A DNA stretch of 64,000 bases from Escherichia phage VerenaGrendelmeier_Bas101, in sequence record PQ850631.1. One strand, 5' to 3'. The notes under the pieces were generated by a model. It saw nothing but the letters and a program-made list of their open reading frames with translations, was not told the DNA's origin and ran no database searches. Each line of letters begins with the position of its first letter. Positions within the stretch are counted from its first letter, which is position 1. The position numbers and the translations under genes were made by a program. This document shows positions 1 through 64,000 of this stretch, piece after piece.

Positions 1-1428
1 ATGTACCAGTTGAATCCTGCTTTAAAAGAAGTCTGGAAGACAAAAGCGCGATACAAAGTAATATACGGCGGTCGTGCATCTTCCAAATCGCATGATGCCG
101 CTGGTTTTGCTATTTATTTGGCGGCAAACTTCAAATTAAAATTTCTTTGCGTGCGACAATTCCAGAACAAGATTTCTGAATCTGTATATACTCTATTAAA
201 AGACAAAATAGAGATTTCTGATTTCAAAGATGAGTTCAATTTATTAAAGAACTCTATTGAACATAAAAGAACTAAATCTGAATTTCTATTTTACGGTATC
301 GCACGTAACGTTGATGAAATCAAATCAACGGAAGGTGTTGACGTCCTTTGGTTGGAAGAAGCGCACGCGCTTACTGAAGAACAGTGGGACATTATTGAGC
401 CGACAATCCGTAAAGAAGGGTCCGAAATATGGATCATCTTTAACCCTGATGAAGAGGCTGATTTCGTCTACCAAAACTTTGTTATGCGACCGCCGAAGAA
501 TGCCATTGTTAAAAAGATAAACTGGCAAGACAATCCATTTTTGTCGCAAACAATGCTGGACGTTATTGCAGGCATGTACGAGCGTGACCCGAAAAAGGCA
601 GAGCACGTTTATGGCGGCGTGCCGAAGACTGGCGGCGACAAATCTGTAATCAACCGCGCATTCGTTAAGGCCGCTCTTAATCTCCACAAACACCCTACGC
701 TGGGATGGAGTTTGTCAGGGTCTAACCGTATAGGCTTTGACGTAGCGGACGATGGCGACGACCTTAACGCCACTGCATTCGTCACAGGAAACGTATTGCG
801 CGGCATCAAGACTTGGGAAGGTCTGGAAGATGAATTGTTGAAATCGGCAAGCGGAGTTTGGAAAGATGCGCTTACATTTGGCGCTTCTATAACTTATGAC
901 GCCATCGGTGTCGGCGCTTTTGCTGGTTCAAAATTTGATGAACTAAACGAGTATGCAATACATGAAAATCCATCATTTCCAAGAATCGAATTTAATGCGT
1001 TCAACGCGCAAGGGTCTGTTGATGATCCTGATGACGTTTTTCTTGAGCTACCACACGTTGAAATACTCAATAAAGACCATTTCGCAAACATAAAAGCGCA
1101 AAAGTGGACTGAAATTGCAGAGAGATTCAGAAAGACATACGAATATGCAACTGGGCAAGCCGTATATCCGACTGATGAATTGATTTCAATCGACACCGAT
1201 GGTATACCGGAACTTGGGATTCCAGCTTGGACTACTGAAGAGATTGAGACGTTTCTTTTTGAGATGTCAGCGCCGCGCAAAGATACGTCTGTTCTTGGCA
1301 AGTTCAAAGTTGAATCCAAAAAGGATATGGCAAAGCGTGGAGTCAAATCACCTAACAAAGCGGACGCAGCAATCATGGCATTGATGAAACCAATTGTTGC
1401 AGCATCCGGCTTCTTCTCTAACCTTTAA
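1..1428 (+). CDS. terminase large subunit
   Basis: 475-aa ORF starting at window base 1; N-terminal P-loop-like KVIYGGRASSKSHD; directly upstream of portal-like gene. Confidence 0.7.
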   Translation: MYQLNPALKEVWKTKARYKVIYGGRASSKSHDAAGFAIYLAANFKLKFLCVRQFQNKISESVYTLLKDKIEISDFKDEFNLLKNSIEHKRTKSEFLFYGIARNVDEIKSTEGVDVLWLEEAHALTEEQWDIIEPTIRKEGSEIWIIFNPDEEADFVYQNFVMRPPKNAIVKKINWQDNPFLSQTMLDVIAGMYERDPKKAEHVYGGVPKTGGDKSVINRAFVKAALNLHKHPTLGWSLSGSNRIGFDVADDGDDLNATAFVTGNVLRGIKTWEGLEDELLKSASGVWKDALTFGASITYDAIGVGAFAGSKFDELNEYAIHENPSFPRIEFNAFNAQGSVDDPDDVFLELPHVEILNKDHFANIKAQKWTEIAERFRKTYEYATGQAVYPTDELISIDTDGIPELGIPAWTTEEIETFLFEMSAPRKDTSVLGKFKVESKKDMAKRGVKSPNKADAAIMALMKPIVAASGFFSNL

Positions 1429-1431
1429 CAA

Positions 1432-1671
1432 TCAAAGCATTCCGTGCTGAAGGTCAAGCTTTCTTGCGGCAAACGACCTGGCACGGAATCGCTTACCCGC
1501 TCTCACCGCCTGCCGAATCTTCTTTTGCATACACTTACGGTCAAAATCGTTGCGGTCAACGGCTTCGAGTAAATCCCGACGCAAAGCACCTAGTGTCGCC
1601 TTTTCGGATAATTCCACGCCCAGCGCGGCTGCAACGTCTTTCAAAACATCGAGTTCGGTTAACGTTCTCAT
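1432..1671 (-). CDS. hypothetical small protein with basic C-terminus (second gene of minus-strand cassette)
   Basis: 79-aa ORF; start overlaps stop of upstream minus-strand ORF by 4 bp; C-terminus KKIRQAVRAGKRFRAR is Arg/Lys-rich. Confidence 0.4.
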   Translation of the reverse strand: MRTLTELDVLKDVAAALGVELSEKATLGALRRDLLEAVDRNDFDRKCMQKKIRQAVRAGKRFRARSFAARKLDLQHGML

Positions 1672-2084
1672 TTGATGATCCCCTTGATGTCTGATTCTGC
1701 CATAAAGATTGGAGTGCCGCCGCCGGGAACAATCGAGCGCGTTACTTTGTCGAACATATCGTTCTCTTCAACTTGAATACGATAAAATTTATTTTTGGAT
1801 GAAGATGGGCACAATCCAATAAATTTACCAATGCCGCGAACGCATTCATCTTCAAAGTATACTGTTTCGCCTTGAATGGATTCGATGTTTTCAACCGGAT
1901 ACACCTTGCGACCTAAAAGCCACTCATCCATGGTCGCCTGCAACACGTTTCGCGCATCCAAAATCCAAGGGTCAACTGTGGCACCTTCATATCGCGCAGC
2001 AGTGGCTTTTGCCAGCTCTTCATATTCGCATACGTTTACCACTTCGCCTTGATGAAGGACGACAAATACAATTGTTGTGCTCAT
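1668..2084 (-). CDS. hypothetical protein (first gene of minus-strand cassette)
   Basis: 138-aa ORF; AAAGGAG RBS 7 nt upstream of ATG; transcribed opposite to flanking late genes. Confidence 0.45.
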   Translation of the reverse strand: MSTTIVFVVLHQGEVVNVCEYEELAKATAARYEGATVDPWILDARNVLQATMDEWLLGRKVYPVENIESIQGETVYFEDECVRGIGKFIGLCPSSSKNKFYRIQVEENDMFDKVTRSIVPGGGTPIFMAESDIKGIIK

Positions 2085-2112
2085 TTCAATCTCCTTTCGT
2101 TTGGTTAACTAA

Positions 2113-2140
2113 AATATAACTCAAAATGATACAAAAGCAA
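2113..2140 (-). promoter_or_regulatory. sigma70-like promoter (TTGCTT-16-TATATT) for minus-strand cassette
   Basis: read on minus strand: TTGCTT, 16-bp spacer, TATATT, about 30 nt upstream of the RBS of 1668..2084. Confidence 0.45.
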
Positions 2141-2179
2141 AATATTTTATGAACTATTTATGATTACTATACATATCAT

Positions 2180-2208
2180 TTGCTTACAAACACATGAATA
2201 TTTATAAT
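2180..2208 (+). promoter_or_regulatory. sigma70-like promoter (TTGCTT-17-TATAAT) upstream of portal gene
   Basis: -35 TTGCTT 2180-2185, 17-bp spacer, -10 TATAAT 2203-2208. Confidence 0.5.
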
Positions 2209-2246
2209 ATAGATTGATTCCCTTTCACTGTCAGGTGGCGTTAACA

Positions 2247-4622
2247 ATGAAAATTCTTGGCATAAAACTCTGGGAGAAGACGCAACCAGAAGCCGAACCA
2301 GCGGAGATGCCGCCAGGCGACCCATTGGCACCGTTTGAACGCCTGGAAAGGCGCGGCAGCGGCCAACGCTGGGATAAGACCGAAAGCAACCGCCCGACCT
2401 TTAAAACCGTTGATGACTTTCCTTTATATGAGCCTGATATCAACGGGGACGGTGTTGCAATCATTAAAGGTCGCTCAGTAGATTCAGCAACCGTATCCAA
2501 AAAAGTTATGGATAATGCCTTAAAGAACATAAGTTCAGAAGGGCAGGTGAATCCATACACAGTCCCTATTCAGTTGCAAAACTGGTACTTATCGCAATCA
2601 TTTATCGGATATCAAGCTTGCGCCATCATCGCGCAGCACTGGCTAGTGAACAAGGCTTGTTCCATGGTAGGCCGCGATGCGGTCCGTAAAGGCTGGGAAG
2701 TCAAATCCAGCTCTGAGTCGGAATTGTCAGTACAGGCAAGCGAACGCCTAAAGCAAATTGATAAAGAATTTAATATCAAAGAGCACTTAGTTGAAGCCGA
2801 ACGATTCAAGAATATTTTTGGCATCCGCGTCATCATATTTGATGTGCGCAGTGATGACCCAGAATATTATAGCAAACCTTTTAACATCGATGGCGTGACA
2901 AAGGGGTCTTATAAGGGAATCATTCAGGTTGACCCTTATTGGATGATGCCATTCTTGACATCTGAAAACACTGCAGACCCTGCATCACAGCATTTTTATG
3001 ATCCAGAATATTGGGTGATCAGCGGACAACGTTATCACCGCAGCCACCTCATAATCTTGCGCAACGATGAGCCAGCTGATATTCTCAAGCCGACTTATAT
3101 CTATGGCGGCATTCCTTTGACTCAGCAGATTTATGAACGTATCTATGCCGCTGAACGTACCGCTAACGAAGCTCCATTGCTGGCGATGTCTAAGCGTACA
3201 ACCACGCTGCGGACCGACGTTGACAAGGCGATTGCCAATGAGCGGTCGTTTGCCGAACGTTTGATGATGTGGATTAAGTACCGCGACAACTATGCGGTAA
3301 AAGTACTTGGTCAGAAAGAAGAGATGGACCAGTTTGACATCAACTTGTCAGACTTCGACAGCATCATCATGAACCAGTACCAGCTGGTGGCCGCAATCGC
3401 AAAAGTTCCGTCGACAAAACTGTTAGGGACGTCACCTAAAGGCTTTAACGCCACTGGTGAGTTCGAAATGGTCAGCTATCACGAAGAATTGGAGACTTGT
3501 CAGCAGCACGATTTGACGAAGATTCTTGACCGTCACTACAAAATCCTTTTGAAATCTGAAGGTGTTGAAGTCGACGTTAAAGTGGCATGGGAGCCAGTTG
3601 GTTCACTTACTGCTACTCAACTTGCAGAGATTAACGACAAACGAGCGAATACTGGTAAGACTCTCATTGATGCTGGCGTCATCTCCCCTGATGAAGAGCG
3701 CGACCGCATCAAAGACGACAAAAACAGCGGCTACAACCGTTTGCCAGAAGATACAGCAGAAGAAACCCCAGGGATGTCTCCAGAGAATATGGCATTGCTT
3801 GGCAAGTCCGCTGGTGAAGTTCTGCAAGGTAAGGCCGATATTGAACAGGCTAAGGCTGATGTTGTCAAGATGGGCGGCCAGTTCTATAGCGAGACTGGTA
3901 TCATGCCGGAAGGTGCCGCGCGCGGTGAGTTGGCAGAAAACCCTGACAGGGCACCAGTTGAGATTAACATGGATGATACCGATGACGAATCAAGCCATCA
4001 CGTTGATGTTCTAACGCAACTTAAAGAGGGTCTGGAGGGTATTGCTGACTATTACCTTAAAGAAGGTCAGGACGTGGATTTTGACCCTCAAAAAGATGCA
4101 AGGTCGGTGCAACCGTCTACGCTTCCAAGCGTAAAAGGAAATGTCGTAAACTTGCGACACAATGTAGGGAAGATGGATGCCGCATCGCTGCCTAAGATGA
4201 AGTTGCACGGGATGATTCTTGGTATTGAGAATCCTCGCAACAGCATTCGCAGGGGTAACAGTCTTGATGGTGAATGGGCAGTTAAGATGCCGCACCATTA
4301 CGGATTCATCAAAGGAACCAAGGGTGCTGATGGTGATGAAGTCGACTGCTTTGTTGGACCAAATATGAAGTCGCCTAAAGTATTCATCATTAACCAAAAT
4401 GATAATTATTCTGGCGAATTTGATGAACACAAGTGTATGCTTGGATTCGATTCAGCAGAAGAAGCGAAAGAAGCTTATCAGGCATCATTTGGTAACGGTT
4501 GGAATGGATTCGACTCAATCCACGAATTGGATGTAGACTCATTCAAGGAGTGGTTGAAGGGTGATTGCTCTCAAGCATATGGAGCACTCAATAATCCTAC
4601 TAATTCACCGAAGCAAGGTTGA
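2247..4622 (+). CDS. portal-like protein with C-terminal inorganic-pyrophosphatase-like domain
   Basis: large ORF after terminase; start moved to ATG 2247 behind AGGTGG RBS; C-terminal HHYGFIKGT..DGDEVDCFV and AEEAKEAYQASF resemble family I PPase. Confidence 0.55.
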   Translation: MKILGIKLWEKTQPEAEPAEMPPGDPLAPFERLERRGSGQRWDKTESNRPTFKTVDDFPLYEPDINGDGVAIIKGRSVDSATVSKKVMDNALKNISSEGQVNPYTVPIQLQNWYLSQSFIGYQACAIIAQHWLVNKACSMVGRDAVRKGWEVKSSSESELSVQASERLKQIDKEFNIKEHLVEAERFKNIFGIRVIIFDVRSDDPEYYSKPFNIDGVTKGSYKGIIQVDPYWMMPFLTSENTADPASQHFYDPEYWVISGQRYHRSHLIILRNDEPADILKPTYIYGGIPLTQQIYERIYAAERTANEAPLLAMSKRTTTLRTDVDKAIANERSFAERLMMWIKYRDNYAVKVLGQKEEMDQFDINLSDFDSIIMNQYQLVAAIAKVPSTKLLGTSPKGFNATGEFEMVSYHEELETCQQHDLTKILDRHYKILLKSEGVEVDVKVAWEPVGSLTATQLAEINDKRANTGKTLIDAGVISPDEERDRIKDDKNSGYNRLPEDTAEETPGMSPENMALLGKSAGEVLQGKADIEQAKADVVKMGGQFYSETGIMPEGAARGELAENPDRAPVEINMDDTDDESSHHVDVLTQLKEGLEGIADYYLKEGQDVDFDPQKDARSVQPSTLPSVKGNVVNLRHNVGKMDAASLPKMKLHGMILGIENPRNSIRRGNSLDGEWAVKMPHHYGFIKGTKGADGDEVDCFVGPNMKSPKVFIINQNDNYSGEFDEHKCMLGFDSAEEAKEAYQASFGNGWNGFDSIHELDVDSFKEWLKGDCSQAYGALNNPTNSPKQG

Positions 4623-4623
4623 T

Positions 4624-5475
4624 ATGGCTTTTAAAGCTTCGAAAAAACGTGAACGCCGCTCACCCGATAGAATCGGGCGCGGCAGTCCGATAATCCCATC
4701 CAACGCTATTGCGATGGCCTATCGTCGTGAGATGAAAGGTCTTTGCTATGCGATGATTGACGACTATCAAGCAGGAATTGCTGAGTGGCTTGAAAAGAAG
4801 CAGGTGAAAAAGTTCTTTGCGCAAGACTCTGCTGATTCAACTTTTCAGACCTTGATGAAGCGCCTTCAACTGAAATGGGCAAAAGCATTCGCCCGTGTTG
4901 GGTCAAAGATTGCTGCAGATTTCATCAAGTCAGTTGAAAAGGGTGCGACTTCTGCTACATTCGCAAGTCTTAAATCTGCAGGAATAGAAGCGCCAAAAGC
5001 CACATATAATAAATTCGTTGAGAACACTCTTAAAACAAGCGAGACGTTCAACACGACTCTAGTGACTAAGGTTGGCGAGGATATTCACAACAGGGTGTAC
5101 GAAGCGGTGATGCTTTCGCTGACTTCGCCAGACCCAGCGCAGCAAGGCACATCCGGCATTCAGGCGGCACTAAGGAATGTAAAACAATTCTCTGCAAAAC
5201 GCGTAGACCTTATCGCCAAAGACCAAACGAGCAAACTTTATTGCGTATTAAGTGATGAAAGGATGCGACAGAATGGCGTTGAGGAATTTGAGTGGGCGCA
5301 TTCAGGAGCAGGCAAAGAGCCGCGAATATCACATGAGCACGTCGACGGCATGAGATTCAAGCTTGATGACAAACGCTTATGGGAAGTAGGTGGAGAACTT
5401 AAGTTCAAAAAGGGTGACATCGGTCCTCCTGGATGGGCAATACACTGCAAGTGCAGAAAAATACCAATTATCTGA
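4624..5475 (+). CDS. head morphogenesis protein (MuF / SPP1 gp7-like)
   Basis: follows portal; start taken at ATG 4624 just after portal stop; family assignment from position and C-terminal region, not searched. Confidence 0.5.
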   Translation: MAFKASKKRERRSPDRIGRGSPIIPSNAIAMAYRREMKGLCYAMIDDYQAGIAEWLEKKQVKKFFAQDSADSTFQTLMKRLQLKWAKAFARVGSKIAADFIKSVEKGATSATFASLKSAGIEAPKATYNKFVENTLKTSETFNTTLVTKVGEDIHNRVYEAVMLSLTSPDPAQQGTSGIQAALRNVKQFSAKRVDLIAKDQTSKLYCVLSDERMRQNGVEEFEWAHSGAGKEPRISHEHVDGMRFKLDDKRLWEVGGELKFKKGDIGPPGWAIHCKCRKIPII

Positions 5476-5482
5476 GGTCATT

Positions 5483-6403
5483 ATGACGATACCAATCAAC
5501 ACATTCCCTCTATCTGGACAAACTCCAGTCTTGCCTGCGGTGTATGCTAATGGCTTGGCAATTGTCTCAGAATTCACTTCTGATAAAAACTTGATTGTTC
5601 CACTGAGCCCGCCGCTTGCATCAGGGTATAACTCAGTAGGTCAATTCTTTATGATTGGCAATGATGGCGATTCGACCAGCAAGCCTAACCTGACATTGTC
5701 TGTGCCTAAGATGAACATCACAGACGTTCAAACTGGCTTGACTGCATCAACAATCACCATTGCTTTTGGTGAAGCAGTGATCATAGGTATGGAGTCTGGA
5801 GGGTCGAAAAACGCTGTCGCAGTCAAAGTTGTGAAAACCAGCGGCAACCAATACACGTTACCAGCGGCAACAGCTTCCGTTCTTGGTGGCGTCAAAATAG
5901 GCACCGGAATAAGCGTAGCAGGTGATGGTACAATCAGCGTCACCCAATACTCATTGCCGATTGCCTCAGCATCTACTTTAGGCGGCGTAAAGGTCGGTAC
6001 AACTCTATCAATTGATGGGTCTGGTGTGCTTAATGCAGCAGCAAGTACCGTCCAGAATGCCACTAATAGCGTCAGCAATCCTCCAACAACTTTGGTCAAT
6101 CTGGCAACCTTAAACCTTCCTGCAGGGAAATGGCTTGTAACAGCAAGTCAGTTGACTGTCGCGACAGCAGGCGTTCAAGCGAATACCGGAATTACAGTCA
6201 AATTGTCAACAAGCAATTCAGATATTACGGATGATGCATTTGCCATGTCAGCTGGAATTCGGGCTGCAGGTCGCTTCGGCGGCAACATCCCAACAAAAGT
6301 AATTACTCTTGCCGCGCCTGGTAATGTGTATTTAAACTATCAGTGCACCGACGCGTTGACATCTACCGTTTACGGACAGATCACCGCAATTAAGCTGAAC
6401 TAA
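5483..6403 (+). CDS. structural protein with internal tandem repeats
   Basis: start moved to ATG 5483 behind GAGG; two about 30-aa repeats containing LGGVK(I/V)GT. Confidence 0.45.
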   Translation: MTIPINTFPLSGQTPVLPAVYANGLAIVSEFTSDKNLIVPLSPPLASGYNSVGQFFMIGNDGDSTSKPNLTLSVPKMNITDVQTGLTASTITIAFGEAVIIGMESGGSKNAVAVKVVKTSGNQYTLPAATASVLGGVKIGTGISVAGDGTISVTQYSLPIASASTLGGVKVGTTLSIDGSGVLNAAASTVQNATNSVSNPPTTLVNLATLNLPAGKWLVTASQLTVATAGVQANTGITVKLSTSNSDITDDAFAMSAGIRAAGRFGGNIPTKVITLAAPGNVYLNYQCTDALTSTVYGQITAIKLN

Positions 6404-6413
6404 AGAGGAAGTT

Positions 6414-6551
6414 ATGCAAAAGATTATTCAGTCACGTTATGTTAAAGTGCGAAATATTAATTGCAACTCTTTGCTTTCTTGGAAATGGGCTGTTTATGAC
6501 TCGATGTTGATTGGCGTTTTAGTGGCAGGAGTGCTATTTAATATTCACTGA
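6414..6551 (+). CDS. small putative membrane peptide (45 aa)
   Basis: AGAGGAAG RBS then ATG 6414; hydrophobic stretch MLIGVLVAGVLF; not in ORF track (under 60 aa). Confidence 0.3.
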   Translation: MQKIIQSRYVKVRNINCNSLLSWKWAVYDSMLIGVLVAGVLFNIH

Positions 6552-6584
6552 ATTCATCGGCAAAGGATTGCCGCGAGTTTTATA

Positions 6585-6850
6585 CGTATAATGACGTATC
6601 ATCCGTATCAAGTAAGTTGTTGTTTTCAAAAGAATCTTACGGATGATACGCGTTGCCGCCGTACCATATAGGAATTCAAATAAATTAATTTAAAATTATA
6701 TATCTAATTTAATTTTATTTTTTTATAAACTCTTATATATGAAAAGTATCCGTATCATCCGTATCATCCGTAGCACACCAGTGATAGCGCGACTTATACA
6801 CCGATACGGATAAAAATACGCCTCATTTTATCCGTATCATCCGTATCACA
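6585..6850. repeat. control region A: conserved 14-mer CGTATAATGACGTA, 9-bp ATCCGTATC iterons and AT-rich tract
   Basis: 14-mer at 6585-6598; iterons at 6597-6610, 6637-6666 (inverted), 6748-6773 (three tandem units), 6803-6812, 6828-6848; AT-rich 6670-6745. Confidence 0.6.
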
Positions 6851-6905
6851 CTAATAAAGGCGCGGCTATATCGGTTGTTATACATATTCAAACCATAATT
6901 ATTGT

Positions 6906-6934
6906 TTGCCTAAGTTTTTTTCATTAGATATAAT
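6906..6934 (+). promoter_or_regulatory. sigma70-like promoter (TTGCCT-17-TATAAT) for head/tail operon
   Basis: -35 TTGCCT 6906-6911, -10 TATAAT 6929-6934, 24 nt upstream of the start of 6958..8379. Confidence 0.5.
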
Positions 6935-6957
6935 ACACAATACTTATTTGAGGGTGG

Positions 6958-8379
6958 ATGCGAATGCAAACGGCACGCGAAATTGACAAAAATGGATTCT
7001 TGACGATTATGGGTTGTCCAATTTCGTCATTTGGCATTTTTGATTATTCTGCTGGTCAAGTTGGTCTTGATGGTGATCCGAATCGCATCGTAAAAGTCTA
7101 TCGCCCTGAGTCAGCGGTGAAAGACCCCGAAGCGATAGATTCATTCAAAAATATCCCTTTCATCGACAATCACGAAATGCTTTCTGGATTTGAAGGTGAT
7201 GAGGATAACACGGCACCCGAAGAGTATGGTGTCGATGGCGTTCTAACTGGCAATGTTTATTATGACAAGCCATGGATGCGCGGCGACCTTAAAGTGTTCA
7301 GCCGTCGTCTTAAGAAGGCCATTGATTCTGGAAAGGTTGACTTGTCTTTGGGCTATGACTGTGAATTCATCATACAGTCTGGAGAGTTTGACGGGCAGCC
7401 GTATGAAGTGGTGCAGACAACTCTTCGCGGCAACCACATTGCTCTCGTGGACGTTGGTCGAGTACCAGGTGCACGGGTGCTGGATGGTCGTTGCTTTGAC
7501 CATCTTTGTTTGACGACTGTAACACCATCCAACGAGGATTTAGACATGCCAAAACCGTTAAAAGGTAAAGCGCGTGATAATGCTGTTGAACAGCTGAAAT
7601 CACTGATCCCTGCGCTCGAACAATTTCTGAATGAAGAGAGTGCTGAAGCTGCTCATCAGGACGAAGTTGAAGTGAAAGCAGAAGAGAAGGACTCAACCGA
7701 AAATCGTGAAGAAGTAATGGTTGATCCAGAAGTCAAGGCAGAAGCAGAAGAAACCCCAGAAGGTGAAGAGAAGTTTGAAGTTGAAACTGAATCTCACGCT
7801 GACGGCGAACTTCCGCAATTGATCAGCCAAATCGAAGCACTTATTGCAAAACTGAAAGGTGGCGCGGTAGGTGATGAAGAAGAAGTTGAAGCCGAAGTCA
7901 AAGACGAAGAAGAAGTTGAAGTCAAGGCTGAAGATGTATCACCTTGCGACAAAGCTGAAGATGTGGTTAGCGGCCTGCAAAACAGCAACGTAAAGGGGGC
8001 TTCGGTCGAAAAAGATGACAAACCGACAAAAGCGGCGAAAGCGTCGCCAGGTCCAGCAAAAGGGGAACACTCAATGGCATCTGATTCAGCAGTTGCTGCT
8101 TTCTACGCTGATTCTGCTCGTAAGAATAGCCTCTACCAGCGCCTGTCTAAAGTTGTTGGTGCCTTTGATCATGCAACTATGGACTCCAAGTCCGTAGCGA
8201 AATATGGCGCTAAAAAGTTAGGCTTGAAGTGCGTTGATGGTGCTGAGTTTGACGTGGTGGATAATTATCTGCGCGGCGTTGAGCACGGTCAAAAACAGCG
8301 TGTAGTCGCAAAACAAAAGGCCGCTGCGGATTCTGCAGCAACTGACGAAGCATTTGAAGCTTGGTTGAAAGGGGAATAA
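6958..8379 (+). CDS. putative scaffolding / prohead core protein
   Basis: 473 aa; globular N-terminal half, then highly acidic E/V/K-rich repeats (EEVEAEVKDEEEVEVKAED); lies between head-morphogenesis and capsid genes. Confidence 0.45.
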   Translation: MRMQTAREIDKNGFLTIMGCPISSFGIFDYSAGQVGLDGDPNRIVKVYRPESAVKDPEAIDSFKNIPFIDNHEMLSGFEGDEDNTAPEEYGVDGVLTGNVYYDKPWMRGDLKVFSRRLKKAIDSGKVDLSLGYDCEFIIQSGEFDGQPYEVVQTTLRGNHIALVDVGRVPGARVLDGRCFDHLCLTTVTPSNEDLDMPKPLKGKARDNAVEQLKSLIPALEQFLNEESAEAAHQDEVEVKAEEKDSTENREEVMVDPEVKAEAEETPEGEEKFEVETESHADGELPQLISQIEALIAKLKGGAVGDEEEVEAEVKDEEEVEVKAEDVSPCDKAEDVVSGLQNSNVKGASVEKDDKPTKAAKASPGPAKGEHSMASDSAVAAFYADSARKNSLYQRLSKVVGAFDHATMDSKSVAKYGAKKLGLKCVDGAEFDVVDNYLRGVEHGQKQRVVAKQKAAADSAATDEAFEAWLKGE

Positions 8380-8381
8380 AC

Positions 8382-8999
8382 ATGATTTTCCAAACTAGTG
8401 TAGGCCGTCAATATACAACTGGCTTTCCTGGCGACATCGTTCGCGACGGCCCACAGCGTGGGAAGCCAGGCCGAATCGTTAGCGCCAACGACGGTGCAAA
8501 CGTAAACGCCATCAGCCGTGTGTTTGGTTTTAAGGCTGACGTGTCATTAATGGGTACTGGCCAAACCAAAACCTTGGGCGCGCAGGACTTTGAAGTTGAA
8601 CTGGGCGGCACCAATTACTATGGCATCCTTGGCAACAGCAAGCGTTACGCTCTGTATGGCAACTCTACTGGTCCTTTGGGTGCCAGCATGGTTCTGCCTC
8701 AATATAGCGAAGGCGAGTTCTATGATATGTGCACGGGCCTCGTAGTTGAAGTATTCAACCCAAGCACCAGTCCGCAGACGCTGAACTACGGCGACCTGCT
8801 CGCTTATGTACCTAAAGGCATTTCCAGCGGTAACAACCCGAACAACTTGCCTATCGGTGCAATTATCGCCTATACTGGCTCACTGCCAACTGGCATGGTT
8901 GCCATTCCAGGCGGTATCGTGATTGACCCGACTGCTATTGCCCTTTCCGGCCCAAGCGTCCAGTCTTCCACTTATACCATTGTACAATTGACTCGTTAA
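8382..8999 (+). CDS. hypothetical head-associated protein
   Basis: start moved to ATG 8382 behind AAAGGGGA; Gly/Ser/Thr-rich; between scaffold-like and capsid-like genes. Confidence 0.45.
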   Translation: MIFQTSVGRQYTTGFPGDIVRDGPQRGKPGRIVSANDGANVNAISRVFGFKADVSLMGTGQTKTLGAQDFEVELGGTNYYGILGNSKRYALYGNSTGPLGASMVLPQYSEGEFYDMCTGLVVEVFNPSTSPQTLNYGDLLAYVPKGISSGNNPNNLPIGAIIAYTGSLPTGMVAIPGGIVIDPTAIALSGPSVQSSTYTIVQLTR

Positions 9000-9013
9000 T
9001 AGGCAGGTGAATA

Positions 9014-10153
9014 ATGACTCGCATTAGCCAAACACACTCTCGCCTCCCAGCGAGCAAGGTGCGCCCTTTTGATATGCAATCCGTTACTGACGCGGCTGTT
9101 TCCCAGCTTGCTCGTATCGGTATTGTGTTTGATTCCGCGATTGTGCGTGATCAGATTGAGCACTTAAACCGTGCAGGCGCTTTCCGCGTAGGTGACGCCG
9201 CGTTTACTGCGCCGCAGACTACTCCGTCAATCCCGACCCCGTTGCAATTCCTGCAGCAGTGGCTGCCTGGCTTCGTCAAAATCATGACCGCTGCTCGTAA
9301 AATCGACGAGCTGGTTGGTATTGATACCGTTGGTCAGTGGGAAGATGCAGAAATCGTTCAGGGCATCGTTGAACCAGCTGGCACCGCAGTTGAATATGGT
9401 GATTTCACATCTATTCCTCTGGCAAGCTGGAACGTAAACTTTGAACGTCGTTCTATCGTTCGTGGCGAAATGGGCATGGCAGTTGGTATGCTGGAAGAAG
9501 GCCGCGCATCCGCTATGCGTCTGAACTCCGCAGAAACCAAGCGCCAGCAGGCTGCTGTATCTCTGGAAATCATGCGTAACGCAATCGGCTTCTATGGTTG
9601 GTACAACGGGAACAACCGCACATTCGGCTTCCTGAATGATCCAAACCTGCCAGCAGCGATGACTTCCAACACCACTTCCGGCTGGGCTACTGCGACTTTC
9701 CAACAGGTAACTGCAGACATCCGTTTGATGGTTCGTCAAATTCGTGTGAACTCTCAGGACCAGATTGATCCAGAGAAAGTTGACATGACTCTGGCGCTGC
9801 CGACTAACTCTATCGATTGGCTGTCCAACACCACTGACTTCGGTATTTCTGTACGTGACTGGATCACCCAGACTTATCCGAAGATGAAGATCAAATCTGC
9901 ACCGGAACTCAACGGCGCACTTGGCAGTGACCCGACTTTCTTGAACGTGGCATACCTGTACGCCGATCACATCGATTCCTCAATCGATGGTTCAAGCGAT
10001 GATGGTTCCGTATTCAGTCAGCTGGTTCAAACCAAGTTCATGACTCTGGGCGTTGAAAAGCGTGCTAAGAGCTACGTTGAAGACTACGCAAACGCAACAG
10101 CAGGCGTTCTGCTCAAGCGTCCGTTCGCAGTCGTCCGTATGACTGGTATTTAA
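9014..10153 (+). CDS. putative major capsid protein
   Basis: 379-aa ORF after scaffold-like gene, AGGTG RBS, followed by a strong hairpin; assignment by position and size. Confidence 0.5.
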
Positions 10154-10178
10154 TTGCTGTGATTACACAGTAAAACAC

Positions 10179-10208
10179 ATGGGGCGTGGTCGAAAGGCTT
10201 CGCCCCAT
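10179..10208 (+). terminator. stem-loop after capsid gene (no clear U-tract)
   Basis: ATGGGGCG / CGCCCCAT 8-bp stem with 14-nt loop, 26 nt after the capsid stop. Confidence 0.3.
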
Positions 10209-10268
10209 ATCAATAGACCTCAAGGGCTGTAGGGGCTTATCTGAGGCTTATATAAATAGGACTACAAA

Positions 10269-10733
10269 ATGTCAAAATACATCGTTTCAACTATGTCTAT
10301 GTCAGTTAACTACACTTTCTATACGGAAGTGAAAGAAAACCCGAATGCAAAAGCTGGTTCAGGCGCTCTTCCAAATATTCGCAAACAGATTCTAATCAAG
10401 GGCGGCGCTGGTCTTACTTCAGCAACTTCCGGCTTTGGTGAAATGGCAAAAGGCGCTGACGGTGCACCTTTGTGGACTCCTGAAGGAATCGTCACCGTTG
10501 TAAGCGATGCAGATTTTGAGCATCTGAAAGATCATCACGTGTTTAAGCAGCATCTTGAAAAAGGTTTGGTGAAAGTCGTAAATCACGACATTGTTGGCAA
10601 CCACAAAGCCGTCGCTAAAGAAGTTCGCAGCATGTCAGACGACCCGTTTGCGCCTATGACGCGCGAAACTGCTGACAAGCGCATCAAGGTAAAATTGAGC
10701 GGCGACCAAGAAGATGATTTGTTCCGCGTTTAA
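10269..10733 (+). CDS. hypothetical virion protein
   Basis: 154-aa ORF in late operon. Confidence 0.45.
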   Translation: MSKYIVSTMSMSVNYTFYTEVKENPNAKAGSGALPNIRKQILIKGGAGLTSATSGFGEMAKGADGAPLWTPEGIVTVVSDADFEHLKDHHVFKQHLEKGLVKVVNHDIVGNHKAVAKEVRSMSDDPFAPMTRETADKRIKVKLSGDQEDDLFRV

Positions 10734-10738
10734 ATAAG

Positions 10739-11203
10739 GTGAATGCCATGTCATTAGATTACGAAAAGTTCAGAATTAAATTTCCACAGTTTGCTGATCA
10801 GGTTAAATTCCCTGACACAACACTTCAAGTATTCTATGACATGGCATGTGAATTTATTGAATCACAAGACAGTCCTTGTCGTGTTTTAAATGGCAGTAAA
10901 TTGGAGCTGGCATTGGAATATATGACGGCTCATCTTTTATGCATAGCCGCAGACCAACAAGTGTCTGTGTCTTCTGGTGACGGAGTTGAACAAGGCGGCT
11001 TCGTGACTGGCGCAACAATTGGTGACATCACAGTGAACAAAGTCGCGCCGCCTGCGAGTGATGGCTGGGAATACTGGCTATCAAGCACTCCATATGGCAT
11101 GGCGCTGTGGGCGCTTCTTCAAGCACTGGCCGTTGGCGGCTTGTCATTCGGCGGTCTTCCAGAGCGTGAAGGATTCCGTAAAATTGGTGGGGTATTCTGG
11201 TGA
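10739..11203 (+). CDS. hypothetical head-tail joining region protein
   Basis: 154-aa ORF, tightly packed. Confidence 0.45.
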   Translation: MNAMSLDYEKFRIKFPQFADQVKFPDTTLQVFYDMACEFIESQDSPCRVLNGSKLELALEYMTAHLLCIAADQQVSVSSGDGVEQGGFVTGATIGDITVNKVAPPASDGWEYWLSSTPYGMALWALLQALAVGGLSFGGLPEREGFRKIGGVFW

Positions 11204-11586
11204 GGATTCCTGGCGTAAACTTATATCGAGTTGCGACAAAGGTTATCGGTCGCCAACCGATTCAATATTACATGTACAAGGGGCGCACCCTTGATAAGAT
11301 GCGCAACTATGTCACTACATATGAAGAACCAATCACTTTACTTGCTTCGGTGCAGGCTGTACTTCGAAACCAATACGTTGAGCTTGGATTAGAGCTTCAA
11401 AAGAACTATGTCAAAATCTGGGTGGACAAAGACATTGTTGACCTTGACCGCGACGCTTCCGGCGACTATTTTGTGTTTGGTGGCAAAACGTACAAGATGG
11501 AAGATGAAACGACATGGTTTGACCAAGATGGTTGGACGTCTTGCCTTGCCGTGGAAGTAAAACAAAGCTTTCCAGTGTCTACTTGA
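11200..11586 (+). CDS. hypothetical head-tail joining region protein
   Basis: 128-aa ORF; GTG start overlapping upstream stop. Confidence 0.4.
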   Translation: MRIPGVNLYRVATKVIGRQPIQYYMYKGRTLDKMRNYVTTYEEPITLLASVQAVLRNQYVELGLELQKNYVKIWVDKDIVDLDRDASGDYFVFGGKTYKMEDETTWFDQDGWTSCLAVEVKQSFPVST

Positions 11587-11587
11587 G

Positions 11588-12169
11588 GTGTATATGACAG
11601 ATGTCGACCTGATTGACATGCTGGCAACGCGAATTGAAGAAGGTCTGGCGGCGTATAGTCGTGCAGACCTTTCTGCTGTTCCGGTCCAGAAAAAATACCA
11701 ACCGACTCAACAGGGCATTCCGACTGGTGATCAGATTTGGTTTAACCTTTTATTCTCAGTTCCATTTGGTTGGTCGATGAGAAAGAATGAATTTGTCAAT
11801 GATGAATCTCAATTCGTTAATGGCAAATTTAAAGATATTGAAGATCAGATATACGCAACACGTTTTCAAATTAGCGGTTTATTTCCAGAAGTCCCTGGCG
11901 ATCCAGAAAAGCCTACGGCTAATGACGTTTTGACTTATTTAGCAAGATTCATAACCCACAAGGCTAATTTGAGAGATTGGTTTAAAAAGCATCAAGCTTC
12001 AGTATATAGAGTCGACATGAACAACAATGAAAAGTTCTATGACGACATGTCGCAATTTGAATCGTTTCCTTCTTTTGATTTGGTAATCCTTCACAGAAAC
12101 GCAATTTCAATTGACACGCCTGCTGTTGCAAGAGCTGTTAATAACGATTTAGGCGATATTCCGGTGTGA
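11588..12169 (+). CDS. hypothetical head-tail joining region protein
   Basis: 193-aa ORF. Confidence 0.45.
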   Translation: MYMTDVDLIDMLATRIEEGLAAYSRADLSAVPVQKKYQPTQQGIPTGDQIWFNLLFSVPFGWSMRKNEFVNDESQFVNGKFKDIEDQIYATRFQISGLFPEVPGDPEKPTANDVLTYLARFITHKANLRDWFKKHQASVYRVDMNNNEKFYDDMSQFESFPSFDLVILHRNAISIDTPAVARAVNNDLGDIPV

Positions 12170-12170
12170 T

Positions 12171-12656
12171 ATGACAAAATCAAAAATGATAGAAAAACAG
12201 ATAAAGGCGCTTCAATCGATGAAGGGTCTTACTGTAGAGGCAGGATGGTTTGATTCTACCAGATACCCTTCAGAAACTGGTGGAGAAGGGATGTTGGTGT
12301 CAGAAGTCGCGCGGCTTAATGAATTTGGTCACATAGCCGTTTTGAACTTTGGACAAGGTCCAGTCAGGGTAGAAGTGCCACCCAGACCATTCATGAGATA
12401 TGCCTATGAATTATTCGTTAGTGAGCGCAGTGAAATAGAGAATAAAATTGCTAAAAAGATTTTTTCCGGTAAAATAGACGCTAGACAGGCATTAGGTCAG
12501 ATTGGGCTTGCGATGGAAGCAAAGATTGTCGAATCAATTAAAAACGGACCGTGGCAGCCAAACGCCAGATATACTGTACGTGTGAAGGGATTCGACAAAC
12601 CTTTGATTCACACCAGCCTCATGTGGCAATCTGTCAGCAGCCAAGTCATTAAATAA
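12171..12656 (+). CDS. hypothetical tail completion-like protein
   Basis: 161-aa ORF preceding sheath-like gene. Confidence 0.4.
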   Translation: MTKSKMIEKQIKALQSMKGLTVEAGWFDSTRYPSETGGEGMLVSEVARLNEFGHIAVLNFGQGPVRVEVPPRPFMRYAYELFVSERSEIENKIAKKIFSGKIDARQALGQIGLAMEAKIVESIKNGPWQPNARYTVRVKGFDKPLIHTSLMWQSVSSQVIK

Positions 12657-12668
12657 GAGGACACCGAC

Positions 12669-14207
12669 GTGATCAGTCAATCTCGTTATATTAAAATTGT
12701 ATCAGGGGTCGGAGCAGGCGCGGCTGTTGCAGTTCGCAAACTGTCGCTTCGCATCATGACTTCCAATACAGTCCTGCCGCCGGGCATTGTAGCAGAATTT
12801 TCAACTGCTGATGCCGTTGGATCATATTTCGGTTTTTCTTCCGAAGAATACAAGCGTGCAGCATTGTATTTTGGATTCATCAGCAAGCAAATCAACTCGC
12901 CTGATTCAATCAGCTTTTCTCGCGTTGTATCCACGGCGATTCCTGCAATGGTTATCGGCGATACTGAGCCTAAAACGCTTGCTACTTTTCAGGCATTCAC
13001 TGGCGCTATCTTAAGCATCACTTATGACGGCACAGACTACCTGACTGACGCCATCAACCTTTCAGCGGCAACAAGCCTTGCCAACGTAGCGGAACTTTTG
13101 GAAACGGCAATCAACACCAAGTTTGCAGCCGAAGGTGGCACGTCGGTGCCTGCACTTGCTGATGCAGAAGTGTATTGGAATGCCAACACCCAGCAGTTCA
13201 CTTTGGAAGCCGCTACGTCGACCGCTGGTGCTGGAAACCTTTCGATTAACGTCACAGGTCAACCGACAGACCCATCTCAGGCGCTTGGTTGGACGACTAC
13301 TGGCACCGTTACGGTTGCTGGCCAGGGTGTAGCAAGTCCGGTAGAAGCCATCGCGGCATCTGTGGAGATTTCCAACAACTTTGGCTCATTCCTTTTCGCT
13401 GGAGCAGACCGAACGCTGGAAGAAATCACAGCCGTTGCAGCTTGGACTCACTCGCAGAACAATATGTACATGTATCTGTTCTCGACTGCATTCGCCAACA
13501 TTGGCTCATACTATACCGCACTGAAAGGTTACTCAGGCGTTGGTATGATGATCCGTGCAACCAACCTTGCGAATGATTACATCGACCAGGCACCTGCTGA
13601 AATTCTCGCGGCGACAAACTATAATACTGTAAATGCAACTCAAAACTACATGTACTATCAGTTTGACACGCGAAATGTTACTGTATCGACTGATTCACGC
13701 GCAGATACTGCTGATCAAAACCGTGCAAACTATATCGGCGCTACTCAGCAAGCTGGTCAAACGCTCGCGTTCTTCCAGCGTGGTGTTCTGATGGGCGGGT
13801 CTACCGCAGCAGTTGACATGAACACTTATGCCAACGAGATGTGGCTTAAATCTGCTATTACTTCTCAGCTGTTCAGCATGTTCTTGAATCTTGGTCGCGT
13901 GCCTGCAAACGAAGAAGGCAAAGCGACTGTCCAAGCCATGATTCAAGTTGCTGTTGACAATGCGAAGGTTAACGGCACCATCTCTGTCGGTAAGGCGCTG
14001 ACGGAAATTCAGAAACAGTACATCACGCAAACCTCCGGTGACAACACTGCTTGGCGGCAGGTTGAGACTATCGGTTATTGGTTGACTGTCGATTTTGACA
14101 CTGAAACCACTTCCGATAACCGCACCGAATACTATGCAACATACACGCTAATCTACTCTAAAGATGATGCTGTGCGTCGCGTTGAAGGTCGTGACGTTCT
14201 TATTTAA
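12669..14207 (+). CDS. putative tail sheath protein
   Basis: 512-aa ORF immediately upstream of tube-like gene; assignment by order and size. Confidence 0.45.
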   Translation: MISQSRYIKIVSGVGAGAAVAVRKLSLRIMTSNTVLPPGIVAEFSTADAVGSYFGFSSEEYKRAALYFGFISKQINSPDSISFSRVVSTAIPAMVIGDTEPKTLATFQAFTGAILSITYDGTDYLTDAINLSAATSLANVAELLETAINTKFAAEGGTSVPALADAEVYWNANTQQFTLEAATSTAGAGNLSINVTGQPTDPSQALGWTTTGTVTVAGQGVASPVEAIAASVEISNNFGSFLFAGADRTLEEITAVAAWTHSQNNMYMYLFSTAFANIGSYYTALKGYSGVGMMIRATNLANDYIDQAPAEILAATNYNTVNATQNYMYYQFDTRNVTVSTDSRADTADQNRANYIGATQQAGQTLAFFQRGVLMGGSTAAVDMNTYANEMWLKSAITSQLFSMFLNLGRVPANEEGKATVQAMIQVAVDNAKVNGTISVGKALTEIQKQYITQTSGDNTAWRQVETIGYWLTVDFDTETTSDNRTEYYATYTLIYSKDDAVRRVEGRDVLI

Positions 14208-14254
14208 ATAATTGCCGCCGTAACTGGCGGCCATCTCTCTGAGAGGAATCTGTA

Positions 14255-14722
14255 ATGATTAACGTTTCCGGTTTTGGCGCTTCGATTCGTTTGGTAGCAT
14301 CAAACACTTTCCCTAATGGTGTGACCCTTTCTGATTTTGCAGATGATGCTGATCCGATTGACGCGCCGGACCTGCAAATCTCTGAGGCTGCAATGGGCCT
14401 TAACGGTGACTTAGTAGTGTGGAACCGTGCAAACCCGCTTGAAGTAGGTGTGAACATCATCCCTACTTCTGAAAGTGATGTTAACTTGGACGTTCTTGCA
14501 GCTGCAAACCGCGTAGGCAAGCGCAAGAACTCCGCAAAAGACGTGATCACACTTGTGCTGACTTATCCTTCTGGAATGGTTATCACGCTAAACAAAGGCA
14601 CCTTGACAACTGGTTCAGTAATTCCTGGCATCCAGTCTCAAGGTCGTGTGAAAACACGTCAATATCGCTTCAAGTTTGAGAACGTAGTCAAAACTGGCGT
14701 GAGCAACCAAGAGATTTTATAA
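14255..14722 (+). CDS. putative tail tube protein
   Basis: 155 aa, N-terminus MINVSGFGASIRLVA; homologous to 15673..16170. Confidence 0.45.
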   Translation: MINVSGFGASIRLVASNTFPNGVTLSDFADDADPIDAPDLQISEAAMGLNGDLVVWNRANPLEVGVNIIPTSESDVNLDVLAAANRVGKRKNSAKDVITLVLTYPSGMVITLNKGTLTTGSVIPGIQSQGRVKTRQYRFKFENVVKTGVSNQEIL

Positions 14723-15051
14723 TGTATCAAATACCACTTGACAGCGTACCTAACCAGAATATCAGCTTTAACGTTGACGGTGCATATTGGCAGTTGCACA
14801 TTTTTGCCGCTATCGAGCATATGTGTGCCGACGTATATCGCAATGGTGAACTTTTGATTCAAGGGGTGCGCTGTTTTGGTGGTATCCCAATGGTGCCTTA
14901 TAAGTATCTCATGATTGGGTACGGTAATTTCATTTTCGACAGCGTACCTGATTATGAAAGGTTTAACTCAGGCGGCTGTAATCTATATTACATGTCAGAA
15001 TCTGAGTTGGCTGAATTCCAGGCCACTGCTGAAGCGGAGTTTGCAATTTGA
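14722..15051 (+). CDS. hypothetical tail protein
   Basis: 109-aa ORF, start/stop coupled. Confidence 0.4.
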   Translation: MYQIPLDSVPNQNISFNVDGAYWQLHIFAAIEHMCADVYRNGELLIQGVRCFGGIPMVPYKYLMIGYGNFIFDSVPDYERFNSGGCNLYYMSESELAEFQATAEAEFAI

Positions 15052-15404
15052 CAACTCTAACCATTGAAGTGAACGAAAATAATGACCTTTTTCTACCTGA
15101 TGGAAGAAACTTAAATATTCTTTCAGGAGAAAAAGCGATGGTGCAAGTAATCAAGGCCGCGCATCAGATGCGACTTGGTGAAGACTTGTACGATATAGAA
15201 AACGGGGTCGATTATTTGGGGACCGTTTTCAAGTCGCCCGTTGACGAAGACGGTGCGCGAAAGTCGATTGCAGATGCTATTCTGAAGAAAGCAGACGTTG
15301 CCGGAATCGACTCATTGACTGTCACCATCCAAAACGGTATCCTTGGATTCACTGCAGAAGTGGTGACTATTTATGGCGAACGTATAAAGGTGAGTAATCA
15401 ATAA
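15048..15404 (+). CDS. hypothetical tail protein
   Basis: 118-aa ORF. Confidence 0.4.
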   Translation: MTTLTIEVNENNDLFLPDGRNLNILSGEKAMVQVIKAAHQMRLGEDLYDIENGVDYLGTVFKSPVDEDGARKSIADAILKKADVAGIDSLTVTIQNGILGFTAEVVTIYGERIKVSNQ

Positions 15405-15670
15405 TGGCACAAGTAATTCATTTTGCAAATGGCGTCATGAAATTTGGCGAAAAATTTGAAGACGCATCAGAGCTGTTTAATAAGAAGGTTGAGCCTGTTA
15501 CAGAAATCAAAGAGCAGGTCGAAGAAAAGTCCGTTGAACAAAAACTCGATTTTGATTCCATGAGCGTTTCAGAATTGAAGTCTTATGCCAAAGAAAATGG
15601 CATAGACATCAAGGGTCTTTCTTATAAGGATGAAATTCTTGCTGCAGTTAAATCTGCATCTGCGGAGTAA
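15404..15670 (+). CDS. hypothetical tail protein
   Basis: 88-aa ORF. Confidence 0.4.
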   Translation: MAQVIHFANGVMKFGEKFEDASELFNKKVEPVTEIKEQVEEKSVEQKLDFDSMSVSELKSYAKENGIDIKGLSYKDEILAAVKSASAE

Positions 15671-15672
15671 AC

Positions 15673-16170
15673 ATGGTCAATATTAGTGGATTTGGCACAA
15701 GCATTAGAATTGTCGCTCTTCAATCTTTTCCTGTTGGGCTGAATATCAGTTCTTTGTCTGATGACCAGGATTCGCTAATTATTGAGGAAGTTGAATCAGT
15801 AGGTTATCAACTTACTTACGACGGCGGCATTTGCATATACGACAAAGCCGCCGTCGTTCGCGTATCCATTGCGGTCATTCCAAACACTGAAGATGACATA
15901 AATCTTAAGCTTTTATTATCTGCCCGTAAAGGTGGATTCAAGTGGTTGCCAATTCAGGATGTGACATCAATGCTTATTACATATCCTGACGGTGGAAGGG
16001 TGGCATTCTCTAACGGAACAATAATCAGCGGTCCGCTTGGTGACTCCATAGAGCAATCAGGCCGTCGCAAGACAAACCGATACACATTTGTGTTTGCCAG
16101 CTACGGCGGCGCGCAGAGCACGTCTCAAATTGCCAAGGGCGTGGTGCAGAGCATATTGGGGTCCATTTAA
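15673..16170 (+). CDS. tail tube paralog (possible tube initiator)
   Basis: 165 aa; N-terminus MVNISGFGTSIRIVA and later ITYPDGG align with 14255..14722. Confidence 0.45.
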   Translation: MVNISGFGTSIRIVALQSFPVGLNISSLSDDQDSLIIEEVESVGYQLTYDGGICIYDKAAVVRVSIAVIPNTEDDINLKLLLSARKGGFKWLPIQDVTSMLITYPDGGRVAFSNGTIISGPLGDSIEQSGRRKTNRYTFVFASYGGAQSTSQIAKGVVQSILGSI

Positions 16171-16703
16171 TGGCTATCGATTTACTGTCATATAGTCTAT
16201 CAAACAGAAGCTTCACGATAAAGAGCTTCAACCTTGGAGAAGTATCCACGCTTGGATGGGCCATAGTCAACGTCAAAATAAGACTCCAAGCGAAGATATT
16301 CAAAAACCAAAGGGAAGACGGCAGCTATATTGTCGATGGCAGAGTAAAGATGCCGCGAATACTCACTGTCACCGTGATAGCGCAAACGAAAAGTGCATCA
16401 GATGCAATAGCTAAAATGCTGCAAAACAGGTCGACTATATACACAATTAATTCCCGTGGTCTAATATTCGAACGTATGGTGCTGCAAAATAACAACTTCA
16501 GCCAGGACGCTGACAATATAACGTCTCAGCCCATACAATTGGTCTTCCATGAGATATTAACACAGCAGGATGTGTCTATTCAAACAGCGCAGGCAGGCGA
16601 CTCAACAGTAATAGAGCGCGGCATTGCATACATAAAAGAAACTTCTGCCAGCGTCACTGGCGTCGCTACAAAGGTGATGAATGGTATCAAGGGGATGTTC
16701 TGA
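16170..16703 (+). CDS. hypothetical tail protein
   Basis: 177-aa ORF. Confidence 0.4.
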   Translation: MAIDLLSYSLSNRSFTIKSFNLGEVSTLGWAIVNVKIRLQAKIFKNQREDGSYIVDGRVKMPRILTVTVIAQTKSASDAIAKMLQNRSTIYTINSRGLIFERMVLQNNNFSQDADNITSQPIQLVFHEILTQQDVSIQTAQAGDSTVIERGIAYIKETSASVTGVATKVMNGIKGMF

Positions 16704-17263
16704 TGGACTTCGTTTCGATTCTGCTTTCTGGTCAATCTTTGACCATAACGAATGAGTCAACAGGTCTTCCTGTCTGGACAAGGCTTTCACCTGTTTCTGC
16801 AGAAATAACATCCCCAGCAGAAACAACTCAATTCCCTCTTGCTGGTACAGCCATGCAGGTTGTCGAAGTATCAAGCACGTCATCAGTAAGCAATTTACAG
16901 GCGGCAAAGGTTGTAATGCCAGCCCATATGGCGTTAAACGTAATTTGCAATGACCAGTCTACAATTGAAAATATCATAAATTCATTTGATGATGACGAAG
17001 TCACATTTTCAATAACTTCACGAAGCATCATTGCCAGTAAAATGTCGATGTCCGACGTTGAAATAACCCAGTCAGAAGAAAACTTGAATGGAGTCTCAAT
17101 AGTAATAACCTTCGAGCAAACGTCATTTAGCATTCAAGGAAGCTTCGACCCTAAACAATCTGCAGACGAATCATCAAATGGTGTTGCTATTAAAGAACCA
17201 GTCAGTTTGACTACAACTGTGAGTTCGTTATATAATAAAATAAAATCAACAGTAGGAATATAA
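16703..17263 (+). CDS. hypothetical tail protein
   Basis: 186-aa ORF. Confidence 0.4.
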   Translation: MDFVSILLSGQSLTITNESTGLPVWTRLSPVSAEITSPAETTQFPLAGTAMQVVEVSSTSSVSNLQAAKVVMPAHMALNVICNDQSTIENIINSFDDDEVTFSITSRSIIASKMSMSDVEITQSEENLNGVSIVITFEQTSFSIQGSFDPKQSADESSNGVAIKEPVSLTTTVSSLYNKIKSTVGI

Positions 17264-17264
17264 A

Positions 17265-17681
17265 ATGAAGATCACCAACAAACAAACTGGTCGTACAGTA
17301 GAAATTAAAATCAGCAAAATGACTGCGATGGAAGGCTGGAATATTCAGCGTCGCTTTGTCGAATTTGCAATGTCGAAAGACCCTGCTTTTCGTTCAGAGT
17401 ATACGATGGAAGTGTTGAGCTTCGCAAAAGTCGAGCTTGATGTGGGCCAAGAAATCCCATTAAGTACTGGTGCACTAATTGACAACCATCTTGGTGACTG
17501 GGAAAACCTTAAAGAAGTCTTCGAAGCAGTCCTCATGGAGAACGGTATAAACCCAGATACTCACGCCGAGCGTGAAGGCTACTGGGAACAAGCTGGCGGC
17601 GAAATGGCTGCAGCATTCATCGGCGAATCGATGCGATTAATCGCGCCATTCCTCAGCGGCGAGACTCCAAACAAGGGGTAA
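17265..17681 (+). CDS. putative tail assembly chaperone
   Basis: 138-aa ORF immediately upstream of tape measure gene; by position only. Confidence 0.35.
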   Translation: MKITNKQTGRTVEIKISKMTAMEGWNIQRRFVEFAMSKDPAFRSEYTMEVLSFAKVELDVGQEIPLSTGALIDNHLGDWENLKEVFEAVLMENGINPDTHAEREGYWEQAGGEMAAAFIGESMRLIAPFLSGETPNKG

Positions 17682-17684
17682 ACT

Positions 17685-19865
17685 GTGTCTGACTCATTAG
17701 AAAAATTTGTGCTTCAATATACGGTGGACTTGAAAGAGTCCATCAATCGTCTTGAGCAATTGCAAGATAAGGTTGATCAGACAAACAAAAAGGCGAAATC
17801 CGCTGGCAAAGATTTCTCTGGAGCATTCAAAGATGTTTTTGGCGAGCTAAAGCCGCTTACTGGTGAGCTAGGGTCAATTGACGGAATACTTGCGCGGCTG
17901 ACATATCGTTTTGCCGCGCTCGTTCCTGTTGTCGCAGGATTGGCCGTCGTCGTCAAATCCATCGTTGATGTTCGAAAAGAATACGAAGCGCAAAGAAAGC
18001 TTGGTTTTGAAGCCGGACTCTCTCCAATGGGCGTCGAACAACTACAACGACAGTTGAATGAAAGTTCAGGTGGCATCCTTGGCGCACAGGGGTCGCGCGA
18101 TTTAATCAGCAAAGCTTCTAATCTGGCATTCAATGCATACACCAACCCCGATGTGATGAACAAGGACAACTTGTTGTTGAACAAGATGGGGACAAGTCCT
18201 TTCAACAGTAACGGCGGCATCAAAGACACGAATCAGCTGCTTGATGAAATTGGAACAAAGCTGAGAAGTGTGAATGAGCAAACCGCTCGTGCTATTGGTG
18301 CTCTGGCAGGTTTTACCGCCGATGAAGTCCGCGCCCTTCGCGAGCGCAACCAGTCTGTGAAAGAAAGCACACGCATAAGCGATGAGGAAACGGCAAAGCT
18401 GCAGCGCCAACAAGCTGCTCTTGAGACTATACGAAATAGTATGGGGCAAATTCAAGAAGATTGGCGGCGTATTGAACTGGTTATCGGTGAAAACGTTATG
18501 CCTGCATTCTCGACGCTTGTCAGCAAGACCGCCGATACAGTCGAAGGATTCCAGATGATGTTCCAAAGAATGTCTGACGGATGGAGCGAATTTGTCGACA
18601 ATTTCATCGCTGACTTGAAACACCCGTTTGATAAACAGGCGGCTGTTAACGAGCGTCACGAGCGTGCCGTTGATAGATGGATCACGCAGATGGCCGAAGG
18701 CGATGTGAAACGCCAGAGGAACCAGGAGCAAAACGCTGCTGAACAACGCTCTGCACAGGCTCTTTTTACTCGCGATATCAACCTGTTTTCAAGTGCCGTT
18801 TCAACCTTTGCTGGCGTGATTGATGAGCGTCAAGCTTGGGCGGCATGGGCAGGTGAAATCGGGCGCAGCGCAGGGCAATCCGCGATGCCTGGAACACCAG
18901 CATTGAATACTGGCGCGACCGTAGGGAATAATCTTGGGTCAGGGAATCCGACAGCATATGACTCAATATATGAGGAAGCTTCAAAACGCTATGGCATACC
19001 TGTAGCGATGATGAAGGCTGTAACTGAAGTCGAATCTGGATTCAATCCAAATGCTGTGAGCGGAGCAGGCGCGACTGGTTTGATGCAAATCATGCCTTCT
19101 AACTTCAAGGGTCTTGGAATAACAGATGGTAATGATCCTCGACAAAACATTATGGGCGGCGCTCAACTTTTGAAAGAGTATCTGAACGCCGCCAACGGCG
19201 ATTGGAATCTTGCGCTGACGATGTATCACGGCGGCTACGACCGAAGCGGCTGGGGCAAGAACACACGCGCGTATCCTGGAAAGGTGATGGCCGCTCTCGC
19301 CCGACAATCCAATGGCGAGTATGCCACGACAGCGCCGCAAGGTGCACCAGTTACTCCAGTACTTAGCGGTAGCGGAGCGGAAGCGCCAAAGGGCCGTTAT
19401 GCACCAGTACAAGGTCAATCGCGCCAAACGGTGCAATACAGGCAATTGCAAGAAGCCATTGCAGGATACCTGAACGTACCAGTTGAGCAGTTGATGCAGG
19501 GACAAGTCAACAAAGGTGATATTGACTTTGCTCAAACTTACCTTAAGCTTGGCACGCAAAGGGATTATATTAAAAACATGCAACTGGCTTCAACTCCAGG
19601 TGTAAGACCGAACATTCAAGCCGAAGCTATGAAAAACGCTCGTCTTGCTGCATTCCAACTTGAAGCATTCCAGAAATACGGCGGCGACCTTTCCGCGAAT
19701 AGTCGACCTGGTGGGCGTGATATTACTATGGGTCAGAAAAACGTTGTCATCAACATCAACGGCGCTCAAGACCCACGCAGCACGGCATTCGAAACGAAAC
19801 GAGTGCTTGAACAAGATGATATCAACGACATAAACAACCTTACTGCTACACCTTTGAAGTGGTGA
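17685..19865 (+). CDS. tape measure protein with lytic transglycosylase (SLT-like) domain
   Basis: 726 aa; coiled-coil-like N-terminal half; VESGFNPNAVSGAGATGLMQIMPSNF...GGAQLLKEYL resembles SLT active-site region. Confidence 0.65.
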   Translation: MSDSLEKFVLQYTVDLKESINRLEQLQDKVDQTNKKAKSAGKDFSGAFKDVFGELKPLTGELGSIDGILARLTYRFAALVPVVAGLAVVVKSIVDVRKEYEAQRKLGFEAGLSPMGVEQLQRQLNESSGGILGAQGSRDLISKASNLAFNAYTNPDVMNKDNLLLNKMGTSPFNSNGGIKDTNQLLDEIGTKLRSVNEQTARAIGALAGFTADEVRALRERNQSVKESTRISDEETAKLQRQQAALETIRNSMGQIQEDWRRIELVIGENVMPAFSTLVSKTADTVEGFQMMFQRMSDGWSEFVDNFIADLKHPFDKQAAVNERHERAVDRWITQMAEGDVKRQRNQEQNAAEQRSAQALFTRDINLFSSAVSTFAGVIDERQAWAAWAGEIGRSAGQSAMPGTPALNTGATVGNNLGSGNPTAYDSIYEEASKRYGIPVAMMKAVTEVESGFNPNAVSGAGATGLMQIMPSNFKGLGITDGNDPRQNIMGGAQLLKEYLNAANGDWNLALTMYHGGYDRSGWGKNTRAYPGKVMAALARQSNGEYATTAPQGAPVTPVLSGSGAEAPKGRYAPVQGQSRQTVQYRQLQEAIAGYLNVPVEQLMQGQVNKGDIDFAQTYLKLGTQRDYIKNMQLASTPGVRPNIQAEAMKNARLAAFQLEAFQKYGGDLSANSRPGGRDITMGQKNVVININGAQDPRSTAFETKRVLEQDDINDINNLTATPLKW

Positions 19866-19869
19866 TAAT

Positions 19870-20742
19870 TTGAAAAAGAGAATCCTTAAAGTCACCTTAT
19901 CTATGCCGGATGGCACAAGCCAAGTGCTTGATGAAGGATTGATGCTTAGATGCCGAATCAAAAAGGCAGCACTTTCCGTGCAAAATAAGGCCACAATCGA
20001 AGTCGCAGGATTGACAGGGTACTTAAGAGAGTACCTGCTTTCCAACTTCACCGCATTCAACAAACGTCTGCGTGATCAAGGCCAATTGGCGGCGAATTAT
20101 GTCAACGTAACAATTGAAGCTGGATATAGAGAAGGCAACGTTGTTAGTAGCAACTTAGTCTACAAGGGGCAAGTCACAACGGTCGAGATAACAGCGCCGC
20201 CGCCGAACATCGTCATACGCATCACTTGCTACACCAACCAGATAAACAGGACTAAGTTTATCACTCAAGCTGCACCGTCAAACCCAACATTCAAAGAGTT
20301 TGTGGAGTGGTCGGCAAAGCAAATGGATATTGATACTGTTATATGCGATACTTCGATTAACAATCAGCGCCTTGTTAACCCAGGCCGCACAACATATGTT
20401 GCAGCCGCCTTGTTGCTTGAGATTCAGAACTATCAAAGGAACTCTATTGCGGCATATATCGATGATGATACGCTCATCGTCAAGGATAAAGACAAAATTC
20501 TGAATCCAGAACAGATAACGGTGATTGAGGAATTTGTCGGAATACCGATGTGGAACGAGTGGGGTGCTGACTTCACTTGCATGTATAACGCGGATTTGAA
20601 GCTTGCCCAAGGTGTGAAATTCAAATCAGTCTTAAACCCAAGCTTGAACGACACCACATTTGTCATCATGCAACTTGAATATGATTTAGCAAGTCGTGAT
20701 GATATATTTACGGTGACGGGCGGCGTTGCACCATCGGCCTAA
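19870..20742 (+). CDS. hypothetical baseplate/tail protein
   Basis: 290-aa ORF after tape measure. Confidence 0.4.
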   Translation: MKKRILKVTLSMPDGTSQVLDEGLMLRCRIKKAALSVQNKATIEVAGLTGYLREYLLSNFTAFNKRLRDQGQLAANYVNVTIEAGYREGNVVSSNLVYKGQVTTVEITAPPPNIVIRITCYTNQINRTKFITQAAPSNPTFKEFVEWSAKQMDIDTVICDTSINNQRLVNPGRTTYVAAALLLEIQNYQRNSIAAYIDDDTLIVKDKDKILNPEQITVIEEFVGIPMWNEWGADFTCMYNADLKLAQGVKFKSVLNPSLNDTTFVIMQLEYDLASRDDIFTVTGGVAPSA

Positions 20743-20744
20743 AT

Positions 20745-21266
20745 ATGAGAAAGAATAAAGTAATTGAGCTGTTTGGAGTTACTTATGAAATACATCAATT
20801 CAGCGCAATAGACGCGTTTGAAATGGTTGATGCGATAAGCATATTAACTCCACTTGAATTATTAAGTGAATGTCATGTTATTAAATATGACGGAACTAAA
20901 GTCAGATTAAACTCTGAGAAGGCCATCAGTGAAGAAGTGAAAAGTGTGCCAAATCACTTGCCGCCCAACCTTGTATTGAAAGTTCTAATGGAAGCGGTAA
21001 AGAAGCACAATTTTGGATTCCTCAGTGATTGGAAAGGCACTAAGATTCCAAATAGATTCTTGGCTGACGTCCCGACCGTAGAGCCTAATTATCTTGAGCC
21101 GATGGTTGCAAGCCTAATAAACAATGGTCTTGCTTCGTTAAAAGAATTGGAAGAATATTATTCATTGCGTGATGCATTCGCTATGTTTGATGGACTAATA
21201 GCAAAATCACTTAATGAAGCCTACTCAAACGAAGCTGCCATTAAAGAATCAAAGTCAAATCGCTAA
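20745..21266 (+). CDS. hypothetical baseplate/tail protein
   Basis: 173-aa ORF. Confidence 0.4.
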   Translation: MRKNKVIELFGVTYEIHQFSAIDAFEMVDAISILTPLELLSECHVIKYDGTKVRLNSEKAISEEVKSVPNHLPPNLVLKVLMEAVKKHNFGFLSDWKGTKIPNRFLADVPTVEPNYLEPMVASLINNGLASLKELEEYYSLRDAFAMFDGLIAKSLNEAYSNEAAIKESKSNR

Positions 21267-21270
21267 AATA

Positions 21271-21299
21271 TTGCTTATAGACTCCTTATAGATTATAAT
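21271..21299 (+). promoter_or_regulatory. sigma70-like promoter (TTGCTT-17-TATAAT) inside tail module
   Basis: -35 TTGCTT 21271-21276, -10 TATAAT 21294-21299. Confidence 0.5.
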
Positions 21300-21324
21300 T
21301 TGTTGATCAGATATAAGGAGTCTA
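21278..21324 (+). promoter_or_regulatory. 13-bp perfect inverted repeat spanning promoter -10 and downstream RBS
   Basis: TAGACTCCTTATA 21278-21290 and TATAAGGAGTCTA 21312-21324; right arm contains the AAGGAG RBS of the next gene. Confidence 0.5.
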
Positions 21325-22052
21325 TGATGGCAGAGAAGTTAACTCAACTTACAAGCCCCAACCAAACTGACAAATCAAGTATGTTTGCCGCGCTGCAGGG
21401 AATGCTGGATCGTGGCAAGTATACCACTGACGGCATGATTCCTGCACAAGTAATATCTTATGACCGCAAACAGAATTTAGCAGTCATAAAGCCTGTTATT
21501 CATTTCGTAAGTCTTGATGATAAACCAGTGGAGCGTCAACCTCTGGTGTCAATTCCTGTATTGGCAATCGGCGGCGGCGGCTTTGTAATCAACTTTCCTT
21601 TGAAAGAAGGTGATTTGGGCTGGATATTCGCTGGCGACCGCGAGTTGTCGACATTCCTTGAAGAATTGAAGCCGACCGCGCCTACCAATGGTCGCGTGAA
21701 AACTTTCGCTGATGGACTGTTCATACCGGATGTATTCCGAAAATACACCATAAGCGGAGAGGATGCAGGCTCAATGGTAATTCAGTCACTCAGCGGCGCT
21801 GTACGAATTGCATTAAGTGATGACTCGATAAACATAACCGCATCAGCTGGGGTAAACGTGAAAACACCAATCACCACTATCGACCAACAACTGATAGTGA
21901 ATGGAAAGGCAACATTCAATGGTGGTATAGAAGGGAAAGAAGGAACGACGGCAACGCTTCCGACTGGCACCACAATCGGCGGCACAAATGTATCCACTCA
22001 CGGGCACATAGGTAACGGACCTGGAAACAGAACTGGGGACATGATAGAATGA
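21324..22052 (+). CDS. putative baseplate spike/hub protein (gpV-like)
   Basis: start moved to ATG 21324 behind AAGGAG; Gly-rich C-terminal region; by position. Confidence 0.4.
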   Translation: MMAEKLTQLTSPNQTDKSSMFAALQGMLDRGKYTTDGMIPAQVISYDRKQNLAVIKPVIHFVSLDDKPVERQPLVSIPVLAIGGGGFVINFPLKEGDLGWIFAGDRELSTFLEELKPTAPTNGRVKTFADGLFIPDVFRKYTISGEDAGSMVIQSLSGAVRIALSDDSINITASAGVNVKTPITTIDQQLIVNGKATFNGGIEGKEGTTATLPTGTTIGGTNVSTHGHIGNGPGNRTGDMIE

Positions 22053-23320
22053 GTGCACAATATTCTTACATAGTAAGCACTGGTGTAATAACCATCGACA
22101 CAGCCGATTTGCTGGCTGACGTTCAGAATGAATGGATTGAGTCATTAGGGGTCGGGCTTGACGTTGATGCATCGACACCGCAAGGCACCCTAATCGCGAC
22201 AGAGACTTTGGCAAGAACTTCAGTCATGAAGAACAACGCCGAGCTGGGAAGTCTCATCAACCCTAATTATTCATATGGCGTATACCTTGATGCCATCGCG
22301 GCACTGCTTGGTATTGAGCGAACGAAAAACATCAGCACGATGTTGAAAGGAATTACCGCAGAAGGAACGCCGCTGTTGGAAATTCCTGCTGGAAGTTTGC
22401 TGACGGATTCAAACGGCACATACTGGTATGTTCTTGAAGACGTTCAAATCACTTCGACTGGCAAGACAAGCAACATGACTCTTGCATCAAAAGATTATGG
22501 CTCATTTACGGTTGCCCCTGATGAAGAGTTTACAGTGGTGCAAGGTTATGACGTCATCGGATGGTCAAGAACGTATTCAACATCAGCAACGACGACTGTG
22601 CCAGGAACGCAATACATGGGCGACGGAGCGTTAAAGGCCGCTCGCGTTAAGCGTCTTTACCAGCAGGGCATTGCATCGCTTGGTGCCATTCGCGCTCGCG
22701 CCATGTCGGTCGACGGCGTGGAATCTGTGATGGTCGTGGAGAACGACACGGGATTGCCTGGAACGGTACGCGGCATCACCTTTTCAACGCCTAACGGTGT
22801 TTGGGTGTGCGCAAGCGGAACTTTCGATAAGCAAGTTTTTGCTGAGACTATTTTCAAAGCGAAAATGGGCGGCCAGCCGTGGGACTTTGGTGCTGCCAAC
22901 CAGGGCAATCCAGTCAACTCTCCTGATGGAATAGAAGTTGTCGACGAAGAATCACAACTGTCTTATTTCGTGAAGTTCAACACTGCAGTAATATATGACT
23001 TGTATGTCGATATTACTGTTTCAAGAGGCACCGCAACCGCCGATGCGGAATCTATTATTGCCGCTGTGTTGAATTACGGCAATGGCAATTTTAACGGTGA
23101 GCAAGGGTATACAGTAGGTCAATCTCAATCTTCTTTTGAAATTGCTTCAGCAGTGTCTTGCGAGTATCCAGGCTTGTATATTAAAGATTGCAAAATTGCA
23201 GCAGTTAAAAGCGGACAGGCAGCGCCAAATTATCCATCCGATTACGGCAGCGAGTGGATTGCCAATCCTTGGGATAAGGCGAATACTATGCGCGGCTTCA
23301 TCAACGTTAAATTTGTGTGA
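22049..23320 (+). CDS. putative baseplate protein (J-like)
   Basis: 423-aa ORF coupled to upstream gene; by position. Confidence 0.4.
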   Translation: MSAQYSYIVSTGVITIDTADLLADVQNEWIESLGVGLDVDASTPQGTLIATETLARTSVMKNNAELGSLINPNYSYGVYLDAIAALLGIERTKNISTMLKGITAEGTPLLEIPAGSLLTDSNGTYWYVLEDVQITSTGKTSNMTLASKDYGSFTVAPDEEFTVVQGYDVIGWSRTYSTSATTTVPGTQYMGDGALKAARVKRLYQQGIASLGAIRARAMSVDGVESVMVVENDTGLPGTVRGITFSTPNGVWVCASGTFDKQVFAETIFKAKMGGQPWDFGAANQGNPVNSPDGIEVVDEESQLSYFVKFNTAVIYDLYVDITVSRGTATADAESIIAAVLNYGNGNFNGEQGYTVGQSQSSFEIASAVSCEYPGLYIKDCKIAAVKSGQAAPNYPSDYGSEWIANPWDKANTMRGFINVKFV

Positions 23321-23326
23321 GGAACT

Positions 23327-26065
23327 ATGCAAAAGTTTGACACAAACCTGTTGCAAAACCTTAAGTGGATGCAGAACAATGCACCAAACATTACATCTTT
23401 GGTGCAAAAGAAAAGTGACTGGTATGAAAGATACCAAGATCAGTTTTGGACTGACTGGTACAATAACATTTTTAACATTGACACTTGTGATGCAATGGGC
23501 ATTTATATTTGGTGCGACATTCTTTGCATACCAAGAGACTTTGTGGACTTAAGCAATTATGAGCACAACTGGGCGTTTGGACCGACGCGCGACAACTTTG
23601 AAGGTGCGGACAACATCGGCGGCAACTTCTTTGGTGCTGGCGGGAAGGTTGTAAAGAATATCGAAGAAGCGCGCATACTTCTTAAGCTTCGTTATCTGAC
23701 GCTTACAAGTGATGGCCGCATCGAAAGTATCAACCGCATGCTTAAGTGGATTTTTAACCGTGGAGAGGCTTGGGATTACTCTTCATCACGCTACGCATAT
23801 GTGACCGACAATACTCAAGGTGCGGTGTCTTCATCTGAATCAACAAATGGCTCATTCCTTCTGTACGACTGGCAAGGGTCAACTGAGATTCAGCATGATT
23901 ATAAGCAGATACTTTTAAGCCATGGCAACAACGCCGGGCTGACCATCAGCGGAGTGTCAGGCGCCGTGTCACGGATGGCGCACCCAGATTGGTACTCATG
24001 GGGGAATGGCTCCGGCACAGGTCTTGTCGGCGGCGACACCAGACAGTATGGCGGCCCTGATTACTATGGACAGTTGTGTGGTGATTACCCAGGCGAGGCC
24101 ATAGAGAATTTTGCCAACGCAGTAAGGGTAGTCAAGACTGCTTCAAGCGGTGAGCCTGTGTATTCTTTGGCAAATAATCCAAGCGCCCAATCCATTGCGC
24201 TTCCTTCGCAGGCTGGCGTTAACGTTTGTTATAGCTTCTACATAAAGGTGCTTTCTGAAAATGTCGCTTCTGTTTCGGTTACAGAGAATAGTGATGCATC
24301 GAGTAATGGAAAGCTGTTTGACCCCGTCACTGGCCAGTTCAACTTGGACCCGTCATTGAGCTATTTCATCAAAGGCAAATTCGATGGAGTAAGAAGGGAA
24401 TCAAACCGTGGTGGCATAAAAGCAATTGGCGGCGATTGGTATCGAATCTGGATTGTAGAGCAGACGGCAACCGCTGCTTCTGGAGTAAGTACCAGCTTTT
24501 CAATAGAGTTGAAGGCGACTGCCGCTGGATCAACTCAAACTCGTGAATTGCCTGAAGGGTCTGATGCTCTTTTGTTTGGATACTCGATTTGCGTCTGCGA
24601 CCCTGTTCAGAATCCAAATGGACCTGAGCCTTATTTTTATGGAACGCAAAACCCTCCTTCTGACGGAACAGCAATCCTGTCTGTAACGGCGGGAACACTC
24701 AATAACATCTCCTGTGCAAACGGACCGCTGACGACAAGAAACGGTGTAGTTGGCGAGTCATTCATGCAACCTGGCTCATCACTTGCATACTCTGGCTCAA
24801 TCGGCGGCTACCCGTACCCAGGGAACGCCACGCTGATTGCAGAGACTGATGGAATCAGACGCTCATGGAACGTTAGCAGGCTGGATGGAGTACCGCCGCC
24901 GCCGACCGCCGACTATTACATGGAATACGTCATCGGACCTTATTTCGCCAACAACCTGTCTGACAACTTTAAGACGCTAGTTGGTGACAGGAATGAAGGA
25001 TTCTTGCCAGCAAATGCCGGAATACGCTGGCAGCTTTACCAAGAAGTCGCAGACTTATCTGATATTGATTTGACTGTCAGCGACATAACAGACACGCGCG
25101 TAGGATTTGAAACGGAAGGTGTTGCGTGGATTAACACTGACGGTATCATCAGAGTTGGCGGCATCAACGAGTGGCCGCTGAACAACTTCAACGGTGTGAT
25201 ACGCCAGCTTGAATCTTTGAAAGGTGTAAACCAGGTCGTCGACGGCGCGCTTGTCAACGACTATTCAATCTCAAAAGCATCAAGAGATGACTTTGGTCGT
25301 GAAATACCACGCGCGGCAATCACTAACTATTGGCGCTACACACAGCCAAATGACGGTACATCTTTTGGCAATATCATTGAGGATGGCGCAAACACTGTCA
25401 CAGCGATGCCAATCAGCGGTGTGCCCAACCAGTTCCCATCATTCAAGCTTTCCGCTACAATAGGGACTGTGCCAACGTCCGGTTATGCACGCGCTGTACT
25501 TGCTACTAAATACACTGGCACCCTGACTGGCCCTTTGTCATTTATCGCAATAGTCAAAAACAACACGGTTAACGGTCAAAAACTTTTTGTAACTGTACCG
25601 GATGGGATGGGCGGCTATATCCCTAAATTCTACAACATAGGCGCAGGTGATTTGCAACGTATCGAAATTGACCTTGCCGCTGAGATTGTTGAAGGCGCTA
25701 CCTGGGATGGATCAACAGGCGGCATCAGCATCGGTTTGATATCAGGGAAAGACTTGCCGACCGAAGTTGGTACTACTCTTGAACTTGATATTTTAAGCTT
25801 GATGCTTGTGTCTGGTAGTACGATGAATGCGCTTGCAATTTCAACAAGCGAAGATTTCGCAAAGAAAACTGCGACTTCTATATACATCAAAAACCCAGGA
25901 TCACTTGCCACTGGAGTTCAATTGATTGCTTCTAATGGTGATGTTGTAGCAACAGTAAACTTTCCGAGAAGTGCTGCTGGTGGTTATGTTTCAAGCATGA
26001 ACATAACTGACTTAACTGGTGATTGGGCATCGACCCTTTTATCAAAAATTAAATACATCGTGTAG
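23327..26065 (+). CDS. large tail fibre / baseplate wedge protein
   Basis: 912-aa ORF rich in Gly/Ser/Thr/Asn. Confidence 0.45.
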   Translation: MQKFDTNLLQNLKWMQNNAPNITSLVQKKSDWYERYQDQFWTDWYNNIFNIDTCDAMGIYIWCDILCIPRDFVDLSNYEHNWAFGPTRDNFEGADNIGGNFFGAGGKVVKNIEEARILLKLRYLTLTSDGRIESINRMLKWIFNRGEAWDYSSSRYAYVTDNTQGAVSSSESTNGSFLLYDWQGSTEIQHDYKQILLSHGNNAGLTISGVSGAVSRMAHPDWYSWGNGSGTGLVGGDTRQYGGPDYYGQLCGDYPGEAIENFANAVRVVKTASSGEPVYSLANNPSAQSIALPSQAGVNVCYSFYIKVLSENVASVSVTENSDASSNGKLFDPVTGQFNLDPSLSYFIKGKFDGVRRESNRGGIKAIGGDWYRIWIVEQTATAASGVSTSFSIELKATAAGSTQTRELPEGSDALLFGYSICVCDPVQNPNGPEPYFYGTQNPPSDGTAILSVTAGTLNNISCANGPLTTRNGVVGESFMQPGSSLAYSGSIGGYPYPGNATLIAETDGIRRSWNVSRLDGVPPPPTADYYMEYVIGPYFANNLSDNFKTLVGDRNEGFLPANAGIRWQLYQEVADLSDIDLTVSDITDTRVGFETEGVAWINTDGIIRVGGINEWPLNNFNGVIRQLESLKGVNQVVDGALVNDYSISKASRDDFGREIPRAAITNYWRYTQPNDGTSFGNIIEDGANTVTAMPISGVPNQFPSFKLSATIGTVPTSGYARAVLATKYTGTLTGPLSFIAIVKNNTVNGQKLFVTVPDGMGGYIPKFYNIGAGDLQRIEIDLAAEIVEGATWDGSTGGISIGLISGKDLPTEVGTTLELDILSLMLVSGSTMNALAISTSEDFAKKTATSIYIKNPGSLATGVQLIASNGDVVATVNFPRSAAGGYVSSMNITDLTGDWASTLLSKIKYIV

Positions 26066-26075
26066 AGGAACGGCA

Positions 26076-27863
26076 ATGCCAACACTTATTAACAGACCTT
26101 TCGCGCAAAGCGGTGATGTATCCGTGGTGCCGGATGCAAGTCCAAGCGGTTATGTGAACTTCCAGCGCGGCTACACCCCTGACTATGCACTTGCGCTGGA
26201 AGCCGGAAACGTAGCCGCGAAAGCAGTTGAACGTGAGTCGATGAACTGGTTGCTGAATCTGATCACCGACAACCTTATGTTCATACAGGACCACGGCGCT
26301 CAACAGTATTTCTCGTCTGACTTGAAGCCAGATGGATACCCGAAAAATGCCATCGTTGTCAGCAACTCTGGCACCCCTTCAGCGCCTGAATGGCGCATTT
26401 TCCAGAGTGTGGTAGACGGCAACACCAGCGCAGTCCCAGCTAACGGCGAAACGGAATCTTGGCAGGAATTGACGCTGCCTAGCGAAGCGAGAAAATATAT
26501 TCCTATGCCTGCTGGCGGCGATGCGCAAAACCCGTATTTTGTTCGCGGACTGATTTCAAACTTTGTGGACTTTGATAATATCACGACTTCCACAACTATT
26601 GTCATTCAATCTGATGCCGTTGCCGCTCTCTGCTCTAACATCCCGAATGCGGTTGGTGCGACGAAGGTTGCAGGACGTCTCCAGGTTTGCGCTTGGCAGG
26701 TTGATGCGCAGACTTTCGCCCTGCAACAATACACGTCAATGAACGGATATGTTTTCACCCGCTCTTATACGTCTGGTGCTTGGAGTGCTTGGATTCAAAA
26801 TGCAACTGTTCAAGACGTGCAAATCGGCACGCCGAATCTTGCATCAGGTAAAGGCGCACAAGATATAATCCTTACCGTTCCGGCAGGTTATGCATGGCCG
26901 CCGTCAGCAGGTAGTCGCCTGACAATTGTCAATGATGTAACGACTACCGGACCTGTTACCGTGACCATTGGTGCAAACAAGGTTGCCGTCCTTGGATTCG
27001 ACGGCGGCGAGTTGCCAGCAGGGTCCATCGTCGGTCTGCTGCCTTTCACCATTATTTATGACGGAACAGTCTGGCGTCTTCTTCAAGCATTCGGCGCGGC
27101 GCAAATCGGTGTTGATGCTAGTGAGCCGCAACAGTTTGTGACAAAGCGTCAACTCGATGATTTGGCTTCTAAGTTGATCACTATGGGTGATGTATTCGAA
27201 GTCGGTGAGACTCGATTCTTGACTAATGGCACCAACCCAAACACCAAGCTTGGCGCTTATGGACAGGTGTGGACCAGATTGCCTGATAACATGGTCATCA
27301 GAACATCCGGCACGGCACGAAACGGTCTTGCCACTGGCGGCGCGGACTCCGTCACCCTTACCGCCGCCATGCTTCCTCTGCACAATCACAGCGTGAACAT
27401 TACTACGCGACAAAGCGGTCCATGGTCAAATACCACTGGAGATGCGGGCAACCATAACCACACAGGCGATACCAGTCAAAACGGTGCTCACGTGCACGGA
27501 ATGGATTCGGCAGGCAACCACCACCATGACAGTAGCTGGGGTGAGGCGAATACGAATGATGCGCGGTATGGCGTGTATGACAATACGCACAACAACTTCG
27601 GCAGTCGAAAGGGCGGCGACTGGGATAACTACAAATACAACACCTCGACTAACGGCAACCACGTCCACAATATCCAATCTTCTGGGTCACACACCCATGG
27701 GTTGAATATAAATTACGCTGGCAATCACAGCCATAGCTATACCCTTCCCGCTCACACTCACGATGTGGTCGGTAACACTGGCAACGCAGGGCAGTCTGTT
27801 CCAACGGCTGTCTCAACCCTGCCGCGATATGTCGTCTTGAACGGCTGGTACAGAAGCGCATAA
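26076..27863 (+). CDS. tail fibre protein with His-rich C-terminal region
   Basis: start moved to ATG 26076 behind GAGGA; C-terminal HNHS..NHNHTGD..HVHG..NHHHD..HVHN..HTHG..NHSHS..HTHD. Confidence 0.5.
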   Translation: MPTLINRPFAQSGDVSVVPDASPSGYVNFQRGYTPDYALALEAGNVAAKAVERESMNWLLNLITDNLMFIQDHGAQQYFSSDLKPDGYPKNAIVVSNSGTPSAPEWRIFQSVVDGNTSAVPANGETESWQELTLPSEARKYIPMPAGGDAQNPYFVRGLISNFVDFDNITTSTTIVIQSDAVAALCSNIPNAVGATKVAGRLQVCAWQVDAQTFALQQYTSMNGYVFTRSYTSGAWSAWIQNATVQDVQIGTPNLASGKGAQDIILTVPAGYAWPPSAGSRLTIVNDVTTTGPVTVTIGANKVAVLGFDGGELPAGSIVGLLPFTIIYDGTVWRLLQAFGAAQIGVDASEPQQFVTKRQLDDLASKLITMGDVFEVGETRFLTNGTNPNTKLGAYGQVWTRLPDNMVIRTSGTARNGLATGGADSVTLTAAMLPLHNHSVNITTRQSGPWSNTTGDAGNHNHTGDTSQNGAHVHGMDSAGNHHHDSSWGEANTNDARYGVYDNTHNNFGSRKGGDWDNYKYNTSTNGNHVHNIQSSGSHTHGLNINYAGNHSHSYTLPAHTHDVVGNTGNAGQSVPTAVSTLPRYVVLNGWYRSA

Positions 27864-27871
27864 GGTGATTT

Positions 27872-28516
27872 ATGATTAATGCAAACGTGATATCTAAAGG
27901 GACCGGATGCAGCATGGATGTCGCAGAGAAATGGGTGGACCCTTTCAAGCAGGCTTGTGAGCACTACGGAATCAAAAGCAAGAACGCCATCGCGGCGTTG
28001 CTTGCAAACGTAGGAGTGGAAACAGGCAGTCTGAAGACATTTGTGGAAAACTTGAATTATTCCGCTCAAGGTCTTGCTAATACATGGCCTAGCCGTTACA
28101 GCGCCAGCGGTCGTTTCGGCGGTGCACCCAACTCCTTGGCATTGTCGATTGCCCGTAAACCAATGGAAATCGCCAATAATACATATGCAAACCGCATGGG
28201 CAACGGTTCGGTAGCATCGGGAGACGGTTGGAAGTACCGTGGCCGTGGTGCCATTCAGCTGACTGGAAAGGATAACTATGCAGATTATTCAAAGCAATCA
28301 GGCTATGACGCATTGAACAATCCTGATATTCTGACTGAACCAAAATACATCGCTGACAGCGCGGCATGGTTCTTTAAGAATAGCGGCTGTATTCCTCTTG
28401 CCGATGCGGGTGCATTTGATTCGACTGTTAAGCGGATTAACGGGGCCGCGCCGAATACGGCTAACCATGGGGATTTGCGACGGAAGCGTTACAAGGATGC
28501 ACTAGCAGTTATGTAA
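27872..28516 (+). CDS. endolysin (GH19 / predicted-chitinase-like)
   Basis: 214 aa; AIAALLANVGVETGSLKTFVENLNYS and GAIQLTGKDNY motifs typical of this lysin family; last gene of late operon. Confidence 0.6.
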   Translation: MINANVISKGTGCSMDVAEKWVDPFKQACEHYGIKSKNAIAALLANVGVETGSLKTFVENLNYSAQGLANTWPSRYSASGRFGGAPNSLALSIARKPMEIANNTYANRMGNGSVASGDGWKYRGRGAIQLTGKDNYADYSKQSGYDALNNPDILTEPKYIADSAAWFFKNSGCIPLADAGAFDSTVKRINGAAPNTANHGDLRRKRYKDALAVM

Positions 28517-28548
28517 GAAAAAGGCCCATATGGGCCTTTGTTTATTTT
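28512..28548. terminator. bidirectional rho-independent terminator
   Basis: AGGCCCA / TGGGCCT stem 28522-28537 flanked by an A-run upstream and T-run downstream; between convergent endolysin and minus-strand genes. Confidence 0.65.
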
Positions 28549-28772
28549 ACGGCTTCAACCTGGACGGGCGGCGCGGAGCTTGTATCAATGTCTGGCAAGT
28601 CGAAGTAATACCCCGCCATGCCAATCACGCCAACAATCGCGGCCCGTGCCACCTTGTTGCTAATTGACTCCCCAATAAGCTTTACCAACAGGGACAAGAT
28701 TTGAGACGTCAAAGCCTTTTTCAGCCTTTTGTTTTCTTCCAAATCTTTCTGCATAACTACCACCCATGTCAA
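28542..28772 (-). CDS. small single-pass membrane protein (holin-like candidate)
   Basis: 76 aa, one hydrophobic helix AAIVGVIGMAGYYF; start overlaps upstream gene stop. Confidence 0.4.
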   Translation of the reverse strand: MTWVVVMQKDLEENKRLKKALTSQILSLLVKLIGESISNKVARAAIVGVIGMAGYYFDLPDIDTSSAPPVQVEAVK

Positions 28773-29311
28773 CGCACATCCTGTGTCTTAACATTACCTG
28801 AAGCATCTCTTAAGGGCAGTGGATAGTAGGCCATTTGGTAGTCTGATACGCCTTCAACATGATAAAACACGATTACGTCTTTGCTGTTGATGAGCATGTT
28901 AACGACATCTGATTTATCTTCTGGAGTAAGTATGAGTGCGCCGCCTGTCCTGCTGTCTACTGCAACAGGGTATGTCTTGTCGACAAGGCCGCTGTCCAAT
29001 GTATTATACCTGACAACGATTTCAGGGGCATCAACTTTTGCAATTGACATTCCGAACACAAACGACACGACTTGGCGACCGCGATCATTCATTACGCACA
29101 TCTTTTCCTTGTCAAACCTTTCCTTTATCACATCGTATTTGTTCCAGCAAAATTCGAACGATTGGCCGTTGTTAAAATATCGAGTTAATACTTTTGCATT
29201 GCTGTTTGGCGGCGTAAACATACTTTCAGCCGCAGCACTTTTGGTGAAGAACAAAACTGTCAGCATAGCCATGATGATGATCAAAACAATCTTTAAATTT
29301 TTTGATTTCAT
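28769..29311 (-). CDS. secreted or membrane-anchored protein
   Basis: 180 aa; N-terminal signal-like KIVLIIIMAMLTVLFFTKSAAAES; AAGGTG RBS. Confidence 0.45.
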   Translation of the reverse strand: MKSKNLKIVLIIIMAMLTVLFFTKSAAAESMFTPPNSNAKVLTRYFNNGQSFEFCWNKYDVIKERFDKEKMCVMNDRGRQVVSFVFGMSIAKVDAPEIVVRYNTLDSGLVDKTYPVAVDSRTGGALILTPEDKSDVVNMLINSKDVIVFYHVEGVSDYQMAYYPLPLRDASGNVKTQDVR

Positions 29312-29342
29312 TATAATTCACCTTTTGATTACGAATATTAAT

Positions 29343-29370
29343 AGTATAGGCCGAAGGTTTTGAAAGTAAA
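29343..29370 (-). promoter_or_regulatory. sigma70-like promoter (TTTACT-16-TATACT) for 28769..29311 cassette
   Basis: minus-strand reading: TTTACT (plus 29365-29370), 16-bp spacer, TATACT (plus 29343-29348). Confidence 0.45.
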
Positions 29371-29382
29371 TAAGGCGAAAGG

Positions 29383-29413
29383 TAAATAAAAGAAAAGCCG
29401 GAGATTTCCGGCT
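29383..29413 (-). terminator. rho-independent terminator downstream of ligase operon
   Basis: AGCCGGA / TCCGGCT stem with 4-nt loop; U-run on minus strand. Confidence 0.55.
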
Positions 29414-29487
29414 TTATGTATACACTGCAGATTTAATTCTATAAAACGGCGCGATAGATTATCCGCACCAATTATTTATCCAGTGTC

Positions 29488-30465
29488 TTAAAAATACTCC
29501 ATATCGGTAATATCACGGAAGCATTTATACAAAGCAGAGCGCGGCACATCGACAATGCCAAAGTTAAAGAATTTATATGTAAGATACTTGTTGCGATAAT
29601 TCTCGCGATTCTCCCAAAGCATTTTTCTCTCTGCCATAGGCATTGAACCAGCGGAGACGCGGAAAGGAATCATTTCGCCTTTCTCATCAACATATTTTGG
29701 ATTGACGACTACGAATGAGCCAAGGTATCCTTTTGCGACTAATCCTTCAGCCTCTTTTGAACGCTTAGTGCGACCCAACTCATCAATGAATGCTTCGTTG
29801 TTGTTCTCCATCATCTCAACGAAGTCTATGATCAGTCCTTCTTCATCGGTCCACGGCTTGTCCTTCCACACATCACGTGACTTTGGCGTCGCGCGGCCAT
29901 GCTTGTATTTACCCGTCCAAGACTTGCCATACAAGCCTTCATAGCCAAGCTGGTCTGCTTCGATTTGCATTGCCGCGTACTGCTCCATATTTTCGATGTT
30001 GCGATATTCGAGAGCGCGAAGGAATGGGCGTCGACCATGGTTGATGAGGTGCTGATTGACTTCAGCAACTCTAGCGCGATAGTTTGCATAACGCTTTTCA
30101 AAAGGCAAATCAGGGTCGCTGAAATCATCAAACACCCACCATGTAAAGTTAGTGATTGCATCAGTATTCATGCATGCAGTATAGGCCTGTTGCATGACGT
30201 TCTTATCATTTGGATTGCCGTCGATTAGCTCTCCATCAAGTCCGTGAATTAATTCACCCAAGAAGAGGAACTCTTTTTTGATTTGAATGTTTCGCAGTGC
30301 CATGCCGGACGTGCCCATTGGCAAGTTGTCATACGCCATTGCGCGTATGCCATCGACCTTGAATGACAATCCGCAAGGCAGCGGCACGTCTTCGCCGCGC
30401 TCGATTATTTGCTTACGCTGGCAACCCTTCATTGGTTTTAATGCTTTGATTTCTCCTGCCATCAC
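29488..30465 (-). CDS. ATP-dependent DNA ligase
   Basis: 325 aa; nucleotidyltransferase motif I KVDGIRA. Confidence 0.65.
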   Translation of the reverse strand: MMAGEIKALKPMKGCQRKQIIERGEDVPLPCGLSFKVDGIRAMAYDNLPMGTSGMALRNIQIKKEFLFLGELIHGLDGELIDGNPNDKNVMQQAYTACMNTDAITNFTWWVFDDFSDPDLPFEKRYANYRARVAEVNQHLINHGRRPFLRALEYRNIENMEQYAAMQIEADQLGYEGLYGKSWTGKYKHGRATPKSRDVWKDKPWTDEEGLIIDFVEMMENNNEAFIDELGRTKRSKEAEGLVAKGYLGSFVVVNPKYVDEKGEMIPFRVSAGSMPMAERKMLWENRENYRNKYLTYKFFNFGIVDVPRSALYKCFRDITDMEYF

Positions 30466-31055
30466 TCAAACTCCTTATTCATCACTTGTTCCAGCGCATA
30501 GGCGTAAGCCTGATCAGTCGATTTGATGAATGTGCCGTTGTACATGACACCTTTTCGGTCTTTAATGTCTTCGTAGGCCGCTTGCGCACAGTCGGATAAG
30601 CGAAGGCCATAATCATGAGCTACGCCGGAAAGGTAATCGGATGCGGCCATGATGGTCACGTCAATATCCATGGTCTGATTCTTAGCGATTGCATCACCAA
30701 GTCGTCCAAGGGTCTTTGCCAGGCGAAGGATAAATGAATGAGGGTGAGCACCTTTATCAGCGCAACCGCCGCCATTAATGTTTTCGATTTCAGTACCGTT
30801 TTGCGCTGCCAGGATGGTCAACACAACAAGGCAATCGCCGATGTCGTCCTTAATTGCTGCCTGCAAGTCACAGATGGCTTGCTCTGTATATCCAATTTCA
30901 GGGTCGAAGAACACAAGGTCATGGAGTTGATCAACGTGGTCGGTTAACTCCCCGAACTCGCTGATAAGCTTCGGGTATTGGTCCTTAAGGTCGCAACCTT
31001 GGATGATGTTACGGTCAGAAGCCCACTGGCGAATGTTTGCATAAATCTGTTTCAT
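30462..31055 (-). CDS. MazG-like nucleoside triphosphate pyrophosphohydrolase
   Basis: 197 aa; ISEFGELTDHV and DDIGDCLVVLTILA resemble MazG-type motifs. Confidence 0.45.
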   Translation of the reverse strand: MKQIYANIRQWASDRNIIQGCDLKDQYPKLISEFGELTDHVDQLHDLVFFDPEIGYTEQAICDLQAAIKDDIGDCLVVLTILAAQNGTEIENINGGGCADKGAHPHSFILRLAKTLGRLGDAIAKNQTMDIDVTIMAASDYLSGVAHDYGLRLSDCAQAAYEDIKDRKGVMYNGTFIKSTDQAYAYALEQVMNKEFE

Positions 31056-31570
31056 TTATTTTCCTTTGATGCATTGAATTGATCGATTTTTATTTTAGCC
31101 TGATTATAAGTATCAATCAAGCTATTAACTTTCTCTTTTAATCGATTTGTTTCTGCGGCGAACTGAACAAGAAAACTGACATCTTCTTCTGATAGTCCAC
31201 AGTTTCCTTCTGGGATAGAGAGGCGTCCAGTGGTCGCAGAGTCGGGCATACTCCTGAGTAACTCACGGGAGCAGCTGAGTTGCGCGCGCAACTTGATATT
31301 CCCAGACTTGTAACGAGCAATAGTGTCATCAGCAACCAGTTGCGCTTCCTGGCGACCCTTCTCATATGCCGATGCCGATTCAACCTGTAAAGATGCAATT
31401 TGCTCTTCGAGTGCATTTATCTTGTCCTTACGCTCATTAAGCGATGTCAGATATTGATTATCCTTGACCAGTGATGCGTTGGTTTGCTGCAGGTCTTCAA
31501 CGTATGATCCAGCGGCAAACGCGCCAACAAGGGCCAGAATCTTCAGGAGCGGTACAATTCTTTCTATCAT
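31052..31570 (-). CDS. i-spanin (Rz-like)
   Basis: 172 aa; N-terminal TM helix IVPLLKILALVGAFAAGSYV then long coiled-coil-like region; contains embedded +1-frame lipoprotein ORF. Confidence 0.45.
   Translation of the reverse strand: MIERIVPLLKILALVGAFAAGSYVEDLQQTNASLVKDNQYLTSLNERKDKINALEEQIASLQVESASAYEKGRQEAQLVADDTIARYKSGNIKLRAQLSCSRELLRSMPDSATTGRLSIPEGNCGLSEEDVSFLVQFAAETNRLKEKVNSLIDTYNQAKIKIDQFNASKENK
31138..31365 (-). CDS. o-spanin (Rz1-like), embedded in i-spanin gene
   Basis: alternative-frame ORF with lipoprotein signal and lipobox LLMTLLLVTSLGISSC, then short Pro-containing mature part; start codon uncertain. Confidence 0.35.
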   Translation of the reverse strand: MRRVARKRNWLLMTLLLVTSLGISSCARNSAAPVSYSGVCPTLRPLDASLSQKETVDYQKKMSVFLFSSPQKQID

Positions 31571-31627
31571 GATGCACCAGATAAATAAAAGGCCGCCAAT
31601 CGGCAGCCTTGTTGATTTGATTGTCGA

Positions 31628-32488
31628 TTAAAACTCTTCTGCGTCGGTCGGAGTTTCATTGACAGGACCAGCGGCACCGCTTGCTTCTTCCTGCTTGCTG
31701 CGGTCAATGTTAACGTTGCCGCCAACTACGTCATTGTGGAATGCCTTGGCGACTTCGTACAGACCTTTATCCTGCACCAGACCTTCCAGCTCAAACTTAA
31801 GAACTGACCAGGTGTTGCCGTCTTTGGACTGAGATGCAGTGCCCATGCGAACAATGTTCATAAAGGTCGGCGGCGTTTTCAGACCCTGCGGAGTCTGAAC
31901 TTTCTTCTGCTGCAGAGCGGTCATCAGCATGCGAGACGGCTTGATCATGGAAGAAGTCAGAGACAGCATTGCGCTACCAAATTCACCAGTTTCTTCGTTC
32001 AACAGAATTACGAAGTGGTTGCGTGTATCTGCGTAGTAAGGCGATTTCTTCTCGTGCACCTTGCCGTTTTCGTCCGGCACGAATACCTTACCGTTGATCT
32101 CAACAGCGCGGCCTGCCGCGACTTCTGCATCAACGTGCTCTTTGGTGAATTCACCTTTAAAGCCTTTATCATCGGACTCGCGACCGCCCCAAAGGATGAA
32201 GGTGCGTTTGAATGCGCAAGGGATGATCTGCACGCCTTTCTTGCCGTCATACAACTCACCAGTAACGGTGTTGTAAAGCATGCCAGCTTTTGCGCCAGGA
32301 ACGTGTTTTGGATCATCTTCGTCGACCATAGGAGACATCTTCTGCAGTACGACGATAAAAGGAATGGCATACGCATCGGCATCGGCACCTTCAAAACCAG
32401 CGCCAAAATCGGTCATGTCGACAAAATCAGCCATAGCGGACATCTGGGTGTTTTTCACTGCAACTTCGGTGGTTTCTTTCTTAGACAT
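31628..32488 (-). CDS. putative ssDNA-binding protein
   Basis: 286 aa; acidic C-terminal tail ending ...TDAEEF (SSB-like hallmark); in replication module. Confidence 0.35.
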   Translation of the reverse strand: MSKKETTEVAVKNTQMSAMADFVDMTDFGAGFEGADADAYAIPFIVVLQKMSPMVDEDDPKHVPGAKAGMLYNTVTGELYDGKKGVQIIPCAFKRTFILWGGRESDDKGFKGEFTKEHVDAEVAAGRAVEINGKVFVPDENGKVHEKKSPYYADTRNHFVILLNEETGEFGSAMLSLTSSMIKPSRMLMTALQQKKVQTPQGLKTPPTFMNIVRMGTASQSKDGNTWSVLKFELEGLVQDKGLYEVAKAFHNDVVGGNVNIDRSKQEEASGAAGPVNETPTDAEEF

Positions 32489-32547
32489 TTGATATTTTCC
32501 TATAGTATCAAGTTTCGTGGCAACCTGATTTCAAGATAAAGGTTAAA

Positions 32548-33105
32548 TTACTTTTTGCTTTTAGGCAAGGTTATTTTAGCTTCTTTGTATTCAAAAACGC
32601 TAATATCTTCACTAACTGGATTGCCCGCTTCCAGCTGTTCTTTTACAAACGACTTCAGTGTAGCAGAATGAACGCCTTGTTTCAACGTGGCTTCAACACC
32701 ATCTTCACGCAGTGCGGCAACAATCTCTTGCGCCTGTTCGATTTCTTCGCGACCGAACTCAGCCGTGACGCTGGACTTGATCAAGCCGCCGTAACCGTTG
32801 TTGACAAGCCAATCGAAAACTTTTAATTCGTTTTCTTTCTTGATTGAAGCATTCACCTTGGACTCGACTTTGATTTTGGTCTTGTCCTCAAGCTTGATTT
32901 CAGACACACCAAGCTCATCCATTACGCCAGGAAGCAGAACAGTTTTGATTTCACTGATGCGCTGCTTTTGCATATCAGCTTCATCTTCAAGCTCTGTCAA
33001 AGCTTCTTGGCGTTCTGCCAGTTCAGATACTAAGCGCGCAAGGCGCTCTTGAATGCTCTCAGGAGCGACCTGCGGCAAATCATCTTCCCAATTAATATTG
33101 CTCAT
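32548..33105 (-). CDS. hypothetical acidic protein
   Basis: 185-aa ORF in replication module. Confidence 0.45.
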   Translation of the reverse strand: MSNINWEDDLPQVAPESIQERLARLVSELAERQEALTELEDEADMQKQRISEIKTVLLPGVMDELGVSEIKLEDKTKIKVESKVNASIKKENELKVFDWLVNNGYGGLIKSSVTAEFGREEIEQAQEIVAALREDGVEATLKQGVHSATLKSFVKEQLEAGNPVSEDISVFEYKEAKITLPKSKK

Positions 33106-33365
33106 ATTTTACCTTCTTGCATTAGCCCTTCAACACGGGTCATTTGATAACGTTCAGGTTTCCAAGCCGCCAAAGCCTTCTCAGCGCCTTTTAAGGTTTT
33201 ATATGCCTTGATGCCAGGCATAATAACGGTATTCACCCCAGCACCGTTGCCATAATCAAACTCTTTAACAACGCGGAACATTCCGTCAATTTCTTTGACC
33301 AAAAGACGTTTGAAAGCGATTGCGCCAGTAGCTTCATTTTTGTAACGTTCAAGGATGCGTACCAT
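33102..33365 (-). CDS. hypothetical protein
   Basis: 87-aa ORF coupled to downstream gene. Confidence 0.4.
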   Translation of the reverse strand: MVRILERYKNEATGAIAFKRLLVKEIDGMFRVVKEFDYGNGAGVNTVIMPGIKAYKTLKGAEKALAAWKPERYQMTRVEGLMQEGKI

Positions 33366-33441
33366 TTTGTATTCCTCTGTTTCGTTTCTATGAATTAATT
33401 ATGACTCATCTTCCGTGACAAGTCAAATTATTTTTTTGATA

Positions 33442-34965
33442 TTAATTCATCTTTTTGCCGTCGAGGATGTGATCAGCAAGCATAGACTTCATACTTAGTG
33501 ATCGCTGAATTTCTTCGTCGATGGTATCAACACCAATAAAATCAACATACAACACGCTTGATTTGGTGCCGATGCGGTGATTTCGGTCTTCGGATTGCTT
33601 GCGCAGCTCGTTGTCATAGTTGCAAGAATAATAGATTGCCAAGTCGGCAGCGGTAAGCGTGATTCCGATGCCTGCCGCTGCAGCGTGGCAAACCAACACC
33701 TGTGTTCCACCATTCGCGACTGTGTTCTTCTGGAAGTCATCAATTAAGAACTCGCGCTGCTCTTTGGACGTTTCACCGTTGTATACACCAGTGACCACGC
33801 CTTCAGACCCAAGCCAGTCCTTAATCTGGTTCATCTCTTCCTTAAAGATGGCCCAAACGATGAATTTGCGCTCTGGGTCGTCTTCCAGCACCCCTTCCAC
33901 ATAGTCCTTAAAGGCCGTGAATCGTGGGTTGTCTTCCATGTAGACCATCTCATCATACACCTTAACAAAGCCTGATGTCACCTGCTTCATCTTAGTGCGA
34001 GATGCGATCATCTCAAACTTAACGTTTTCTTCTTCGCCTTTGTACTCCATCAGATAGTTGTACTCATTCTTGAGTTCATCGTATACATCGCGCTGCTTAG
34101 GAGACAACTCGAAGTCGATAAACTTGTACACCTTCTCTGGAAGGTCCGGCAAGTATTCCGCTTTTGTCGCACGGAAATAGTGCGGCTCCATCAGCCGGAT
34201 AAGCTTGTCAAGGTTTTTATACATCGGTCGGCCAAACTGGTCTTTGCGCGGCACTTGCGGAATGCCATAACCGTTGCCGCCGATTTTCTTGAGAATGGCC
34301 TGCATCTCTGGGTCGTGCGCTTCAAGCAGCACTGTGAATTCAGAGTTGAATGCACGGAACGATTTGGTGCCGAGCAAGCCAGCTTCAAGGAAGTGATACT
34401 GCATGTAAATATCAGCAGGCGAGCGCGGCAGCGGCGTGCCGGAAAGTATGCGACGGGCCTTTGCCAGCCGTCCCAATTCTACAACCTTGATGGAGCGTTT
34501 GGCTGTGTTATTTTTGATACGCGTCGATTCGTCAATGATCATCAAACAGCGGTACTTCTTCAGGACAGACTCGATGTGTTGATAACCGACTGGTGTGTTG
34601 ACAGTATCGATGTTGAATGAGAAGATGCGCGCAGGCACTTCACCTTCAGGATAGTGATCAGCAAACATCTTCTCCCAAATGGCTTTACCCTTTTTAGTTT
34701 TCATCTTGTCATTTCCGCGCCAGTAATGACCAATCCATTTAATGGAAAGGTGTTCTGGTGCTTCACGACGAATCCAGTTCGAGTGGACACCGTTAGGAGC
34801 GATGACAACCATGGCATCAAATGCGCCAGCGGCGAAGTGTTTTTCAAACTCTGCCAAAGCAGTCCAGGTTTTACCAAGACCCTGTTCCATAAAATAAGCA
34901 AAGTATTTTCTGCGGCCTGCTTTATCAAGCGCCAATAATTGGTGGCGCATCCCTTGTGTTTTCAT
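33442..34965 (-). CDS. SNF2-family helicase
   Basis: 507 aa; Walker A-like GLGKT, DExx-type IIDESTRIKN and SGTPL motifs. Confidence 0.7.
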   Translation of the reverse strand: MKTQGMRHQLLALDKAGRRKYFAYFMEQGLGKTWTALAEFEKHFAAGAFDAMVVIAPNGVHSNWIRREAPEHLSIKWIGHYWRGNDKMKTKKGKAIWEKMFADHYPEGEVPARIFSFNIDTVNTPVGYQHIESVLKKYRCLMIIDESTRIKNNTAKRSIKVVELGRLAKARRILSGTPLPRSPADIYMQYHFLEAGLLGTKSFRAFNSEFTVLLEAHDPEMQAILKKIGGNGYGIPQVPRKDQFGRPMYKNLDKLIRLMEPHYFRATKAEYLPDLPEKVYKFIDFELSPKQRDVYDELKNEYNYLMEYKGEEENVKFEMIASRTKMKQVTSGFVKVYDEMVYMEDNPRFTAFKDYVEGVLEDDPERKFIVWAIFKEEMNQIKDWLGSEGVVTGVYNGETSKEQREFLIDDFQKNTVANGGTQVLVCHAAAAGIGITLTAADLAIYYSCNYDNELRKQSEDRNHRIGTKSSVLYVDFIGVDTIDEEIQRSLSMKSMLADHILDGKKMN

Positions 34966-35384
34966 GACAATTCCTCTAAATACTTGATGATGTGATGAAT
35001 AGTTCCCTTCACGATTATCTCACGTTGAACGTCTGCAATATTATAACGCTTTAATTCAATAGAAGGGTGGACTAAATAAAACATCTTCTCAGAATCAACC
35101 TTAAGCAGAACAAATGATGGGTATTTCCAATCATTCCACGAAGAAAGAAAGCTGCATTGGCCTTTCTCAAATGCATTTCTGAAAGGTGCAGTGGTGGCCC
35201 TTGCAGGCCACGATTCAAAGAACTTCATTTCAAGCCAAAAGCCGCGCCCTTTCCGGTTTGTGCCGATTACGTCCGGCACGCCATCACCAGTCATCGACTC
35301 GATTCTTTGAAGCTTCAATACCGATTCTGAATGCTTCTTCAAAGGCACGAATATGTATTTCTGCTCACGGTTATTTGTTGCCAT
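34962..35384 (-). CDS. VRR-NUC-like nuclease
   Basis: 140 aa; GVPDVIG...GFWLEMKF matches a PD-(D/E)xK pattern. Confidence 0.55.
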   Translation of the reverse strand: MATNNREQKYIFVPLKKHSESVLKLQRIESMTGDGVPDVIGTNRKGRGFWLEMKFFESWPARATTAPFRNAFEKGQCSFLSSWNDWKYPSFVLLKVDSEKMFYLVHPSIELKRYNIADVQREIIVKGTIHHIIKYLEELS

Positions 35385-38268
35385 CTGGATACACCTGTTT
35401 GATCACATCAACGATGAACATGTCAATGCCTTCAAGCTTACGACCTTTCATCAGGAAGAATGCGCCGTTCCCGACGTTTTCAGCAATGTACTTCCCGTAC
35501 TTCTGGAACTTCTCTGGACGAATCCTGAAGCGCATTGGCGAGTCGGTCGAGTCGTCTTTGCACATAAGGTCGATGAACTGAGTCTCAAGCTTGTTCCCGT
35601 ACTGGTCAAACTCTGCGTAGCGGCCATCAGCTTGAAGACCCTTTTTAAGCTTTCCGTGCTTTGTATAAATGCCGCGCTCAAGACGTTTACGGATGCGTGT
35701 TGCTTCGTTCTCGTCTGCAAGCACTTTCTTTGTCAACTTGCCGATTACTATTGCGCGCTCGTCATCACCGACTTCCTTCATCTGGCGTATTGAAGCACCG
35801 GAAGTAACGCCAATCAGATAGGGGTCATTATACGCCCAGCCGAACTTGGTGTGCATCTCTGTAAGGTCGCCGTATTTAACTTCAGCATTGGCCAATGCAC
35901 CCTTTTGCTTTTGCGTTAAGGTTCCGGCTTCACGTGCTTCGATATACTTCATCGCCTTCACCATTCCGTACCCTTTCGCGTTCATGATGCCGCCGATTAG
36001 CTTTCCGTTCGCGATGGTCCAGTTCATCGAAGAGTGATCAGGGTCGATTGGAACGTAATCCACGCCTTCCTTCGCAAGTTCACGTAATATCGCAATCGTC
36101 TGGTCTTCGTCCTTAGCAGCGCGTAAGCAGGCAGCGGCAAATTCCAACGGGTAGTGTCGCTTAAGCCACAAGGTCCAGTAGGTCACGACCGCGTATGACA
36201 CGGAGTGTGACTTGTTAAAGCCCCATGACCCGAACGTAGCCATCGCTTGCCAAAGCTTTCTTGCATCCGCTTCCGGTACGCCGTTATTGATTGCGCCTGC
36301 AACAAAGTCCTCGCCAAGCTTGTTAAAGTATTCTTCACCCTTACGGCCTGACATCGCCTTACGTACAGCGGACGTTTTCGCCCAGTCAAATGAACCAATC
36401 TCTTTAACAACGGCCATGATTTGCTCTTGGTAAAGAAACACGCCGTAAGTCTCTTTTAAGTATGGCTCAAGCTGCGGCACGTCGTATTCAATCGGCGCAC
36501 GCCCTGCCGCGCGTTCAATGTATTTCTGGGCCATACCGGATGACAACGGGCCAGGTCGACCCAAAGCTGTCAGGTTGTCGATTTTGTTAAAGTTATCGAC
36601 GTGAACAAAGTTTGTTACTGAACGTACAGCATCACCTTCAAACTGGAAGATGCCTGACATCTTGTTTTCGTTAAGAATGTCAAGGACGCTTTGATCATCA
36701 AGCTTGATTCCGTAGAGCGTTTCAGCATCAATAACGCCTGTATCAGAAATAATGCCGAGAGTACGAAGGCCCAACGCATCAAGCTTCAAAAGGTTAAGGT
36801 ATTCGCTGTCAGGCTTATCGATTTGCGCAATCCCTTCTGCAGTTACAGTACAGTAATCAGAGATTGGGTCATTACACACAATGATTCCCGCTGCGTGAAC
36901 ACCTGTGTGAGACGGGTGAATCTCAAGGTCACCCATGCAACGCGCGGCGTCAGGATATTTCGCCACGAACTCTTGACCCGTGGTCGTTGTTGCAAAGGTA
37001 TCCTCCAGGCCGTGACCATAACGGGCGTCACCGGATGAGTATTCAAGCAGTGCGTTTTTAATGTTGGCCGTTTCGTGGTATCCAATGTTGAACTTCTTAC
37101 CAACCTGCGCCATTACTGAGTTGGCCTTAAGCGTGTTGATGTTGCCAAGCTTTGCAACGTTCATTTCGCCGTATTTCTCTTTAAGATAATCAAACACCAT
37201 ATAGCGTTTGGTATCTTCAAAGTCGATGTCGATGTCAGGAAGGTCGGCGCGGCTTACGTCGATGAATCGGGCAAACAGTAGCTTATACGGGATTGGGTCC
37301 ACTTCCGTGATGCCGAGGCAATAGCAAACAAGTGAACCAGCCGATGAGCCGCGCGCAGGACCGACGAGCATTTTTGTTTTTGCGAATCGCACAAGGTCCG
37401 CTACCACCAGAAAGTATGAGTCGAAATCTTTCAGCTGAATCTGGTGAATCTCTTCGTTGAAGCGGTCCTCATATTCCTGAGTCCATTCTTTGATGTGACC
37501 TGCTTTTAGACGGTACTCCATCCCCTCACGAGCAAGCTTTACCATGTCACCAGCAAGGTGAATAATCGGTGCCTTACGCAATTTCAAGTCAAGTCCGACT
37601 ATGCCGTTTGCTATGTCAACAGCATTGGCCGTTGCCTGATCAAGTTCATCTTCAGTCAAGATGCCTTTAAGCTGTTTGCGCAAGTCTTCCGCGTCAACGA
37701 TGCAATGCGGCTTGACCGTGTCGCGCACTTCCCAAGCATAAGCAAAGTCAACGTGCTCAGGTGAAGGCATGTGGTTGTATCCGGTTAAAACCAGCGGCCT
37801 TCCACCGCTACGATGAGCCAATGCCTGGCGCTTTGCCAAAAGGAACGATGATGGGTTGACGTCTATATAGTCGTAGTCCTCTGGCCGCAGCAACTCCACG
37901 GCACCGCCACAGAATTTAACGACGCCATCGAGCGCACCGAACTCTGCACGGGTAAGCCCACCGCGCTGCGTTGAAAGTGTTGTAGCATTGTAAAAAGATT
38001 TTAAGTCAAGGGCCAATATCCAAGCCTTCGGTTTGAATCCCTTTTTAGGGTCCGCATCAGGGTCGATGATTGGAATCTCCATCCCAAACATAGGCTTAAT
38101 ATCATTTTTCTGGCATTCCTTTTCCCAGCGAACGTGACCCCATGTGTTGTTATCAACTAATGCCGCGACTTCGCAGCCCAACTCTTTGAGCCGTGCTATA
38201 ATTTCAGGATGCCGTCCATAAACTTCTTTGAACGTGTAACCGCTGCGAACTCTCAATTGTGGAAACAT
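35371..38268 (-). CDS. DNA polymerase III alpha-like replicative polymerase
   Basis: 965 aa; N-terminal PHP-like region, overall DnaE-like. Confidence 0.7.
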   Translation of the reverse strand: MFPQLRVRSGYTFKEVYGRHPEIIARLKELGCEVAALVDNNTWGHVRWEKECQKNDIKPMFGMEIPIIDPDADPKKGFKPKAWILALDLKSFYNATTLSTQRGGLTRAEFGALDGVVKFCGGAVELLRPEDYDYIDVNPSSFLLAKRQALAHRSGGRPLVLTGYNHMPSPEHVDFAYAWEVRDTVKPHCIVDAEDLRKQLKGILTEDELDQATANAVDIANGIVGLDLKLRKAPIIHLAGDMVKLAREGMEYRLKAGHIKEWTQEYEDRFNEEIHQIQLKDFDSYFLVVADLVRFAKTKMLVGPARGSSAGSLVCYCLGITEVDPIPYKLLFARFIDVSRADLPDIDIDFEDTKRYMVFDYLKEKYGEMNVAKLGNINTLKANSVMAQVGKKFNIGYHETANIKNALLEYSSGDARYGHGLEDTFATTTTGQEFVAKYPDAARCMGDLEIHPSHTGVHAAGIIVCNDPISDYCTVTAEGIAQIDKPDSEYLNLLKLDALGLRTLGIISDTGVIDAETLYGIKLDDQSVLDILNENKMSGIFQFEGDAVRSVTNFVHVDNFNKIDNLTALGRPGPLSSGMAQKYIERAAGRAPIEYDVPQLEPYLKETYGVFLYQEQIMAVVKEIGSFDWAKTSAVRKAMSGRKGEEYFNKLGEDFVAGAINNGVPEADARKLWQAMATFGSWGFNKSHSVSYAVVTYWTLWLKRHYPLEFAAACLRAAKDEDQTIAILRELAKEGVDYVPIDPDHSSMNWTIANGKLIGGIMNAKGYGMVKAMKYIEAREAGTLTQKQKGALANAEVKYGDLTEMHTKFGWAYNDPYLIGVTSGASIRQMKEVGDDERAIVIGKLTKKVLADENEATRIRKRLERGIYTKHGKLKKGLQADGRYAEFDQYGNKLETQFIDLMCKDDSTDSPMRFRIRPEKFQKYGKYIAENVGNGAFFLMKGRKLEGIDMFIVDVIKQVYPDGNK

Positions 38269-38810
38269 TATTTACTCCAGATGTCATATACGCCAATTTG
38301 TTGGCAGACTTTGTGCAGTAATATTACGTCGTCTAATGCACGGTGTTTCTGTTCATATTTTCCGAAATATAATTCATACAGCTCTTGAAGCTTAACTCTT
38401 CGGCCAAAAATAGGCAAGGTTTGCTCAACTGTACAAATGTTTATTTCTGGAAAATTAACATCATCAAGCGTAAGTCCTTCGCGCTGTAGTGCATAATCAA
38501 GAATGTTTTTATCGAACGCATGGTTGTGCGCGATAGTGGCATCCGTCTTCTTGAAGATTTCTTTTAGCTGCGGGACAAAATTGATGAATGGTGGATTGCA
38601 CTCAAGGTCTTCATTTGTTAATCCGGTAATCTTTGTGATAATTTCTTCAATCACGATTTCAGGATTAATTATGAATTCAAACGTTTCAAGAATCTCTTTG
38701 CCGTCTGTCAACAGACCTGCAAATTCAATAGGGCGCGGCTGCATCCCAAGCGGCGCTTTCGGGTGCACGGTCAATCCGGTTGTTTCGAAGTCATAAGGGA
38801 GAAATAACAC
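38268..38810 (-). CDS. DnaQ-like 3'-5' exonuclease
   Basis: 180 aa; FDFETTG, HNHAFD and HRALDD motifs of DEDDh exonucleases; coupled to polymerase gene. Confidence 0.7.
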   Translation of the reverse strand: MLFLPYDFETTGLTVHPKAPLGMQPRPIEFAGLLTDGKEILETFEFIINPEIVIEEIITKITGLTNEDLECNPPFINFVPQLKEIFKKTDATIAHNHAFDKNILDYALQREGLTLDDVNFPEINICTVEQTLPIFGRRVKLQELYELYFGKYEQKHRALDDVILLHKVCQQIGVYDIWSK

Positions 38811-38864
38811 ATTAGCCTCCTACAAAAAGGCCGCCCATTAGGACGGCCACATATTCACGATTTG

Positions 38865-39416
38865 TTATACAGTGTACGGAGTACCGTCTTGATTCAACCG
38901 CACGATGAACTTAAGGTCAACACCAATGATTTCACGCGTATCAAAGATCACATAGTTGTAACGACGCTGACCAGCAATGTTTGGGTTGGTGTGAGAGTCG
39001 GTCACAACTTCCTGTGCAACCTGAATGCCTTCTTCGCTAAAGAACTTACGCCATTCAGCAAGTTCAGCGGCAGTCACGTGCATGCCAAGGTGGCTGACCT
39101 GATTGTCATGCGCATCGATATATTCGATGTTTTCGTTAATCCAGTTGCAGCCCATTGTGTAGTCAAGGATTTCAAGCTCAAGAGGCTTACCAGCGCCGCC
39201 ATCAGTACCGTTGCCAGCCTGATAGTTGAAGCGCAAGTCAGCTTCATTGGTACAATCGTCGCGACGACCTTTAAAGTCATCAGCTTCAAATACGCGACCA
39301 GTAGCAACAACATGATCATGGAACCATTCTGTCAGGCCGATTTTAGCCAAGAAATCCTGTGCGCGCTGAGCATCTGGAATTGACAGGGCGATTTGTTCAA
39401 TTTTAAAATGTGGCAT
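38865..39416 (-). CDS. VOC/glyoxalase-like fold protein
   Basis: 183 aa; N-terminal FKIEQIALSIPDAQRAQDFLAKIGL pattern and HLGMHV. Confidence 0.35.
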   Translation of the reverse strand: MPHFKIEQIALSIPDAQRAQDFLAKIGLTEWFHDHVVATGRVFEADDFKGRRDDCTNEADLRFNYQAGNGTDGGAGKPLELEILDYTMGCNWINENIEYIDAHDNQVSHLGMHVTAAELAEWRKFFSEEGIQVAQEVVTDSHTNPNIAGQRRYNYVIFDTREIIGVDLKFIVRLNQDGTPYTV

Positions 39417-39512
39417 TTTGTTTCCTTAATTAAATATTATTGATTAATTACTGTGTTGTCTTCGTCCTGTTTCTTTTCAGGAGCGGGTGTGACAACTTCA
39501 AATGTTCGTGAT

Positions 39513-40196
39513 TTATTTACCGAATGGAATATCAGTACCAGACATAAAGCGCCATGCGCCCGTAATTAAGATATGGCGAATGAAGTCAGCAATTACTTGC
39601 GGCTCAGTCTCCAATCCGTTCATCAATGCCTTTTTCTGGTATTCAGCAGCATACTCAGGAGTCCAGCCGCGAGTCGCGCAAACAGCATCTTCAATCTGTT
39701 TGGACATGCCAGTACCACGTAGCTTGTTAGGACTAATAGAAAATACCGTGATCCCGTATTTAGGCGTAAGCTCGTGAGCCATCTGCTTGCTAATCATAAG
39801 CGCAGCGGCCTTGGAAGCATTATAACACAAGCTGGACGTCATAGGAATATGCGCAGCGTTGGAAACGATATTGATCACAAAACCTTTGTTGTCGATAAGA
39901 CTTTTCAGCGCGGCTTGAGTCGTGTTGACGAAAGAGAAGGCGTTGGTGTGCATAACGCGATTGAACTCTTCGTAGTTAACATCTTCAAACCAGTTGTTGG
40001 AGTTGACGCCAGCACAGTTGATCAAGCCTTCTACATCATATGGGCTTAAAATTTCTTTCATCTGTTTCGCGTCGCGGACGTCATATCCGTATGCTGAATC
40101 GATTCCAAGCACGTTATGACCGTAAGCGCCAAGGGTGTCAAAAATAGATTTACCAAGACCGGAATTGGAACCTGTTACAACAATTACTTTTTTCAT
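39513..40196 (-). CDS. short-chain dehydrogenase/reductase (SDR)
   Basis: 227 aa; Rossmann VIVVTGSNSGLGKS and catalytic YNASKAA. Confidence 0.7.
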   Translation of the reverse strand: MKKVIVVTGSNSGLGKSIFDTLGAYGHNVLGIDSAYGYDVRDAKQMKEILSPYDVEGLINCAGVNSNNWFEDVNYEEFNRVMHTNAFSFVNTTQAALKSLIDNKGFVINIVSNAAHIPMTSSLCYNASKAAALMISKQMAHELTPKYGITVFSISPNKLRGTGMSKQIEDAVCATRGWTPEYAAEYQKKALMNGLETEPQVIADFIRHILITGAWRFMSGTDIPFGK

Positions 40197-40261
40197 TTAT
40201 TTATCCTTTTTGGACTTCATTTCGATGAGATAAATATAACTCATCGAAACGCACAAGTAAA

Positions 40262-41134
40262 CTATTTATTGAAATTAATATTGTGGGTGTTGACGAGACG
40301 TTCACACATGGCGCTGTAAACACCATCATCGTGTATAGAGTCTTCGTGCTTCAGGCCGCTGATTGCAAAGCGTGTAAGCTTGACAATCTTAAGCTCGAAC
40401 AGATGCCACATGTGGTAGTCTTCCGGCGTTTTCAACGTTACGCCATTAGGGAAAAGCACCTGCATAACCTGGCCTACCATCACAGCGTTATCGCCATAGA
40501 CAGCGTTACGCTCACGGAAAGTCGCGGCCATCGCATCAAGAATATCGGCGGCGGTTGCCGGAGATTGTTTGATTTCCACTGCTTTAGTCTCTTCTTGCCC
40601 CGTTGCGCTTGGATCAACTGCTAATCGTTGCACTACTTCACCTGCCTTGCAAAGATTAAATGTAAAAGCGATTTTATTTTGAGCAACGGAATTATAATCC
40701 ATAGCTTCTTTACGCATCGCCGCGAGTACGTCTTGTCTGTCGTCAAACACATTAATGATTCGATAATCGCCGTGACGCAATGCGTAATATAGCCATTCAG
40801 ACTTCATAATAGTTGATGGACGTTTGTCGCCATAGTCTCTCATCTTGATTGTAAATTCATCAAAAGGGAAAACATTGTCCAGACGTTCAAAAGTCACTTG
40901 TCTGTATTTTTCTGGCCTTGCAGTCCAATATTCAACCGCCTCACCGCGAAGAGATGCCGACTCTACTGCTGATGCAATGTGAGGATAGAACTGATCATAA
41001 CCAATACCGCTGTAATAATCATCATAGTCTGACAACGGACCTGCCACCTTGATGCGGTCTAAGCGCCAACGGTCATCAAACAGCGTTCCGTCAAGGTCGA
41101 ATACGTTTAAAATTTCGCTGTTTTTAATGCTCAT
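40262..41134 (-). CDS. HAD-like phosphatase with C-terminal extension
   Basis: 290 aa; N-terminal motif FDLDGTLFDD and later VFDDRQD. Confidence 0.4.
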   Translation of the reverse strand: MSIKNSEILNVFDLDGTLFDDRWRLDRIKVAGPLSDYDDYYSGIGYDQFYPHIASAVESASLRGEAVEYWTARPEKYRQVTFERLDNVFPFDEFTIKMRDYGDKRPSTIMKSEWLYYALRHGDYRIINVFDDRQDVLAAMRKEAMDYNSVAQNKIAFTFNLCKAGEVVQRLAVDPSATGQEETKAVEIKQSPATAADILDAMAATFRERNAVYGDNAVMVGQVMQVLFPNGVTLKTPEDYHMWHLFELKIVKLTRFAISGLKHEDSIHDDGVYSAMCERLVNTHNINFNK

Positions 41135-41934
41135 CCTTTTGATACTCCATCTTTAGCAACTGGATTGTTGGTGATTGGCATCGCACTCCAAAACTGGATG
41201 CGTAACTCTTCTTGCTGTGCCGTGGTATCCATCCAATCACGATACCAAGGGCAATGGGCTTTGCCATGACGAGGAAACGCGCATTTACCCATACCGATGC
41301 ATTGCGGCTGTAATAATGGATTTGCCCACGGGTGCACCTTGAGGACTTCCGCAACCATTGCTCGGAATACTTCTTGATACTCGCCTTGTGTGCGCGTGCA
41401 CAAGCGGTTGGAAGCCATCTGTTGCAGCGTTCGCAAGTTGAACTTTGCCATGATATGCGTTTGCATATTAGAAGGCAACACGGCACGTGCATCTTGAATC
41501 TCTGCGCCAGCCGCGCGAAGCTCTTGATACAAAGCATCGATAGTCGCCATCGCATCATCCCACTTCTCTGCCAGTTCAGCGGCCTTCTCGTCATGACGAG
41601 TCCATCCCTTTGGATCATCCTCTGGGTAAGTAAACTTAGCAGGGCGAATCGCATCAAATGCAGACGACTCCTGAGCGCGGCTGGTGCGTTCTTGATATGC
41701 GCCTGTGCGTGTGCGCACCATCTGATGGGTCATATTCTTTGATACATCAGTGATGTCAAAGATATAGTCCACAAAGTCAAAAGGCGACTTGATTGTATCA
41801 AGCATGTAGCGCCAGTGCTCTTGCTTCTCTGATTCTGTCATCTCAGAGACTGGCTTACCAGTCATGCGCGTGTTCTTTGTTTCCAGCAAAAGGTCAAGTG
41901 CATCTTGGGTGTATCGAATTAATTCAACTTTCAT
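41131..41934 (-). CDS. ThyX-like flavin-dependent thymidylate synthase homolog (divergent)
   Basis: 267 aa; SKNMTHQMVRTRTGAYQERTSR aligns with the ThyX RHR...S signature region but has RTR in place of RHR. Confidence 0.5.
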   Translation of the reverse strand: MKVELIRYTQDALDLLLETKNTRMTGKPVSEMTESEKQEHWRYMLDTIKSPFDFVDYIFDITDVSKNMTHQMVRTRTGAYQERTSRAQESSAFDAIRPAKFTYPEDDPKGWTRHDEKAAELAEKWDDAMATIDALYQELRAAGAEIQDARAVLPSNMQTHIMAKFNLRTLQQMASNRLCTRTQGEYQEVFRAMVAEVLKVHPWANPLLQPQCIGMGKCAFPRHGKAHCPWYRDWMDTTAQQEELRIQFWSAMPITNNPVAKDGVSKG

Positions 41935-41947
41935 TTTAATTATCCTA

Positions 41948-42394
41948 TTAACGGTAATTCACTAGTTGCTGATCACCAGAGAAGGTGCAATGATAAACGA
42001 ATTGTGCGTTATAAAGCAACTGAAAACTTTTCTTTGGTTCATTATTAGAACTCATTGATGTAAAGATTTCTGCACCAGAACGGTTTTCACCAATCAGGTT
42101 AATAAAGCCGCCAGTTGAACGAGGCTGAACGAAAGTGAAACGCTGCATCCACGGAGTCCGGTTGGCACCTTTTCCGGTGAATCCCTGAATCTGAATATTC
42201 AGACCTTCTTGCTCGTTCACACCGATGTAAGTGGTAATTGTTGCGCCAGTCGTCGCTGCGGTCTTGCCGTCCATCGCTTCGCAATCGTAAACAGCGATTG
42301 AATCGGAAGTACGGACAGCGGCTTCAGTCGCTTCCATATACATGGTTCCGAGAATAGCAGTCGCGGCAAGCGCGATTCCAGTGATGCGTTTCAT
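41948..42394 (-). CDS. secreted protein
   Basis: 148 aa; signal-peptide-like N-terminus MKRITGIALAATAILG; AGAGGA RBS; own promoter. Confidence 0.45.
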   Translation of the reverse strand: MKRITGIALAATAILGTMYMEATEAAVRTSDSIAVYDCEAMDGKTAATTGATITTYIGVNEQEGLNIQIQGFTGKGANRTPWMQRFTFVQPRSTGGFINLIGENRSGAEIFTSMSSNNEPKKSFQLLYNAQFVYHCTFSGDQQLVNYR

Positions 42395-42414
42395 TTTCGT
42401 TTCCTCTATGAGTT

Positions 42415-42458
42415 CTGCTTCAATGATTAAAGTATACGCCCATTGAAGCAGAAAGCAA
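42415..42458 (-). promoter_or_regulatory. promoter (TTGCTT-16-TATACT) with flanking 11-bp inverted repeat (operator-like)
   Basis: minus-strand -35 at plus 42453-42458, -10 at plus 42431-42436; arms CTGCTTCAATG 42415-42425 and CATTGAAGCAG 42441-42451 bracket the -10. Confidence 0.5.
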
Positions 42459-42459
42459 A

Positions 42460-43455
42460 TTATTTATTAGCAATATAAGCAAATTTTTGATAGTTATTTG
42501 CTTTGATGAGTTTTTCAACTTCAGCAAGGTCATGAGCGACGTCATCAAGCAAAATGTTTCGCCAAGTAGCGAATCGACCGACACTGAATACGTTCAAATC
42601 CATAGTCAACTGGAGCAGTAAGGCGTGGCGCAAGTCTTTCGGAATGTCGACAATTTTGCCATACTTCTGGTCAACCTTTTCAACTTCTTCCAAAGAGATG
42701 TCATTCCATGAAAGACCAAAAGCGGTAAGAACTTCATCCACTTCTGCACGCAGCTTCATGTCGCGATAACGTGTAATGCCGCCAGCGGCTTCAACTGCTG
42801 CCGCGCTGACGCTTACCAATGGAATTGTTTCAATGATCAGCGTGTCACCAGTGATTGATGCGCGGTAAGTCCTTACAGAATAGTCAGGGAAGTAAATTGT
42901 TTGATACAACTCACACTTGCGCTTAATCTTAAAACGATAAACGCGAATATTTGCCTTATCAAACGAGAAGTCGAGCTTTTGATCAATACCAGCAAGCTTC
43001 ATCATGACTGGCAGCGGCGATGTGTTGATGATTGGCGTCTCGCTATAGCCGCAAAGCGTGTCGACCGGAGTATTAAAGAATATACGGTCACCCAGTTTAT
43101 CGACAAGTTGATCATAAAAGTCATCCGGCGCTATGTAGCGCGTAGCAGTTTGAAGCTTCATGATTGAGCGGCTGCCAAACTGGTTGGTGACTTTCATAGA
43201 GTACATATTGGCAAGGTTGATTGGGCAATGGTCGTGATAGTAGTTACCGCGAAAATACACGGCCTTGTCAACTGTCACTGCCTTAAAAGGGATTCCGGTA
43301 ATACGGCTTACTTCTTCGCCGCGAAAGCGTAGCAGCGCCTTGTGCTGTGGCGCTCGCTCCCCTGCTTCGTACACAATAGAGTTCGGGAAGTGACACGCGG
43401 TAATAAGTCCTGCCAAACCGCCGCCGATAATCATTACAGGTTGTTTCATGTTCAT
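42460..43455 (-). CDS. FAD-dependent oxidoreductase
   Basis: 331 aa; N-terminal dinucleotide-binding VMIIGGGLAGL. Confidence 0.55.
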   Translation of the reverse strand: MNMKQPVMIIGGGLAGLITACHFPNSIVYEAGERAPQHKALLRFRGEEVSRITGIPFKAVTVDKAVYFRGNYYHDHCPINLANMYSMKVTNQFGSRSIMKLQTATRYIAPDDFYDQLVDKLGDRIFFNTPVDTLCGYSETPIINTSPLPVMMKLAGIDQKLDFSFDKANIRVYRFKIKRKCELYQTIYFPDYSVRTYRASITGDTLIIETIPLVSVSAAAVEAAGGITRYRDMKLRAEVDEVLTAFGLSWNDISLEEVEKVDQKYGKIVDIPKDLRHALLLQLTMDLNVFSVGRFATWRNILLDDVAHDLAEVEKLIKANNYQKFAYIANK

Positions 43456-43479
43456 TTGTCCTTTGTGGGTGATATGAGA

Positions 43480-43508
43480 AGTATAATAGCTAAATTATTT
43501 TACAGCAA
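43480..43508 (-). promoter_or_regulatory. sigma70-like promoter (TTGCTG-17-TATACT) for FAD oxidoreductase operon
   Basis: minus-strand -35 at plus 43503-43508, -10 at plus 43480-43485; AAAGGA RBS downstream. Confidence 0.45.
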
Positions 43509-43534
43509 CAAGTCATTTCTATTTAGTACAGACG

Positions 43535-43562
43535 AAAAAAAGACCCACAACAAGTGTGGGTC
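43535..43562 (-). terminator. rho-independent terminator after Lys/Ala/Glu-rich protein gene
   Basis: GACCCACA / TGTGGGTC 8-bp stem, 5-nt loop, then 7-nt U-run on minus strand. Confidence 0.6.
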
Positions 43563-43590
43563 AATTACCGCTATATAACCGTCCTACAGG

Positions 43591-44430
43591 TTATTCCGCT
43601 TGATCACCGTCTTCAGCATCGTCGTTGGATTCAACATCGACAAACTCGATGTGGCCCATCTCTTCCAGCTTGCTCAGGTAGGAGCGAACGGAAGCGCCAA
43701 ACAGTTGATCTTTAACTTTCTCGCCCAGCTCATCGATAGACTGTGCCACGCCAACTTCGCCTTCTTTGATCGCAGCCAGAACGCGTCCACGGGTGGAATG
43801 CTCTTGCGGCTGGCTCAGGCCATTACCAGTGTAGATGAAGTGAGTAGCTTTTGCACGACGCTGACCGTTTGCCTTTTTAGCAGCCTTACGTTCTGCGATG
43901 GCTTTGCGACGTTCTTCAGCTTCTTTCTTACGCTGTTCTTTCTGCTGTTCTGCAGCTTCTTTCGCCGCAATCTTAGCAGCTTCACGCTCTGCCTTGCGTT
44001 TCGCTTTAGCTTCTTCTTTGGCCTTCTCTTTTTCGGCCTTCGCTGCAGCACGGGCTTGATCACGCTCTGCTTTCTTAGCAGCAGCTTGTTCAGCTTTCAG
44101 GCGCTTGGCTTCTTCTTTAGCCTTTGCCTTTTCGATTTCTTTCGCTGCTTTAGCGGCTTCACGCTCTGCTTTCTTAGCAGCGGCCTTTTCTGCACGCTCT
44201 TTAGCTTTCTTGGCTGCTTCTTCAGCACGCTTCTGAGCCTTCTCATCAGCAGCCTGCTTGCGTTTCAGCGCAGCTTCTTCACGCTTGGCTTGTTTTTCCT
44301 GCTCACGCTTCTGGCGTTTTTCTTCGGCTTCTTTCTTTTTAGCCAGGCGTTTTTCTTCAGCCACGCGACGACGTTCTGCTGCAGCTGCTTGTTTTTCTTC
44401 TTTAGATAATACTTTGATTGCTTCGGCCAT
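43591..44430 (-). CDS. Lys/Ala/Glu-rich low-complexity protein with globular C-terminal domain
   Basis: about 200 aa of KAEE/AKKA-type charged repeats, then non-repetitive acidic C-terminus; ATG 44430 behind AAGGA. Confidence 0.5.
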   Translation of the reverse strand: MAEAIKVLSKEEKQAAAAERRRVAEEKRLAKKKEAEEKRQKREQEKQAKREEAALKRKQAADEKAQKRAEEAAKKAKERAEKAAAKKAEREAAKAAKEIEKAKAKEEAKRLKAEQAAAKKAERDQARAAAKAEKEKAKEEAKAKRKAEREAAKIAAKEAAEQQKEQRKKEAEERRKAIAERKAAKKANGQRRAKATHFIYTGNGLSQPQEHSTRGRVLAAIKEGEVGVAQSIDELGEKVKDQLFGASVRSYLSKLEEMGHIEFVDVESNDDAEDGDQAE

Positions 44431-44589
44431 GTTCACAGTCCTTAAATAAATTAGTTTATTTTATATTCCCCGTTTGGGATAACTTAATTATGCCTTCAGT
44501 CGCCGCCAGTAGCAACTAAAAACTATGGCGGCGATGCCACTTTAATTAAACTGATTTTCAGTTTTATTTTTCGTAAATTTACGTCAACA

Positions 44590-45774
44590 TTAACGCGCTT
44601 TCAAATCACGGTACACGGTCAGATTCTTCTTAGCACGGGTGATTGCGGTGTACATCATCTTGGAGTACGGAACGCCGCGCAAGATTTCTTCCAGCACGCA
44701 CACATTATCCCACTCGCTGCCTTGCGATTTGTGCACCGTGATGACATAGCCATAGTCCATCCCGCCAACAGCGCGTTGCGCTTCTTTGCGCACTTCCTGA
44801 TCAGTAGAGAAGGAAAGAGGATTAATCTTAACCTTTATATCTTTACCATCAGTCAATGAACGCAAGTTGACATACATTATTTCATTCGACTCATCTTCAT
44901 CCCTTTCAAAGTCCGGCACTGGCTCATAGCCAATAACAATCCCTTGCTCGCCATTACAGAATCCTGGCCCGTGTTGGTTGAAGGTGCAAATAACCTTCTC
45001 GCCGATTCCTGGCATTGGTGTTATACGTCCGCTCACTTGCCGTAATAATGAATTCCATTTATCTTTGGTGCTATTATAGGAGCAAATAATTTGATCATCT
45101 TCGCCCATGAATTTCTTCAATGCAGTAACGCGCGGCGATTCTGCCAATACTTTGACGTCATCGTATTCACGCGGAGGAAGGCGGTTGCCTTGGCGAACGA
45201 AGAAGGAAGCACGGATGATGTTGGACTCTTTCCCTTGCCGCATGATTTCTGTTAACAGTACGTCAACGGCTTCTTCGGTAAAGTAGGCGGCGGCTTTTAC
45301 CGGAGGGACTTGTCCAATGTCGCCTAATGCCAGCACAGGGATGCGGTGATCAAGAAGGCGCTCTGTGTCCCACTCGCCAACCATTGAAGCTTCATCAAGG
45401 ACTACAAGATGCGGCTTTTCGTCCAGCTTTGACTTTCTCGAGAATATTGGCTCATTGTCGTCATTTACGCCGCGCACGTTATAGATGAACTGGTGAAGGG
45501 TCTTAGCGCCACGACAACCTTTTTGCTTTAATCTGCTTGCAGCCTTTCCGGTCGGCGCAATATAGATAGCGCCGTACTCACCGACACAACGGCGCACAAT
45601 CTCGCGAGCAATAGAGGTTTTACCAGTCCCTGCATAGCCAGCGATGAAAAACACGCGCTTCGTCGTTTTACCGTCTTGCAATCGCTTGTACCATGCAACG
45701 GCCTTTTCGATGGCGTCAATTTGTTGCGCGTTAAACTGAATCACTGGCTCATCATTAAATTCTGGAATGTTCAT
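44590..45774 (-). CDS. Dda/RecD-like SF1 DNA helicase
   Basis: 394 aa; Walker A GYAGTGKTS; C-terminal YTAITRAKKNLTV. Confidence 0.65.
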   Translation of the reverse strand: MNIPEFNDEPVIQFNAQQIDAIEKAVAWYKRLQDGKTTKRVFFIAGYAGTGKTSIAREIVRRCVGEYGAIYIAPTGKAASRLKQKGCRGAKTLHQFIYNVRGVNDDNEPIFSRKSKLDEKPHLVVLDEASMVGEWDTERLLDHRIPVLALGDIGQVPPVKAAAYFTEEAVDVLLTEIMRQGKESNIIRASFFVRQGNRLPPREYDDVKVLAESPRVTALKKFMGEDDQIICSYNSTKDKWNSLLRQVSGRITPMPGIGEKVICTFNQHGPGFCNGEQGIVIGYEPVPDFERDEDESNEIMYVNLRSLTDGKDIKVKINPLSFSTDQEVRKEAQRAVGGMDYGYVITVHKSQGSEWDNVCVLEEILRGVPYSKMMYTAITRAKKNLTVYRDLKAR

Positions 45775-46100
45775 TATAACTCCACTACGCTGTCAAGGTC
45801 CAGATATACTGGAATAAAATGGCAATCTTCTTTTCGTTCAAACATCTCACCATCAACATGGCTGAAGAAAACAGTTGTATTTGGTATCTTCCATCCTTTC
45901 TCGTCGCGCACTAAGTACGCCATGGATTCAACAGGGATGTGCAGCGATACCGGATTTGCGGCAAAAATAAATTTGATTCTGTCTGGTTGACCCAGGAATC
46001 GCATGATTGTTAGGCTTGAATTCAATCTTGTATTAAGGAAGGACTCAACGATTCCGACGTGTGTTGCACGTTCGCGTTGCTTCGTCTCTTTTTCGTTCAT
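45774..46100 (-). CDS. hypothetical protein
   Basis: 108-aa ORF coupled to helicase gene. Confidence 0.4.
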   Translation of the reverse strand: MNEKETKQRERATHVGIVESFLNTRLNSSLTIMRFLGQPDRIKFIFAANPVSLHIPVESMAYLVRDEKGWKIPNTTVFFSHVDGEMFERKEDCHFIPVYLDLDSVVEL

Positions 46101-46203
46101 TTCAGGCGACCTTTGTTAGTGCGGAAATATTTTCTGATAGTATAATTGCAGATATAGTATAAAGCAAAGTAAATCGAAATTGTGAACTAAATGGTAAATA
46201 TTG

Positions 46204-46231
46204 TTGACTTTGTATCACTCAATATTATACT
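46204..46231 (+). promoter_or_regulatory. sigma70-like promoter (TTGACT-16-TATACT) for plus-strand early operon
   Basis: -35 TTGACT 46204-46209, -10 TATACT 46226-46231, in divergent intergenic region. Confidence 0.5.
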
Positions 46232-46260
46232 GCAGGTATTGATCACCGAAGGAAAGAAAG

Positions 46261-47343
46261 ATGGCTAGTTTAAGAGAAGAAGCAAAAATAATTGAAGAGT
46301 TTTTAACAGAACTCCAAAGAGGCATCCCAGAAGATGAGCGCGTCATGACGGTGTTTGCTCCTGAAGCAACGGTACAGACCGACGAGCGCGGCAAGAAGAT
46401 CAACAGCAGCTTCTGGCCTAAGCCTTGGAAGTTGGGCAAGCCGCTCATGCAGCACCAAAACGGCTATGCTTGCATCAGTTCAATGCGTAAGTCTCCCAAC
46501 CCAAAGACGGGTGAGATGCGATACTGGCGTACAGAGTCGGCCTTTGGTCACGGCATGGCGATGATGGTCGACGACATCGGTCACGGTAAAGGGTCCAAAG
46601 GCGATTTAGATTTGGAGTTCTTTTTCGAGCGACTGAAGCCGACTGTCATAGTCGAGACGTCACCGAACAACCACCAGCTTTGGTACTTCTTTAAAGAACC
46701 GATTGACCATCTTATTCAGTTCAAAGCATTTCTTGGGTCTTTCGTTAACATGGTACTCAAGAAGGGCGGCGACAACACGATTAAAGACGTAACGCGCGTT
46801 GGCCGTGTTCCTGGGTGCATCAACAACAAGCGTGTGACTCACGACGGCCCCTATAAATATGTCGATGAGAACGGCGACCCGTTCCGCTGCCGACTTGTCC
46901 ATGCAGACTACTCCTTGCGCTACACCATCGAAGACATCTGTCAGGCATTCGGCTTTCACGTCGTTATGCCGCAAAAGCGTGAGATTCAAATTGACGTAGA
47001 TGAATACAAGTACGATGCTGTTTGGTATAAAATAGCCCAGCAGATTCTAGCGCGCAACAAGATGGGTGAAGGGTCTGATGGCGACGTCATCGAGAATATG
47101 TCAGGCAAGTGCCGCATAATCTGCCCTTGGGGTGAAGAACACACCAACGGCGACCCGTATGGCGCTTACTTTCGCGGCCCTATCCCTGGTGCAGAACATG
47201 AGTTTGTGTTCGGTTGCGCCCACGACTGTCACCGGAAAGGGGAAGGCAAGAAAGGTTGGACTGCTTTTGTTGAAGCAATCGTCATGCCTTATATTGAGAA
47301 TCAACTTGACATGATAAATCGTCGTGCAGGTGGCATAAAATAG
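46261..47343 (+). CDS. putative primase (primase-polymerase / RepB'-like) with C-terminal Cys/His cluster
   Basis: 360 aa; MMVDDIGHG, SPNNHQLWYF and RVPGCINNK motifs; C-terminal CRIICPWGEEH...CAHDCH. Confidence 0.4.
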   Translation: MASLREEAKIIEEFLTELQRGIPEDERVMTVFAPEATVQTDERGKKINSSFWPKPWKLGKPLMQHQNGYACISSMRKSPNPKTGEMRYWRTESAFGHGMAMMVDDIGHGKGSKGDLDLEFFFERLKPTVIVETSPNNHQLWYFFKEPIDHLIQFKAFLGSFVNMVLKKGGDNTIKDVTRVGRVPGCINNKRVTHDGPYKYVDENGDPFRCRLVHADYSLRYTIEDICQAFGFHVVMPQKREIQIDVDEYKYDAVWYKIAQQILARNKMGEGSDGDVIENMSGKCRIICPWGEEHTNGDPYGAYFRGPIPGAEHEFVFGCAHDCHRKGEGKKGWTAFVEAIVMPYIENQLDMINRRAGGIK

Positions 47344-47344
47344 T

Positions 47345-47372
47345 TTGCTTTTATTTTCATAGCAACTATAAT
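47345..47372 (+). promoter_or_regulatory. sigma70-like promoter (TTGCTT-16-TATAAT)
   Basis: -35 47345-47350, -10 47367-47372. Confidence 0.45.
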
Positions 47373-47401
47373 CATTTTATGAACTGAAGCAGAGGTGATT
47401 C

Positions 47402-47548
47402 ATGCAAAGCGAAGAATTGAACATCGAGGTTGAATGTCTGTTAAAGTCGTTAGAACCTAAACCAGCAGAGCTTCCGACCCTTCAAGGAGTCACGGCTCAC
47501 CATCAAGCGGCTGCGGCCAAACACTACTCTGAATTTGTTAAGGAATAA
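47402..47548 (+). CDS. small hypothetical protein (48 aa)
   Basis: AGAGGTG RBS then ATG 47402; not in ORF track. Confidence 0.3.
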   Translation: MQSEELNIEVECLLKSLEPKPAELPTLQGVTAHHQAAAAKHYSEFVKE

Positions 47549-47550
47549 AA

Positions 47551-47841
47551 ATGAACGAACCAAAAATGATGACCGTTGAAGAAGCACAAAAGCTTCGTGT
47601 TGAAAACGAGCTTAAGCTTGTCAACCAGATTCTCCCCTTGTTTGCAGGCTACGCAGTGGAGGAAGTTGTTGGTGCAATCCTTAACGTATCAACGCATGTC
47701 GCTATGAATCTTCAGGCCGAACGATTCAATACGCTGCTGACTATTAAAAACCTTACGGTCAGTGCAACGTTCACCGTTGAGCCAGTCAATTTTGACGAAG
47801 CTTCAGCCGCAATTCAACAGCAAAGAGATCAAGAGGTGTAG
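47551..47841 (+). CDS. hypothetical early protein
   Basis: 96-aa ORF. Confidence 0.4.
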   Translation: MNEPKMMTVEEAQKLRVENELKLVNQILPLFAGYAVEEVVGAILNVSTHVAMNLQAERFNTLLTIKNLTVSATFTVEPVNFDEASAAIQQQRDQEV

Positions 47842-47842
47842 C

Positions 47843-48106
47843 ATGGGTGCTTTCCGTAATGAGTTCACCTGGAACGTTACCAGCAATCTCTCGACTTGTC
47901 CTAACTGTGCAAGCGATGTTATCAAGGTGCGGCAGCATCGCAACGCGGAGGAAGGTGCCTGGGAGGATGGCGACCTTGTAGAATGCCAGTGCTGCTCTCA
48001 TGAAGGTGTTGTGGAGCTTTACGCTGGCGAAGGTTGCCCACCAGCAGAACGCACAGCACGCGTTGAATGGGATGCAACAGACTCCATTGGTGATCCTCAA
48101 CAGTAA
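47843..48106 (+). CDS. zinc-ribbon-like small protein
   Basis: start at ATG 47843 behind AGAGGTG; CPNC...CQCCSH cysteine pairs. Confidence 0.4.
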   Translation: MGAFRNEFTWNVTSNLSTCPNCASDVIKVRQHRNAEEGAWEDGDLVECQCCSHEGVVELYAGEGCPPAERTARVEWDATDSIGDPQQ

Positions 48107-48124
48107 ATTTAGGTATAGATACTT

Positions 48125-48229
48125 ATGAAAGCCGTAAAGAAATACACATTAATCATTTCCCTTGTTATCATCCTGGGGCTATTATATGTATTGGATATGG
48201 CATATTATTTGGCAGGGGTGAGTAAATGA
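48125..48229 (+). CDS. small hydrophobic peptide (34 aa)
   Basis: single TM-like helix LIISLVIILGLLYVL; stop overlaps next start (ATGA). Confidence 0.3.
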   Translation: MKAVKKYTLIISLVIILGLLYVLDMAYYLAGVSK

Positions 48230-48516
48230 ATATTGTAATTCTTTATGGTGAAAATATCAGCGATGACGACATCGAAGTTGCCGTTGATGTTTACGGTATC
48301 GATGAGGTGAAACGTGTTGAAGAAATTAGTGGCGCAAATCTCAATGAGATTGTCAAAGAAGCTGGTTGCCCTTCGGAAGAGATTCTGGTGGTTACTAACG
48401 ATGACCTGTCTTCTATGGATCATTTGCGCCGCATCTTCACCGATTGCCAATACCTTCATGCTGTTCAATCAGTAAACAAATTGAGAAAGGCATACGCCAA
48501 CCAATTTCCTTGCTGA
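48226..48516 (+). CDS. hypothetical early protein
   Basis: 96-aa ORF. Confidence 0.4.
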   Translation: MNIVILYGENISDDDIEVAVDVYGIDEVKRVEEISGANLNEIVKEAGCPSEEILVVTNDDLSSMDHLRRIFTDCQYLHAVQSVNKLRKAYANQFPC

Positions 48517-48565
48517 TAGTTCACCAGTTATATTGCTTTAAATTGAGTTTTACTATATTAATATA

Positions 48566-48592
48566 CAACGCCAGATTTCTGGCGTTTATTTA
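48566..48592 (+). terminator. rho-independent terminator-like hairpin
   Basis: CGCCAGA / TCTGGCG stem followed by TTTATTT. Confidence 0.4.
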
Positions 48593-48652
48593 CCGCACCC
48601 TGAAAGGATATATCCATGCAACAATATAACAAAGCCGTATCAGGAGGATTAA

Positions 48653-50323
48653 ATGTCAATTAATAATGACAATCTTCCAGAGGATACAGGTGATGAATTT
48701 GGTGCAATCTTTGACGAAATTCAAGATGCAGGCGTTTCGGAAGAAATGCAGGCAGCAGAGCAGCAAGGCACCAGAGCTAAAATCAGCCTTCAACACAAAG
48801 CCGTTGAAAAAGATTCAGAGCGCATGGAGTGTTACGGTGAAGAAGACTTGGTTGAAAGAGCACGCTTGCTCGCCTCACTTCAGGTAATCAAGTTCCCTCA
48901 CTACAAGCCGACCAAAGATGACTTCGTTCTACAGGCAGACCGGACGAGTGACATGAACCGCTATGCGGTGTTCGACGCGTTGTTTGATAAGGGAAGTGGC
49001 ATTGTTCCATTCCCTCACAAAGATACTTTTCGTGGGCGCTTAGTCGACCATCGCGGCGAAACATTCACTGACCGTACCTTGGAAGTCACAGAGATAGTTG
49101 CCGCTGTCGACGCAGCAGGGCTGTCTAACCCAAACTCACGTCAGGTTGCTCAATCCTATAAGGAATGGGCCATGCGTTATCAGCGCGACGACCTGATGGA
49201 CTTCTTCTACAAGAAGCTGCCTGAATGGGACGGTACTGCGCGCATCGAGAAATACCTTATCGAGCTATTCCGACCGTTCGATACAGAGTTAAACCGACAA
49301 ATCGGTGTGTATTTTTGGCTATCGCTCTACAACCGCCTGACCAACCCTGGCTGTCAAGCGCCAATCTCCATCGCGCTCATCGGCGGCCAGAACGCAGGGA
49401 AGAGTTATTTTAGCAAGCTGCTTTGCGAAGCTATTATGAACGACCGCCACGCAACACCGATTCCGTTGAACTTAGCCGCGCAAAACTTCAACCCGTTCTT
49501 GCGAGCTATTACGGGTCGCTCGATTATCGCGAACGTCGGCGAGATGACAGGCTTTAAAAAGGCCGACATCGAAAACATGAAAGCATTCCTGACTAAGACG
49601 GAAGATGACCTGGACTTCAAATTTGAAGATACGCAGGTTAAACCACGCCAGTGGATTGCTATCATGGACGGCAACGAATACGCAGGCATGCAGCGTGATG
49701 ACACGGGCAACCGTCGTGTGTATCCTATCTTTGTTGGCCAACTCGCCGACAAGGACGGGCAACCGAACTGGTCGAAAGATTTCCAAGCTGACCTTTCCAC
49801 TTTGAAAGAAGACGTTTGGCAGCTTATGGCTGAGTGCGCTGCGTGGATGGAGAAGCACGGCGAAGCAGGCTATAACGCGTTTGTTGGTGAAACATCTCGC
49901 ATGCTTACTGAGTTCAGTAAAAACGAGATGGAACGCGCTCGCGGCGTTATCCGTGATGAGATGGTTGACAACGACCTTGTTGAAGTCGTCATCACCGCGC
50001 CTTATGATCGACATCACAGCGGACGCTGGCACATCACCAGTGGTGCTATTGCTATGGGATTCAGAGCGAAGTGCGGCAAGTCGCCTTTCTCTCGTACCCT
50101 TGCGCCGCACATGTCGAAGCTTGGTTTTGAGCCTGCAACCTATCGCAACCAGCGCGGTTACTTTACGCCGCTGATTAAGAATGAAGCAGGGGAATACATT
50201 TCTGATTTGATGACCATCTTAGCGTATCTTATCCGCGATGAGTCTGACCCTGAAGATATTGAATTCTTGAAGAAGGTTATCGAGCGTAAACGTTCTTTGG
50301 GAAGAGATAAGGATGAATTCTGA
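48653..50323 (+). CDS. primase-associated P-loop ATPase/helicase (VirE / D5-like)
   Basis: 556 aa; Walker A IGGQNAGKSY; overall resemblance to phage/plasmid primase C-terminal ATPase. Confidence 0.5.
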   Translation: MSINNDNLPEDTGDEFGAIFDEIQDAGVSEEMQAAEQQGTRAKISLQHKAVEKDSERMECYGEEDLVERARLLASLQVIKFPHYKPTKDDFVLQADRTSDMNRYAVFDALFDKGSGIVPFPHKDTFRGRLVDHRGETFTDRTLEVTEIVAAVDAAGLSNPNSRQVAQSYKEWAMRYQRDDLMDFFYKKLPEWDGTARIEKYLIELFRPFDTELNRQIGVYFWLSLYNRLTNPGCQAPISIALIGGQNAGKSYFSKLLCEAIMNDRHATPIPLNLAAQNFNPFLRAITGRSIIANVGEMTGFKKADIENMKAFLTKTEDDLDFKFEDTQVKPRQWIAIMDGNEYAGMQRDDTGNRRVYPIFVGQLADKDGQPNWSKDFQADLSTLKEDVWQLMAECAAWMEKHGEAGYNAFVGETSRMLTEFSKNEMERARGVIRDEMVDNDLVEVVITAPYDRHHSGRWHITSGAIAMGFRAKCGKSPFSRTLAPHMSKLGFEPATYRNQRGYFTPLIKNEAGEYISDLMTILAYLIRDESDPEDIEFLKKVIERKRSLGRDKDEF

Positions 50324-50970
50324 TGAATAAAGCAATCAACATCGCTAAATTCTTTCAACATCTTGGTGAACTGAACAAAGAAAGTGACGTTCACGGCGAA
50401 GAAATGAACCGGATGATCTCAACCGTGTTGCGTGGCTTTGGTTATGATAAGGACTCAATCACTTGCAAGCGTACAAAGCTTGTTGATGAGTCTTATCTTT
50501 ACTACGTAGAGTTGCGCATCGGGAAAGATGTGATGATCATTGACCCTAAACTGGAAGGGGCGCACTGTTTTGGCGCTCACCCTCGTGCGAGTGAATTCAA
50601 GGGTCGCGGTCGCAACCGAATCCAGAAGCTTGATGACGCAGGTGACTTGAACATTGCCATGTTCCTTAAAGAGTTCCTTGCGCTACCGAAGGTTGCATCA
50701 TCCACTGGTCGTGATGACCCTTGCAAGATTGGATTCCGAACTAAAGATTTGCGCAATGCGCTACGCAAGAAGGGATTTGTGCCTTCTTATGACAACGTCG
50801 CCGCGCTGATGGCTTCAATGGAGGAAGCTGAAGCGATGGACAAGGTGCGCGGCTATTTCCTGAATACAGGCTTCACCATGTATGAATGGCACACGAAGGG
50901 ATTGACTGTCGCCGACTTCATCTATTCATTAGAGCAGAAGTATGTACGCAATATGCAGGCCACAGGATAA
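50323..50970 (+). CDS. hypothetical early protein
   Basis: 215-aa ORF coupled to upstream gene. Confidence 0.45.
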   Translation: MNKAINIAKFFQHLGELNKESDVHGEEMNRMISTVLRGFGYDKDSITCKRTKLVDESYLYYVELRIGKDVMIIDPKLEGAHCFGAHPRASEFKGRGRNRIQKLDDAGDLNIAMFLKEFLALPKVASSTGRDDPCKIGFRTKDLRNALRKKGFVPSYDNVAALMASMEEAEAMDKVRGYFLNTGFTMYEWHTKGLTVADFIYSLEQKYVRNMQATG

Positions 50971-51009
50971 TTATCATCAAAATATTTGCTTTTCTGACGA
51001 GGTGATATT

Positions 51010-51234
51010 ATGATTAATTTAGACAGGATTGAGTTAGCACTTAGTACCTTAATCAAATATTACCAGTTTGCTTTTAAGGCTAGTTTGTTCGGCTTGTTCA
51101 ATCCTCATCAAGCAGCAAAGGCGCGAAGCAATGCTAACCGCCTGCGCTGTACTGGTATAGTTATCCACGACCGGATATTGACAGAGGGTAGATTCAGCCA
51201 TGAATACACAAGGGAGAATAACAAAGCAACGTAG
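51010..51234 (+). CDS. hypothetical small protein
   Basis: 74-aa ORF behind GAGGTGA RBS. Confidence 0.3.
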   Translation: MINLDRIELALSTLIKYYQFAFKASLFGLFNPHQAAKARSNANRLRCTGIVIHDRILTEGRFSHEYTRENNKAT

Positions 51235-51409
51235 GGCTTTACAAGTCCTCATCCACTACCTGTCACGCCTTTATCCAACGGCGCACGAGCAGAATCCATC
51301 AACGGGTCACCTGTTTAAGCGCCGTAACCTTTCGTTGAAAACATTCGCTTTAATCCAATACGACCGCTACCTGGACGGGCGCTACTGCGGCCCGAAGGAT
51401 TCTCTATGA
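51200..51409 (+). CDS. hypothetical small protein
   Basis: 69-aa ORF; overlaps neighbours; uncertain. Confidence 0.25.
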   Translation: MNTQGRITKQRRALQVLIHYLSRLYPTAHEQNPSTGHLFKRRNLSLKTFALIQYDRYLDGRYCGPKDSL

Positions 51410-51684
51410 TTACTACATACAAAGTATTCTTTGTCAAGTGCACATCATCTATTGATGACCAATTTACTGCTGACAAGAATTATCCCGTGATTTCTGAGTC
51501 AAGGCTAGATATAATCTTGAATGATCATGAGATCTATGAGCCGATGCCAGCGACTGCGTTTGATGTTATCGGTCACGTTCGGATTAAGACGAATGTTGAG
51601 ACGATGCATGACCCGTTGTTCAAGAAGCAAATCAAGAATGCTATGCAAGACTTTTGCGCGGCTATGTTTAAATATTATAAGTGA
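51406..51684 (+). CDS. hypothetical small protein
   Basis: 92-aa ORF. Confidence 0.35.
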   Translation: MITTYKVFFVKCTSSIDDQFTADKNYPVISESRLDIILNDHEIYEPMPATAFDVIGHVRIKTNVETMHDPLFKKQIKNAMQDFCAAMFKYYK

Positions 51685-51691
51685 GTTGAAG

Positions 51692-51913
51692 ATGAGCAAG
51701 AAAACCCTTAAGGCTGGCGACCGTATCCGTTGGGTATCAGGACAACATGTGCGAGCAGGAACCATCCTTGAGCTGGATGAATACCTTACCGATTCTCGCG
51801 GTCGCAATCATTACCGTGTAAGAATCGATACAGTAAAAGAAGATGACAAATCAATGGTTGGTGAAGTGGTCATCGTTACTCCACGTCAAATTAAGGCGGC
51901 TTGTGAAGCATGA
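51692..51913 (+). CDS. hypothetical small protein
   Basis: start moved to ATG 51692; 73 aa. Confidence 0.35.
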   Translation: MSKKTLKAGDRIRWVSGQHVRAGTILELDEYLTDSRGRNHYRVRIDTVKEDDKSMVGEVVIVTPRQIKAACEA

Positions 51914-52064
51914 ATAAATATCAATTTAGCGATAATAAAATCAGTAAGGCAGATGCAATCAAGCAGCTTCGCCGCGTACTTGAAGCCAGCGGACATACGA
52001 AAGAGCGTGCACGCGTCCTGGCCAAAGAGCATTATAAACGTTTTGTGTCACAAATCAGAGGTTA
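51909..52064 (+). CDS. hypothetical small protein (51 aa)
   Basis: ATGA start/stop overlap with upstream gene; not in ORF track. Confidence 0.3.
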
Positions 52065-52067
52065 ATT

Positions 52068-52559
52068 ATGATCATTCATCGCCCTTTAATGTTAAACAAA
52101 GAAGAGTGTGAAGAAATTTTACACGCATTGAGACGTGCAGAGGCAGATGTCAACATTCGTGTAAAGGTAAGAAACTTTATCATGAATGAGTTTAAAGGTT
52201 ATGATGTTGACTATGCCATCGATAAATTACTGAATCGAAACGTCAAGGGTGCAACAAGACCTATTCACCATCAATCACGTTGCGTAAGAGTTCCTATTAA
52301 AACTTATGTTGATAAAAAGCCGCGCCTTAAGCCAATTGACATATTTGACATAAAGAACGGCTACTCAATCATAAGCAAGGACGCGGAAGAGGGTGCAATT
52401 CCTGTCAATGGCCGAGTGATTCACGTGTCGCACGATGCTGATCAGACTTTAATTCAATGGGTAAGGTTTGATAACACTGGCGGCGGCAAATATCGCTACT
52501 ATGGCGACGAGCGATTCACCACTAAATTCTATAAGGTACTCGACCATGGCTCATGTTAA
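52068..52559 (+). CDS. hypothetical early protein
   Basis: 163-aa ORF. Confidence 0.45.
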   Translation: MIIHRPLMLNKEECEEILHALRRAEADVNIRVKVRNFIMNEFKGYDVDYAIDKLLNRNVKGATRPIHHQSRCVRVPIKTYVDKKPRLKPIDIFDIKNGYSIISKDAEEGAIPVNGRVIHVSHDADQTLIQWVRFDNTGGGKYRYYGDERFTTKFYKVLDHGSC

Positions 52560-52893
52560 AGACGAAGTGCTGTTTGGCGCAGAGATTAAGAAACGTGTCA
52601 GAGAAATGGCAGGAGAAGAAAGAATGAAGTCGCTGCGAAAAGGTTTTGATCACATCAATGGCGTATCCGGCACGAAGGAGATGGGCGTGTTGGTAAAAGA
52701 CATTCGCATTGGCGATGTCATGGTCATCGACCGACAAGCGCGCGTCGTTATCCAGGTACAGCCGAACGATGATGAAGGTTGTGTCCTATTGAAGCTGAAG
52801 AAGCTTTCATCCAGCCCAGCGAAAGCCGTCATCAAGAAGGTATGGCCCGAAGGATTACGCAAACTCATTCGTCGACCCGTGGAGAATGTTTAA
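52546..52893 (+). CDS. hypothetical small protein
   Basis: start moved to ATG 52546. Confidence 0.35.
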   Translation: MAHVKDEVLFGAEIKKRVREMAGEERMKSLRKGFDHINGVSGTKEMGVLVKDIRIGDVMVIDRQARVVIQVQPNDDEGCVLLKLKKLSSSPAKAVIKKVWPEGLRKLIRRPVENV

Positions 52894-53129
52894 TGGAAGA
52901 TTATATCAACGCTATGTATATGGCATTCTATGTCGTGCAACTTCCCAATGGCGCGGTATTTTATGGCGAGTATACCTTTGACGTTCAATATGACGTTTCA
53001 GAGCGTACAGTGTTAACAAGGGAGTTGATTGCGGACCTTAAGGACGACATCAAACGCGTCGCGCGGCAGCAGTTCAATTTGGATGACACAGTCATCGTTC
53101 GAATTACCGGAATAACAGAGGTGCAGTGA
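52893..53129 (+). CDS. hypothetical small protein
   Basis: start moved to ATG 52893. Confidence 0.35.
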   Translation: MEDYINAMYMAFYVVQLPNGAVFYGEYTFDVQYDVSERTVLTRELIADLKDDIKRVARQQFNLDDTVIVRITGITEVQ

Positions 53130-53458
53130 TGACCCGTGATCAGATACTCGCCGCGCATGAGCGTGGACTGATAAAGGAAGTGTGGAAGAAGGCCAATGCA
53201 TTTGCTGATTCTTATTACTTCTTAAAGAAGTGCATAAAAGAAAATGCAAGAATGGGCAACACAGTATTGACTTTCAATCTTCTGTCTTATGGCGAAAGGC
53301 TTAATGCAATATATGCTTGTAGACTAGCCAGCATGAAGTTTGATAGAGGAAATGACGGAGAGTTGACCATCTATCGATTCTCTCACCGGACGGGTGATAC
53401 AAAGATAACAAGGACACGTGAACAGATAGAGATTGACCTACTCCACTATGTAAAATGA
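53126..53458 (+). CDS. hypothetical early protein
   Basis: 110-aa ORF, followed by terminator. Confidence 0.45.
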   Translation: MMTRDQILAAHERGLIKEVWKKANAFADSYYFLKKCIKENARMGNTVLTFNLLSYGERLNAIYACRLASMKFDRGNDGELTIYRFSHRTGDTKITRTREQIEIDLLHYVK

Positions 53459-53463
53459 ATATC

Positions 53464-53511
53464 AAAAAGGTGAGCTAAATGCTTGCCTTTTCTTTTATCA
53501 ATACCTATACT
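53464..53511 (+). terminator. terminator-promoter cassette, copy 1
   Basis: GGTGAGC / GCTTGCC stem with G-U wobbles 53469-53487, U-run; descending arm supplies TTGCCT -35 (53483-53488), 17-bp spacer, TATACT 53506-53511. Confidence 0.55.
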
Positions 53512-53543
53512 CTTTTCATCAAGACGAACAATTGAGGTGAATT

Positions 53544-53861
53544 ATGATTTACTTAGGAATGGACCAGGAACAAAACGAGTTGCTAGGAAGCGTGTTAAAC
53601 GTAGACTTGAACACAGCTGTACACATCAAGCCTTGGCCAGAGGACCACGGCGACGTAGTTGTACCCGTTGCGCCTTGGACGCGTTACGTGGCCATTGACA
53701 ATGACGGCCTCGTACATTGTTATTCAGAAAAGCCGACTTACTTCGAAAAGTATCACCAATGGCTGATGACTGGATGGGCAAAGGTGCGCTGTTGCGGCGA
53801 AGTCAGTCTGGAAGGCTGGAGCTTCGAGGCTAGTGAATCGTGTGTCGAGGTGAAATTATGA
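53544..53861 (+). CDS. hypothetical early protein
   Basis: 105-aa ORF; shares A.D..G....EKP....QWL motif with 57338..57829. Confidence 0.45.
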   Translation: MIYLGMDQEQNELLGSVLNVDLNTAVHIKPWPEDHGDVVVPVAPWTRYVAIDNDGLVHCYSEKPTYFEKYHQWLMTGWAKVRCCGEVSLEGWSFEASESCVEVKL

Positions 53862-54076
53862 ATGCCGCGCTGGGTAAGTTGTCGTTCAATAAGCGTAACG
53901 AATTGCGCATGGTGTCGCGCTTTCAACAAACGCATTTATCACTAATCAAGATTGCAAACAAGGCCTACTCTCTAAATTGTCCTGAAGAAGAATGGAAAGA
54001 ATTGAATGAGCGTCATAAACAATTACAAAAGGCTGCATTTAAGCTGCAGCAATATGCTATGGAGTATGCAAAATGA
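53858..54076 (+). CDS. hypothetical small protein
   Basis: start moved to ATG 53858. Confidence 0.35.
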   Translation: MNAALGKLSFNKRNELRMVSRFQQTHLSLIKIANKAYSLNCPEEEWKELNERHKQLQKAAFKLQQYAMEYAK

Positions 54077-54456
54077 GAATGAAGCGTTGCCCTTACTGCC
54101 ACGATGTGATGCATCTTCCACACGAAGAGTTTGTGCAGCACATGACTAACTGTGATAAGAATCCTAAGAGCGAAAGCCAACTTGAAGAAAGAATGTTCTT
54201 GGTGTCATTCAAAGCTTCTGCTTATGAAGTGCAACGTTCTTACGGCGCACCAAGTACGATTTACTGTCCAACAACGTTGAGAAGCGACATCGACTCAATT
54301 CAGCTTTCGACTTGGATTAACGTTAAGGAAGGAGTCACGCCTCACTTTATTGCGCGCATTCAATCTCAGATTCTACAAATCAAGCGCGAATACAACCGTG
54401 ACATCACTGAAGTGAAGGTGTTGTCTATCACGCCGATGAATAAGGAGATGCCGTGA
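54073..54456 (+). CDS. zinc-finger-like early protein
   Basis: 127 aa; N-terminal CPYCHDVMHLPHEEFVQHMTNC. Confidence 0.4.
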   Translation: MRMKRCPYCHDVMHLPHEEFVQHMTNCDKNPKSESQLEERMFLVSFKASAYEVQRSYGAPSTIYCPTTLRSDIDSIQLSTWINVKEGVTPHFIARIQSQILQIKREYNRDITEVKVLSITPMNKEMP

Positions 54457-54713
54457 ACAAGGGTCCGATGACGAAGTTGGCCGTTGCCGCGCGGAAGCTT
54501 CGACAAGCCGTTAATGGGTCGCGGCCCGTGGCATTAACACTCGACGACGCAAAGGCACTGGTAGAGCTACTCGACGAGCACAACCGACGCAAGAATCTGG
54601 AGAACACATTACGCTGGCGCGTTACTCCGAAAGGGCGGGAGAGTGAAAAGAAAGCTTACTTGCGACGCAAACTAAGGTCAGTCGGCCTCCACGAAGAAGC
54701 AAAGAATATTTAA
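54453..54713 (+). CDS. hypothetical small protein
   Basis: 86-aa ORF, followed by terminator. Confidence 0.4.
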   Translation: MNKGPMTKLAVAARKLRQAVNGSRPVALTLDDAKALVELLDEHNRRKNLENTLRWRVTPKGRESEKKAYLRRKLRSVGLHEEAKNI

Positions 54714-54716
54714 TTC

Positions 54717-54763
54717 AAAAAGGTGAGCTATATGCTTGCCTTTTTATTTGACTGTATTATACT
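54717..54763 (+). terminator. terminator-promoter cassette, copy 2
   Basis: near-identical to copy 1: stem 54722-54740, U-run, TTGCCT 54736-54741, 16-bp spacer, TATACT 54758-54763. Confidence 0.55.
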
Positions 54764-54791
54764 TAGTTCATCAAGCAAAGGAGATTTGATT

Positions 54792-55043
54792 ATGCGTATC
54801 AAACCAGCAACCCATCGAGTCCAAGACCTAAGTGGCTTTCTTGAGAAGCAAATTAACATTAATGAATTGAAAGGTGATATTTCAGCGTATTTTTCAATTA
54901 AGCAGATGCAGTTGGATGCGCAAGAAGATGGTGATATGGAAATGGCTGCTGCATTTGGATCAAGTATGAGACAGATTCGTGAGAAGTATGACGAAAGAGT
55001 TTGGAAAAAAGAGATTGGATTGATTCAAGCAAAGGAGAAATGA
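54792..55043 (+). CDS. hypothetical small protein
   Basis: start moved to ATG 54792 behind AAGGAG, downstream of the terminator-promoter element. Confidence 0.4.
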   Translation: MRIKPATHRVQDLSGFLEKQININELKGDISAYFSIKQMQLDAQEDGDMEMAAAFGSSMRQIREKYDERVWKKEIGLIQAKEK

Positions 55044-55045
55044 TT

Positions 55046-55351
55046 ATGAGTTACGACGAAAGGTTTGGCAGAAGCGTATTGTTTCATGATGCTGTTTGGA
55101 TGGACAGCCAAGATGTTGTCTGCGTAGCGTTGAATGAATCTTATAACGGTGTGCTCAAGCCGTTCAAAATCGGTGAGACATACGAGCTGTTTCACGGATG
55201 GTTGACGCGTCGCAACAACCTTCCTGATATGGAAGTCTGGTGGATAGAATACAAGGGTCAGGCTCATCGGTGCAAGGTTGTAGAGATGCACGGCGTCAAA
55301 TACTATCAATCGATTATCAGCGGCTTTGTTTTTAAAGAGGGTGAGATATGA
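55046..55351 (+). CDS. hypothetical small protein
   Basis: start moved to ATG 55046. Confidence 0.4.
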   Translation: MSYDERFGRSVLFHDAVWMDSQDVVCVALNESYNGVLKPFKIGETYELFHGWLTRRNNLPDMEVWWIEYKGQAHRCKVVEMHGVKYYQSIISGFVFKEGEI

Positions 55352-55653
55352 GCACCGAAGCGATGAAGAGCAAGTTGTTGAAGGTGATGCAGGCCGCTGT
55401 CGAGTGCGGCGCTATTCAGGATTTCAAAGAGACGCAAGAAGGCGGTGAGCCAGTATTCTTCTTCAAGAACAAGAAAGGTGCGGCGGCTGCGGTGATGCTC
55501 TTGAAGAACAGCGACACGACCTTTATCCTTTGCGCAGGCGGTTATGACCTTGTTGCCGATGACTCTTACATCACCTGCGCGACGGGTATTAATCCTATGT
55601 TAACGTTCGAGCGTCGCGGTATTCGTGTTGCGACATTTGGAGGCTGTTTATGA
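55348..55653 (+). CDS. hypothetical early protein
   Basis: 101 aa; N-terminus resembles that of 56163..56672. Confidence 0.4.
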   Translation: MSTEAMKSKLLKVMQAAVECGAIQDFKETQEGGEPVFFFKNKKGAAAAVMLLKNSDTTFILCAGGYDLVADDSYITCATGINPMLTFERRGIRVATFGGCL

Positions 55654-55946
55654 AACTAAGTTTAGCACAAGTCCAAACATTATACCGTATGGAAGACGGG
55701 ACGCGATATATGTTGCGTGGCGATTGCAAGAAGGCTCATGAGAAGCGCCCATCGCTGTTTCATGACGTCAATGCACCATCAATCCCTGTCTTGTTTCGCC
55801 TTGGGCTTGTTGATTGGGCGGTTCAAGGAGAAAAAGACCCAAGGCTATATTCATTTGTGGTGATGACAAAGAAGGGTCGCGAGGCATTACAAGGAATTAA
55901 AGAGAATATGAGAAGAGGAAAATACTATTATGACATCCAACCTTAA
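55650..55946 (+). CDS. hypothetical early protein
   Basis: 98-aa ORF. Confidence 0.4.
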   Translation: MKLSLAQVQTLYRMEDGTRYMLRGDCKKAHEKRPSLFHDVNAPSIPVLFRLGLVDWAVQGEKDPRLYSFVVMTKKGREALQGIKENMRRGKYYYDIQP

Positions 55947-56166
55947 AGCCCGTTTATTATTCATCAAGCCGCATGTGCCGTATAAGATTAGTAAGCGCAC
56001 CTGGCTTAACATTTACAACCGCAGCGGCAACCGTTGTTTGTACAAGGCAAAGCGGCGCAAGAAGGTATATTTAAAGGCTGTGATGTCGCAACCCGTTGAT
56101 GCATTCAACATCGGCGAAAATGAATTGTCAATCGGCTATCAAATTGAACTAGGAGTAAAGAAATGA
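55930..56166 (+). CDS. hypothetical small basic protein
   Basis: 78-aa ORF. Confidence 0.35.
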   Translation: MTSNLKARLLFIKPHVPYKISKRTWLNIYNRSGNRCLYKAKRRKKVYLKAVMSQPVDAFNIGENELSIGYQIELGVKK

Positions 56167-56672
56167 AAATCGAACAACTCGAAGCAGTATTGGCAATGGC
56201 TGTTAAAGCAGGCGCAATCAAAAGCTGGCATCGCGAGAAGTCGGATGATGGCGCGCATTTTTGTCGCAACTTCTATATCGTCGGCAACCTTAACGACCAC
56301 TACACCATCGAGTGGTATATTAACATGATGACGCTTAAGTCGCGCACCATGGAGCTTTGGTTTGATGACGTTTGCCTTTCTCATAGCCACCCGTGCTACG
56401 ACGTTGCGCTTGGATTCTTTTACAAAAGCAACCAACCAATCGCCCACATCGGTGAGAAGCATGAGCATTTGAAGGATAAGCAAAAGACTGCTGACGGCTG
56501 GATTGATTGGGACGGCAGCGACTCGAATCCAGTACCAGGTAAGAAAGTTATGTATAAGCTTCGAGACGGTTATGAATCAAGAAGGCCTGTACTTTCGGAT
56601 AGTATGACATGGGAAATTGTCGGTAGACCTTTTGGCGACGACATCATCGCTTATCGCGTCGTGGAGGAATAA
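56163..56672 (+). CDS. early protein with shared C-terminal NPVPG...DIIAYRVV domain
   Basis: 169 aa; C-terminal 60 aa paralogous to C-terminus of 57826..58245. Confidence 0.45.
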   Translation: MKIEQLEAVLAMAVKAGAIKSWHREKSDDGAHFCRNFYIVGNLNDHYTIEWYINMMTLKSRTMELWFDDVCLSHSHPCYDVALGFFYKSNQPIAHIGEKHEHLKDKQKTADGWIDWDGSDSNPVPGKKVMYKLRDGYESRRPVLSDSMTWEIVGRPFGDDIIAYRVVEE

Positions 56673-57013
56673 TGGAAGAGCAAGAAGGACGTGAGCTAAC
56701 GTTCGACGAGCAGATGCAAGAGCTTCAGCGCACATCGCCGCTGCGCGGTAAGGTTGTTGACATCGAGGCGAGCAAGTCCAATCTCACTCAGTGGCGGCTC
56801 AAGTGCACCAGCACAAGCAAAGAACTGTCGAGCTTCAAAGTCGGTCAGACCTATTTGCTTTATGAGGCAAAAGGACTTATTATTGATGGAAGGCAAATTG
56901 TCTTCACGGTAGTCAGCGGAATGCGTTGGTTCGTGAAGCGTGATGTCGAGGGCCGTGACATGTTTGTCGCAGGCTTTCCAGAAACAAGATTCCAATTGGA
57001 GAAGGTTAAATGA
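56672..57013 (+). CDS. hypothetical early protein
   Basis: 113-aa ORF. Confidence 0.4.
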   Translation: MEEQEGRELTFDEQMQELQRTSPLRGKVVDIEASKSNLTQWRLKCTSTSKELSSFKVGQTYLLYEAKGLIIDGRQIVFTVVSGMRWFVKRDVEGRDMFVAGFPETRFQLEKVK

Positions 57014-57345
57014 AATTGAAATGGTACGTGGACCCTGAGCCGACAGGCTCATACAGGTCATTCCAACGTCGCGGCTGGCCGATTTGTTACAGCGGTAATC
57101 CCGATAAAGAAGACTGCGAGATGCTCGCCGCGATAGTAAGTCTTAATCATGACGGCTATGAAGGCCACTACGCGAGAGCAACCAACCTTCGGCTCAAGGT
57201 GCGCATCCATTTCAAGGTCGCAGGCGAGGACCGCACAGGACTCTCCAAGGAAGAGTTCAGCAGCATTGCCGAAGCAAAGGCATGGCTCAAGGCATTCTAT
57301 AAGAACAACCTAAATTTTATCCAACTAAGGACGCATCATGACTAA
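57010..57345 (+). CDS. hypothetical early protein
   Basis: 111-aa ORF. Confidence 0.4.
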   Translation: MKLKWYVDPEPTGSYRSFQRRGWPICYSGNPDKEDCEMLAAIVSLNHDGYEGHYARATNLRLKVRIHFKVAGEDRTGLSKEEFSSIAEAKAWLKAFYKNNLNFIQLRTHHD

Positions 57346-57829
57346 CAAAACGCAACGCATCAATTTTGAAGGTAAAGAATACGAAATAGACGCTCGTGCA
57401 AGATTCGTCGCGCGTGACTCTAACGGAACCATCTGGGCGTACGAGGAAAAACCTGTATGGGAAGAGCGGCGCGGCCAGTGGTTGTATGAAACATGCGGTT
57501 CAGTTTGGTGCGAGCGCATCGACCAAGTGAAGACGTTTGAAAAGAACAGGCCATCATCACGTGATTCATTGAAGGAAGTCGAATCAATCAAAATCAAAGA
57601 CCCAGCGCCGTCGACCGATAAACAATACGCAGTCGGGCAACGTGACATCGAGCAACTCGACGAGGGCGGCTATTATACGCGCCACATCCATGCCATGACT
57701 CAAGAAGGACTTTACAGCAAGTCGGACATCGCCGCTGAACTGGCCCATCGTGACTTACAAATCGACCTTCTCAAGATAGAAGTGCAGAACTTACGAAACA
57801 CCCTGTTAAATACTTGGAGCTTAAAATGA
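57338..57829 (+). CDS. hypothetical early protein
   Basis: 163-aa ORF; N-terminal motif shared with 53544..53861. Confidence 0.4.
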   Translation: MTNKTQRINFEGKEYEIDARARFVARDSNGTIWAYEEKPVWEERRGQWLYETCGSVWCERIDQVKTFEKNRPSSRDSLKEVESIKIKDPAPSTDKQYAVGQRDIEQLDEGGYYTRHIHAMTQEGLYSKSDIAAELAHRDLQIDLLKIEVQNLRNTLLNTWSLK

Positions 57830-58245
57830 TACAGCGTTACGATGTTGATTATTGCACGCAGCACGCTTGCACTTGTGAAGTTGTAAAGGATGATGAAGGC
57901 GGCTATGTTGAATATGAGGACTATGAATCACTACTCAAGCTTAATGAGTCGCTAACAAAAGAGATTGAGCAATACCGCGAGCGCATCAAAGTCGCTGAAG
58001 ATATTATCAAGCTTTTTAGCGAGGCTGTTGAGAAATACAAGGAGCGCAACGTACCGATTAAGGAGGAAGCGTGGACCGTGTGGCGTGGTGGCGATAATCC
58101 GGTGCCTGGTGAGATTGTTGAATACAAGCTGCGCAATGGAGGTGATAAAGTTCTGTCGAGACTTTCTGATCATCTTCACTGGGGTCATATAGGCGCGTTA
58201 AAGGGCAGCGACATCATTGCTTATCGGGTCGTTAAGGAGGGGTGA
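57826..58245 (+). CDS. early protein with shared C-terminal NPVPG...DIIAYRVV domain
   Basis: start at ATG 57826 overlapping upstream stop; CxxC-like N-terminus CTQHACTC. Confidence 0.45.
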   Translation: MIQRYDVDYCTQHACTCEVVKDDEGGYVEYEDYESLLKLNESLTKEIEQYRERIKVAEDIIKLFSEAVEKYKERNVPIKEEAWTVWRGGDNPVPGEIVEYKLRNGGDKVLSRLSDHLHWGHIGALKGSDIIAYRVVKEG

Positions 58246-58694
58246 TGGGCAAACGGCTTATCGCCGCTGGTTGGGCCATACCGAAGTGGGGCCATCGTGC
58301 GCATTACTTTGACGAAGGAGAAGGGCAAAGCCTTTGTGGTCGCGCAACATATTTCGGTGATGAGCGCGTCAGCGGCGATTATATCGATTCGCTTTTAGGT
58401 AAAGGTGATTGCAAGAAGTGCCAAAATATATTAAGAGATATTCTTACGCAAAAAGGATTGCTTGAGCTTGATGAATCGGAAGAAGTAATTGATCTTAAGC
58501 TGGAAGCCAATCACCTTATTAATATGTTCAAGAATTATTACTTAACTAATATGCGCTCAAAGATGCGTAAGGAAGTAATAGAAGAGGTACTCACTTACAA
58601 TCCTTTAAGGATGAATAAAACTAAATTGAAGAAGTTTAATATAATGATAAGGAAGGAATTTAAAAGGCTTGGAGTGAAGAATTTTATATTTTAA
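58242..58694 (+). CDS. hypothetical early protein with Cys cluster
   Basis: 150 aa; CGRATYFGD...CKKCQ; last gene before terminator. Confidence 0.4.
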   Translation: MMGKRLIAAGWAIPKWGHRAHYFDEGEGQSLCGRATYFGDERVSGDYIDSLLGKGDCKKCQNILRDILTQKGLLELDESEEVIDLKLEANHLINMFKNYYLTNMRSKMRKEVIEEVLTYNPLRMNKTKLKKFNIMIRKEFKRLGVKNFIF

Positions 58695-58710
58695 TAGTGA
58701 TTAATGTTAA

Positions 58711-58736
58711 GAGGGCCGATTGGCCCTTTTTGTTTG
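58711..58736 (+). terminator. rho-independent terminator ending early operon
   Basis: GGGCC / GGCCC stem, 4-nt loop, then 9-nt T-run. Confidence 0.65.
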
Positions 58737-58744
58737 CCTGTGGT

Positions 58745-58980
58745 ATGTGAGGATTTATTATCGGATAAAGCGATTGATTTGTGCAAATCTATTAGAGGGT
58801 CATGGGTAGTGAGGATTGTGACGTGAATTTTGTGTCTTGAATATGTGTGCGAATCTGGAAGATTATTGTACTGTGGTGCTGTGGGATTGTAGAGGGAATC
58901 ACTAGGAATTGGAGCGTGTACCGTGGTGTGTGGTCCTGTAGGCTGCGCCGTCTATGGGATTGTCGCTTGAAATTAAAAAG
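58745..58980. repeat. G+T-rich non-coding stretch with GGATTGT repeats
   Basis: plus strand has very few C; GAGGATTGTG at about 58811, GGGATTGTAG at about 58883, GGGATTGTCG at about 58966, plus degenerate copies. Confidence 0.5.
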
Positions 58981-59021
58981 GAGATATAGTTAGCTGGCTA
59001 ACCTTACGCATAGAATTTAAG

Positions 59022-59310
59022 CGTATAATGACGTAAGATTTGGACCTATCCGTAGTTCACTCCACACACTTCTATGGTGCGCCGCGACTGGGTTCAGTGG
59101 TACATCTTACGGATGATACGGATGATACGCGTCGCCGCTATACTTTATACAACTTTGAAAAAAACAATTAACTCCATTTTGAATTAATTTAAATTAATTT
59201 TTTTCTACATCCTCATACTTATACTAAACTTATATTTATACGTATTATCCGTAAGATATAAGTAAAAACAAAGACTTGCGGCAATACGGATGATACGTCA
59301 CGATACGCTT
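59022..59310. repeat. control region B: same 14-mer CGTATAATGACGTA, iterons and AT-rich tract as region A
   Basis: 14-mer 59022-59035; CTTACGGATGATACGGATGATACGCGTCGCCGCTA 59107-59140 matches 6637-6666; iteron copies at 59046-59055, 59243-59257, 59282-59307; AT-rich 59145-59240. Confidence 0.6.
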
Positions 59311-59472
59311 CAACCAGCCAGCAGCGGCTAAGTCATTGATTTGCATAACAAGCGACGAAAGGGATGGATTTCTTTTATACGTATCAAACAGTACACCACG
59401 CACCACGGTCCGTTATCCATCCAGCACTATGATTTGTGTACGTTTATAGCCATAATGAACATCAATCTGCAC

Positions 59473-59501
59473 TTGAATATAATGTCCATCCATTGTATAA
59501 T
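59473..59501 (+). promoter_or_regulatory. sigma70-like promoter (TTGAAT-17-TATAAT)
   Basis: -35 59473-59478, -10 59496-59501 with TG immediately upstream. Confidence 0.4.
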
Positions 59502-59521
59502 TCACACTATTAATTTGCACT

Positions 59522-60010
59522 ATGGGATTTTGCACTATGAGTCAAGATTATGTAGCGATGCCTGAAGACTTTGAAGACCCGCGATTCGCAGAGCACAATC
59601 AGGCTTTATTCGATGAGTTCATTGACCTTGTTATTCAGGGCCATGACATGCGCGCAGCTTTTGCACTAGTATTTGGAATGGAAGTTGCAACGGATAACTA
59701 CACTGGCCAGCGAATCCTTTGCACGCAACGCAATCCATACTACAAGATGCGCTTCAAAAAGCGTATGGAAGAGATGCCACTCAAGGATTTGTGGAGCGTA
59801 AAAGGTGCAATTCACAATTTGGTCAAGCTTGTGCGTGATCCAGAAGTCGCGGCGTCAGCCAAGCTTAATGCTATTCGTGAACTGAATATCATCTATGGCA
59901 TCACGATGATTGATGAAAACGGCAATAGTAAAATGGGCCGTTCTATGGACGATTTCTACAAGGATTTTGGAGAGGCGGCCAAAGAAGGCGAGCAATTCTC
60001 CCGCCACTAG
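59522..60010 (+). CDS. hypothetical protein
   Basis: 162-aa ORF; start region overlaps two TTTGCACTAT copies; start codon uncertain (59522 or 59537). Confidence 0.4.
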   Translation: MGFCTMSQDYVAMPEDFEDPRFAEHNQALFDEFIDLVIQGHDMRAAFALVFGMEVATDNYTGQRILCTQRNPYYKMRFKKRMEEMPLKDLWSVKGAIHNLVKLVRDPEVAASAKLNAIRELNIIYGITMIDENGNSKMGRSMDDFYKDFGEAAKEGEQFSRH

Positions 60011-60029
60011 CCAATTTGCACTATAAAAC

Positions 60030-60063
60030 GGCCCTAGAACACATTGTCTCCACTTCTAGGGCC
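60030..60063 (+). terminator. hairpin after 59522..60010 (weak U-tract)
   Basis: GGCCCTAGAA / TTCTAGGGCC 10-bp stem with 14-nt loop. Confidence 0.35.
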
Positions 60064-60124
60064 ATCGGTAATACGACGGGGAAGGTTGCAACCGTAAACG
60101 CGTTAGAAAGTGTATTATTATAAG

Positions 60125-60388
60125 TCATCTTTTAGTCACCTTACGTAACAATTTACGACCTTCAACCGTCCAATCGAACGACTCCACCAGCAGATTCGCA
60201 CTATAACCTAAGATGATGCGCCCTTTCTCGTTATCGACCCGCCAACAAGTCTCGAATAGCATTCGATTTGCACTATTAACTATCGCCGCAACGCGCGTTG
60301 GGTAAACGCAATTTGCACTATGGTCGTAAAGGGATAAGGTGCGACCACTTCCGATGGACAATGTAGCGATGAGAATAAGCGTATTCAT
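60125..60388 (-). CDS. hypothetical small protein
   Basis: 87-aa ORF; three in-frame TTTGCACTAT copies translate as SAN tripeptides; weak support. Confidence 0.3.
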   Translation of the reverse strand: MNTLILIATLSIGSGRTLSLYDHSANCVYPTRVAAIVNSANRMLFETCWRVDNEKGRIILGYSANLLVESFDWTVEGRKLLRKVTKR

Positions 60389-60438
60389 AAGCCACCAATT
60401 TGCACTATGAAAAGCGACCCCGAAGGGCCGCCATTCGA

Positions 60439-61065
60439 TTAGATAATCTGGAATGTGTAGGACTTGTTGCCGAACTCAAAGTTCAAGCGTCCAGCTTCTT
60501 TAAGCTTCATGCGGAAGCGAATGTGCTTACTATCCGGTAAGCCCAGCGCGGCGAACGCCACGCGGACCGATTTGAACTCGCCTACACCCTCGACCATAAC
60601 GCCGTTACGCGTGAGACGCTTTTGCGCCACTTCCTTGTTATCCCAACTTTTTGCAATACCTTCGCTATTCGAACGGCGATGGGAAGGAGTTCCATTTTGC
60701 ACTACGCAATTTGCACTATCGTTTAGGCCGCTTTTAACGAAGGCTTCATACTCTTCGTCGGTCATCGCGTCGAGTTCTTCCTGGGTCGGCTCGGCCTTTT
60801 TAACGACCGCACGCGCCTTATGCGTTTTTACATCGCTGGACACTTCCTCGCGCGGCTTCGCGTCGGGAATGGGCGATTCGTTGGACGGCTCATCGAGCGC
60901 GTTTAAGGACTCGATTAACGCGATTACGCGAGTCTCGGCGGTACGGCGGTCCGCAAATTTCTTAATCGGCTTCGAACCGGAATTTGCATTATAAAATGCA
61001 ACGAGGTCGGCGGTCTTAGTTGCGATAACGTCGCCGCTAGTCGAGAAACGATTTAAGCTAACCAT
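60439..61065 (-). CDS. hypothetical protein
   Basis: 208 aa; conserved initiation region ATAGGAGTTCATT-ATG. Confidence 0.45.
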   Translation of the reverse strand: MVSLNRFSTSGDVIATKTADLVAFYNANSGSKPIKKFADRRTAETRVIALIESLNALDEPSNESPIPDAKPREEVSSDVKTHKARAVVKKAEPTQEELDAMTDEEYEAFVKSGLNDSANCVVQNGTPSHRRSNSEGIAKSWDNKEVAQKRLTRNGVMVEGVGEFKSVRVAFAALGLPDSKHIRFRMKLKEAGRLNFEFGNKSYTFQII

Positions 61066-61145
61066 AATGAACTCCTATTTGTTAGGGCGCTAGGCGCGAA
61101 AGAATTTTATTAAAGCGCCGCGCGCGACGCTCTAAAAATCCTCTC

Positions 61146-61460
61146 TTACTCTTCGTCGTCTTCGATTAATTCGAGGGCGAAGGCGTAAGCTTTGCTATCG
61201 TAATTAACTAAAACGGCGAGTTCGAACTCGTTAATAAACGCCGTTTTACCGCATAAATTTAATTCCGCATCGACTTCGAAGAATCCGTTTTCGTCGCGCT
61301 CTAAGCGAGAAGCAGCGAGTTGCTCGATTACCGTCGCGTCGTTAATTTCTTCGCCTAAGCGAACGCCGGAGAATTTCGCGAGAATTTCGCCGTAAGTAAG
61401 CGTAACGCCCTGGACTTCGGCGGTTGCGTTTTCGAGGGTAAAGCGGGTAACGATAGCCAT
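61146..61460 (-). CDS. small acidic protein
   Basis: 104 aa ending LIEDDEE; conserved initiation region CTAGGAGTTTATT-ATG. Confidence 0.45.
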   Translation of the reverse strand: MAIVTRFTLENATAEVQGVTLTYGEILAKFSGVRLGEEINDATVIEQLAASRLERDENGFFEVDAELNLCGKTAFINEFELAVLVNYDSKAYAFALELIEDDEE

Positions 61461-61600
61461 AATAAACTCCTAGTTGGGAGAGGCGTTAACGACCTATTCG
61501 TTAACTCATCCCGTCCCGATATGAGTACATTATAATATAGTGTAGAAAAAAGTAAAGCACTTTTTCGATAAAAATGCGATAAATTATTTTATCTTTTTTC

Positions 61601-61628
61601 TTTACTTCTTCGTACACTCGCGTATACT
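61601..61628 (+). promoter_or_regulatory. sigma70-like promoter (TTTACT-16-TATACT)
   Basis: within direct repeat CTTTACTTCTTCGTACACT also found at 62003. Confidence 0.45.
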
Positions 61629-61684
61629 TGTTTATATCGAGACGGGCGATGGCCCTTCCTTCTACTAGCATCGGGAGTTTTATT

Positions 61685-61987
61685 ATGACCACTTTAATCT
61701 CTTCTATCCTTACTTACGACGAAGACCGTTTAACCGTTCGCTCTCTTATCGCCGCCGTTAACGCGGAACTAGAATCCACCATTATTAAGGTCCGCGCGGT
61801 CGCTTTCGTCGGCCTTTCCTTCGACGATATTAAGTACGCCGAACGTAGCGCCATCCGCTTCGCGAAGACCGACGACGAAGCCGTTACCCTTATCGAGACG
61901 GTTACGCCGCGCGGCGAAGCGTTAATTATCGTCGAGTATATCGACGTAGAAGGCGATAAGGCTTATAAATATTTTATTGCAGAATAA
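61685..61987 (+). CDS. small acidic protein
   Basis: start at ATG 61685 behind GGGAGTTTTATT; 100 aa. Confidence 0.45.
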   Translation: MTTLISSILTYDEDRLTVRSLIAAVNAELESTIIKVRAVAFVGLSFDDIKYAERSAIRFAKTDDEAVTLIETVTPRGEALIIVEYIDVEGDKAYKYFIAE

Positions 61988-61998
61988 CGAAAAAGTGC

Positions 61999-62027
61999 TT
62001 TACTTCTTCGTACACTAAGACTATAAT
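61999..62027 (+). promoter_or_regulatory. sigma70-like promoter (TTTACT-17-TATAAT)
   Basis: -35 61999-62004, -10 62022-62027; paralogous to promoter at 61601. Confidence 0.5.
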
Positions 62028-62094
62028 GTTTTATATCGAGAGGGGATGAGGTAGCGAATAGGTCGCTACCCGCCCGACCAACTAGGAGATTATT

Positions 62095-62385
62095 ATGATT
62101 ACTTTAGCCGCTATCCGTTCCGCTCGCGTCGAGACTTCCGAAAACTCTAACGTATTTGGCGAAACCTTAGAGAGCGTTTATCTCTCTAACGTAGACGCAA
62201 CTATCGAACCTATTTATGAGCCGATCAACTTCCTCGACCTTTACAAGTATCGCGACGAGGACATCGTATCATCCCGCGTAACGATTAACGGCTTCGTCTA
62301 TACGATTACCGAAATCGGCGGCGAATATCTCGCTGTACCGCAACTCGGCGGCGAAGTAACTTATTTTAAAATTGTCTCCTTATAA
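62095..62385 (+). CDS. small acidic protein
   Basis: 96 aa; conserved initiation region CTAGGAGATTATT-ATG; 5' UTR hairpin GGTAGCG / CGCTACC 62050-62070. Confidence 0.45.
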   Translation: MITLAAIRSARVETSENSNVFGETLESVYLSNVDATIEPIYEPINFLDLYKYRDEDIVSSRVTINGFVYTITEIGGEYLAVPQLGGEVTYFKIVSL

Positions 62386-62404
62386 TATCCTTCCGTTACT
62401 AATA

Positions 62405-62430
62405 GGCCGCGCTTAGTCGCGGCTTTTCTT
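62405..62430 (+). terminator. rho-independent terminator
   Basis: GCCGCG / CGCGGC stem, 6-nt loop, then TTTTCTT. Confidence 0.55.
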
Positions 62431-62549
62431 CGTCCCTATCTCGATGCGCTTCTCCGCGAAAACTCCTTTATCCTTCCCTTCGTCGTCGCATAATCTTCGT
62501 CGAGATGCGCCTTAGTTCGCATAACAGGTATTACGTTAAATGGAGAACA

Positions 62550-63012
62550 TCGCGTAAGTCCTTGTTTTATATAGACACCTATATCGGACCGTTAGGGCGG
62601 GTCGCGTAAGTCGTTGTTTTATAAAGGCGCAAAACTTTCCCTTCGTTCCGAACTAAAACGAGGAATATGCCGACCCTTCGCCCGAAAATAGTACGCATGC
62701 GAAATCACATGCATCTCGAATAATCCCCACCGATATTATCCTACACGCAATCATTCGCTTTCGAATCATTATGCTTCATATTATTATGCGTCGAATCATT
62801 CGCTTTCGAATTGTAACGCTGGAAACTGTAACGGCGATTGATTATTGCGTTCGTGTGGTTTTTAGGGCATGGGTCTTTTGGTGCGTTTTGGTGCTTGATG
62901 GAATTTGCGGTACACTAATCAAAATACGACACATTTGGTCCACTAACTTTTCAAAGAAAAAGTCCTAGACAGTACCGTACTATTTTGTACCCACAGGAAT
63001 TTGCAGTACACT
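62550..63012. repeat. non-coding region with three families of direct repeats
   Basis: TCGCGTAAGTCnTTGTTTTATA at 62550 and 62602; AATCATTCGCTTTCGAAT at 62749 and 62794; GGAATTTGCrGTACACT at 62900 and 62996. Confidence 0.55.
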
Positions 63013-63082
63013 CCTGCGCGGCAGGCAAAATAAAGGGCCGCCCTAAGCGACCCACGATTCATGGTTAAATCAGCAACACCCA

Positions 63083-63463
63083 CTATTCACTCTTATGGGC
63101 ATCACCAAATCCATCAGCAATCTGGCTGATCAACGACTCAATGGACACAGTTTTACCAATTGATCGAGCGGTTATGGCGAGCATATTATCAATCAAACCA
63201 CGATTGGCTTCACATGTTCCAGGCTTTAATTCATCTTTAGGACCACCAAAAAGCTGGTCGCGCAGACTTTCAAGAGAACGCTCAATATTTTCCAACTTCT
63301 CTTCTAAATCGGATTGGCGACGTAAAACCCACGTCAAGTCACGGTTGCCAACTTCCAATCCATCAGAATAGCAAGGTGGAGCGTCAATTTTGATGCTGGA
63401 ACCAAAAGCAGTGCCGCTGCCTTTAGTATAAGTATGGCTCATAGAATCATTTTTATTTGACAT
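63083..63463 (-). CDS. hypothetical protein with coiled-coil-like segment
   Basis: start moved to internal ATG (plus 63461-63463) behind AAGG. Confidence 0.35.
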   Translation of the reverse strand: MSNKNDSMSHTYTKGSGTAFGSSIKIDAPPCYSDGLEVGNRDLTWVLRRQSDLEEKLENIERSLESLRDQLFGGPKDELKPGTCEANRGLIDNMLAITARSIGKTVSIESLISQIADGFGDAHKSE

Positions 63464-63525
63464 ATCATTACCTTTAATATTTGGGTGATTAACAATAACT
63501 ATAATAAAGCCGCATAGCGCGGCAT

Positions 63526-63786
63526 TCAAATCGATTTATTAATTGTGACGATTGGATTCATCAATCGATACCAATTGCGCAGGGTCGCCGGATACCGTTG
63601 AGCCGATGATACCCATCTGAGAGAAAATTCTGAATAAACTTCTTTCCAGTACTTGCGCGCAGCTTTCTGGGCTTGCCCTTTGCGCTTATAACTTTTGCCT
63701 TGAAAGATGAAGCGGTCTTTTGGAGCGTAATACTCCACCACACCTTCCAGCCATTGTAAGAATGCTACTGATTCATTTTGATTCAT
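63526..63786 (-). CDS. hypothetical small basic protein
   Basis: 86-aa ORF; GAGG RBS. Confidence 0.4.
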   Translation of the reverse strand: MNQNESVAFLQWLEGVVEYYAPKDRFIFQGKSYKRKGQAQKAARKYWKEVYSEFSLRWVSSAQRYPATLRNWYRLMNPIVTINKSI

Positions 63787-63793
63787 GTTAACC

Positions 63794-64000
63794 TCAATAT
63801 TTTAATAAGAAAGCACCCAACCAACTTTCCTCGACCTCGCGGCCAGTAGCCACACGGTCGGTCTTGGCTATGGGTCTGGATTCGCCGCAGGGCAACCCGT
63901 CCTGTAGATGTGTACTATTGCCAATTCTCACCATGACCTTTCCATCAGGGTCGATATAAGCGCGACAACCCATGATTTCGAGTCGTTGTAGACACTGGCG
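63794..64000 (-). CDS. hypothetical protein, 5' end beyond window
   Basis: open minus-strand frame running off the window end; stop at plus 63794-63796, coupled to downstream gene. Confidence 0.3.
   Translation of the reverse strand, partial: RQCLQRLEIMGCRAYIDPDGKVMVRIGNSTHLQDGLPCGESRPIAKTDRVATGREVEESWLGAFLLKY

Follow-up and report, generated by a model that had tools for sequence, protein, structure and literature searches.

A virus-specific flavoenzyme module beside the replicative polymerase of an Escherichia Wifcevirus is a candidate pathway for sugar-type thymine hypermodification

Introduction

The genome of Escherichia phage VerenaGrendelmeier_Bas101 (record PQ850631.1), a Wifcevirus and thus a myovirus of E. 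coli, carries an island of six consecutive minus-strand genes next to its replicative polymerase (positions 38865-43455 of the 64,000-nucleotide stretch analyzed here, hereafter the window), which raises the question of what such enzymes do for the phage. The original prediction linked a ThyX-like enzyme and a second flavoprotein with a phosphatase and a reductase: together they could supply a non-canonical base and so protect the DNA from restriction. Wifceviruses have been reported to be insensitive in vivo to EcoRI and EcoRV, and this restriction resistance is unexplained. On balance, our analysis favors the view that the module makes a sugar-type thymine hypermodification in the phage's own DNA; if so, modified thymines would guard the phage genome from restriction enzymes.

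Results

The run of six genes was confirmed, and the island, flanked by two strong terminators, is predicted to be one transcription unit (Table 1). Both terminators are annotated in phage Mansfield as well, and the upstream one, invariant in seven Wifceviruses, would shield the island from upstream transcription. The candidate promoter falls under the scanner threshold because its -35 hexamer matches at only three of six positions; the scanner reports instead an overlapping 9/12 match at 43521-43494, and the promoter region is invariant in relatives.

Table 1. Features of the island and related elements in the window
Feature	Position	Strand	Size	Assignment and support
MazG-like pyrophosphatase	30462..31055	-		Outside island; phrog_1992, E 5.8e-62
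Intrinsic terminator	38829..38848	-		Closes island, ahead of exonuclease/PolIII-alpha genes; 8-bp stem, 7 GC pairs, T-run
VOC (glyoxalase/epimerase-fold)-like protein	38865..39416	-	183 aa	Optional tailoring member; Glyoxalase_4 17.8 bits, under cut-off
Classical short-chain dehydrogenase/reductase (SDR)	39513..40196	-	227 aa	Optional tailoring member; adh_short 109 bits
DUF6378 domain, four-helix	40262..40612	-	C-terminal part of 290-aa protein	Core member; Pfam
HAD phosphatase domain	40613..41134	-	N-terminal part of same 290-aa protein	PNKP (polynucleotide 3'-phosphatase) type
Non-canonical ThyX-like flavoenzyme	41131..41934	-	267 aa	Core member; Cys-rich C-terminal extension; Thy1 107 bits
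Protein with signal-like N-terminus	41948..42394	-	148 aa	No family match
FAD-type flavoprotein	42460..43455	-	331 aa	Core member; UGM/PPOX-like fold; phrog_4828
Candidate sigma-70 promoter of island	43480..43508	-		TTGCTG-N17-TATACT, read from sequence
Intrinsic terminator	43542..43562	-		End of upstream KAE-rich gene; 8-bp stem, 5 GC pairs, T-run

Beside the replicative polymerase, five of these genes make up a module that is specific to viruses and strictly inherited together. All 57 related loci (metagenomic or isolate) in which the whole span is present are colinear in the order FAD, ThyX-like, (HAD), DUF6378, (SDR, VOC), exonuclease and PolIII-alpha, the metagenomic ones not being phylogenetically independent. 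The FAD, ThyX-like and DUF6378 components are never missing; the HAD domain is lost in seven of these loci, and SDR and VOC are both present in 41 and both missing in 15. The gene order is kept down to 29-37% FAD identity, on contigs assigned to bins of Elusimicrobiota, Desulfocapsa, Bacilli and Dehalococcoidia, and phages of Pseudomonas, Xanthomonas and Rhizobium are among the carriers. Among 50,697 phage records, the FAD protein was found in 358 and the ThyX-like clade in 356 (at least 80% coverage). A search of 185,579 species genomes returned only six matches; since each lies on a MAG contig that is short or 40-60 kb long, no clear cellular homologues were found. The conserved order next to the polymerase could partly reflect the replication module and not a shared pathway.

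The sixth gene does not belong to this module. The original prediction had listed the secreted 148-aa protein in the enzyme island; this protein gave no match in family searches, it is restricted to the four Wifcevirus loci among 80, and in other phages its place is taken by unrelated ORFs with signal peptides. We therefore rejected its membership, and by its sequence distribution it is a lineage-specific insert (moron) outside the pathway.

The ThyX-like protein departs from its family at positions needed for normal dTMP synthesis. In ThyX, His53 stacks on the folate pterin, Tyr91 and Ser88 are described as strictly conserved, and mutation of Tyr91 slows flavin oxidation 1000-fold (PMC11940539). 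Here, five residues are replaced (H53 by I, Y91 by A, H79 by T, H59 by F and H178 by R). All 64 FAD-linked homologues share Ile at position 53 and carry Ala, Val or Thr at position 91; His79, His59 and His178 are replaced in them too, and Ser88 is Thr in most. By comparison, a Clostridium phage ThyX retains every residue missing from this clade. The residues that bind the phosphate and uracil of dUMP are all kept (Q75, R78, R80, R90, R147, R165 and R174), the TIGR02170 score lies below the family cut-off, and about half of the clade members bear a four-Cys motif in the C-terminal extension. Judged from these residues, the protein falls outside the canonical thymidylate synthases, the set for normal dTMP synthesis being incomplete, and it thus does not match an ordinary dTMP-synthesis family.

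For the second flavoprotein, the nearest fold is UDP-galactopyranose mutase (Glf/UGM), a likeness at the fold level only (10-17% identity), with PPOX and amine oxidases scoring just behind. It has no GLF/Pfam match, and the Mansfield record labels it as UDP-galactopyranose mutase. The HAD domain has Pnkp1 and the T4 Pnkp 3'-phosphatase as top structural matches, and the whole HAD-DUF6378 protein is labeled 'polynucleotide kinase/phosphorylase' in PHROG and RefSeq; a kinase domain is absent from it, the C-terminal half being DUF6378. This last domain, matched in Pfam by 17 of 18 homologues, is the best-conserved piece of the module (identity up to 69%) and a stand-alone gene of ~100 aa in many loci. 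The SDR possesses the TGxxxGxG and YxxxK motifs and is 30% identical to gp77 of actinophage Yikes. The VOC-like protein found no match in a PDB sequence search; in its family alignment, Q8, E82, H109 and D167 are invariant and stand at the expected VOC metal-ligand positions, as placed by eye. Ten other window ORFs tested (130-290 aa) revealed no further enzyme family. An ATP-dependent DNA ligase is encoded near the island (about 29.5-30.5 kb). The MazG-like pyrophosphatase, conserved as gp49 in Pbunavirus F8 and in actinophage ensembles, is a possible accessory for nucleotide pool control.

The closest biochemical information comes from Pbunavirus. Its thymidine hypermodification was established as sugar-type by LC-MS, with no genes named (Yee et al. 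2025, bioRxiv/PMC12191111). In virion DNA of F8 and 14-1, about a quarter of T is replaced, at TG sites, by derivatives with masses of 362 and 390 Da, the remaining thymidines being plain T; five enzymes with TG in their site were fully blocked, five without TG cut, and EcoRI cuts F8 DNA (PMC12191111). TG contains 27% of the T in F8, the same share as is modified; random incorporation at the pool level would not give such a pattern. By mass arithmetic, 362.3 corresponds to dU + pentose + 2H - H2O and 390.3 to dU + hexose - H2O, or equivalently to dT + tetrose and dT + pentose - 2H. The replication region of F8 is syntenic with the window, and homologues of FAD (41% identical), ThyX-like (gp59, 49%) and HAD-DUF6378 adjoin its exonuclease and PolIII-alpha genes, protein identity between Wifcevirus and this Pbunavirus relative, from which the proposed modification is extrapolated, being 41-62%. 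Besides replication proteins, the only Pfam-recognizable enzymes of F8 are the module, a ligase and a MazG-like protein. The FAD and ThyX-like proteins of F8 and 14-1 are nearly identical (97% and 94%), and their adducts nevertheless differ, which counts against the module as their source. Both genera resist restriction. Pbunavirus lacks the SDR and VOC that Wifcevirus has; any adduct of Wifcevirus would therefore probably be another derivative.

The window itself carries a modest TG-related signal. A regression adjusted for GC shows that 6-bp palindromes with TG/CA are exempt from avoidance, both here (beta +1.84, p 0.015) and in F8 (beta +1.65, p 0.042), an effect absent from the four controls T1, T7, lambda and LUZ19 (beta -0.22 to +0.25, p > 0.7); TG palindromes also exceed non-TG ones in 19 of 19 five-gene loci. 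Other sites are strongly avoided, with zero BsaI, KpnI, BamHI and XbaI sites and 103 GATC against ~284 expected. Modification at TG alone would leave the insensitivity to EcoRI and EcoRV unaccounted for, since none of the 14 EcoRI and 6 EcoRV sites of the window includes TG.

Discussion

The proposed pathway for a non-canonical base is thus partly supported. In its favor are a co-inherited virus-specific module, a ThyX-like enzyme that lacks residues required for normal dTMP synthesis, related Pbunaviruses whose DNA is modified according to LC-MS, and restriction resistance together with a TG-specific relaxation of site avoidance; the secreted protein falls out of it, and we infer the order and substrates of the enzymes. 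The ThyX-like and UGM/PPOX-like flavoenzymes may create or trap a reactive C5-exocyclic-methylene or flavin-iminium species, flavin N5 chemistry being common to ThyX, TrmFO/MnmG and UGM, and this species would then be joined to a sugar or its phosphate. The nearest structural relatives of the PNKP-type HAD strip phosphomonoesters from nucleic acid; this domain might take the phosphate off a nucleic-acid-borne sugar phosphate. In Wifcevirus, the SDR could oxidize or reduce and the VOC isomerize or epimerize the sugar moiety, resulting in a variant adduct. DUF6378 would be essential to the module. Action on polymer DNA is favored because the Pbunavirus pattern is sequence-specific. The folds of the flavoprotein and of the polynucleotide-phosphatase-type HAD fit this chemistry, but the ThyX family consists of mononucleotide enzymes and fits poorly to a TG-specific pattern. 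In addition, many phage ORFs have no assigned function and could be the real modifying enzymes.

This weak point leads to a pool route, in which the ThyX-like protein uses a sugar-derived flavin iminium, not methylene-folate, to alkylate dUMP. After trimming of the sugar phosphate by the HAD, host kinases would raise the product to the triphosphate for incorporation by the phage PolIII-alpha/epsilon, so that modified thymidine would reach DNA with a TG bias arising from polymerase or proofreading context effects. Retention of the phosphate/uracil-binding residues, loss of the folate-stacking His53 (consistent with a different carbon donor) and the constant vicinity of polymerase and exonuclease all agree with such a route; the MazG-like pyrophosphatase could clear competing dNTPs, and the masses can be read as dU + pentose (reductive, 362) and dU + hexose (redox-neutral, 390). 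We regard it as doubtful, since the TG-specific enzyme resistance (Yee et al.) and the equality of modified and TG fractions speak against it, the window ORFs tested yielded no nucleotide kinase suited to a bulky dUMP analogue, and the HAD resembles polynucleotide phosphatases, not nucleotidases. Nucleotide supply without any DNA modification appears similarly unlikely. The ThyX-like protein would then be a dTMP synthase of divergent sequence, raising the thymidylate supply to sustain very fast replication, helped by the flavoprotein (e.g. as a flavin/NAD(P)H oxidoreductase in place of a lost NADPH site), with the HAD removing phosphates from nucleotides or DNA ends, SDR and VOC as auxiliary metabolic genes, and resistance of another source. 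The Thy1 score with its intact dUMP-binding arginines, the location inside the replication module and the annotation as thymidylate synthase in all public records are in line with this possibility, as are the EcoRI/EcoRV insensitivity that TG modification leaves unexplained and the strong site avoidance, which shows that the phage relies on site loss too. However, Tyr91 and His53 are gone from the entire clade, TIGR02170 stays under its cut-off, and the hosts E. coli and P. aeruginosa both already have ThyA. Moreover, the UGM/PPOX fold is not among known flavin-reductase folds, unrelated housekeeping functions can hardly account for five enzymes being inherited together so strictly across very large distances, and Pbunavirus T is modified without other candidate enzymes.

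Two further roles take single components as the starting point. The structural matches of the HAD, its database label and the nearby ligase could suggest the healing, together with that ligase, of 3'-phosphate ends left by host nucleases, as a DNA/RNA end-repair or stress module in which the other proteins are unrelated passengers; this is improbable, because the protein has no kinase domain, the HAD is the dispensable part of a core otherwise always complete, and the flavoenzymes and the SDR/VOC pairing would be left unexplained. Host glycan remodeling starts from the UGM-like fold and the corresponding Mansfield annotation: a mutase, sugar reductase, phosphatase and isomerase would alter the nucleotide-sugar pool or LPS/O-antigen, for example for superinfection exclusion. 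Indeed, Wifceviruses need the O16 O-antigen, which contains galactofuranose. Nevertheless, the module is kept across phages with very different hosts and receptors, always between ThyX-like and polymerase genes, and Wifceviruses are described in the literature as strictly lytic and very fast; with such low identity to UGM, no GLF/Pfam match and no glycosyltransferase found, this role is hardly credible.

Thymine hypermodification by the module, the reading that we favor, has parallels in known systems. In phages M6, ViI, SP10 and PhiW-14 (Lee et al. 2018; 2021, PMC8989533), restriction is blocked, as proposed here, by bulky groups at C5 of a fraction of the thymidines, and these groups likewise arise from an electrophilic intermediate of exocyclic-methylene type followed by tailoring enzymes. 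Their route differs in starting from a ThyA-family dUMP hydroxymethylase, with T fully replaced by 5-hmdU, and in using a P-loop 5-hmdU DNA kinase and PLP or radical-SAM enzymes; these hydroxymethylase, kinase, PLP and radical-SAM families were all undetected in the island proteins and in the ten other ORFs tested, and two flavoenzymes, a HAD phosphatase and DUF6378 are the candidates in their place. Compared with T4 Pnkp and Pnkp1, the island HAD has no kinase domain beside it; it is fused or adjacent to DUF6378 and belongs to a flavoenzyme module, not to an RNA-repair operon. Compared with ThyX (FDTS; T. maritima TM0449 and others), the ThyX-like protein has the Thy1 fold and the full dUMP-binding set in common, loses His53 (folate/flavin stacking) and Tyr91 (proposed general acid), and adds a C-terminal extension and constant pairing with a second flavoprotein. 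The exocyclic methylene of ThyX and MnmEG can be captured by nucleophiles (Lee et al. 2021, PMC8989533). TrmFO and MnmEG act on RNA uracil with methylene-folate, and the island proteins have no detected sequence relationship to them and no MnmE-like GTPase. Both are nonetheless FAD enzymes that modify pyrimidine C5 within a nucleic-acid polymer via a flavin iminium, the MnmEG intermediate being captured by glycine, and they represent the nearest precedent for flavin-based C5 elaboration at the polymer level.

The island and its boundaries

All six ORFs that the original prediction had placed on the minus strand were present at their assigned positions, and the enzyme island that it described was confirmed. 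Over its 4.8 kb, the region shares 93-95% identity with 28 Wifcevirus genomes (E. coli/Shigella myoviruses), among them WFC, WFH, ECML-117, FEC19, EC150 and BASEL Bas98-100. From the gene order of annotated relatives, the island is located within the replication module, with a Dda-like helicase and a KAE-rich protein upstream and a DEDDh exonuclease, PolIII-alpha, two helicases, a MazG-like protein and a DNA ligase downstream. The intergenic stretch around the candidate promoter is wholly invariant across seven Wifceviruses, and the genes of the ThyX-like and HAD proteins overlap by 4 nt. Where the window has a gap between the VOC-like and SDR genes, one or two small ORFs of 55-71 aa are found in phages Mansfield and Bas98. 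Upstream of the island lies the gene of a 281-aa 'TolA-like' protein (phrog_4765) with an extremely high content of Lys, Ala and Glu; its homologue at the same position in Pbunavirus is gp66, which is annotated as a putative structural protein.

Coordinates of features in the window and in related loci (L-numbers designate related or metagenomic loci)
Feature	Sequence	Position	Strand	Remark
Six-gene island	window	38865-43455	minus	
Intrinsic terminator	window	43562-43542	minus	strong
Intrinsic terminator	window	38848-38829	minus	strong
Candidate promoter	window	43508-43480	minus	TTGCTG-N17-TATACT, sequence reading
VOC-SDR gap	window	39417-39512		96 bp
Lys/Ala/Glu-rich protein gene	window	43591-44436		
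C-terminal extension of ThyX-like protein	window	41131-41322		aa ~205-267
MazG-like pyrophosphatase	window	30462-31055		phrog_1992
Signal-peptide/lipoprotein ORF	window	41948-42394		
Signal-peptide/lipoprotein ORF	L013	10966-11893		
Signal-peptide/lipoprotein ORF	L027	3340-3753		
Signal-peptide/lipoprotein ORF	L039	4248-4529		
Extra ORF inside module	L041	8493-8948		
Extra ORF inside module	L069	5324-5818		
Extra ORF inside module	L013	12723-13013		
Extra ORF inside module	L087	8826-9326		
HAD-DUF6378 gene	L007 (F8)	5772-6836		
HAD-DUF6378 gene	L008 (14-1)	5940-6956		
Actinobacteriophage locus	L105 (Microbacterium phage Cybele)	37193-39986		
Actinobacteriophage locus	L106 (Gordonia phage Yikes)	48310-58506		

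A ThyX-like protein with a divergent active site

The ThyX-like protein matches Pfam Thy1 (PF02511) at 107.1 bits (E 1.2e-30) and aligns to the T. maritima ThyX chains, without gaps through the motif region. In an alignment extended to 64 non-identical flavoprotein-linked homologues (T. maritima numbering), the dUMP-binding residues Q75, R78, R80, R90, R147, R165 and R174 are all kept, both in the window protein and in 64/64 homologues. The ThyX motif RHRxxS...SxR is broken in the window, where it reads RTRTGAYQERTSRA with H79 replaced by T, S83 by A, S88 by T and Y91 by A. The same 64 homologues have Ala, Val or Thr instead of Tyr91, Ile instead of His53, Phe instead of His59 and Arg instead of His178, without exception; His79 is exchanged for Thr, Ser or Asn, and Ser88 mostly for Thr. 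In contrast, a canonical phage ThyX (Clostridium phage phiCP26F) keeps His53, Tyr91 and the other residues that are replaced in the window protein. A 2025 structural paper termed Tyr91 and Ser88 of ThyX strictly conserved and critical, reported a 1000-fold slower flavin oxidation in Y91 mutants, and showed that His53 stacks against both the reduced flavin and the pterin of folate (PMC11940539). With the thyX equivalog model (NCBIfam TIGR02170), the window protein scores 83.1 bits, below the cut-off of 87.9. It belongs to the Thy1 fold family but, judged from its residues and this score, does not pass as a canonical dTMP synthase.

A four-cysteine motif (R-L-C ... C-x5-C-AFPR-x-G ... C) also occurs in roughly half of the ThyX-like proteins linked to the flavoprotein, those of Wifcevirus and Pbunavirus among them, and is absent from the rest. 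It combines Cys176 of the core with a C-terminal extension and is a possible site for a metal or an Fe-S cluster near the active-site residues Arg174/Arg178.

Family assignment of the other island proteins

The 331-aa flavoprotein belongs to a PHROGs family of unknown function (phrog_4828) and displays a GxGxxG FAD-binding Rossmann domain together with the overall UGM fold. It has no Pfam match even at E <= 10, and phmmer and profile searches against the PDB retrieved only the dinucleotide-binding GxGxxG motif of amine oxidases. An identity as UDP-galactopyranose mutase (UGM/Glf) was rejected at the sequence level, with no Pfam GLF match and no detectable homology to solved UGMs; for this protein, fold comparison was informative and sequence searches were not.

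The HAD protein (phrog_4889) matches HAD_PNKP in Pfam at 39.5 bits, contains the DxDxT nucleophile motif and has a core fold closest to Pnkp phosphatases. Its C-terminal half has no P-loop and so lacks the 5'-kinase domain of bifunctional Pnkp. This half corresponds to DUF6378, which Pfam matches in 17 of 18 homologues; the window's own C-domain has no Pfam match at E <= 10, and the assignment surfaced only through these homologues. DUF6378 is a four-helix domain, encoded in many related phages by a separate gene (~100 aa). No part of the module is better conserved: its identity reaches 69% where that of the flavoprotein is 44%. Its assignment as a MazG/DUF1599-like pyrophosphatase domain found no support, the hhalign comparison with the phage's own MazG-like protein being negative (Prob 0.8%).

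The SDR matches adh_short at 109 bits, with the TGxxxGxG motif as VTGSNSGLG and the catalytic YxxxK as YNASK, and reaches no specific NCBIfam equivalog (best score 81.5 bits versus a cut-off of 215). The VOC-like protein matches Glyoxalase_4 weakly (17.8 bits, below the cut-off of 27) and no PDB entry, either by single sequence or by profile; the Mansfield record cites InterPro IPR029068 for it. In 33 homologues, its residues Q8, E82, H109 and D167 never vary; as placed by eye, they occupy sites expected for metal ligands. Finally, the 148-aa secreted protein has no Pfam match at E <= 10.

Conservation and distribution of the module

By tblastn, the flavoprotein was found in 361 phage records, of which 292 are Pseudomonas phages (mostly Pbunavirus) and others are phages of Serratia, Xanthomonas, Pantoea, Rhizobium, Cronobacter and Vibrio. 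With a coverage of at least 80%, 356 records contain the ThyX-like clade and 358 the flavoprotein. The module genes are clustered beside the exonuclease and PolIII-alpha in the Pbunavirus phages LMA2, F8 and 14-1, in the Cronobacter podophage Ss1 and in a 206-kb Rhizobium phage. A flavoprotein profile yielded 80 IMG/VR loci, which were probed with the window proteins; the whole span was present in 57. In all 57, the order FAD - ThyX-like - HAD - DUF6378 - SDR - VOC - exo - pol is colinear, with the ThyX-like protein and DUF6378 found each time and the HAD N-domain in 50. The SDR and the VOC-like protein are both present in 41 of these complete loci and both absent from 15, which rules them out as Wifcevirus-specific additions. 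Among 185,579 prokaryotic species represented by one genome each, cellular homologues were sought as a clue to function and effectively none were found: the six flavoprotein matches (29-41% identity) all lie on phage-like MAG contigs, again in the module gene order. According to these searches, the module is a widespread and virus-only set, comprising about 1,900 protein clusters.

The secreted protein, which the original prediction had listed in the block, does not belong to the module. In the 80 loci, it is confined to those of Wifcevirus, and other phages have unrelated signal-peptide ORFs in that slot. Unrelated signal-peptide or lipoprotein ORFs of this kind lie between the flavoprotein and ThyX-like genes or in nearby gaps (see table), and the slot between these two genes looks like a hot spot at which morons enter the module. 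Elsewhere inside the module, the extra ORFs of L041, L069, L013 and L087 resemble, as judged by eye, a T4 endonuclease V-type pyrimidine-dimer glycosylase, an NrdR-like regulator, a small MazG-like pyrophosphatase and a SAM methyltransferase. When searched for additional pathway genes, the gaps of the 80 loci proved to hold nothing but morons, HTH proteins and the occasional repair-type ORF.

In actinobacteriophages, the same ensemble surrounds a DnaE-like polymerase, with very low sequence identity to the window. In Cybele, the N-terminus of an 'oxidoreductase' matches the flavoprotein profile (hhalign Prob 92%) and its gene overlaps that of a ThyX-like protein, which is also devoid of His53 and Tyr91. 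Yikes encodes an SDR that is 30% identical to that of the window (E 3e-28), plus a MazG-like protein. An oxidoreductase, a phosphatase, a FabG-like reductase, a MazG-like protein, a ThyX-like protein and a DnaE-like polymerase have been listed for clusters D/DV/EF (Xenia2 announcement, PMC11385102). A possible DUF6378-like ORF was also seen among the Cybele and Yikes loci. Wifcevirus, Pbunavirus (F8 gp49) and the actinophage ensembles share the MazG-like pyrophosphatase, which may act together with the module in controlling the dNTP pool.

A TG-linked restriction-site signature

In the Pbunavirus phages F8 and 14-1, new nucleosides of 362 and 390 Da replace about a quarter of the thymidines, and F8 virion DNA resists five enzymes with TG in their site while being cut by five without it (Yee et al. 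2025, PMC12191111). Of the T residues of F8, 27% precede a G, which matches the reported quarter. For Wifcevirus (WFC/WFH, vB_Eco4M-7, BASEL), no restriction-digest or DNA-modification data were found in the literature. On the premise that sites with protected TG-context thymines need not be avoided, we scored all 64 six-base palindromes of the window against maximal-order Markov expectations. The 16 palindromes with TG/CA are at expectation (mean z -0.27, median O/E 0.97) and the 48 without are depleted (mean z -2.11, median O/E 0.73); none of the 15 most avoided contains TG. After adjustment for GC, the effect of TG was found in the window and in F8 among the six phages compared.

Effect of TG on palindrome frequency in six phages
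Phage	GC-adjusted TG coefficient	p	Pooled O/E, TG	Pooled O/E, non-TG
Window (Wifcevirus)	+1.84	0.015	0.98	0.75
F8 (Pbunavirus)	+1.65	0.042	0.96	0.73
T1	-0.22	> 0.7	0.67	0.73
T7	+0.03	> 0.7	0.60	0.58
lambda	+0.17	> 0.7	0.72	0.62
LUZ19	+0.25	> 0.7	0.59	0.41

In metagenomic loci, which are not independent of each other, the O/E of TG palindromes exceeds that of the others in 19 of 19 five-gene loci and in 8 of 11 three-gene loci. These frequencies indirectly suggest a modest genome signature of TG protection, shared by the window and the chemically characterised F8.

Several individual sites are strikingly rare in the window: BsaI, KpnI, BamHI and XbaI have none (16, 9, 8 and 4.5 expected), TCCGGA, AGCGCT, CCGCGG and CGGCCG are absent against 14-22 expected, and GATC occurs 103 times against ~284 expected. 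According to the BASEL work, EcoRI and EcoRV leave Wifceviruses unaffected in vivo, and sensitivity to EcoP1_I is very high. The corresponding sites in the window (14 GAATTC, 6 GATATC and 86 AGACC) are all free of TG/CA; a Pbunavirus-like TG modification can thus not explain the insensitivity to EcoRI and EcoRV.

Discussion

The original prediction had proposed that the ThyX-like enzyme, the second flavoprotein, the reductase and the phosphatase could form a pathway for a non-canonical nucleotide or a DNA modification. This proposal is partly supported: five of the six genes are best read as a thymidine-hypermodification module, and the secreted protein lies outside it. On the whole, we consider it somewhat more likely than not that these five genes constitute such a module of a new enzymatic type. 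The comparison of sequences argues for a relationship with the Pbunavirus thymidine-hypermodification system, from which the SDR/VOC pair would set it apart, and it is a realistic prospect that the enzymology behind it is new.

Flavin N5 serves as covalent catalyst in ThyX, TrmFO/MnmEG and UGM. Nucleophiles can intercept the exocyclic methylene that these catalysts, ThyX or MnmEG, generate (Lee et al. 2021, PMC8989533). A nucleotide pocket that is kept, the loss of the folate-stacking His and the general-acid Tyr, and a constant UGM/PPOX-fold partner are together expected of a pair that attaches a group not derived from folate, and the ThyX-like protein and its UGM/PPOX-like partner would attach something other than a folate-derived methylene. 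By mass arithmetic, dU + pentose + 2H - H2O gives 362.3 and dU + hexose - H2O gives 390.3, with dT + tetrose (362.3) and dT + pentose - 2H (390.3) as equivalent readings. These fits make a C- or O-linked sugar chemically coherent; it would arrive as a sugar phosphate, from which the polynucleotide-phosphatase-like HAD would remove the phosphate. The SDR/VOC pair may tailor this sugar by oxidation/reduction and isomerisation/epimerisation.

Whether the substrate is DNA or the nucleotide pool has to be weighed here. We favour an action of the module on DNA, to which both the TG specificity and the Pnkp-like phosphatase point. The less likely alternative, modification at the level of the nucleotide pool, would suit an enzyme of mononucleotide type, which is awkward to reconcile with a sequence-specific TG pattern. 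Another observation does not fit: the adducts of F8 and 14-1 differ, yet their flavoenzymes are nearly the same (94-97% identity for the FAD and ThyX-like proteins). Their HAD-DUF6378 proteins are 80% identical and differ mainly in the acidic AEDA-repeat linker between the domains; the comparison of both phages was uninformative as a source of the adduct determinant.

A bolder and, in our opinion, unlikely version of DNA hypermodification would use flavins only, by a route not described before. Two flavoenzymes would join a whole sugar to the pyrimidine, the HAD would dephosphorylate it and the SDR/VOC pair would tailor it. Covalent flavin-N5 chemistry would put the sugar or sugar phosphate on C5 or on the C5-methyl carbon via an ether or C-C linkage, with TG sites of polymer DNA as a possible target, and the ThyX-derived enzyme, having lost His53 and Tyr91, would no longer transfer the folate methylene. 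Such a route fits the published masses, since 362 corresponds to dU + pentose under reduction and 390 to dU + hexose with no net redox change. If true, the actinobacteriophage ensemble (oxidoreductase, ThyX-like protein without H53/Y91, SDR, MazG-like protein and DnaE) would extend it to a widespread and ancient phage DNA-modification system.

The thymidine-hypermodification module as we prefer to read it designates the FAD, ThyX-like and HAD-DUF6378 genes, with or without SDR/VOC, as a candidate gene set for both groups, for Pbunavirus with its hypermodified DNA and for Wifcevirus with its resistance to restriction. It also implies that the 'thymidylate synthase' label on this ThyX-like clade is a mis-annotation in hundreds of genomes. 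If confirmed, a flavin-based attachment of sugar to thymine would be a new enzymology among DNA modifications and would explain host-range limits from modification-dependent nucleases such as END nucleases. Besides, it would offer a sequence marker for predicting hypermodified phage genomes, which is useful for sequencing, cloning and therapy design.

Comparison with known modification systems

The 5-hmdU-based systems (Lee et al.) rely on a ThyA-family dUMP hydroxymethylase and a P-loop 5-hmdU DNA kinase; neither was found by Pfam and PHROG searches of the island and ten other window ORFs of 130-290 aa, out of ~60 small ORFs. No enzyme family was found in these ten ORFs, and neither the window nor F8 nor the gaps of the 80 related loci yielded a glycosyltransferase, a kinase or an aminotransferase when searched for additional pathway genes.

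The closest parallel is Pbunavirus, of which Wifcevirus is a distant relative (BASEL paper). Its hypermodification was reported in 2025 with the biosynthetic genes unnamed, and gene-based prediction was said to miss this family (PMC12191111). F8 encodes homologues of the window FAD protein (gp65, 41% identity), ThyX-like protein (gp59, 49%) and HAD-DUF6378 protein (gp57, 26-48%), with order and neighbours unchanged, and the rest of its genome has no Pfam-recognisable enzyme besides a ligase and the MazG-like protein. By elimination and synteny, the module is the prime candidate for thymidine hypermodification. The SDR and VOC genes are missing from Pbunavirus, whereas the window contains both; since these would tailor the sugar, the Wifcevirus adduct may differ from that of its Pbunavirus relatives.

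Follow-up and report, generated by a model that had tools for sequence, protein, structure and literature searches.

A probable read-through-specific RNA hairpin laid over an internal promoter in a Wifcevirus phage

Here, we argue from motif statistics, comparison with relatives and RNA folding that a perfect palindrome around the −10 element of an internal promoter in Escherichia phage VerenaGrendelmeier_Bas101 is probably an RNA hairpin, laid over that promoter and specific to read-through mRNA, and not an operator. The palindrome lies in the 65-nt spacer between a UGM-like gene and the gene of a 148-aa protein (site A), within the 64,000 nt of sequence record PQ850631.1 that we analysed as a whole (the window). 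We propose that this spacer holds two superimposed signals, an internal sigma70-like promoter and an intercistronic RNA hairpin, the arms of which would be placed in the sequence-free parts of the promoter, namely the −35/−10 spacer and the first transcribed bases. What we computed is the anatomy of the site, its statistical excess, its recurrence, its conservation and covariation in relatives, and its folding. The same layout is found at no fewer than two further sites in the window, at one of which the ribosome-binding site and the start codon are part of the hairpin itself.

A promoter and an inverted repeat in one spacer

The window is a Wifcevirus, an E. coli myophage, and is 92–96% identical to 28 Wifcevirus genomes. 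These relatives are E. coli/Shigella myophages, for instance WFH, WFC, FEC19, ECML-117, Mansfield and Bas98–100, and one record places Wifcevirus under Lindbergviridae. Scans of IMG/VR returned near-identical phages only. Pbunavirus is a distant relative of Wifcevirus (PMC11990801). Site A belongs to a co-oriented array on the minus strand, which comprises a RecD-like helicase, a Lys/Glu/Ala-rich "TolA-like" protein, the UGM-like protein (phrog_4828) and the 148-aa ORF, and which continues with ThyX, a HAD/PNKP-like phosphatase, a short-chain dehydrogenase and a glyoxalase-like protein. Read on the minus strand, the spacer is TAA-TTTGCTT-TCTGCTTCAATG-GGCG-TATACT-TTAAT-CATTGAAGCAGAA-CTCATAGAGGAAACGAAA-ATG, and the site is made up of the following features.

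42460–43455, minus strand: upstream co-oriented gene, UGM-like, 331 aa (phrog_4828), annotated in phage Mansfield as UDP-galactopyranose mutase-like
42453–42458, minus strand: −35 hexamer TTGCTT, invariant in 17 Wifcevirus genomes and kept in the relatives L017, L024, L032, L033 and L025
42441–42453, minus strand: hairpin 5′ arm TTCTGCTTCAATG, which fills the −35/−10 spacer and is predicted to be absent from promoter-initiated RNA
42431–42436, minus strand: −10 hexamer TATACT in the hairpin loop, invariant in 17 Wifcevirus genomes
42413–42425, minus strand: hairpin 3′ arm CATTGAAGCAGAA, about −1 to +12 of the predicted promoter transcript, containing the conserved TGAAGCAGA
42403–42406, minus strand: ribosome-binding site GAGG, 6 nt downstream of the hairpin and predicted to be unmasked
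41948–42394, minus strand: CDS of 148 aa with its start codon ATG at 42394, a putative Sec signal peptide at residues 1–25 (42394–42320), and C38 and C136 in the mature part

As in sigma70-type promoters, whose hexamers are 16–18 bp apart and upstream of a gene, the two hexamers at site A are separated by 16 bp; TATACT matches the consensus at 5/6 positions and TTGCTT at 3/6 (versus TTGACA), and because of this −35 mismatch the promoter is missing from a generic promoter scan. The motif class as such is strongly enriched: TTGCTT-N15-18-TAnAnT occurs nine times in the window where 1.0 is expected, a count that none of 100 shuffles reaches. Seven of the nine copies are intergenic and oriented toward a gene (2113−, 2180+, 21271+, 42431−, 46139−, 47345+ and 48533+), and other genes of the same array are preceded by the close variants TTGCTG, TTGCTA, TTTACT or TTGACT with a spacer of 16–17 nt. 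Diverged relatives, which were reached via a remote homologue of the 148-aa protein and UGM-like homologues that are 53–70% identical, carry TTGCTT-16-TATACT (L017, L024, L032 and L033), TTGCTT-17-GATAAT (Kyle, L025) or TTGCCA-17-TATAGT (L022) upstream of the orthologous gene; the hexamers and their 16–17-nt spacing are kept while the neighbouring bases have changed. In the distant relative 14-1, 26 sigma70-like promoters and transcription units of one to two genes have been shown experimentally (PMC10914365). A sigma70-type promoter at site A, as predicted, is well supported computationally. The sequence-only reading that preceded this work had claimed a dedicated promoter here, TTGCTT-16-TATACT flanked by CTGCTTCAATG and CATTGAAGCAG; all its coordinates are correct, and motif enrichment together with conservation across relatives bears the claim out.

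The same reading took the palindrome around the −10 to be perfect and 11 bp long. It is indeed perfect and lies where it was placed, but the inverted repeat measures 13 nt (42413–42425 / 42441–42453), with a loop of 15 nt that holds the −10. The folding energy predicted for the repeat as RNA is −19.1 kcal/mol (z = −4.1). Among 17 Wifcevirus genomes, neither the arms nor the hexamers vary and the spacer differs at 5/65 positions, two of them in the loop and three beside the ATG, whereas the flanking genes vary at 15–24% of sites.

Could this be a chance palindrome beside a chance promoter-like match? The 3/6 match of the −35 would fit such a coincidence, as would the generic sigma70-like matches near site A, which stand at chance level (26 vs 19.8 in shuffles). 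We give it hardly any credence, since the window has three perfect repeats whose stem reaches 13 nt or more with a loop of 3–25 nt, against 0 in 30 block shuffles (8 vs 1.2 for stems of at least 10 nt), the promoter motif class is enriched ninefold, the spacer is more conserved than its coding flanks, and the layout recurs at paralogous and orthologous sites.

Which transcripts would carry the hairpin? The transcription start is predicted at ~42424, placed 7 nt downstream of the −10. It thus falls at the beginning of the 3′ arm, with the 5′ arm in the −35/−10 spacer, so that only RNA coming from upstream would form the hairpin. Read-through transcripts from the upstream gene would have a stable hairpin of 13–14 bp and about −19 kcal/mol shortly ahead of the ribosome-binding site, and transcripts initiated at the promoter, having no 5′ arm, would have no hairpin. 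Promoter activity, the start site, the read-through RNA and the effect of the hairpin are, in this description, our reading of the computed features. The UGM-like gene is the likely source of read-through, because no intrinsic terminator lies between this gene and the hairpin. We infer read-through across site A from this co-oriented upstream gene, from the terminator-free stretch 42395–42459 and from a promoter-like site further upstream, TTGCTG-17-TATACT, which follows a terminator at 43562–43542.

What might the hairpin do in such read-through RNA? Between the end of the 3′ arm and GAGG lie 6 nt, and folding does not support a masked ribosome-binding site at site A, as its predicted accessibility is equal in the two mRNA forms (P(unpaired) 0.73 in read-through RNA vs 0.70 in promoter-initiated RNA). 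In the relatives L032 and L033, the site-A helix reaches the ribosome-binding site through G·U-containing pairs, and by this helix extension P(unpaired) goes from 0.54 to 0.30 and from 0.42 to 0.29, respectively. The stem is followed by CUCAUAGAGG and has no U-tract, and it is therefore no canonical terminator; a terminator scan that lists canonical terminators at 43562 and 38848 does not list it. The hairpin may instead protect or process a 3′ end, or act as a barrier by attenuation or partial termination. For RNase III, a 13-bp stem is short. A barrier of this kind at site A would uncouple the secreted-protein gene from upstream transcription, leaving expression mainly to its own promoter. 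A scan of the whole window against Rfam found no family.

Sister sites and relatives

Two further sites in the window share the geometry of site A, with arm sequences that are unrelated among the three.

21271–21329, plus strand: site B, upstream of the baseplate-spike gene, with promoter TTGCTT-17-TATAAT and perfect 14-nt arms that bracket the −10
40220–40261, minus strand: site C, between the PNKP-like and SDR genes, with promoter TTTACT-17-TATATT and the −10 in the loop

At site B, which is invariant in relatives, the arms are ATAGACTCCTTATA / TATAAGGAGTCTAT (21277–21290 / 21312–21325), and both the ribosome-binding site AAGGAG and the ATG fall within the 3′ arm; read-through RNA should therefore be translationally silent, and only promoter-initiated RNA would be translated. 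The folding predictions agree with this, with P(unpaired) of the ribosome-binding site and start codon at 0.01–0.02 in read-through RNA and 0.62–0.67 in promoter-initiated RNA. The arms of site C are TTTCGATGAG / CTCATCGAAA, perfect over 10 nt (40240–40249 / 40220–40229), and here accessibility of the ribosome-binding site does not change between the two mRNA forms (0.74 vs 0.69). Looser repeats overlap promoters at 44487–44534 and 33398–33426. The spacers that contain canonical terminators (43562, 38848, 31600 and 29415) have promoters without an overlapping hairpin, and overlapping hairpins are present in terminator-less spacers of the same operon. This mutual exclusion suggests that the hairpins form some kind of boundary for the upstream RNA.

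Outside the genus, arms and pairing can be followed separately. At site A, L017 has the arms AAGGGTTAT / ATAACCCTT, and L024, L032 and L033 have (A)GTTGGGTTAT / ATAACCCAAC(T), so that the change from AA/TT to TT/AA is compensatory. Pairs at site A were counted in a gap-free re-alignment, as the MAFFT alignment misplaced the 3′ arm of L017. The counts are based on four distinct sequences per site and are to be read against shuffle controls of 17/500 and 63/500: at site A, 96% of cells are paired over 14 pairs and three pairs have changed on both sides (17 of 500 shuffles do as well; slid controls reach 27–45%), and at site C in the same four relatives, 44 of 44 cells are paired (slid controls 27–59%) and two pairs have changed on both sides. 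Four of the 11 pairs at site C vary without being broken, along the paths A-U to G·U to G-C and C-G to G-C, and all four G·U cells are on the sense strand. The hairpin of site A also has a different register in the window than in these relatives, where its 3′-arm segment TGAAGCAGA forms the loop. Pairing thus survives sequence turnover with G·U intermediates, which points to a helix of sense-strand RNA, and the pattern as read from the alignments points to selection on nucleic-acid pairing and not on a protein recognition sequence. Not all relatives have the layout: in L022, L023, L025 and L030, the orthologous gene has no repeat straddling the −10, and at most a hairpin of 5 bp inside the spacer. 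In the Kyle-like clade, the promoter spacer contains a 5-4-5 palindrome, GCTCAAGGATGAGC.

The layout of site B extends further. In Pantoea phage Kyle, TTTACT-17-TATAAT is combined with the arms ACCTCTTACAGTA / TACTGTAAGAGGT; in Serratia phage MTx, a 17-bp helix pairs the −10 region with the ribosome-binding site and start codon; and in PB1 the layout is recognisable, its 5′ arm carrying the CTGGG core of the phage-specific promoter motif from 14-1. The masking of ribosome-binding site and start codon is conserved in Kyle and MTx, with entirely different arms.

These comparisons bear on the question of whether the palindrome is an operator, in which case a dimeric repressor of phage or host would bind both arms, occlude the −10 and so switch the secreted-protein gene during infection. 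The perfect dyad symmetry is centred on the −10, 17 genomes differ at two loop positions but not in the arms, the Kyle-like palindrome GCTCAAGGATGAGC has operator-like dimensions, and a dimeric DNA-binding protein that co-evolves with its site would also preserve palindromic symmetry. However, with 13-bp arms and 28 bp from one arm centre to the other (~2.7 helical turns), the repeat is unlike classical operators, which have short half-sites about one helical turn apart. A search of the window for other copies of the palindrome, as the sequence-only reading had recommended, found none beyond chance with one mismatch allowed, and TGAAGCAGA as a genome-wide motif has only one further exact copy. 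Since the geometry recurs at sites B and C but the sequences there are unrelated, an operator would moreover need a separate regulator for each promoter. The relatives exchange arm sequence and register while keeping the pairing, and the G·U pairs that they accept would be A·C mismatches in terms of DNA symmetry. Neither half-sites of operator geometry nor a recognition sequence conserved or repeated at promoters is present at site A. The earlier claim of a textbook operator geometry implying repressor control is therefore unsupported, with arms of this length and spacing that are unique to the site and unrelated to those elsewhere, and we consider an operator improbable.

Alternatively, the repeat could act as DNA structure, being extruded under supercoiling into a cruciform or hairpin by which the −10 is uncovered or concealed, so that promoter strength would track supercoiling or replication. 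Such an effect would explain why the −10 lies in the loop at three sites and why pairing is conserved and sequence is not, and the hairpin-form promoters known for the virion RNA polymerase of phage N4 offer a precedent. On the other hand, loops of 10–21 nt make cruciform extrusion unfavourable both energetically and kinetically, the G·U pairs of the stems, always on the sense strand in the orthologues, are mismatches in DNA, and the coincidence of the site B 3′ arm with the ribosome-binding site and start codon is sensible at the RNA level only. We regard this possibility as quite remote.

Is a difference between the two mRNA forms needed at all? The hairpin at site A could be an ordinary intercistronic element that serves the upstream gene, as a 3′-end protector or weak terminator, and that overlaps the promoter because the 65-nt spacer is cramped, with no interplay of mRNA forms. 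Consistent with this, the arms coincide exactly with those zones of the promoter in which the sequence is free, the folding predictions at sites A and C leave the ribosome-binding site unmasked, and overlapping hairpins and canonical terminators occupy different spacers. Still, none of the three stems is followed by a U-tract, site B and its orthologues clearly target the downstream translation start, and in L032 and L033 the site-A helix is lengthened as far as the ribosome-binding site; we judge such a purely local compaction rather unlikely. It has a heavy overlap with a read-through-specific hairpin, the two differing only in whether the difference between mRNA forms is used.

The read-through-specific hairpin, which remains our preferred explanation, may also be part of something larger. 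Possibly, Wifcevirus-like phages follow a genome-wide grammar in which hairpins are systematically laid over internal host-type promoters to give two mRNA forms per gene, and in which sites with an unmasked ribosome-binding site work by a route that has not been described. This is a tentative idea that we think doubtful as it stands. One candidate route would be termination at hairpins that lack a U-tract, to which an RNA polymerase sitting at the overlapping promoter might contribute; another would be that a nuclease, of the phage or of its host, cuts the RNA. If true, such a grammar would insulate transcription units in a phage that is reported to complete its infection in minutes.

The 148-residue protein

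The gene downstream of site A had also been described as encoding a signal-peptide protein, and a rule-based check of the N-terminus agrees, with features that are kept in homologues. The protein begins with MKR (K2 and R3 as the basic n-region), followed by ITGIALAATAIL, a hydrophobic core of 12 residues (mean Kyte-Doolittle 2.2) within the 10–15 residues expected for an h-region, and by T-E-A|A at residues 23–26, which provides small residues at −3 and −1; by these rules it is a putative Sec substrate. The protein is present in 28/28 Wifcevirus records and has no family in Pfam or PHROGs. A word-indexed search for homologues recovered the Wifcevirus cluster only and a profile search added no new members, but an exhaustive HMMER search gave one remote match (P0002), which opened access to the diverged relatives. 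The homologues have 126–138 aa and 16–36% identity, and in every relative that we examined, their gene likewise lies between the UGM-like gene and ThyX. Signal-peptide features and two conserved cysteines in the mature part are common to eight diverged homologues; all homologues have a basic N-terminus, a hydrophobic core, an A-x-A-like site, the two cysteines and a C-terminal V-x-Y-K/R.

A recently acquired gene (moron) was considered and ruled out, as the position is conserved across genera and the GC content is at the genome average (0.463 vs 0.461), which argues against recent insertion.

An AlphaFold model computed with five sequences (pLDDT 71.6) shows an eight-stranded all-beta barrel, and structure searches with it found only generic small barrels at low scores, among them periplasmic lysozyme inhibitors, lipocalins and LolA. 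By sequence and model, the 148-aa protein is a lineage-restricted, predicted secreted beta-barrel, for which a periplasmic binding or inhibitor role would be plausible. The analysis thereby defines a small, lineage-restricted family of predicted secreted beta-barrels that is fixed between UGM-like and ThyX genes and has its own predicted promoter. Speculatively, its members are candidates for a function in the periplasm, for instance in excluding superinfecting phages or in inhibiting an enzyme of the cell wall.

Implications and comparison with known systems

If our reading is correct, T4 late promoters are not alone in being placed inside a hairpin, a device that makes read-through RNA and locally started RNA behave differently. 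A phage family unrelated to T4 (Wifcevirus, Kylevirus, Myosmarvirus and Pbunavirus), which relies on promoters of the host type, would use the device repeatedly and in evolving form. Therapeutic use is made of some relatives in Pbunavirus. The interest of the layout lies in its recurrence, in its evolutionary turnover and in the role of the hairpins that do not mask a ribosome-binding site. For annotation, the lesson is that long perfect palindromes across a −10 in compact phage genomes should not be taken for operators by default.

How does site A compare with elements of similar appearance? With lambda OR/OL, lacO and LexA boxes it shares dyad symmetry over core promoter elements. It differs from them in its 13-bp arms, in the non-symmetric 15-bp spacer between them and in having no other copy in the window; in contrast to classical operators, its sequence is replaced in relatives with the pairing kept and G·U tolerated. 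Like intrinsic terminators and stabiliser hairpins, the element is a stable stem-loop that follows a stop codon at a distance of a few nucleotides, within an array of co-oriented genes, and the upstream RNA may have its 3′ end set or protected by it. However, intrinsic terminators combine a G+C-rich stem with an immediate U-tract, whereas only 5/13 pairs of the site A stem are G-C, the U-tract is absent and the large 15-nt loop contains the −10. This hairpin bears little resemblance to the canonical terminators found elsewhere in the operon.

The −35 region of this promoter class, wwTTGCTTtw, is reminiscent of the T4 MotA box (a/t)(a/t)(a/t)TGCTTtA in that it contains the TGCTT core. In T4 middle promoters, the box lies 11–13 bp upstream of the −10. 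Here, it lies 14–15 bp from the −10 at the seven intergenic sites, which is the ordinary position of a −35, and a MotA-dependent middle promoter is thus not what the spacing describes.

The closest parallel is found in the T4 genes e (lysozyme), soc and 49, in I-TevI and in Aeh1 mobE, in which a promoter lies inside an inhibitory RNA hairpin (PMC3014915). In the arrangement typified by T4 gene e, an internal promoter is in or beside the 5′ arm of the hairpin, so that long transcripts fold and transcripts from the internal promoter are without the 5′ arm. By their predicted starts, promoter transcripts would also be without the 5′ arm at sites A, B and C, the start at site A being base 2 of the 3′ arm. 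Masking of ribosome-binding site or start codon in the long transcript only, the second hallmark of gene e, is predicted at site B and in Kyle, MTx and PB1, in part in the site-A orthologues of L032 and L033, and not at site A itself. Site A would therefore work like the T4 e type, through two mRNA forms, and is not a member of it. T4 late promoters (TATAAATA) have no −35, whereas the promoters discussed here are of the sigma70 type and have one, and the 5′ arm must therefore fit inside the −35/−10 spacer. T4 and Wifcevirus, a relative of Pbunavirus, moreover belong to unrelated phage families. Site B and its orthologues in Kyle, MTx and PB1, with ribosome-binding site and start codon in the 3′ arm, match the arrangement of T4 gene e, and site B is a new case of the promoter-in-hairpin device in an unrelated phage family that uses sigma70-type promoters.

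Conserved segment behind the site-A promoter

Behind the site-A promoter, whose -10 hexamer lies in a hairpin loop upstream of the 148-aa signal-peptide-like ORF, the segment TGAAGCAGA spans about +2 to +10 (42414-42422, minus strand) and is kept in four diverged relatives (L017, L024, L032 and L033), even where it falls in the loop instead of the stem. Its sole other exact copy in the window is found at 47385-47393 (plus strand), in the 5' leader that follows a promoter of the TTGCTT class (TTGCTT-N15-18-TAnAnT) at 47345. Also on the minus strand, ATTTGCTT occurs twice (42479-42486 and 42452-42459), and the 3'-terminal part of the UGM-like gene contains its complement AAAGCAAAT (42496-42504). 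Together these segments allow RNA reading through from this upstream gene to pair in alternative ways in which the -35 region takes part (42452-42504, minus strand).

The UGM-like/ThyX slot and its surroundings

Gene content in the slot between the UGM-like and ThyX genes is variable among relatives. Extra small ORFs of 46-79 aa are found there in L023, L030, L017 and L024, and in Pantoea phage Kyle (L025) the coordinates of interest are 4035-4409 and 4477-4890; Kyle may encode a second signal-peptide protein directly upstream of its homologue of the 148-aa protein. Nearby lies a further gene whose position is kept across relatives:

43591-44436, minus strand: 281-aa protein, largely a Lys/Glu/Ala-rich low-complexity coiled-coil region

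This protein is annotated as 'TolA protein' in some records, and its gene is followed by a canonical terminator (43562-43542).

Elsewhere in the window, a spacer of 555 nt (6404-6957) contains a cluster of about eight ATCCGTATC copies, some direct and some inverted, on either side of a near-pure A/T tract of ~75 nt (6660-6735). The arrangement looks like iterons with an unwinding element, that is, a candidate origin, or like an array of regulator-binding sites.

Other predicted promoters associated with hairpins

48533-48625, plus strand: TTGCTT-15-TATATT, TTGCTT-class promoter upstream of the gene at 48653
One of 44487-44545 and 33398-33430, minus strand: promoter-like TTGCTA-17-CATAAT, -35 in the loop of a 9-bp GC stem
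One of 44487-44545 and 33398-33430, minus strand: promoter-like TTGACT-17-CATAAT, -35 and -10 both overlapped by arms
40220-40261, minus strand (site C): TTTACT-17-TATATT between the PNKP-like and SDR genes, perfect 10-nt arms, -10 in the loop
21271-21329, plus strand (site B): TTGCTT-17-TATAAT at the baseplate-spike gene, perfect 14-nt arms bracketing the -10

Within about 10 nt after the first of these promoters, a canonical terminator-like hairpin (ACGCCAGA-TTTC-TCTGGCGT) is followed by TTTATTT; the pair could yield a very short transcript or act as a leader attenuator for the downstream gene. The hairpins overlapping the two promoter-like sites do so in other registers than at sites B and C. 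At site C, orthologues from four relatives show covariation, G.U intermediates included.

At site B the ATG and its ribosome-binding site, AAGGAG, both lie inside the 3' arm, a predicted translational mask of the T4 gene e type. Kyle, MTx and PB1 share this design, with differing arms.

Follow-up and report, generated by a model that had tools for sequence, protein, structure and literature searches.

Composite elements that join a terminator hairpin to a promoter have been described as PeSL (promoter-early stem-loop) cassettes in T4-like phages (Arbiol et al. 2010, PMC2839356; Comeau et al. 2014, PMC4122927), and as promoter-coupled terminators in bacteria, including 540 pairs in E. coli (Fletcher et al., bioRxiv 10.64898/2026.08.19.745784). 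Closer to the phage analyzed here, a 'putative transcriptional terminator, -10.10' has been annotated in vB_EcoM_WFC and WFH (MK373777 and MK373776; Korf et al. 2019, PMC6563267). The two cassettes reported below belong to these already described kinds of element, PeSL cassettes and promoter-coupled terminators. What appears to be new, judging from genome comparison, is that gene insertions adjoin them, in relatives and, in one case, in the phage itself.

The window, i.e., the whole stretch of 64,000 nucleotides that was analyzed, comes from Escherichia phage VerenaGrendelmeier_Bas101 (PQ850631.1), a Wifcevirus-like E. coli myophage; Wifcevirus is placed in Lindbergviridae in the record of one relative. 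Both cassettes lie in a plus-strand gene array that opens with primase genes, downstream of a promoter-like site at ~46.2 kb; the term 'early' that the sequence-only reading applied to this array is an assumption. The two repeated elements were found at the positions, and with the sequences, given by the sequence-only reading, and comprise, with their neighbors, the following features:

53456–53458, plus strand: TGA stop codon of gene N (53126–53458), 5 nt before the cassette 1 A-tract
53464–53496, plus strand: predicted cassette 1 terminator; its orthologue carries a terminator annotation in WFC and WFH
53464–53468, plus strand: cassette 1 A-tract
53469–53475, plus strand: cassette 1 5' arm GGTGAGC (AGGTGA is Shine-Dalgarno-like)
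53476–53480, plus strand: cassette 1 loop TAAAT
53481–53487, plus strand: cassette 1 3' arm GCTTGCC
53488–53496, plus strand: cassette 1 T-tract TTTTCTTTT
53483–53511, plus strand: cassette 1 candidate promoter; hexamers invariant in relatives
53483–53488, plus strand: cassette 1 candidate -35 TTGCCT, five of its six bases being the end of the 3' arm
53506–53511, plus strand: cassette 1 candidate -10 TATACT, 17-nt spacer from the -35
53515–53523, plus strand: cassette 1 conserved block TTCATCAAG; start predicted at A 53518 from the position of the -10
53534–53540, plus strand: gene Q ribosome-binding site (RBS) GAGGTGA, followed by the gene Q ATG at 53544
53544–54713, plus strand: four-gene module between the cassettes (Q, S, U and V, all ORFans)
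53544–53861, plus strand: gene Q (phrog_1972, function unknown)
53858–54076, plus strand: gene S
54073–54456, plus strand: gene U
54453–54713, plus strand: gene V (TAA stop codon at 54711–54713)
54717–54749, plus strand: predicted cassette 2 terminator; its orthologue carries a terminator annotation in WFC and WFH
54717–54721, plus strand: cassette 2 A-tract
54722–54728, plus strand: cassette 2 5' arm GGTGAGC
54729–54733, plus strand: cassette 2 loop TATAT
54734–54740, plus strand: cassette 2 3' arm GCTTGCC
54741–54749, plus strand: cassette 2 T-tract TTTTTATTT
54736–54763, plus strand: cassette 2 candidate promoter (-35 TTGCCT at 54736–54741, 16-nt spacer, -10 TATACT at 54758–54763)
54767–54775, plus strand: cassette 2 conserved block TTCATCAAG; predicted start at A 54770
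54778–54783, plus strand: RBS AAGGAG behind cassette 2, followed by an ATG at 54792
54771–54797, plus strand: left copy of a 27-nt direct repeat (D1, 89% identity) that flanks gene W, covering the 5'UTR, RBS and ATG of cassette 2
54792–55043, plus strand: gene W (83 aa), directly behind cassette 2
55025–55051, plus strand: right copy of the 27-nt direct repeat, supplying the RBS and ATG (55046) of gene Y
58714–58761, plus strand: possible third, degenerate relative of the cassettes, at the end of the plus-strand array

The 28-nt core, AAAAAGGTGAGCTANATGCTTGCCTTTT, matched only at 53464–53491 and 54717–54744 in the window when up to 3 mismatches were allowed, with 0 matches expected and 0 found in 100 shuffles, and the pair was also recovered by a repeat finder (D19; 35 nt, 91% identity). 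The sequence-only reading had described the copies as near-identical over ~48 bp. Their alignment bore out the repeat but showed near-identity to be an overstatement: the copies match in a hairpin block (TC plus 28 nt; 34/35), in TATACT (6/6) and in the further block TTCATCAAG (9/9), whereas the -35/-10 spacers (17 nt in cassette 1, 16 nt in cassette 2) are largely unlike. Thus, the conserved unit spans 53462–53523 and 54715–54775 (~62 nt), past the ends first reported. The 3' arm runs into TTTTT in copy 2 only, the corresponding stretch in copy 1 being TTTTC.

Exactly two copies were present in each of the 28 public Wifcevirus records in which copy number was counted. Conservation was inspected in 36 copies, two each from the window and 17 relatives. 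The stems, the -35 TTGCCT, the -10 TATACT and TTCATCAAG, the 9-mer at the predicted start, were invariant in all 36, and variation was found only at loop positions 3–4, the first A of the A-tract, the spacer, the discriminator and the leader. In the flanking genes, by comparison, ~40% of the columns were variable. For cassette 1, 1 of 43 columns in the functional blocks varied versus 157 of 372 in the flanks (p = 1.7e-8), and for cassette 2, 2 of 43 versus 84 of 227 (p = 5e-6). The two paralogues differ from each other in the same pattern as the genomes do, with identical blocks and different spacers. These sequence comparisons confirm the cassettes as real and conserved throughout the genus, and we propose that the two copies are old paralogues that have stayed alike only at working positions.

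On the plus strand, the hairpins of cassettes 1 and 2 fold at -13.7 and -14.7 kcal/mol (z = -3.8 and -4.9, respectively; equally good folds in 0 of 200 shuffles), and both are weaker when folded as the minus strand. The stem, which appears in the terminator scan list, has a 7-bp core, extended to 11–12 bp by A/U pairs, and a 5-nt loop, and is followed on its 3' side by a U-rich tract; hairpin and tract begin 5 nt (cassette 1) or 3 nt (cassette 2) past a coding-strand stop codon. The two mismatches in the stem are G.U on the gene strand only and A.C on the minus strand, which points to a terminator acting at the RNA level. The same two hairpins were annotated as terminators by ARNold in the WFC and WFH records. 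The stems, being invariant, offer no covariation to prove the pairing and, the hairpin being weakish, termination could be slight. Collectively, these sequence features support the identification of the hairpins as intrinsic (Rho-independent) terminators of moderate strength. Folding of the whole intergenic regions and of the predicted leaders revealed no structure beyond the hairpin (leader z ~0), and no Rfam family matched positions 53300–54900 at E <= 1.

A -35 TTGCCT within the descending stem arm, followed by TATACT, had been pointed out previously, and both hexamers are indeed present in both copies at the indicated spacing (TTGCCT-17-TATACT and TTGCCT-16-TATACT). They match the sigma-70 consensus at 9 of 12 positions, lie 17 nt (cassette 1) and 16 nt (cassette 2) apart upstream of a gene, within the usual 16–18 nt, and appear to be under selective constraint, both being invariant while spacer, discriminator and leader vary. 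The T-tract fills the first 8 spacer positions of the candidate promoter, and the predicted leaders, of 26 nt (cassette 1) and 22 nt (cassette 2), carry a strong RBS. The -35 has only 4 of 6 consensus bases, and 9/12 matches occur at background frequency (38 found versus 30.7 expected). Pbunavirus 14-1, a related phage, uses host RNA polymerase and sigma-70-like promoters. Inspection by eye found no convincing antisense promoter inside the cassette.

Given that the promoter match is no rarer than chance, that earlier annotators picked up the terminators alone and that leaky termination would fit a hairpin with two G.U pairs, the element might be a terminator or 3'-end stabilizing hairpin only, with the hexamers unused and the downstream genes served by read-through from the 46.2-kb promoter. 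We consider this unlikely. TATACT and TTCATCAAG, 3 nt further downstream, are invariant in the 36 copies and between the paralogues although both lie outside the hairpin and T-tract, whereas the cassette 2 spacer drifts near the flank rate (pi 0.06 versus 0.078). Furthermore, both hexamers are found again at intergenic promoter-like sites elsewhere in the phage (6906, 46204, 58734 and others), and spacers of 16 and 17 nt are both within the functional range.

Less probable still is an arrangement of promoter plus operator, in which the imperfect inverted repeat would be bound, as DNA, by a phage or host regulator over the -35, with termination secondary or absent. The two paralogues and all genomes share the exact stem sequence rather than merely its structure, palindromes over the -35 occupy typical operator positions, and dual use as terminator and operator is documented for LexA at the yobI terminator/ruvA promoter. 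However, the dual constraint imposed by the -35 and by pairing already explains the invariance, and both arm mismatches are transitions that keep G.U on the sense strand only (~1/36 by chance, by our own estimate). In addition, the 9-nt T-tract and the upstream A-tract fit terminator rules, and the palindrome has no further copies in the window.

It is also conceivable, but very improbable, that the element is a translation-linked attenuator, in which AGGUGA and an AUG or GUG at the border of the loop and the 3' arm would start a mini-ORF (MLAF...), and ribosomes on it, or those that terminate 3–5 nt upstream, would open the hairpin and set read-through. A Shine-Dalgarno AGGUGA, a 5-nt gap and AUG or GUG occur in all 36 copies, and the loop variants TATAT and TAAGT retain the start codon, a conservation that is weakly tested because only two loop variants exist. 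The stop codons lie 8–10 nt from the G-C core, near enough, given the general size of ribosome footprints, for a terminating ribosome to cover the 5' arm, and annotators have called small ORFs at the element. Nevertheless, neither the length, the frame nor the sequence of the mini-ORF is the same in cassettes 1 and 2 or among genomes, the frame of TTCATCAAG changes from one cassette to the other, and the Shine-Dalgarno and AUG are sequestered within the hairpin. A conserved micro-ORF over the element (Bas98_0076 and Bas99_0075; extended CDS in AV128 and kaset) was likewise rejected, its frame, length and sequence being unconserved; judged by their sequences, these annotations are probably artefacts. 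Finally, the element might be left over from a local duplication, without any function, or be a repeat that arose by chance; either would fit the mere two copies per genome but is scarcely credible, given that none of the 100 shuffles yields even 2 matches, that throughout the genus the element is far more conserved than the flanking coding DNA and that the paralogues diverge blockwise rather than uniformly.

Gene insertions adjoin the cassettes both in relatives (genes O, R and X-a-f) and in the window (gene W); 3 of the 4 are flanked by direct repeats of cassette parts, and in 2 the 5' arm AGGTGA is the RBS of the inserted gene. In WFC, a perfect 21-nt repeat, AAATGAATATCAAAAAGGTGA, lies on both sides of gene O and also serves as its RBS; genes X-a-f in RCIP0319 begin at GGTGAGgTAAATaTG, with a weaker flanking repeat of ~12 nt with one mismatch; gene R in CWP003 sits between two RBS-ATG copies; and gene W is flanked by the 27-nt repeat. 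Absent from the other Wifcevirus records and with its nearest relatives in Kagunavirus (67% aa) and Cronobacter phages, gene W is of foreign origin. The first gene after cassette 2 is replaced among relatives, with the junction adjoining the cassette. By a rough count, 5 of ~14 indel events fall at the cassettes, i.e., at 2 of ~22 junctions, and gene indels were found also at junctions without cassettes. As far as genome comparison can tell, the cassettes are sites of gene exchange. None of the 28 records lacks the inter-cassette module, and repeat-to-repeat excision is unobserved because all genomes retain the module between the repeats. Searches on the function of the neighboring genes returned only phrog_1972, of unknown function, and a sub-threshold match to DUF7501.

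Several other candidates were rejected. TTCATCAAG occurs 10 times in the window versus 1 expected, with the other eight sites in coding DNA; rather than a genome-wide regulatory motif, this was treated as a codon or composition effect reflecting an excess of AAGCTT/ATCAAGC-type words (AAGCTT occurs 59 times). A T4 MotA-box reading of AAATGCTTGC was discarded, its TGCTT lying 19 nt from the -10 by our own count; in T4 middle promoters, the box-to-(-10) distance is ~12 nt. The element had no match in 5,426 E. coli genomes searched for a host origin. Matches in Asteriusvirus are generic perfect-stem terminators between convergent genes, and an unrelated 90-kb IMG/VR contig has the same stem in a plain terminator without a correctly spaced -10; no homology was inferred in either case. 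At 58714–58761, a hairpin GGGCC-GATT-GGCCC and a T-run are followed by TTGCCT (58734)-16-TATTAT; the T-tract/spacer there resembles that of cassette 2 in relatives at 17 of 20 positions (by eye, no significance test).

The composite reading agrees with all the sequence-level analyses performed (fold, strand asymmetry, conservation footprint and hexamer recurrence). Considering the anatomy, strand asymmetry, genus-wide footprint and insertion junctions observed, we regard it as probable that each element is a compact plus-strand cassette of terminator and restart promoter that is also a recombination landing site. Termination and initiation themselves, their efficiencies, polymerase interference and timing are what we infer from these observations. 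In the transcript, AAAAA-GGUGAGC-loop-GCUUGCC-UUUU(C/U)UUUU would form a Rho-independent terminator with a 7-bp core and two G.U pairs which, because it starts 3–5 nt past the upstream stop codon, would attenuate transcripts from the ~46.2-kb promoter. At the DNA level, the -35 TTGCCT of a host sigma-70-type promoter with the -10 TATACT would consist of the final five bases of the 3' arm and the first T of the T-tract. Transcription would then restart at the A of TTCATCAAG, ~22–25 nt past the point of termination, with a short leader and a strong RBS. Promoter-bound RNA polymerase probably raises termination, as in bacterial promoter-coupled terminators, because it would sit within 35 bp of the release site. 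The four-gene ORFan module and the downstream hypervariable block would thereby each receive their own transcription units, and the Shine-Dalgarno-like 5' arm and the leader/RBS may provide the short homologies where foreign genes enter or leave.

More tentatively, the cassettes might be PeSL-type gene-capture sites outside T4-like phages with a three-way overlapping code, a possibility that we hold to be rather doubtful. The 5' arm would act as a Shine-Dalgarno mimic giving translation signals to genes recombined upstream of the terminator, the 3' arm as the -35 of the restart promoter, and the leader/RBS as homology for downstream insertions. In that case, foreign ORFs (the Kagunavirus-like gene W, for example) would arrive in an insulated slot in which the signals for expression are already in place.

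Wifcevirus phages have been little studied, reportedly replicate very fast and are of interest for therapy and detection. If confirmed, the composite cassettes would provide a first transcription-unit map for the large ORFan array of these phages, as well as a 62-bp insulator-plus-promoter part for engineering them. The gain is incremental, because the idea of such cassettes as gene-shuffling junctions is an earlier one and two relatives already carry annotations of the terminators. The annotated terminators are orthologous hairpins at the same two intergenic positions; however, the WFC and WFH records give only the 19-nt hairpin, called automatically by ARNold, and leave the promoter, paralogy, genus-wide conservation and insertion junctions undescribed.

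Like bacterial promoter-coupled terminators, the cassettes lie between tandem genes, with stem-loop DNA providing the -35 of the next promoter and the T-tract inside its spacer. The predicted distance from termination to start, ~22–25 bp with both ends inferred, is within the 35-bp window of that class but differs from its modal ~10 bp, and the cassettes differ further in being phage elements with two sequence-identical paralogues. The expected effect, a rise in termination through promoter-bound polymerase, is transferable because this class is known from the phage's own host, E. coli.

The cassettes share their layout with PeSLs; no sequence homology is claimed. Within ~70 bp, both have a stop codon, an A/T-rich tract, a stem-loop terminator/attenuator, a sigma-70-like -35/-10, a Shine-Dalgarno and a start codon. 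A -35 set in the stem has experimental precedent, both in promoter-coupled terminators and in a described PeSL subclass whose stem-loop overlaps the -35. G-T pairs have been noted in PeSL stems, and the nt-1 consensus (A3-4G3-loop-C3T3-4, promoter TTGYVH-N17-TAWWAT) is very near the Wifcevirus element. PeSLs are found in a variable region, between small ORFans, and are linked to insertions, deletions and replacements between close relatives; the cassettes, too, are composite short intergenic units of a variable ORFan region at which indels and replacements between close relatives occur. Recombination between PeSLs yields mini-circles or deletions. In contrast to the T4-like myoviruses with ~50 PeSLs, which are concentrated in hyperplastic regions, Wifcevirus (Lindbergviridae in one record) has only two copies per genome, plus perhaps one degenerate copy, and never lost its inter-cassette module in 28 genomes. 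Moreover, insertions upstream of the Wifcevirus hairpin reuse its 5' arm as an RBS, a detail not found in the PeSL text consulted. If confirmed, the Wifcevirus elements would extend composite terminator/promoter cassettes as gene-shuffling junctions beyond T4-like phages.

The two elements that the sequence-only reading had described as near-identical units of about 48 bp, at 53464-53511 and 54717-54763 (hereafter cassettes 1 and 2, with hairpins 1 and 2), are present with the claimed sequences. A 28-nt core, AAAAAGGTGAGCTA[A/T]ATGCTTGCCTTTT, matches the 64-kb window at two sites and no others with up to 3 mismatches allowed, none of 100 shuffles contained two matches, and the pair was also recovered by an independent repeat search (D19). 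Alignment of the copies confirmed that they match but modified the claimed near-identity, which is blockwise and extends over a slightly larger unit. The TC, the hairpin and the first Ts are identical at 34 of 35 positions, the spacers (17 nt in cassette 1 and 16 nt in cassette 2) are mostly unlike each other, TATACT is shared in full (6/6) and, after three variable bases, so is the block TTCATCAAG (9/9). The leaders diverge and end in strong ribosome-binding sites, with ATGs at 53544 and 54792. Thus, the true repeat unit is about 62 nt long (53462-53523 and 54715-54775).

Both hairpins are built like an intrinsic terminator, predicted to be moderately strong, because a stop codon lies 3-5 nt before each hairpin start and each hairpin carries an A-tract on its 5' side and a 9-nt T-rich tract on its 3' side. 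For the + strand RNAs the folding energies are -13.7 and -14.7 kcal/mol (z = -3.8 and -4.9), a level that none of 200 shuffles reached, and the - strand folds are weaker (-11.6 and -9.7), two internal pairs being A.C mismatches there. The two positions at which the arms, GGTGAGC and GCTTGCC, are not complementary in DNA both form G.U pairs in the sense transcript. These folds mark the hairpin as a strand-specific element at the RNA level. In GenBank, WFC and WFH carry the feature 'putative transcriptional terminator, -10.10', which originates from an automatic ARNold run, on both orthologous hairpins, and neither record annotates a promoter there. The cassette element had no match in Rfam or in E. 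coli genomes, and other phages yielded generic terminator look-alikes only. In one unrelated phage (L021 357-381, on an IMG/VR contig of 90,155 nt), an identical stem with the identical two G.U pairs, AAGGTGAGC-gtaat-GCTTGCCTTTTT, stands as a plain terminator ahead of a ribosome-binding site, without a correctly spaced -10; it could be a coincidence or a transferred terminator.

The proposed placement of the -35 within the descending stem arm was borne out, five of its six bases being the end of the 3' arm. The predicted promoters, TTGCCT-17-TATACT in cassette 1 and TTGCCT-16-TATACT in cassette 2, are 9/12 matches. Matches of this quality are no commoner in this region than expected by chance (38 found versus 30.7 expected), and the case for a promoter therefore rests on footprint, placement and hexamer recurrence. 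The predicted starts, A 53518 (leader of 26 nt) and A 54770 (leader of 22 nt), are correctly placed, and the cassette hexamers recur at other intergenic promoter-like sites of the same phage:

6906, intergenic promoter-like site, TTGCCT-17-TATAAT
46204, intergenic promoter-like site at the head of the + strand array, TTGACT-16-TATACT
58734, intergenic promoter-like site, TTGCCT-16-TATTAT
several further intergenic promoter-like sites, - strand, TATACT

Searches turned up no transcript maps for any Wifcevirus. A host-type promoter would be plausible in the Wifcevirus lineage, because the related Pbunavirus 14-1 depends on the host RNA polymerase and has 26 mapped sigma-70-like promoters. Elsewhere in the window, a three-copy promoter family at 61556 (-), 61601 (+) and 61999 (+), probably within the terminal-repeat region, shares the context AAAAAGTGC-TTTACT-16/17 nt-TATA[A/C]T-GTTTTATATCGAGA. 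At 29412-29340 on the - strand, a terminator and a promoter follow each other without overlap: the hairpin AAAGCCGGA-aatc-TCCGGCTTTTCTTTT is followed about 17 nt further on by TTTACT-16-TATACT and a ribosome-binding site with ATG.

The cassette region is 86-92% identical to that of Wifcevirus myophages of E. coli and Shigella, including TH35, Bas98-100, WFC, WFH, ECML-117 and vB_Eco4M-7. Exactly two cassettes were found in each of 28 Wifcevirus records (28/28) and likewise in each complete IMG/VR Wifcevirus contig. In the 36 copies compared, from the window and 17 relatives, neither arm of the stem varies, nor do the -35 TTGCCT, the -10 TATACT and TTCATCAAG; all variation falls in the third and fourth loop bases, the initial A of the A-tract, a single base of the T-tract, the spacers and leaders, and the three positions that follow the -10. 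An unchanging stem would be expected if the -35 role fixes the 3' arm and pairing fixes the 5' arm. Variable columns were counted in the functional blocks (hairpin, -10 and 9-mer) and in flanking coding sequence.

Variable columns in functional blocks and flanks
Cassette 1: blocks 1/43, flanks 157/372, Fisher p 1.7e-8
Cassette 2: blocks 2/43, flanks 84/227, Fisher p 5e-6

Drift in the cassette 2 spacer is about as fast as in the flanks (pi 0.06 versus 0.078), and the sites that differ between the paralogues are those that vary among orthologues. If gene conversion accounted for the identity of the blocks, the spacers should also have become alike, and selection on the functional blocks is therefore the better explanation. 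Public annotations place small ORFs across cassettes (Bas99_0075, L002 13584-13676; Bas98_0076, L003 3491-3583) or extend a CDS across them at its N-terminus (AV128, L006 4775-5137; kaset, L012 4784-5140); these look like annotation artefacts, because their frames and lengths vary.

The + strand array, with primase genes followed by some 35 small ORFs, extends from the promoter-like site at 46.2 kb as far as a terminator at 58714, and before 58 kb the two cassettes are its only substantial intergenic gaps. From this layout, we infer that the cassettes set apart the four ORFan genes Q-S-U-V (53544-54713) as a module, and likewise the hypervariable block that follows. The sole matches of the Q-S-U-V and neighbouring proteins were phrog_1972, of unknown function, and a sub-threshold DUF. 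Where the + strand array ends (58714-58761), the terminator GGGCC-GATT-GGCCC with a T-run stands ahead of TTGCCT-16-TATTAT; its T-tract/spacer (CTTTTTGTTTGCCTGTGGTAT) is similar to the cassette 2 spacer of relatives, and the site may be a degenerate third cassette. Wifcevirus relatives have a direct terminal repeat of about 3.7 kb, which by coordinate transfer would start at about 59 kb, shortly after the array ends. The motif TACGGATGATACG / ATCCGTATCATCCGTA is clustered around AT-rich stretches at 6590-6870 and 59100-59300, with 9-mers such as GGATGATAC occurring 10 times and a 53-nt repeat shared between 6638-6690 and 59117-59169. The 59-kb cluster lies near the expected start of the terminal repeat, and the two clusters may serve as binding sites for a regulator, as iterons or as a signal at the terminal-repeat boundary. 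Two closely spaced direct-repeat pairs lie at 62550-62626 (25 nt, 92%; D10) and 62733-62820 (43 nt, 74%; D17). AAGCTT, the HindIII site, is found 59 times in the 64 kb, which is unusual for a coliphage, and words such as TCATCAAGC and TCAAGCTTG rank with the commonest 9-mers; both excesses are probably a codon/composition effect.

In a gene-order map of 18 genomes, several gene presence/absence events abut the cassettes:

gene O, 64 aa, in WFC and Bas100, immediately upstream of hairpin 1
genes X-a-f, in RCIP0319, upstream of hairpin 2
gene R, in CWP003, behind cassette 1, between two GAGGTG..ATTATG copies
gene W, 83 aa, 54792-55043, in the window and in no other Wifcevirus record

In WFC, gene O stands between the two perfect copies of a 21-nt direct repeat, AAATGAATATCAAAAAGGTGA, comprising the stop region of gene N, which ends before cassette 1, and the 5' arm; the left copy acts as the ribosome-binding site of gene O (AAGGTGAtttATG). 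At the left junction of X-a-f, GGTGAGgTAAATaTG, arm and loop appear to be reused as Shine-Dalgarno sequence and start codon, although the junction repeat, about 12 nt with one mismatch, is weaker evidence. Gene W lies between the copies of a 27-nt direct repeat (89%) of the cassette 2 leader, ribosome-binding site and ATG, and its nearest relatives, which come from Kagunavirus siphophages (63-67% aa) and from phages of Cronobacter (49%), point to horizontal acquisition. Furthermore, the first gene after cassette 2 has been replaced exactly after the ribosome-binding site in several lineages. A rough count places about 5 of 14 indel events at 2 of about 22 gene junctions; since other junctions have indels too, the cassettes would be insertion hot spots rather than exclusive sites.

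The reading of both elements as a terminator joined to a promoter agrees with all sequence and comparative tests run and is supported at that level. The finding that parts of the cassettes flank inserted genes, and that the 5' arm is put to use again as a ribosome-binding site, adds to it a modest extension of the concept of promoter-early stem-loop (PeSL) cassettes to another phage family. In T4-like phages, promoter activity, terminator activity and mini-circle formation of PeSL have been shown by experiment, and in one subclass the stem-loop overlaps the -35 (PMC2839356; PMC4122927). The Wifcevirus cassettes resemble PeSL in anatomy and in their association with gene shuffling, but belong to a non-T4 lineage, number only two per genome and show no sign of excision. 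With the -35 in the stem and the T-tract in the spacer, they also resemble the recently described promoter-coupled terminators, which are widespread in bacteria including E. coli and in which termination is raised by a coupled promoter within about 35 bp (Fletcher et al., bioRxiv 10.64898/2026.08.19.745784). The predicted stop-to-start distance in Wifcevirus, about 22-25 bp, falls inside that window of about 35 bp but off the modal 10 bp of promoter-coupled terminators.
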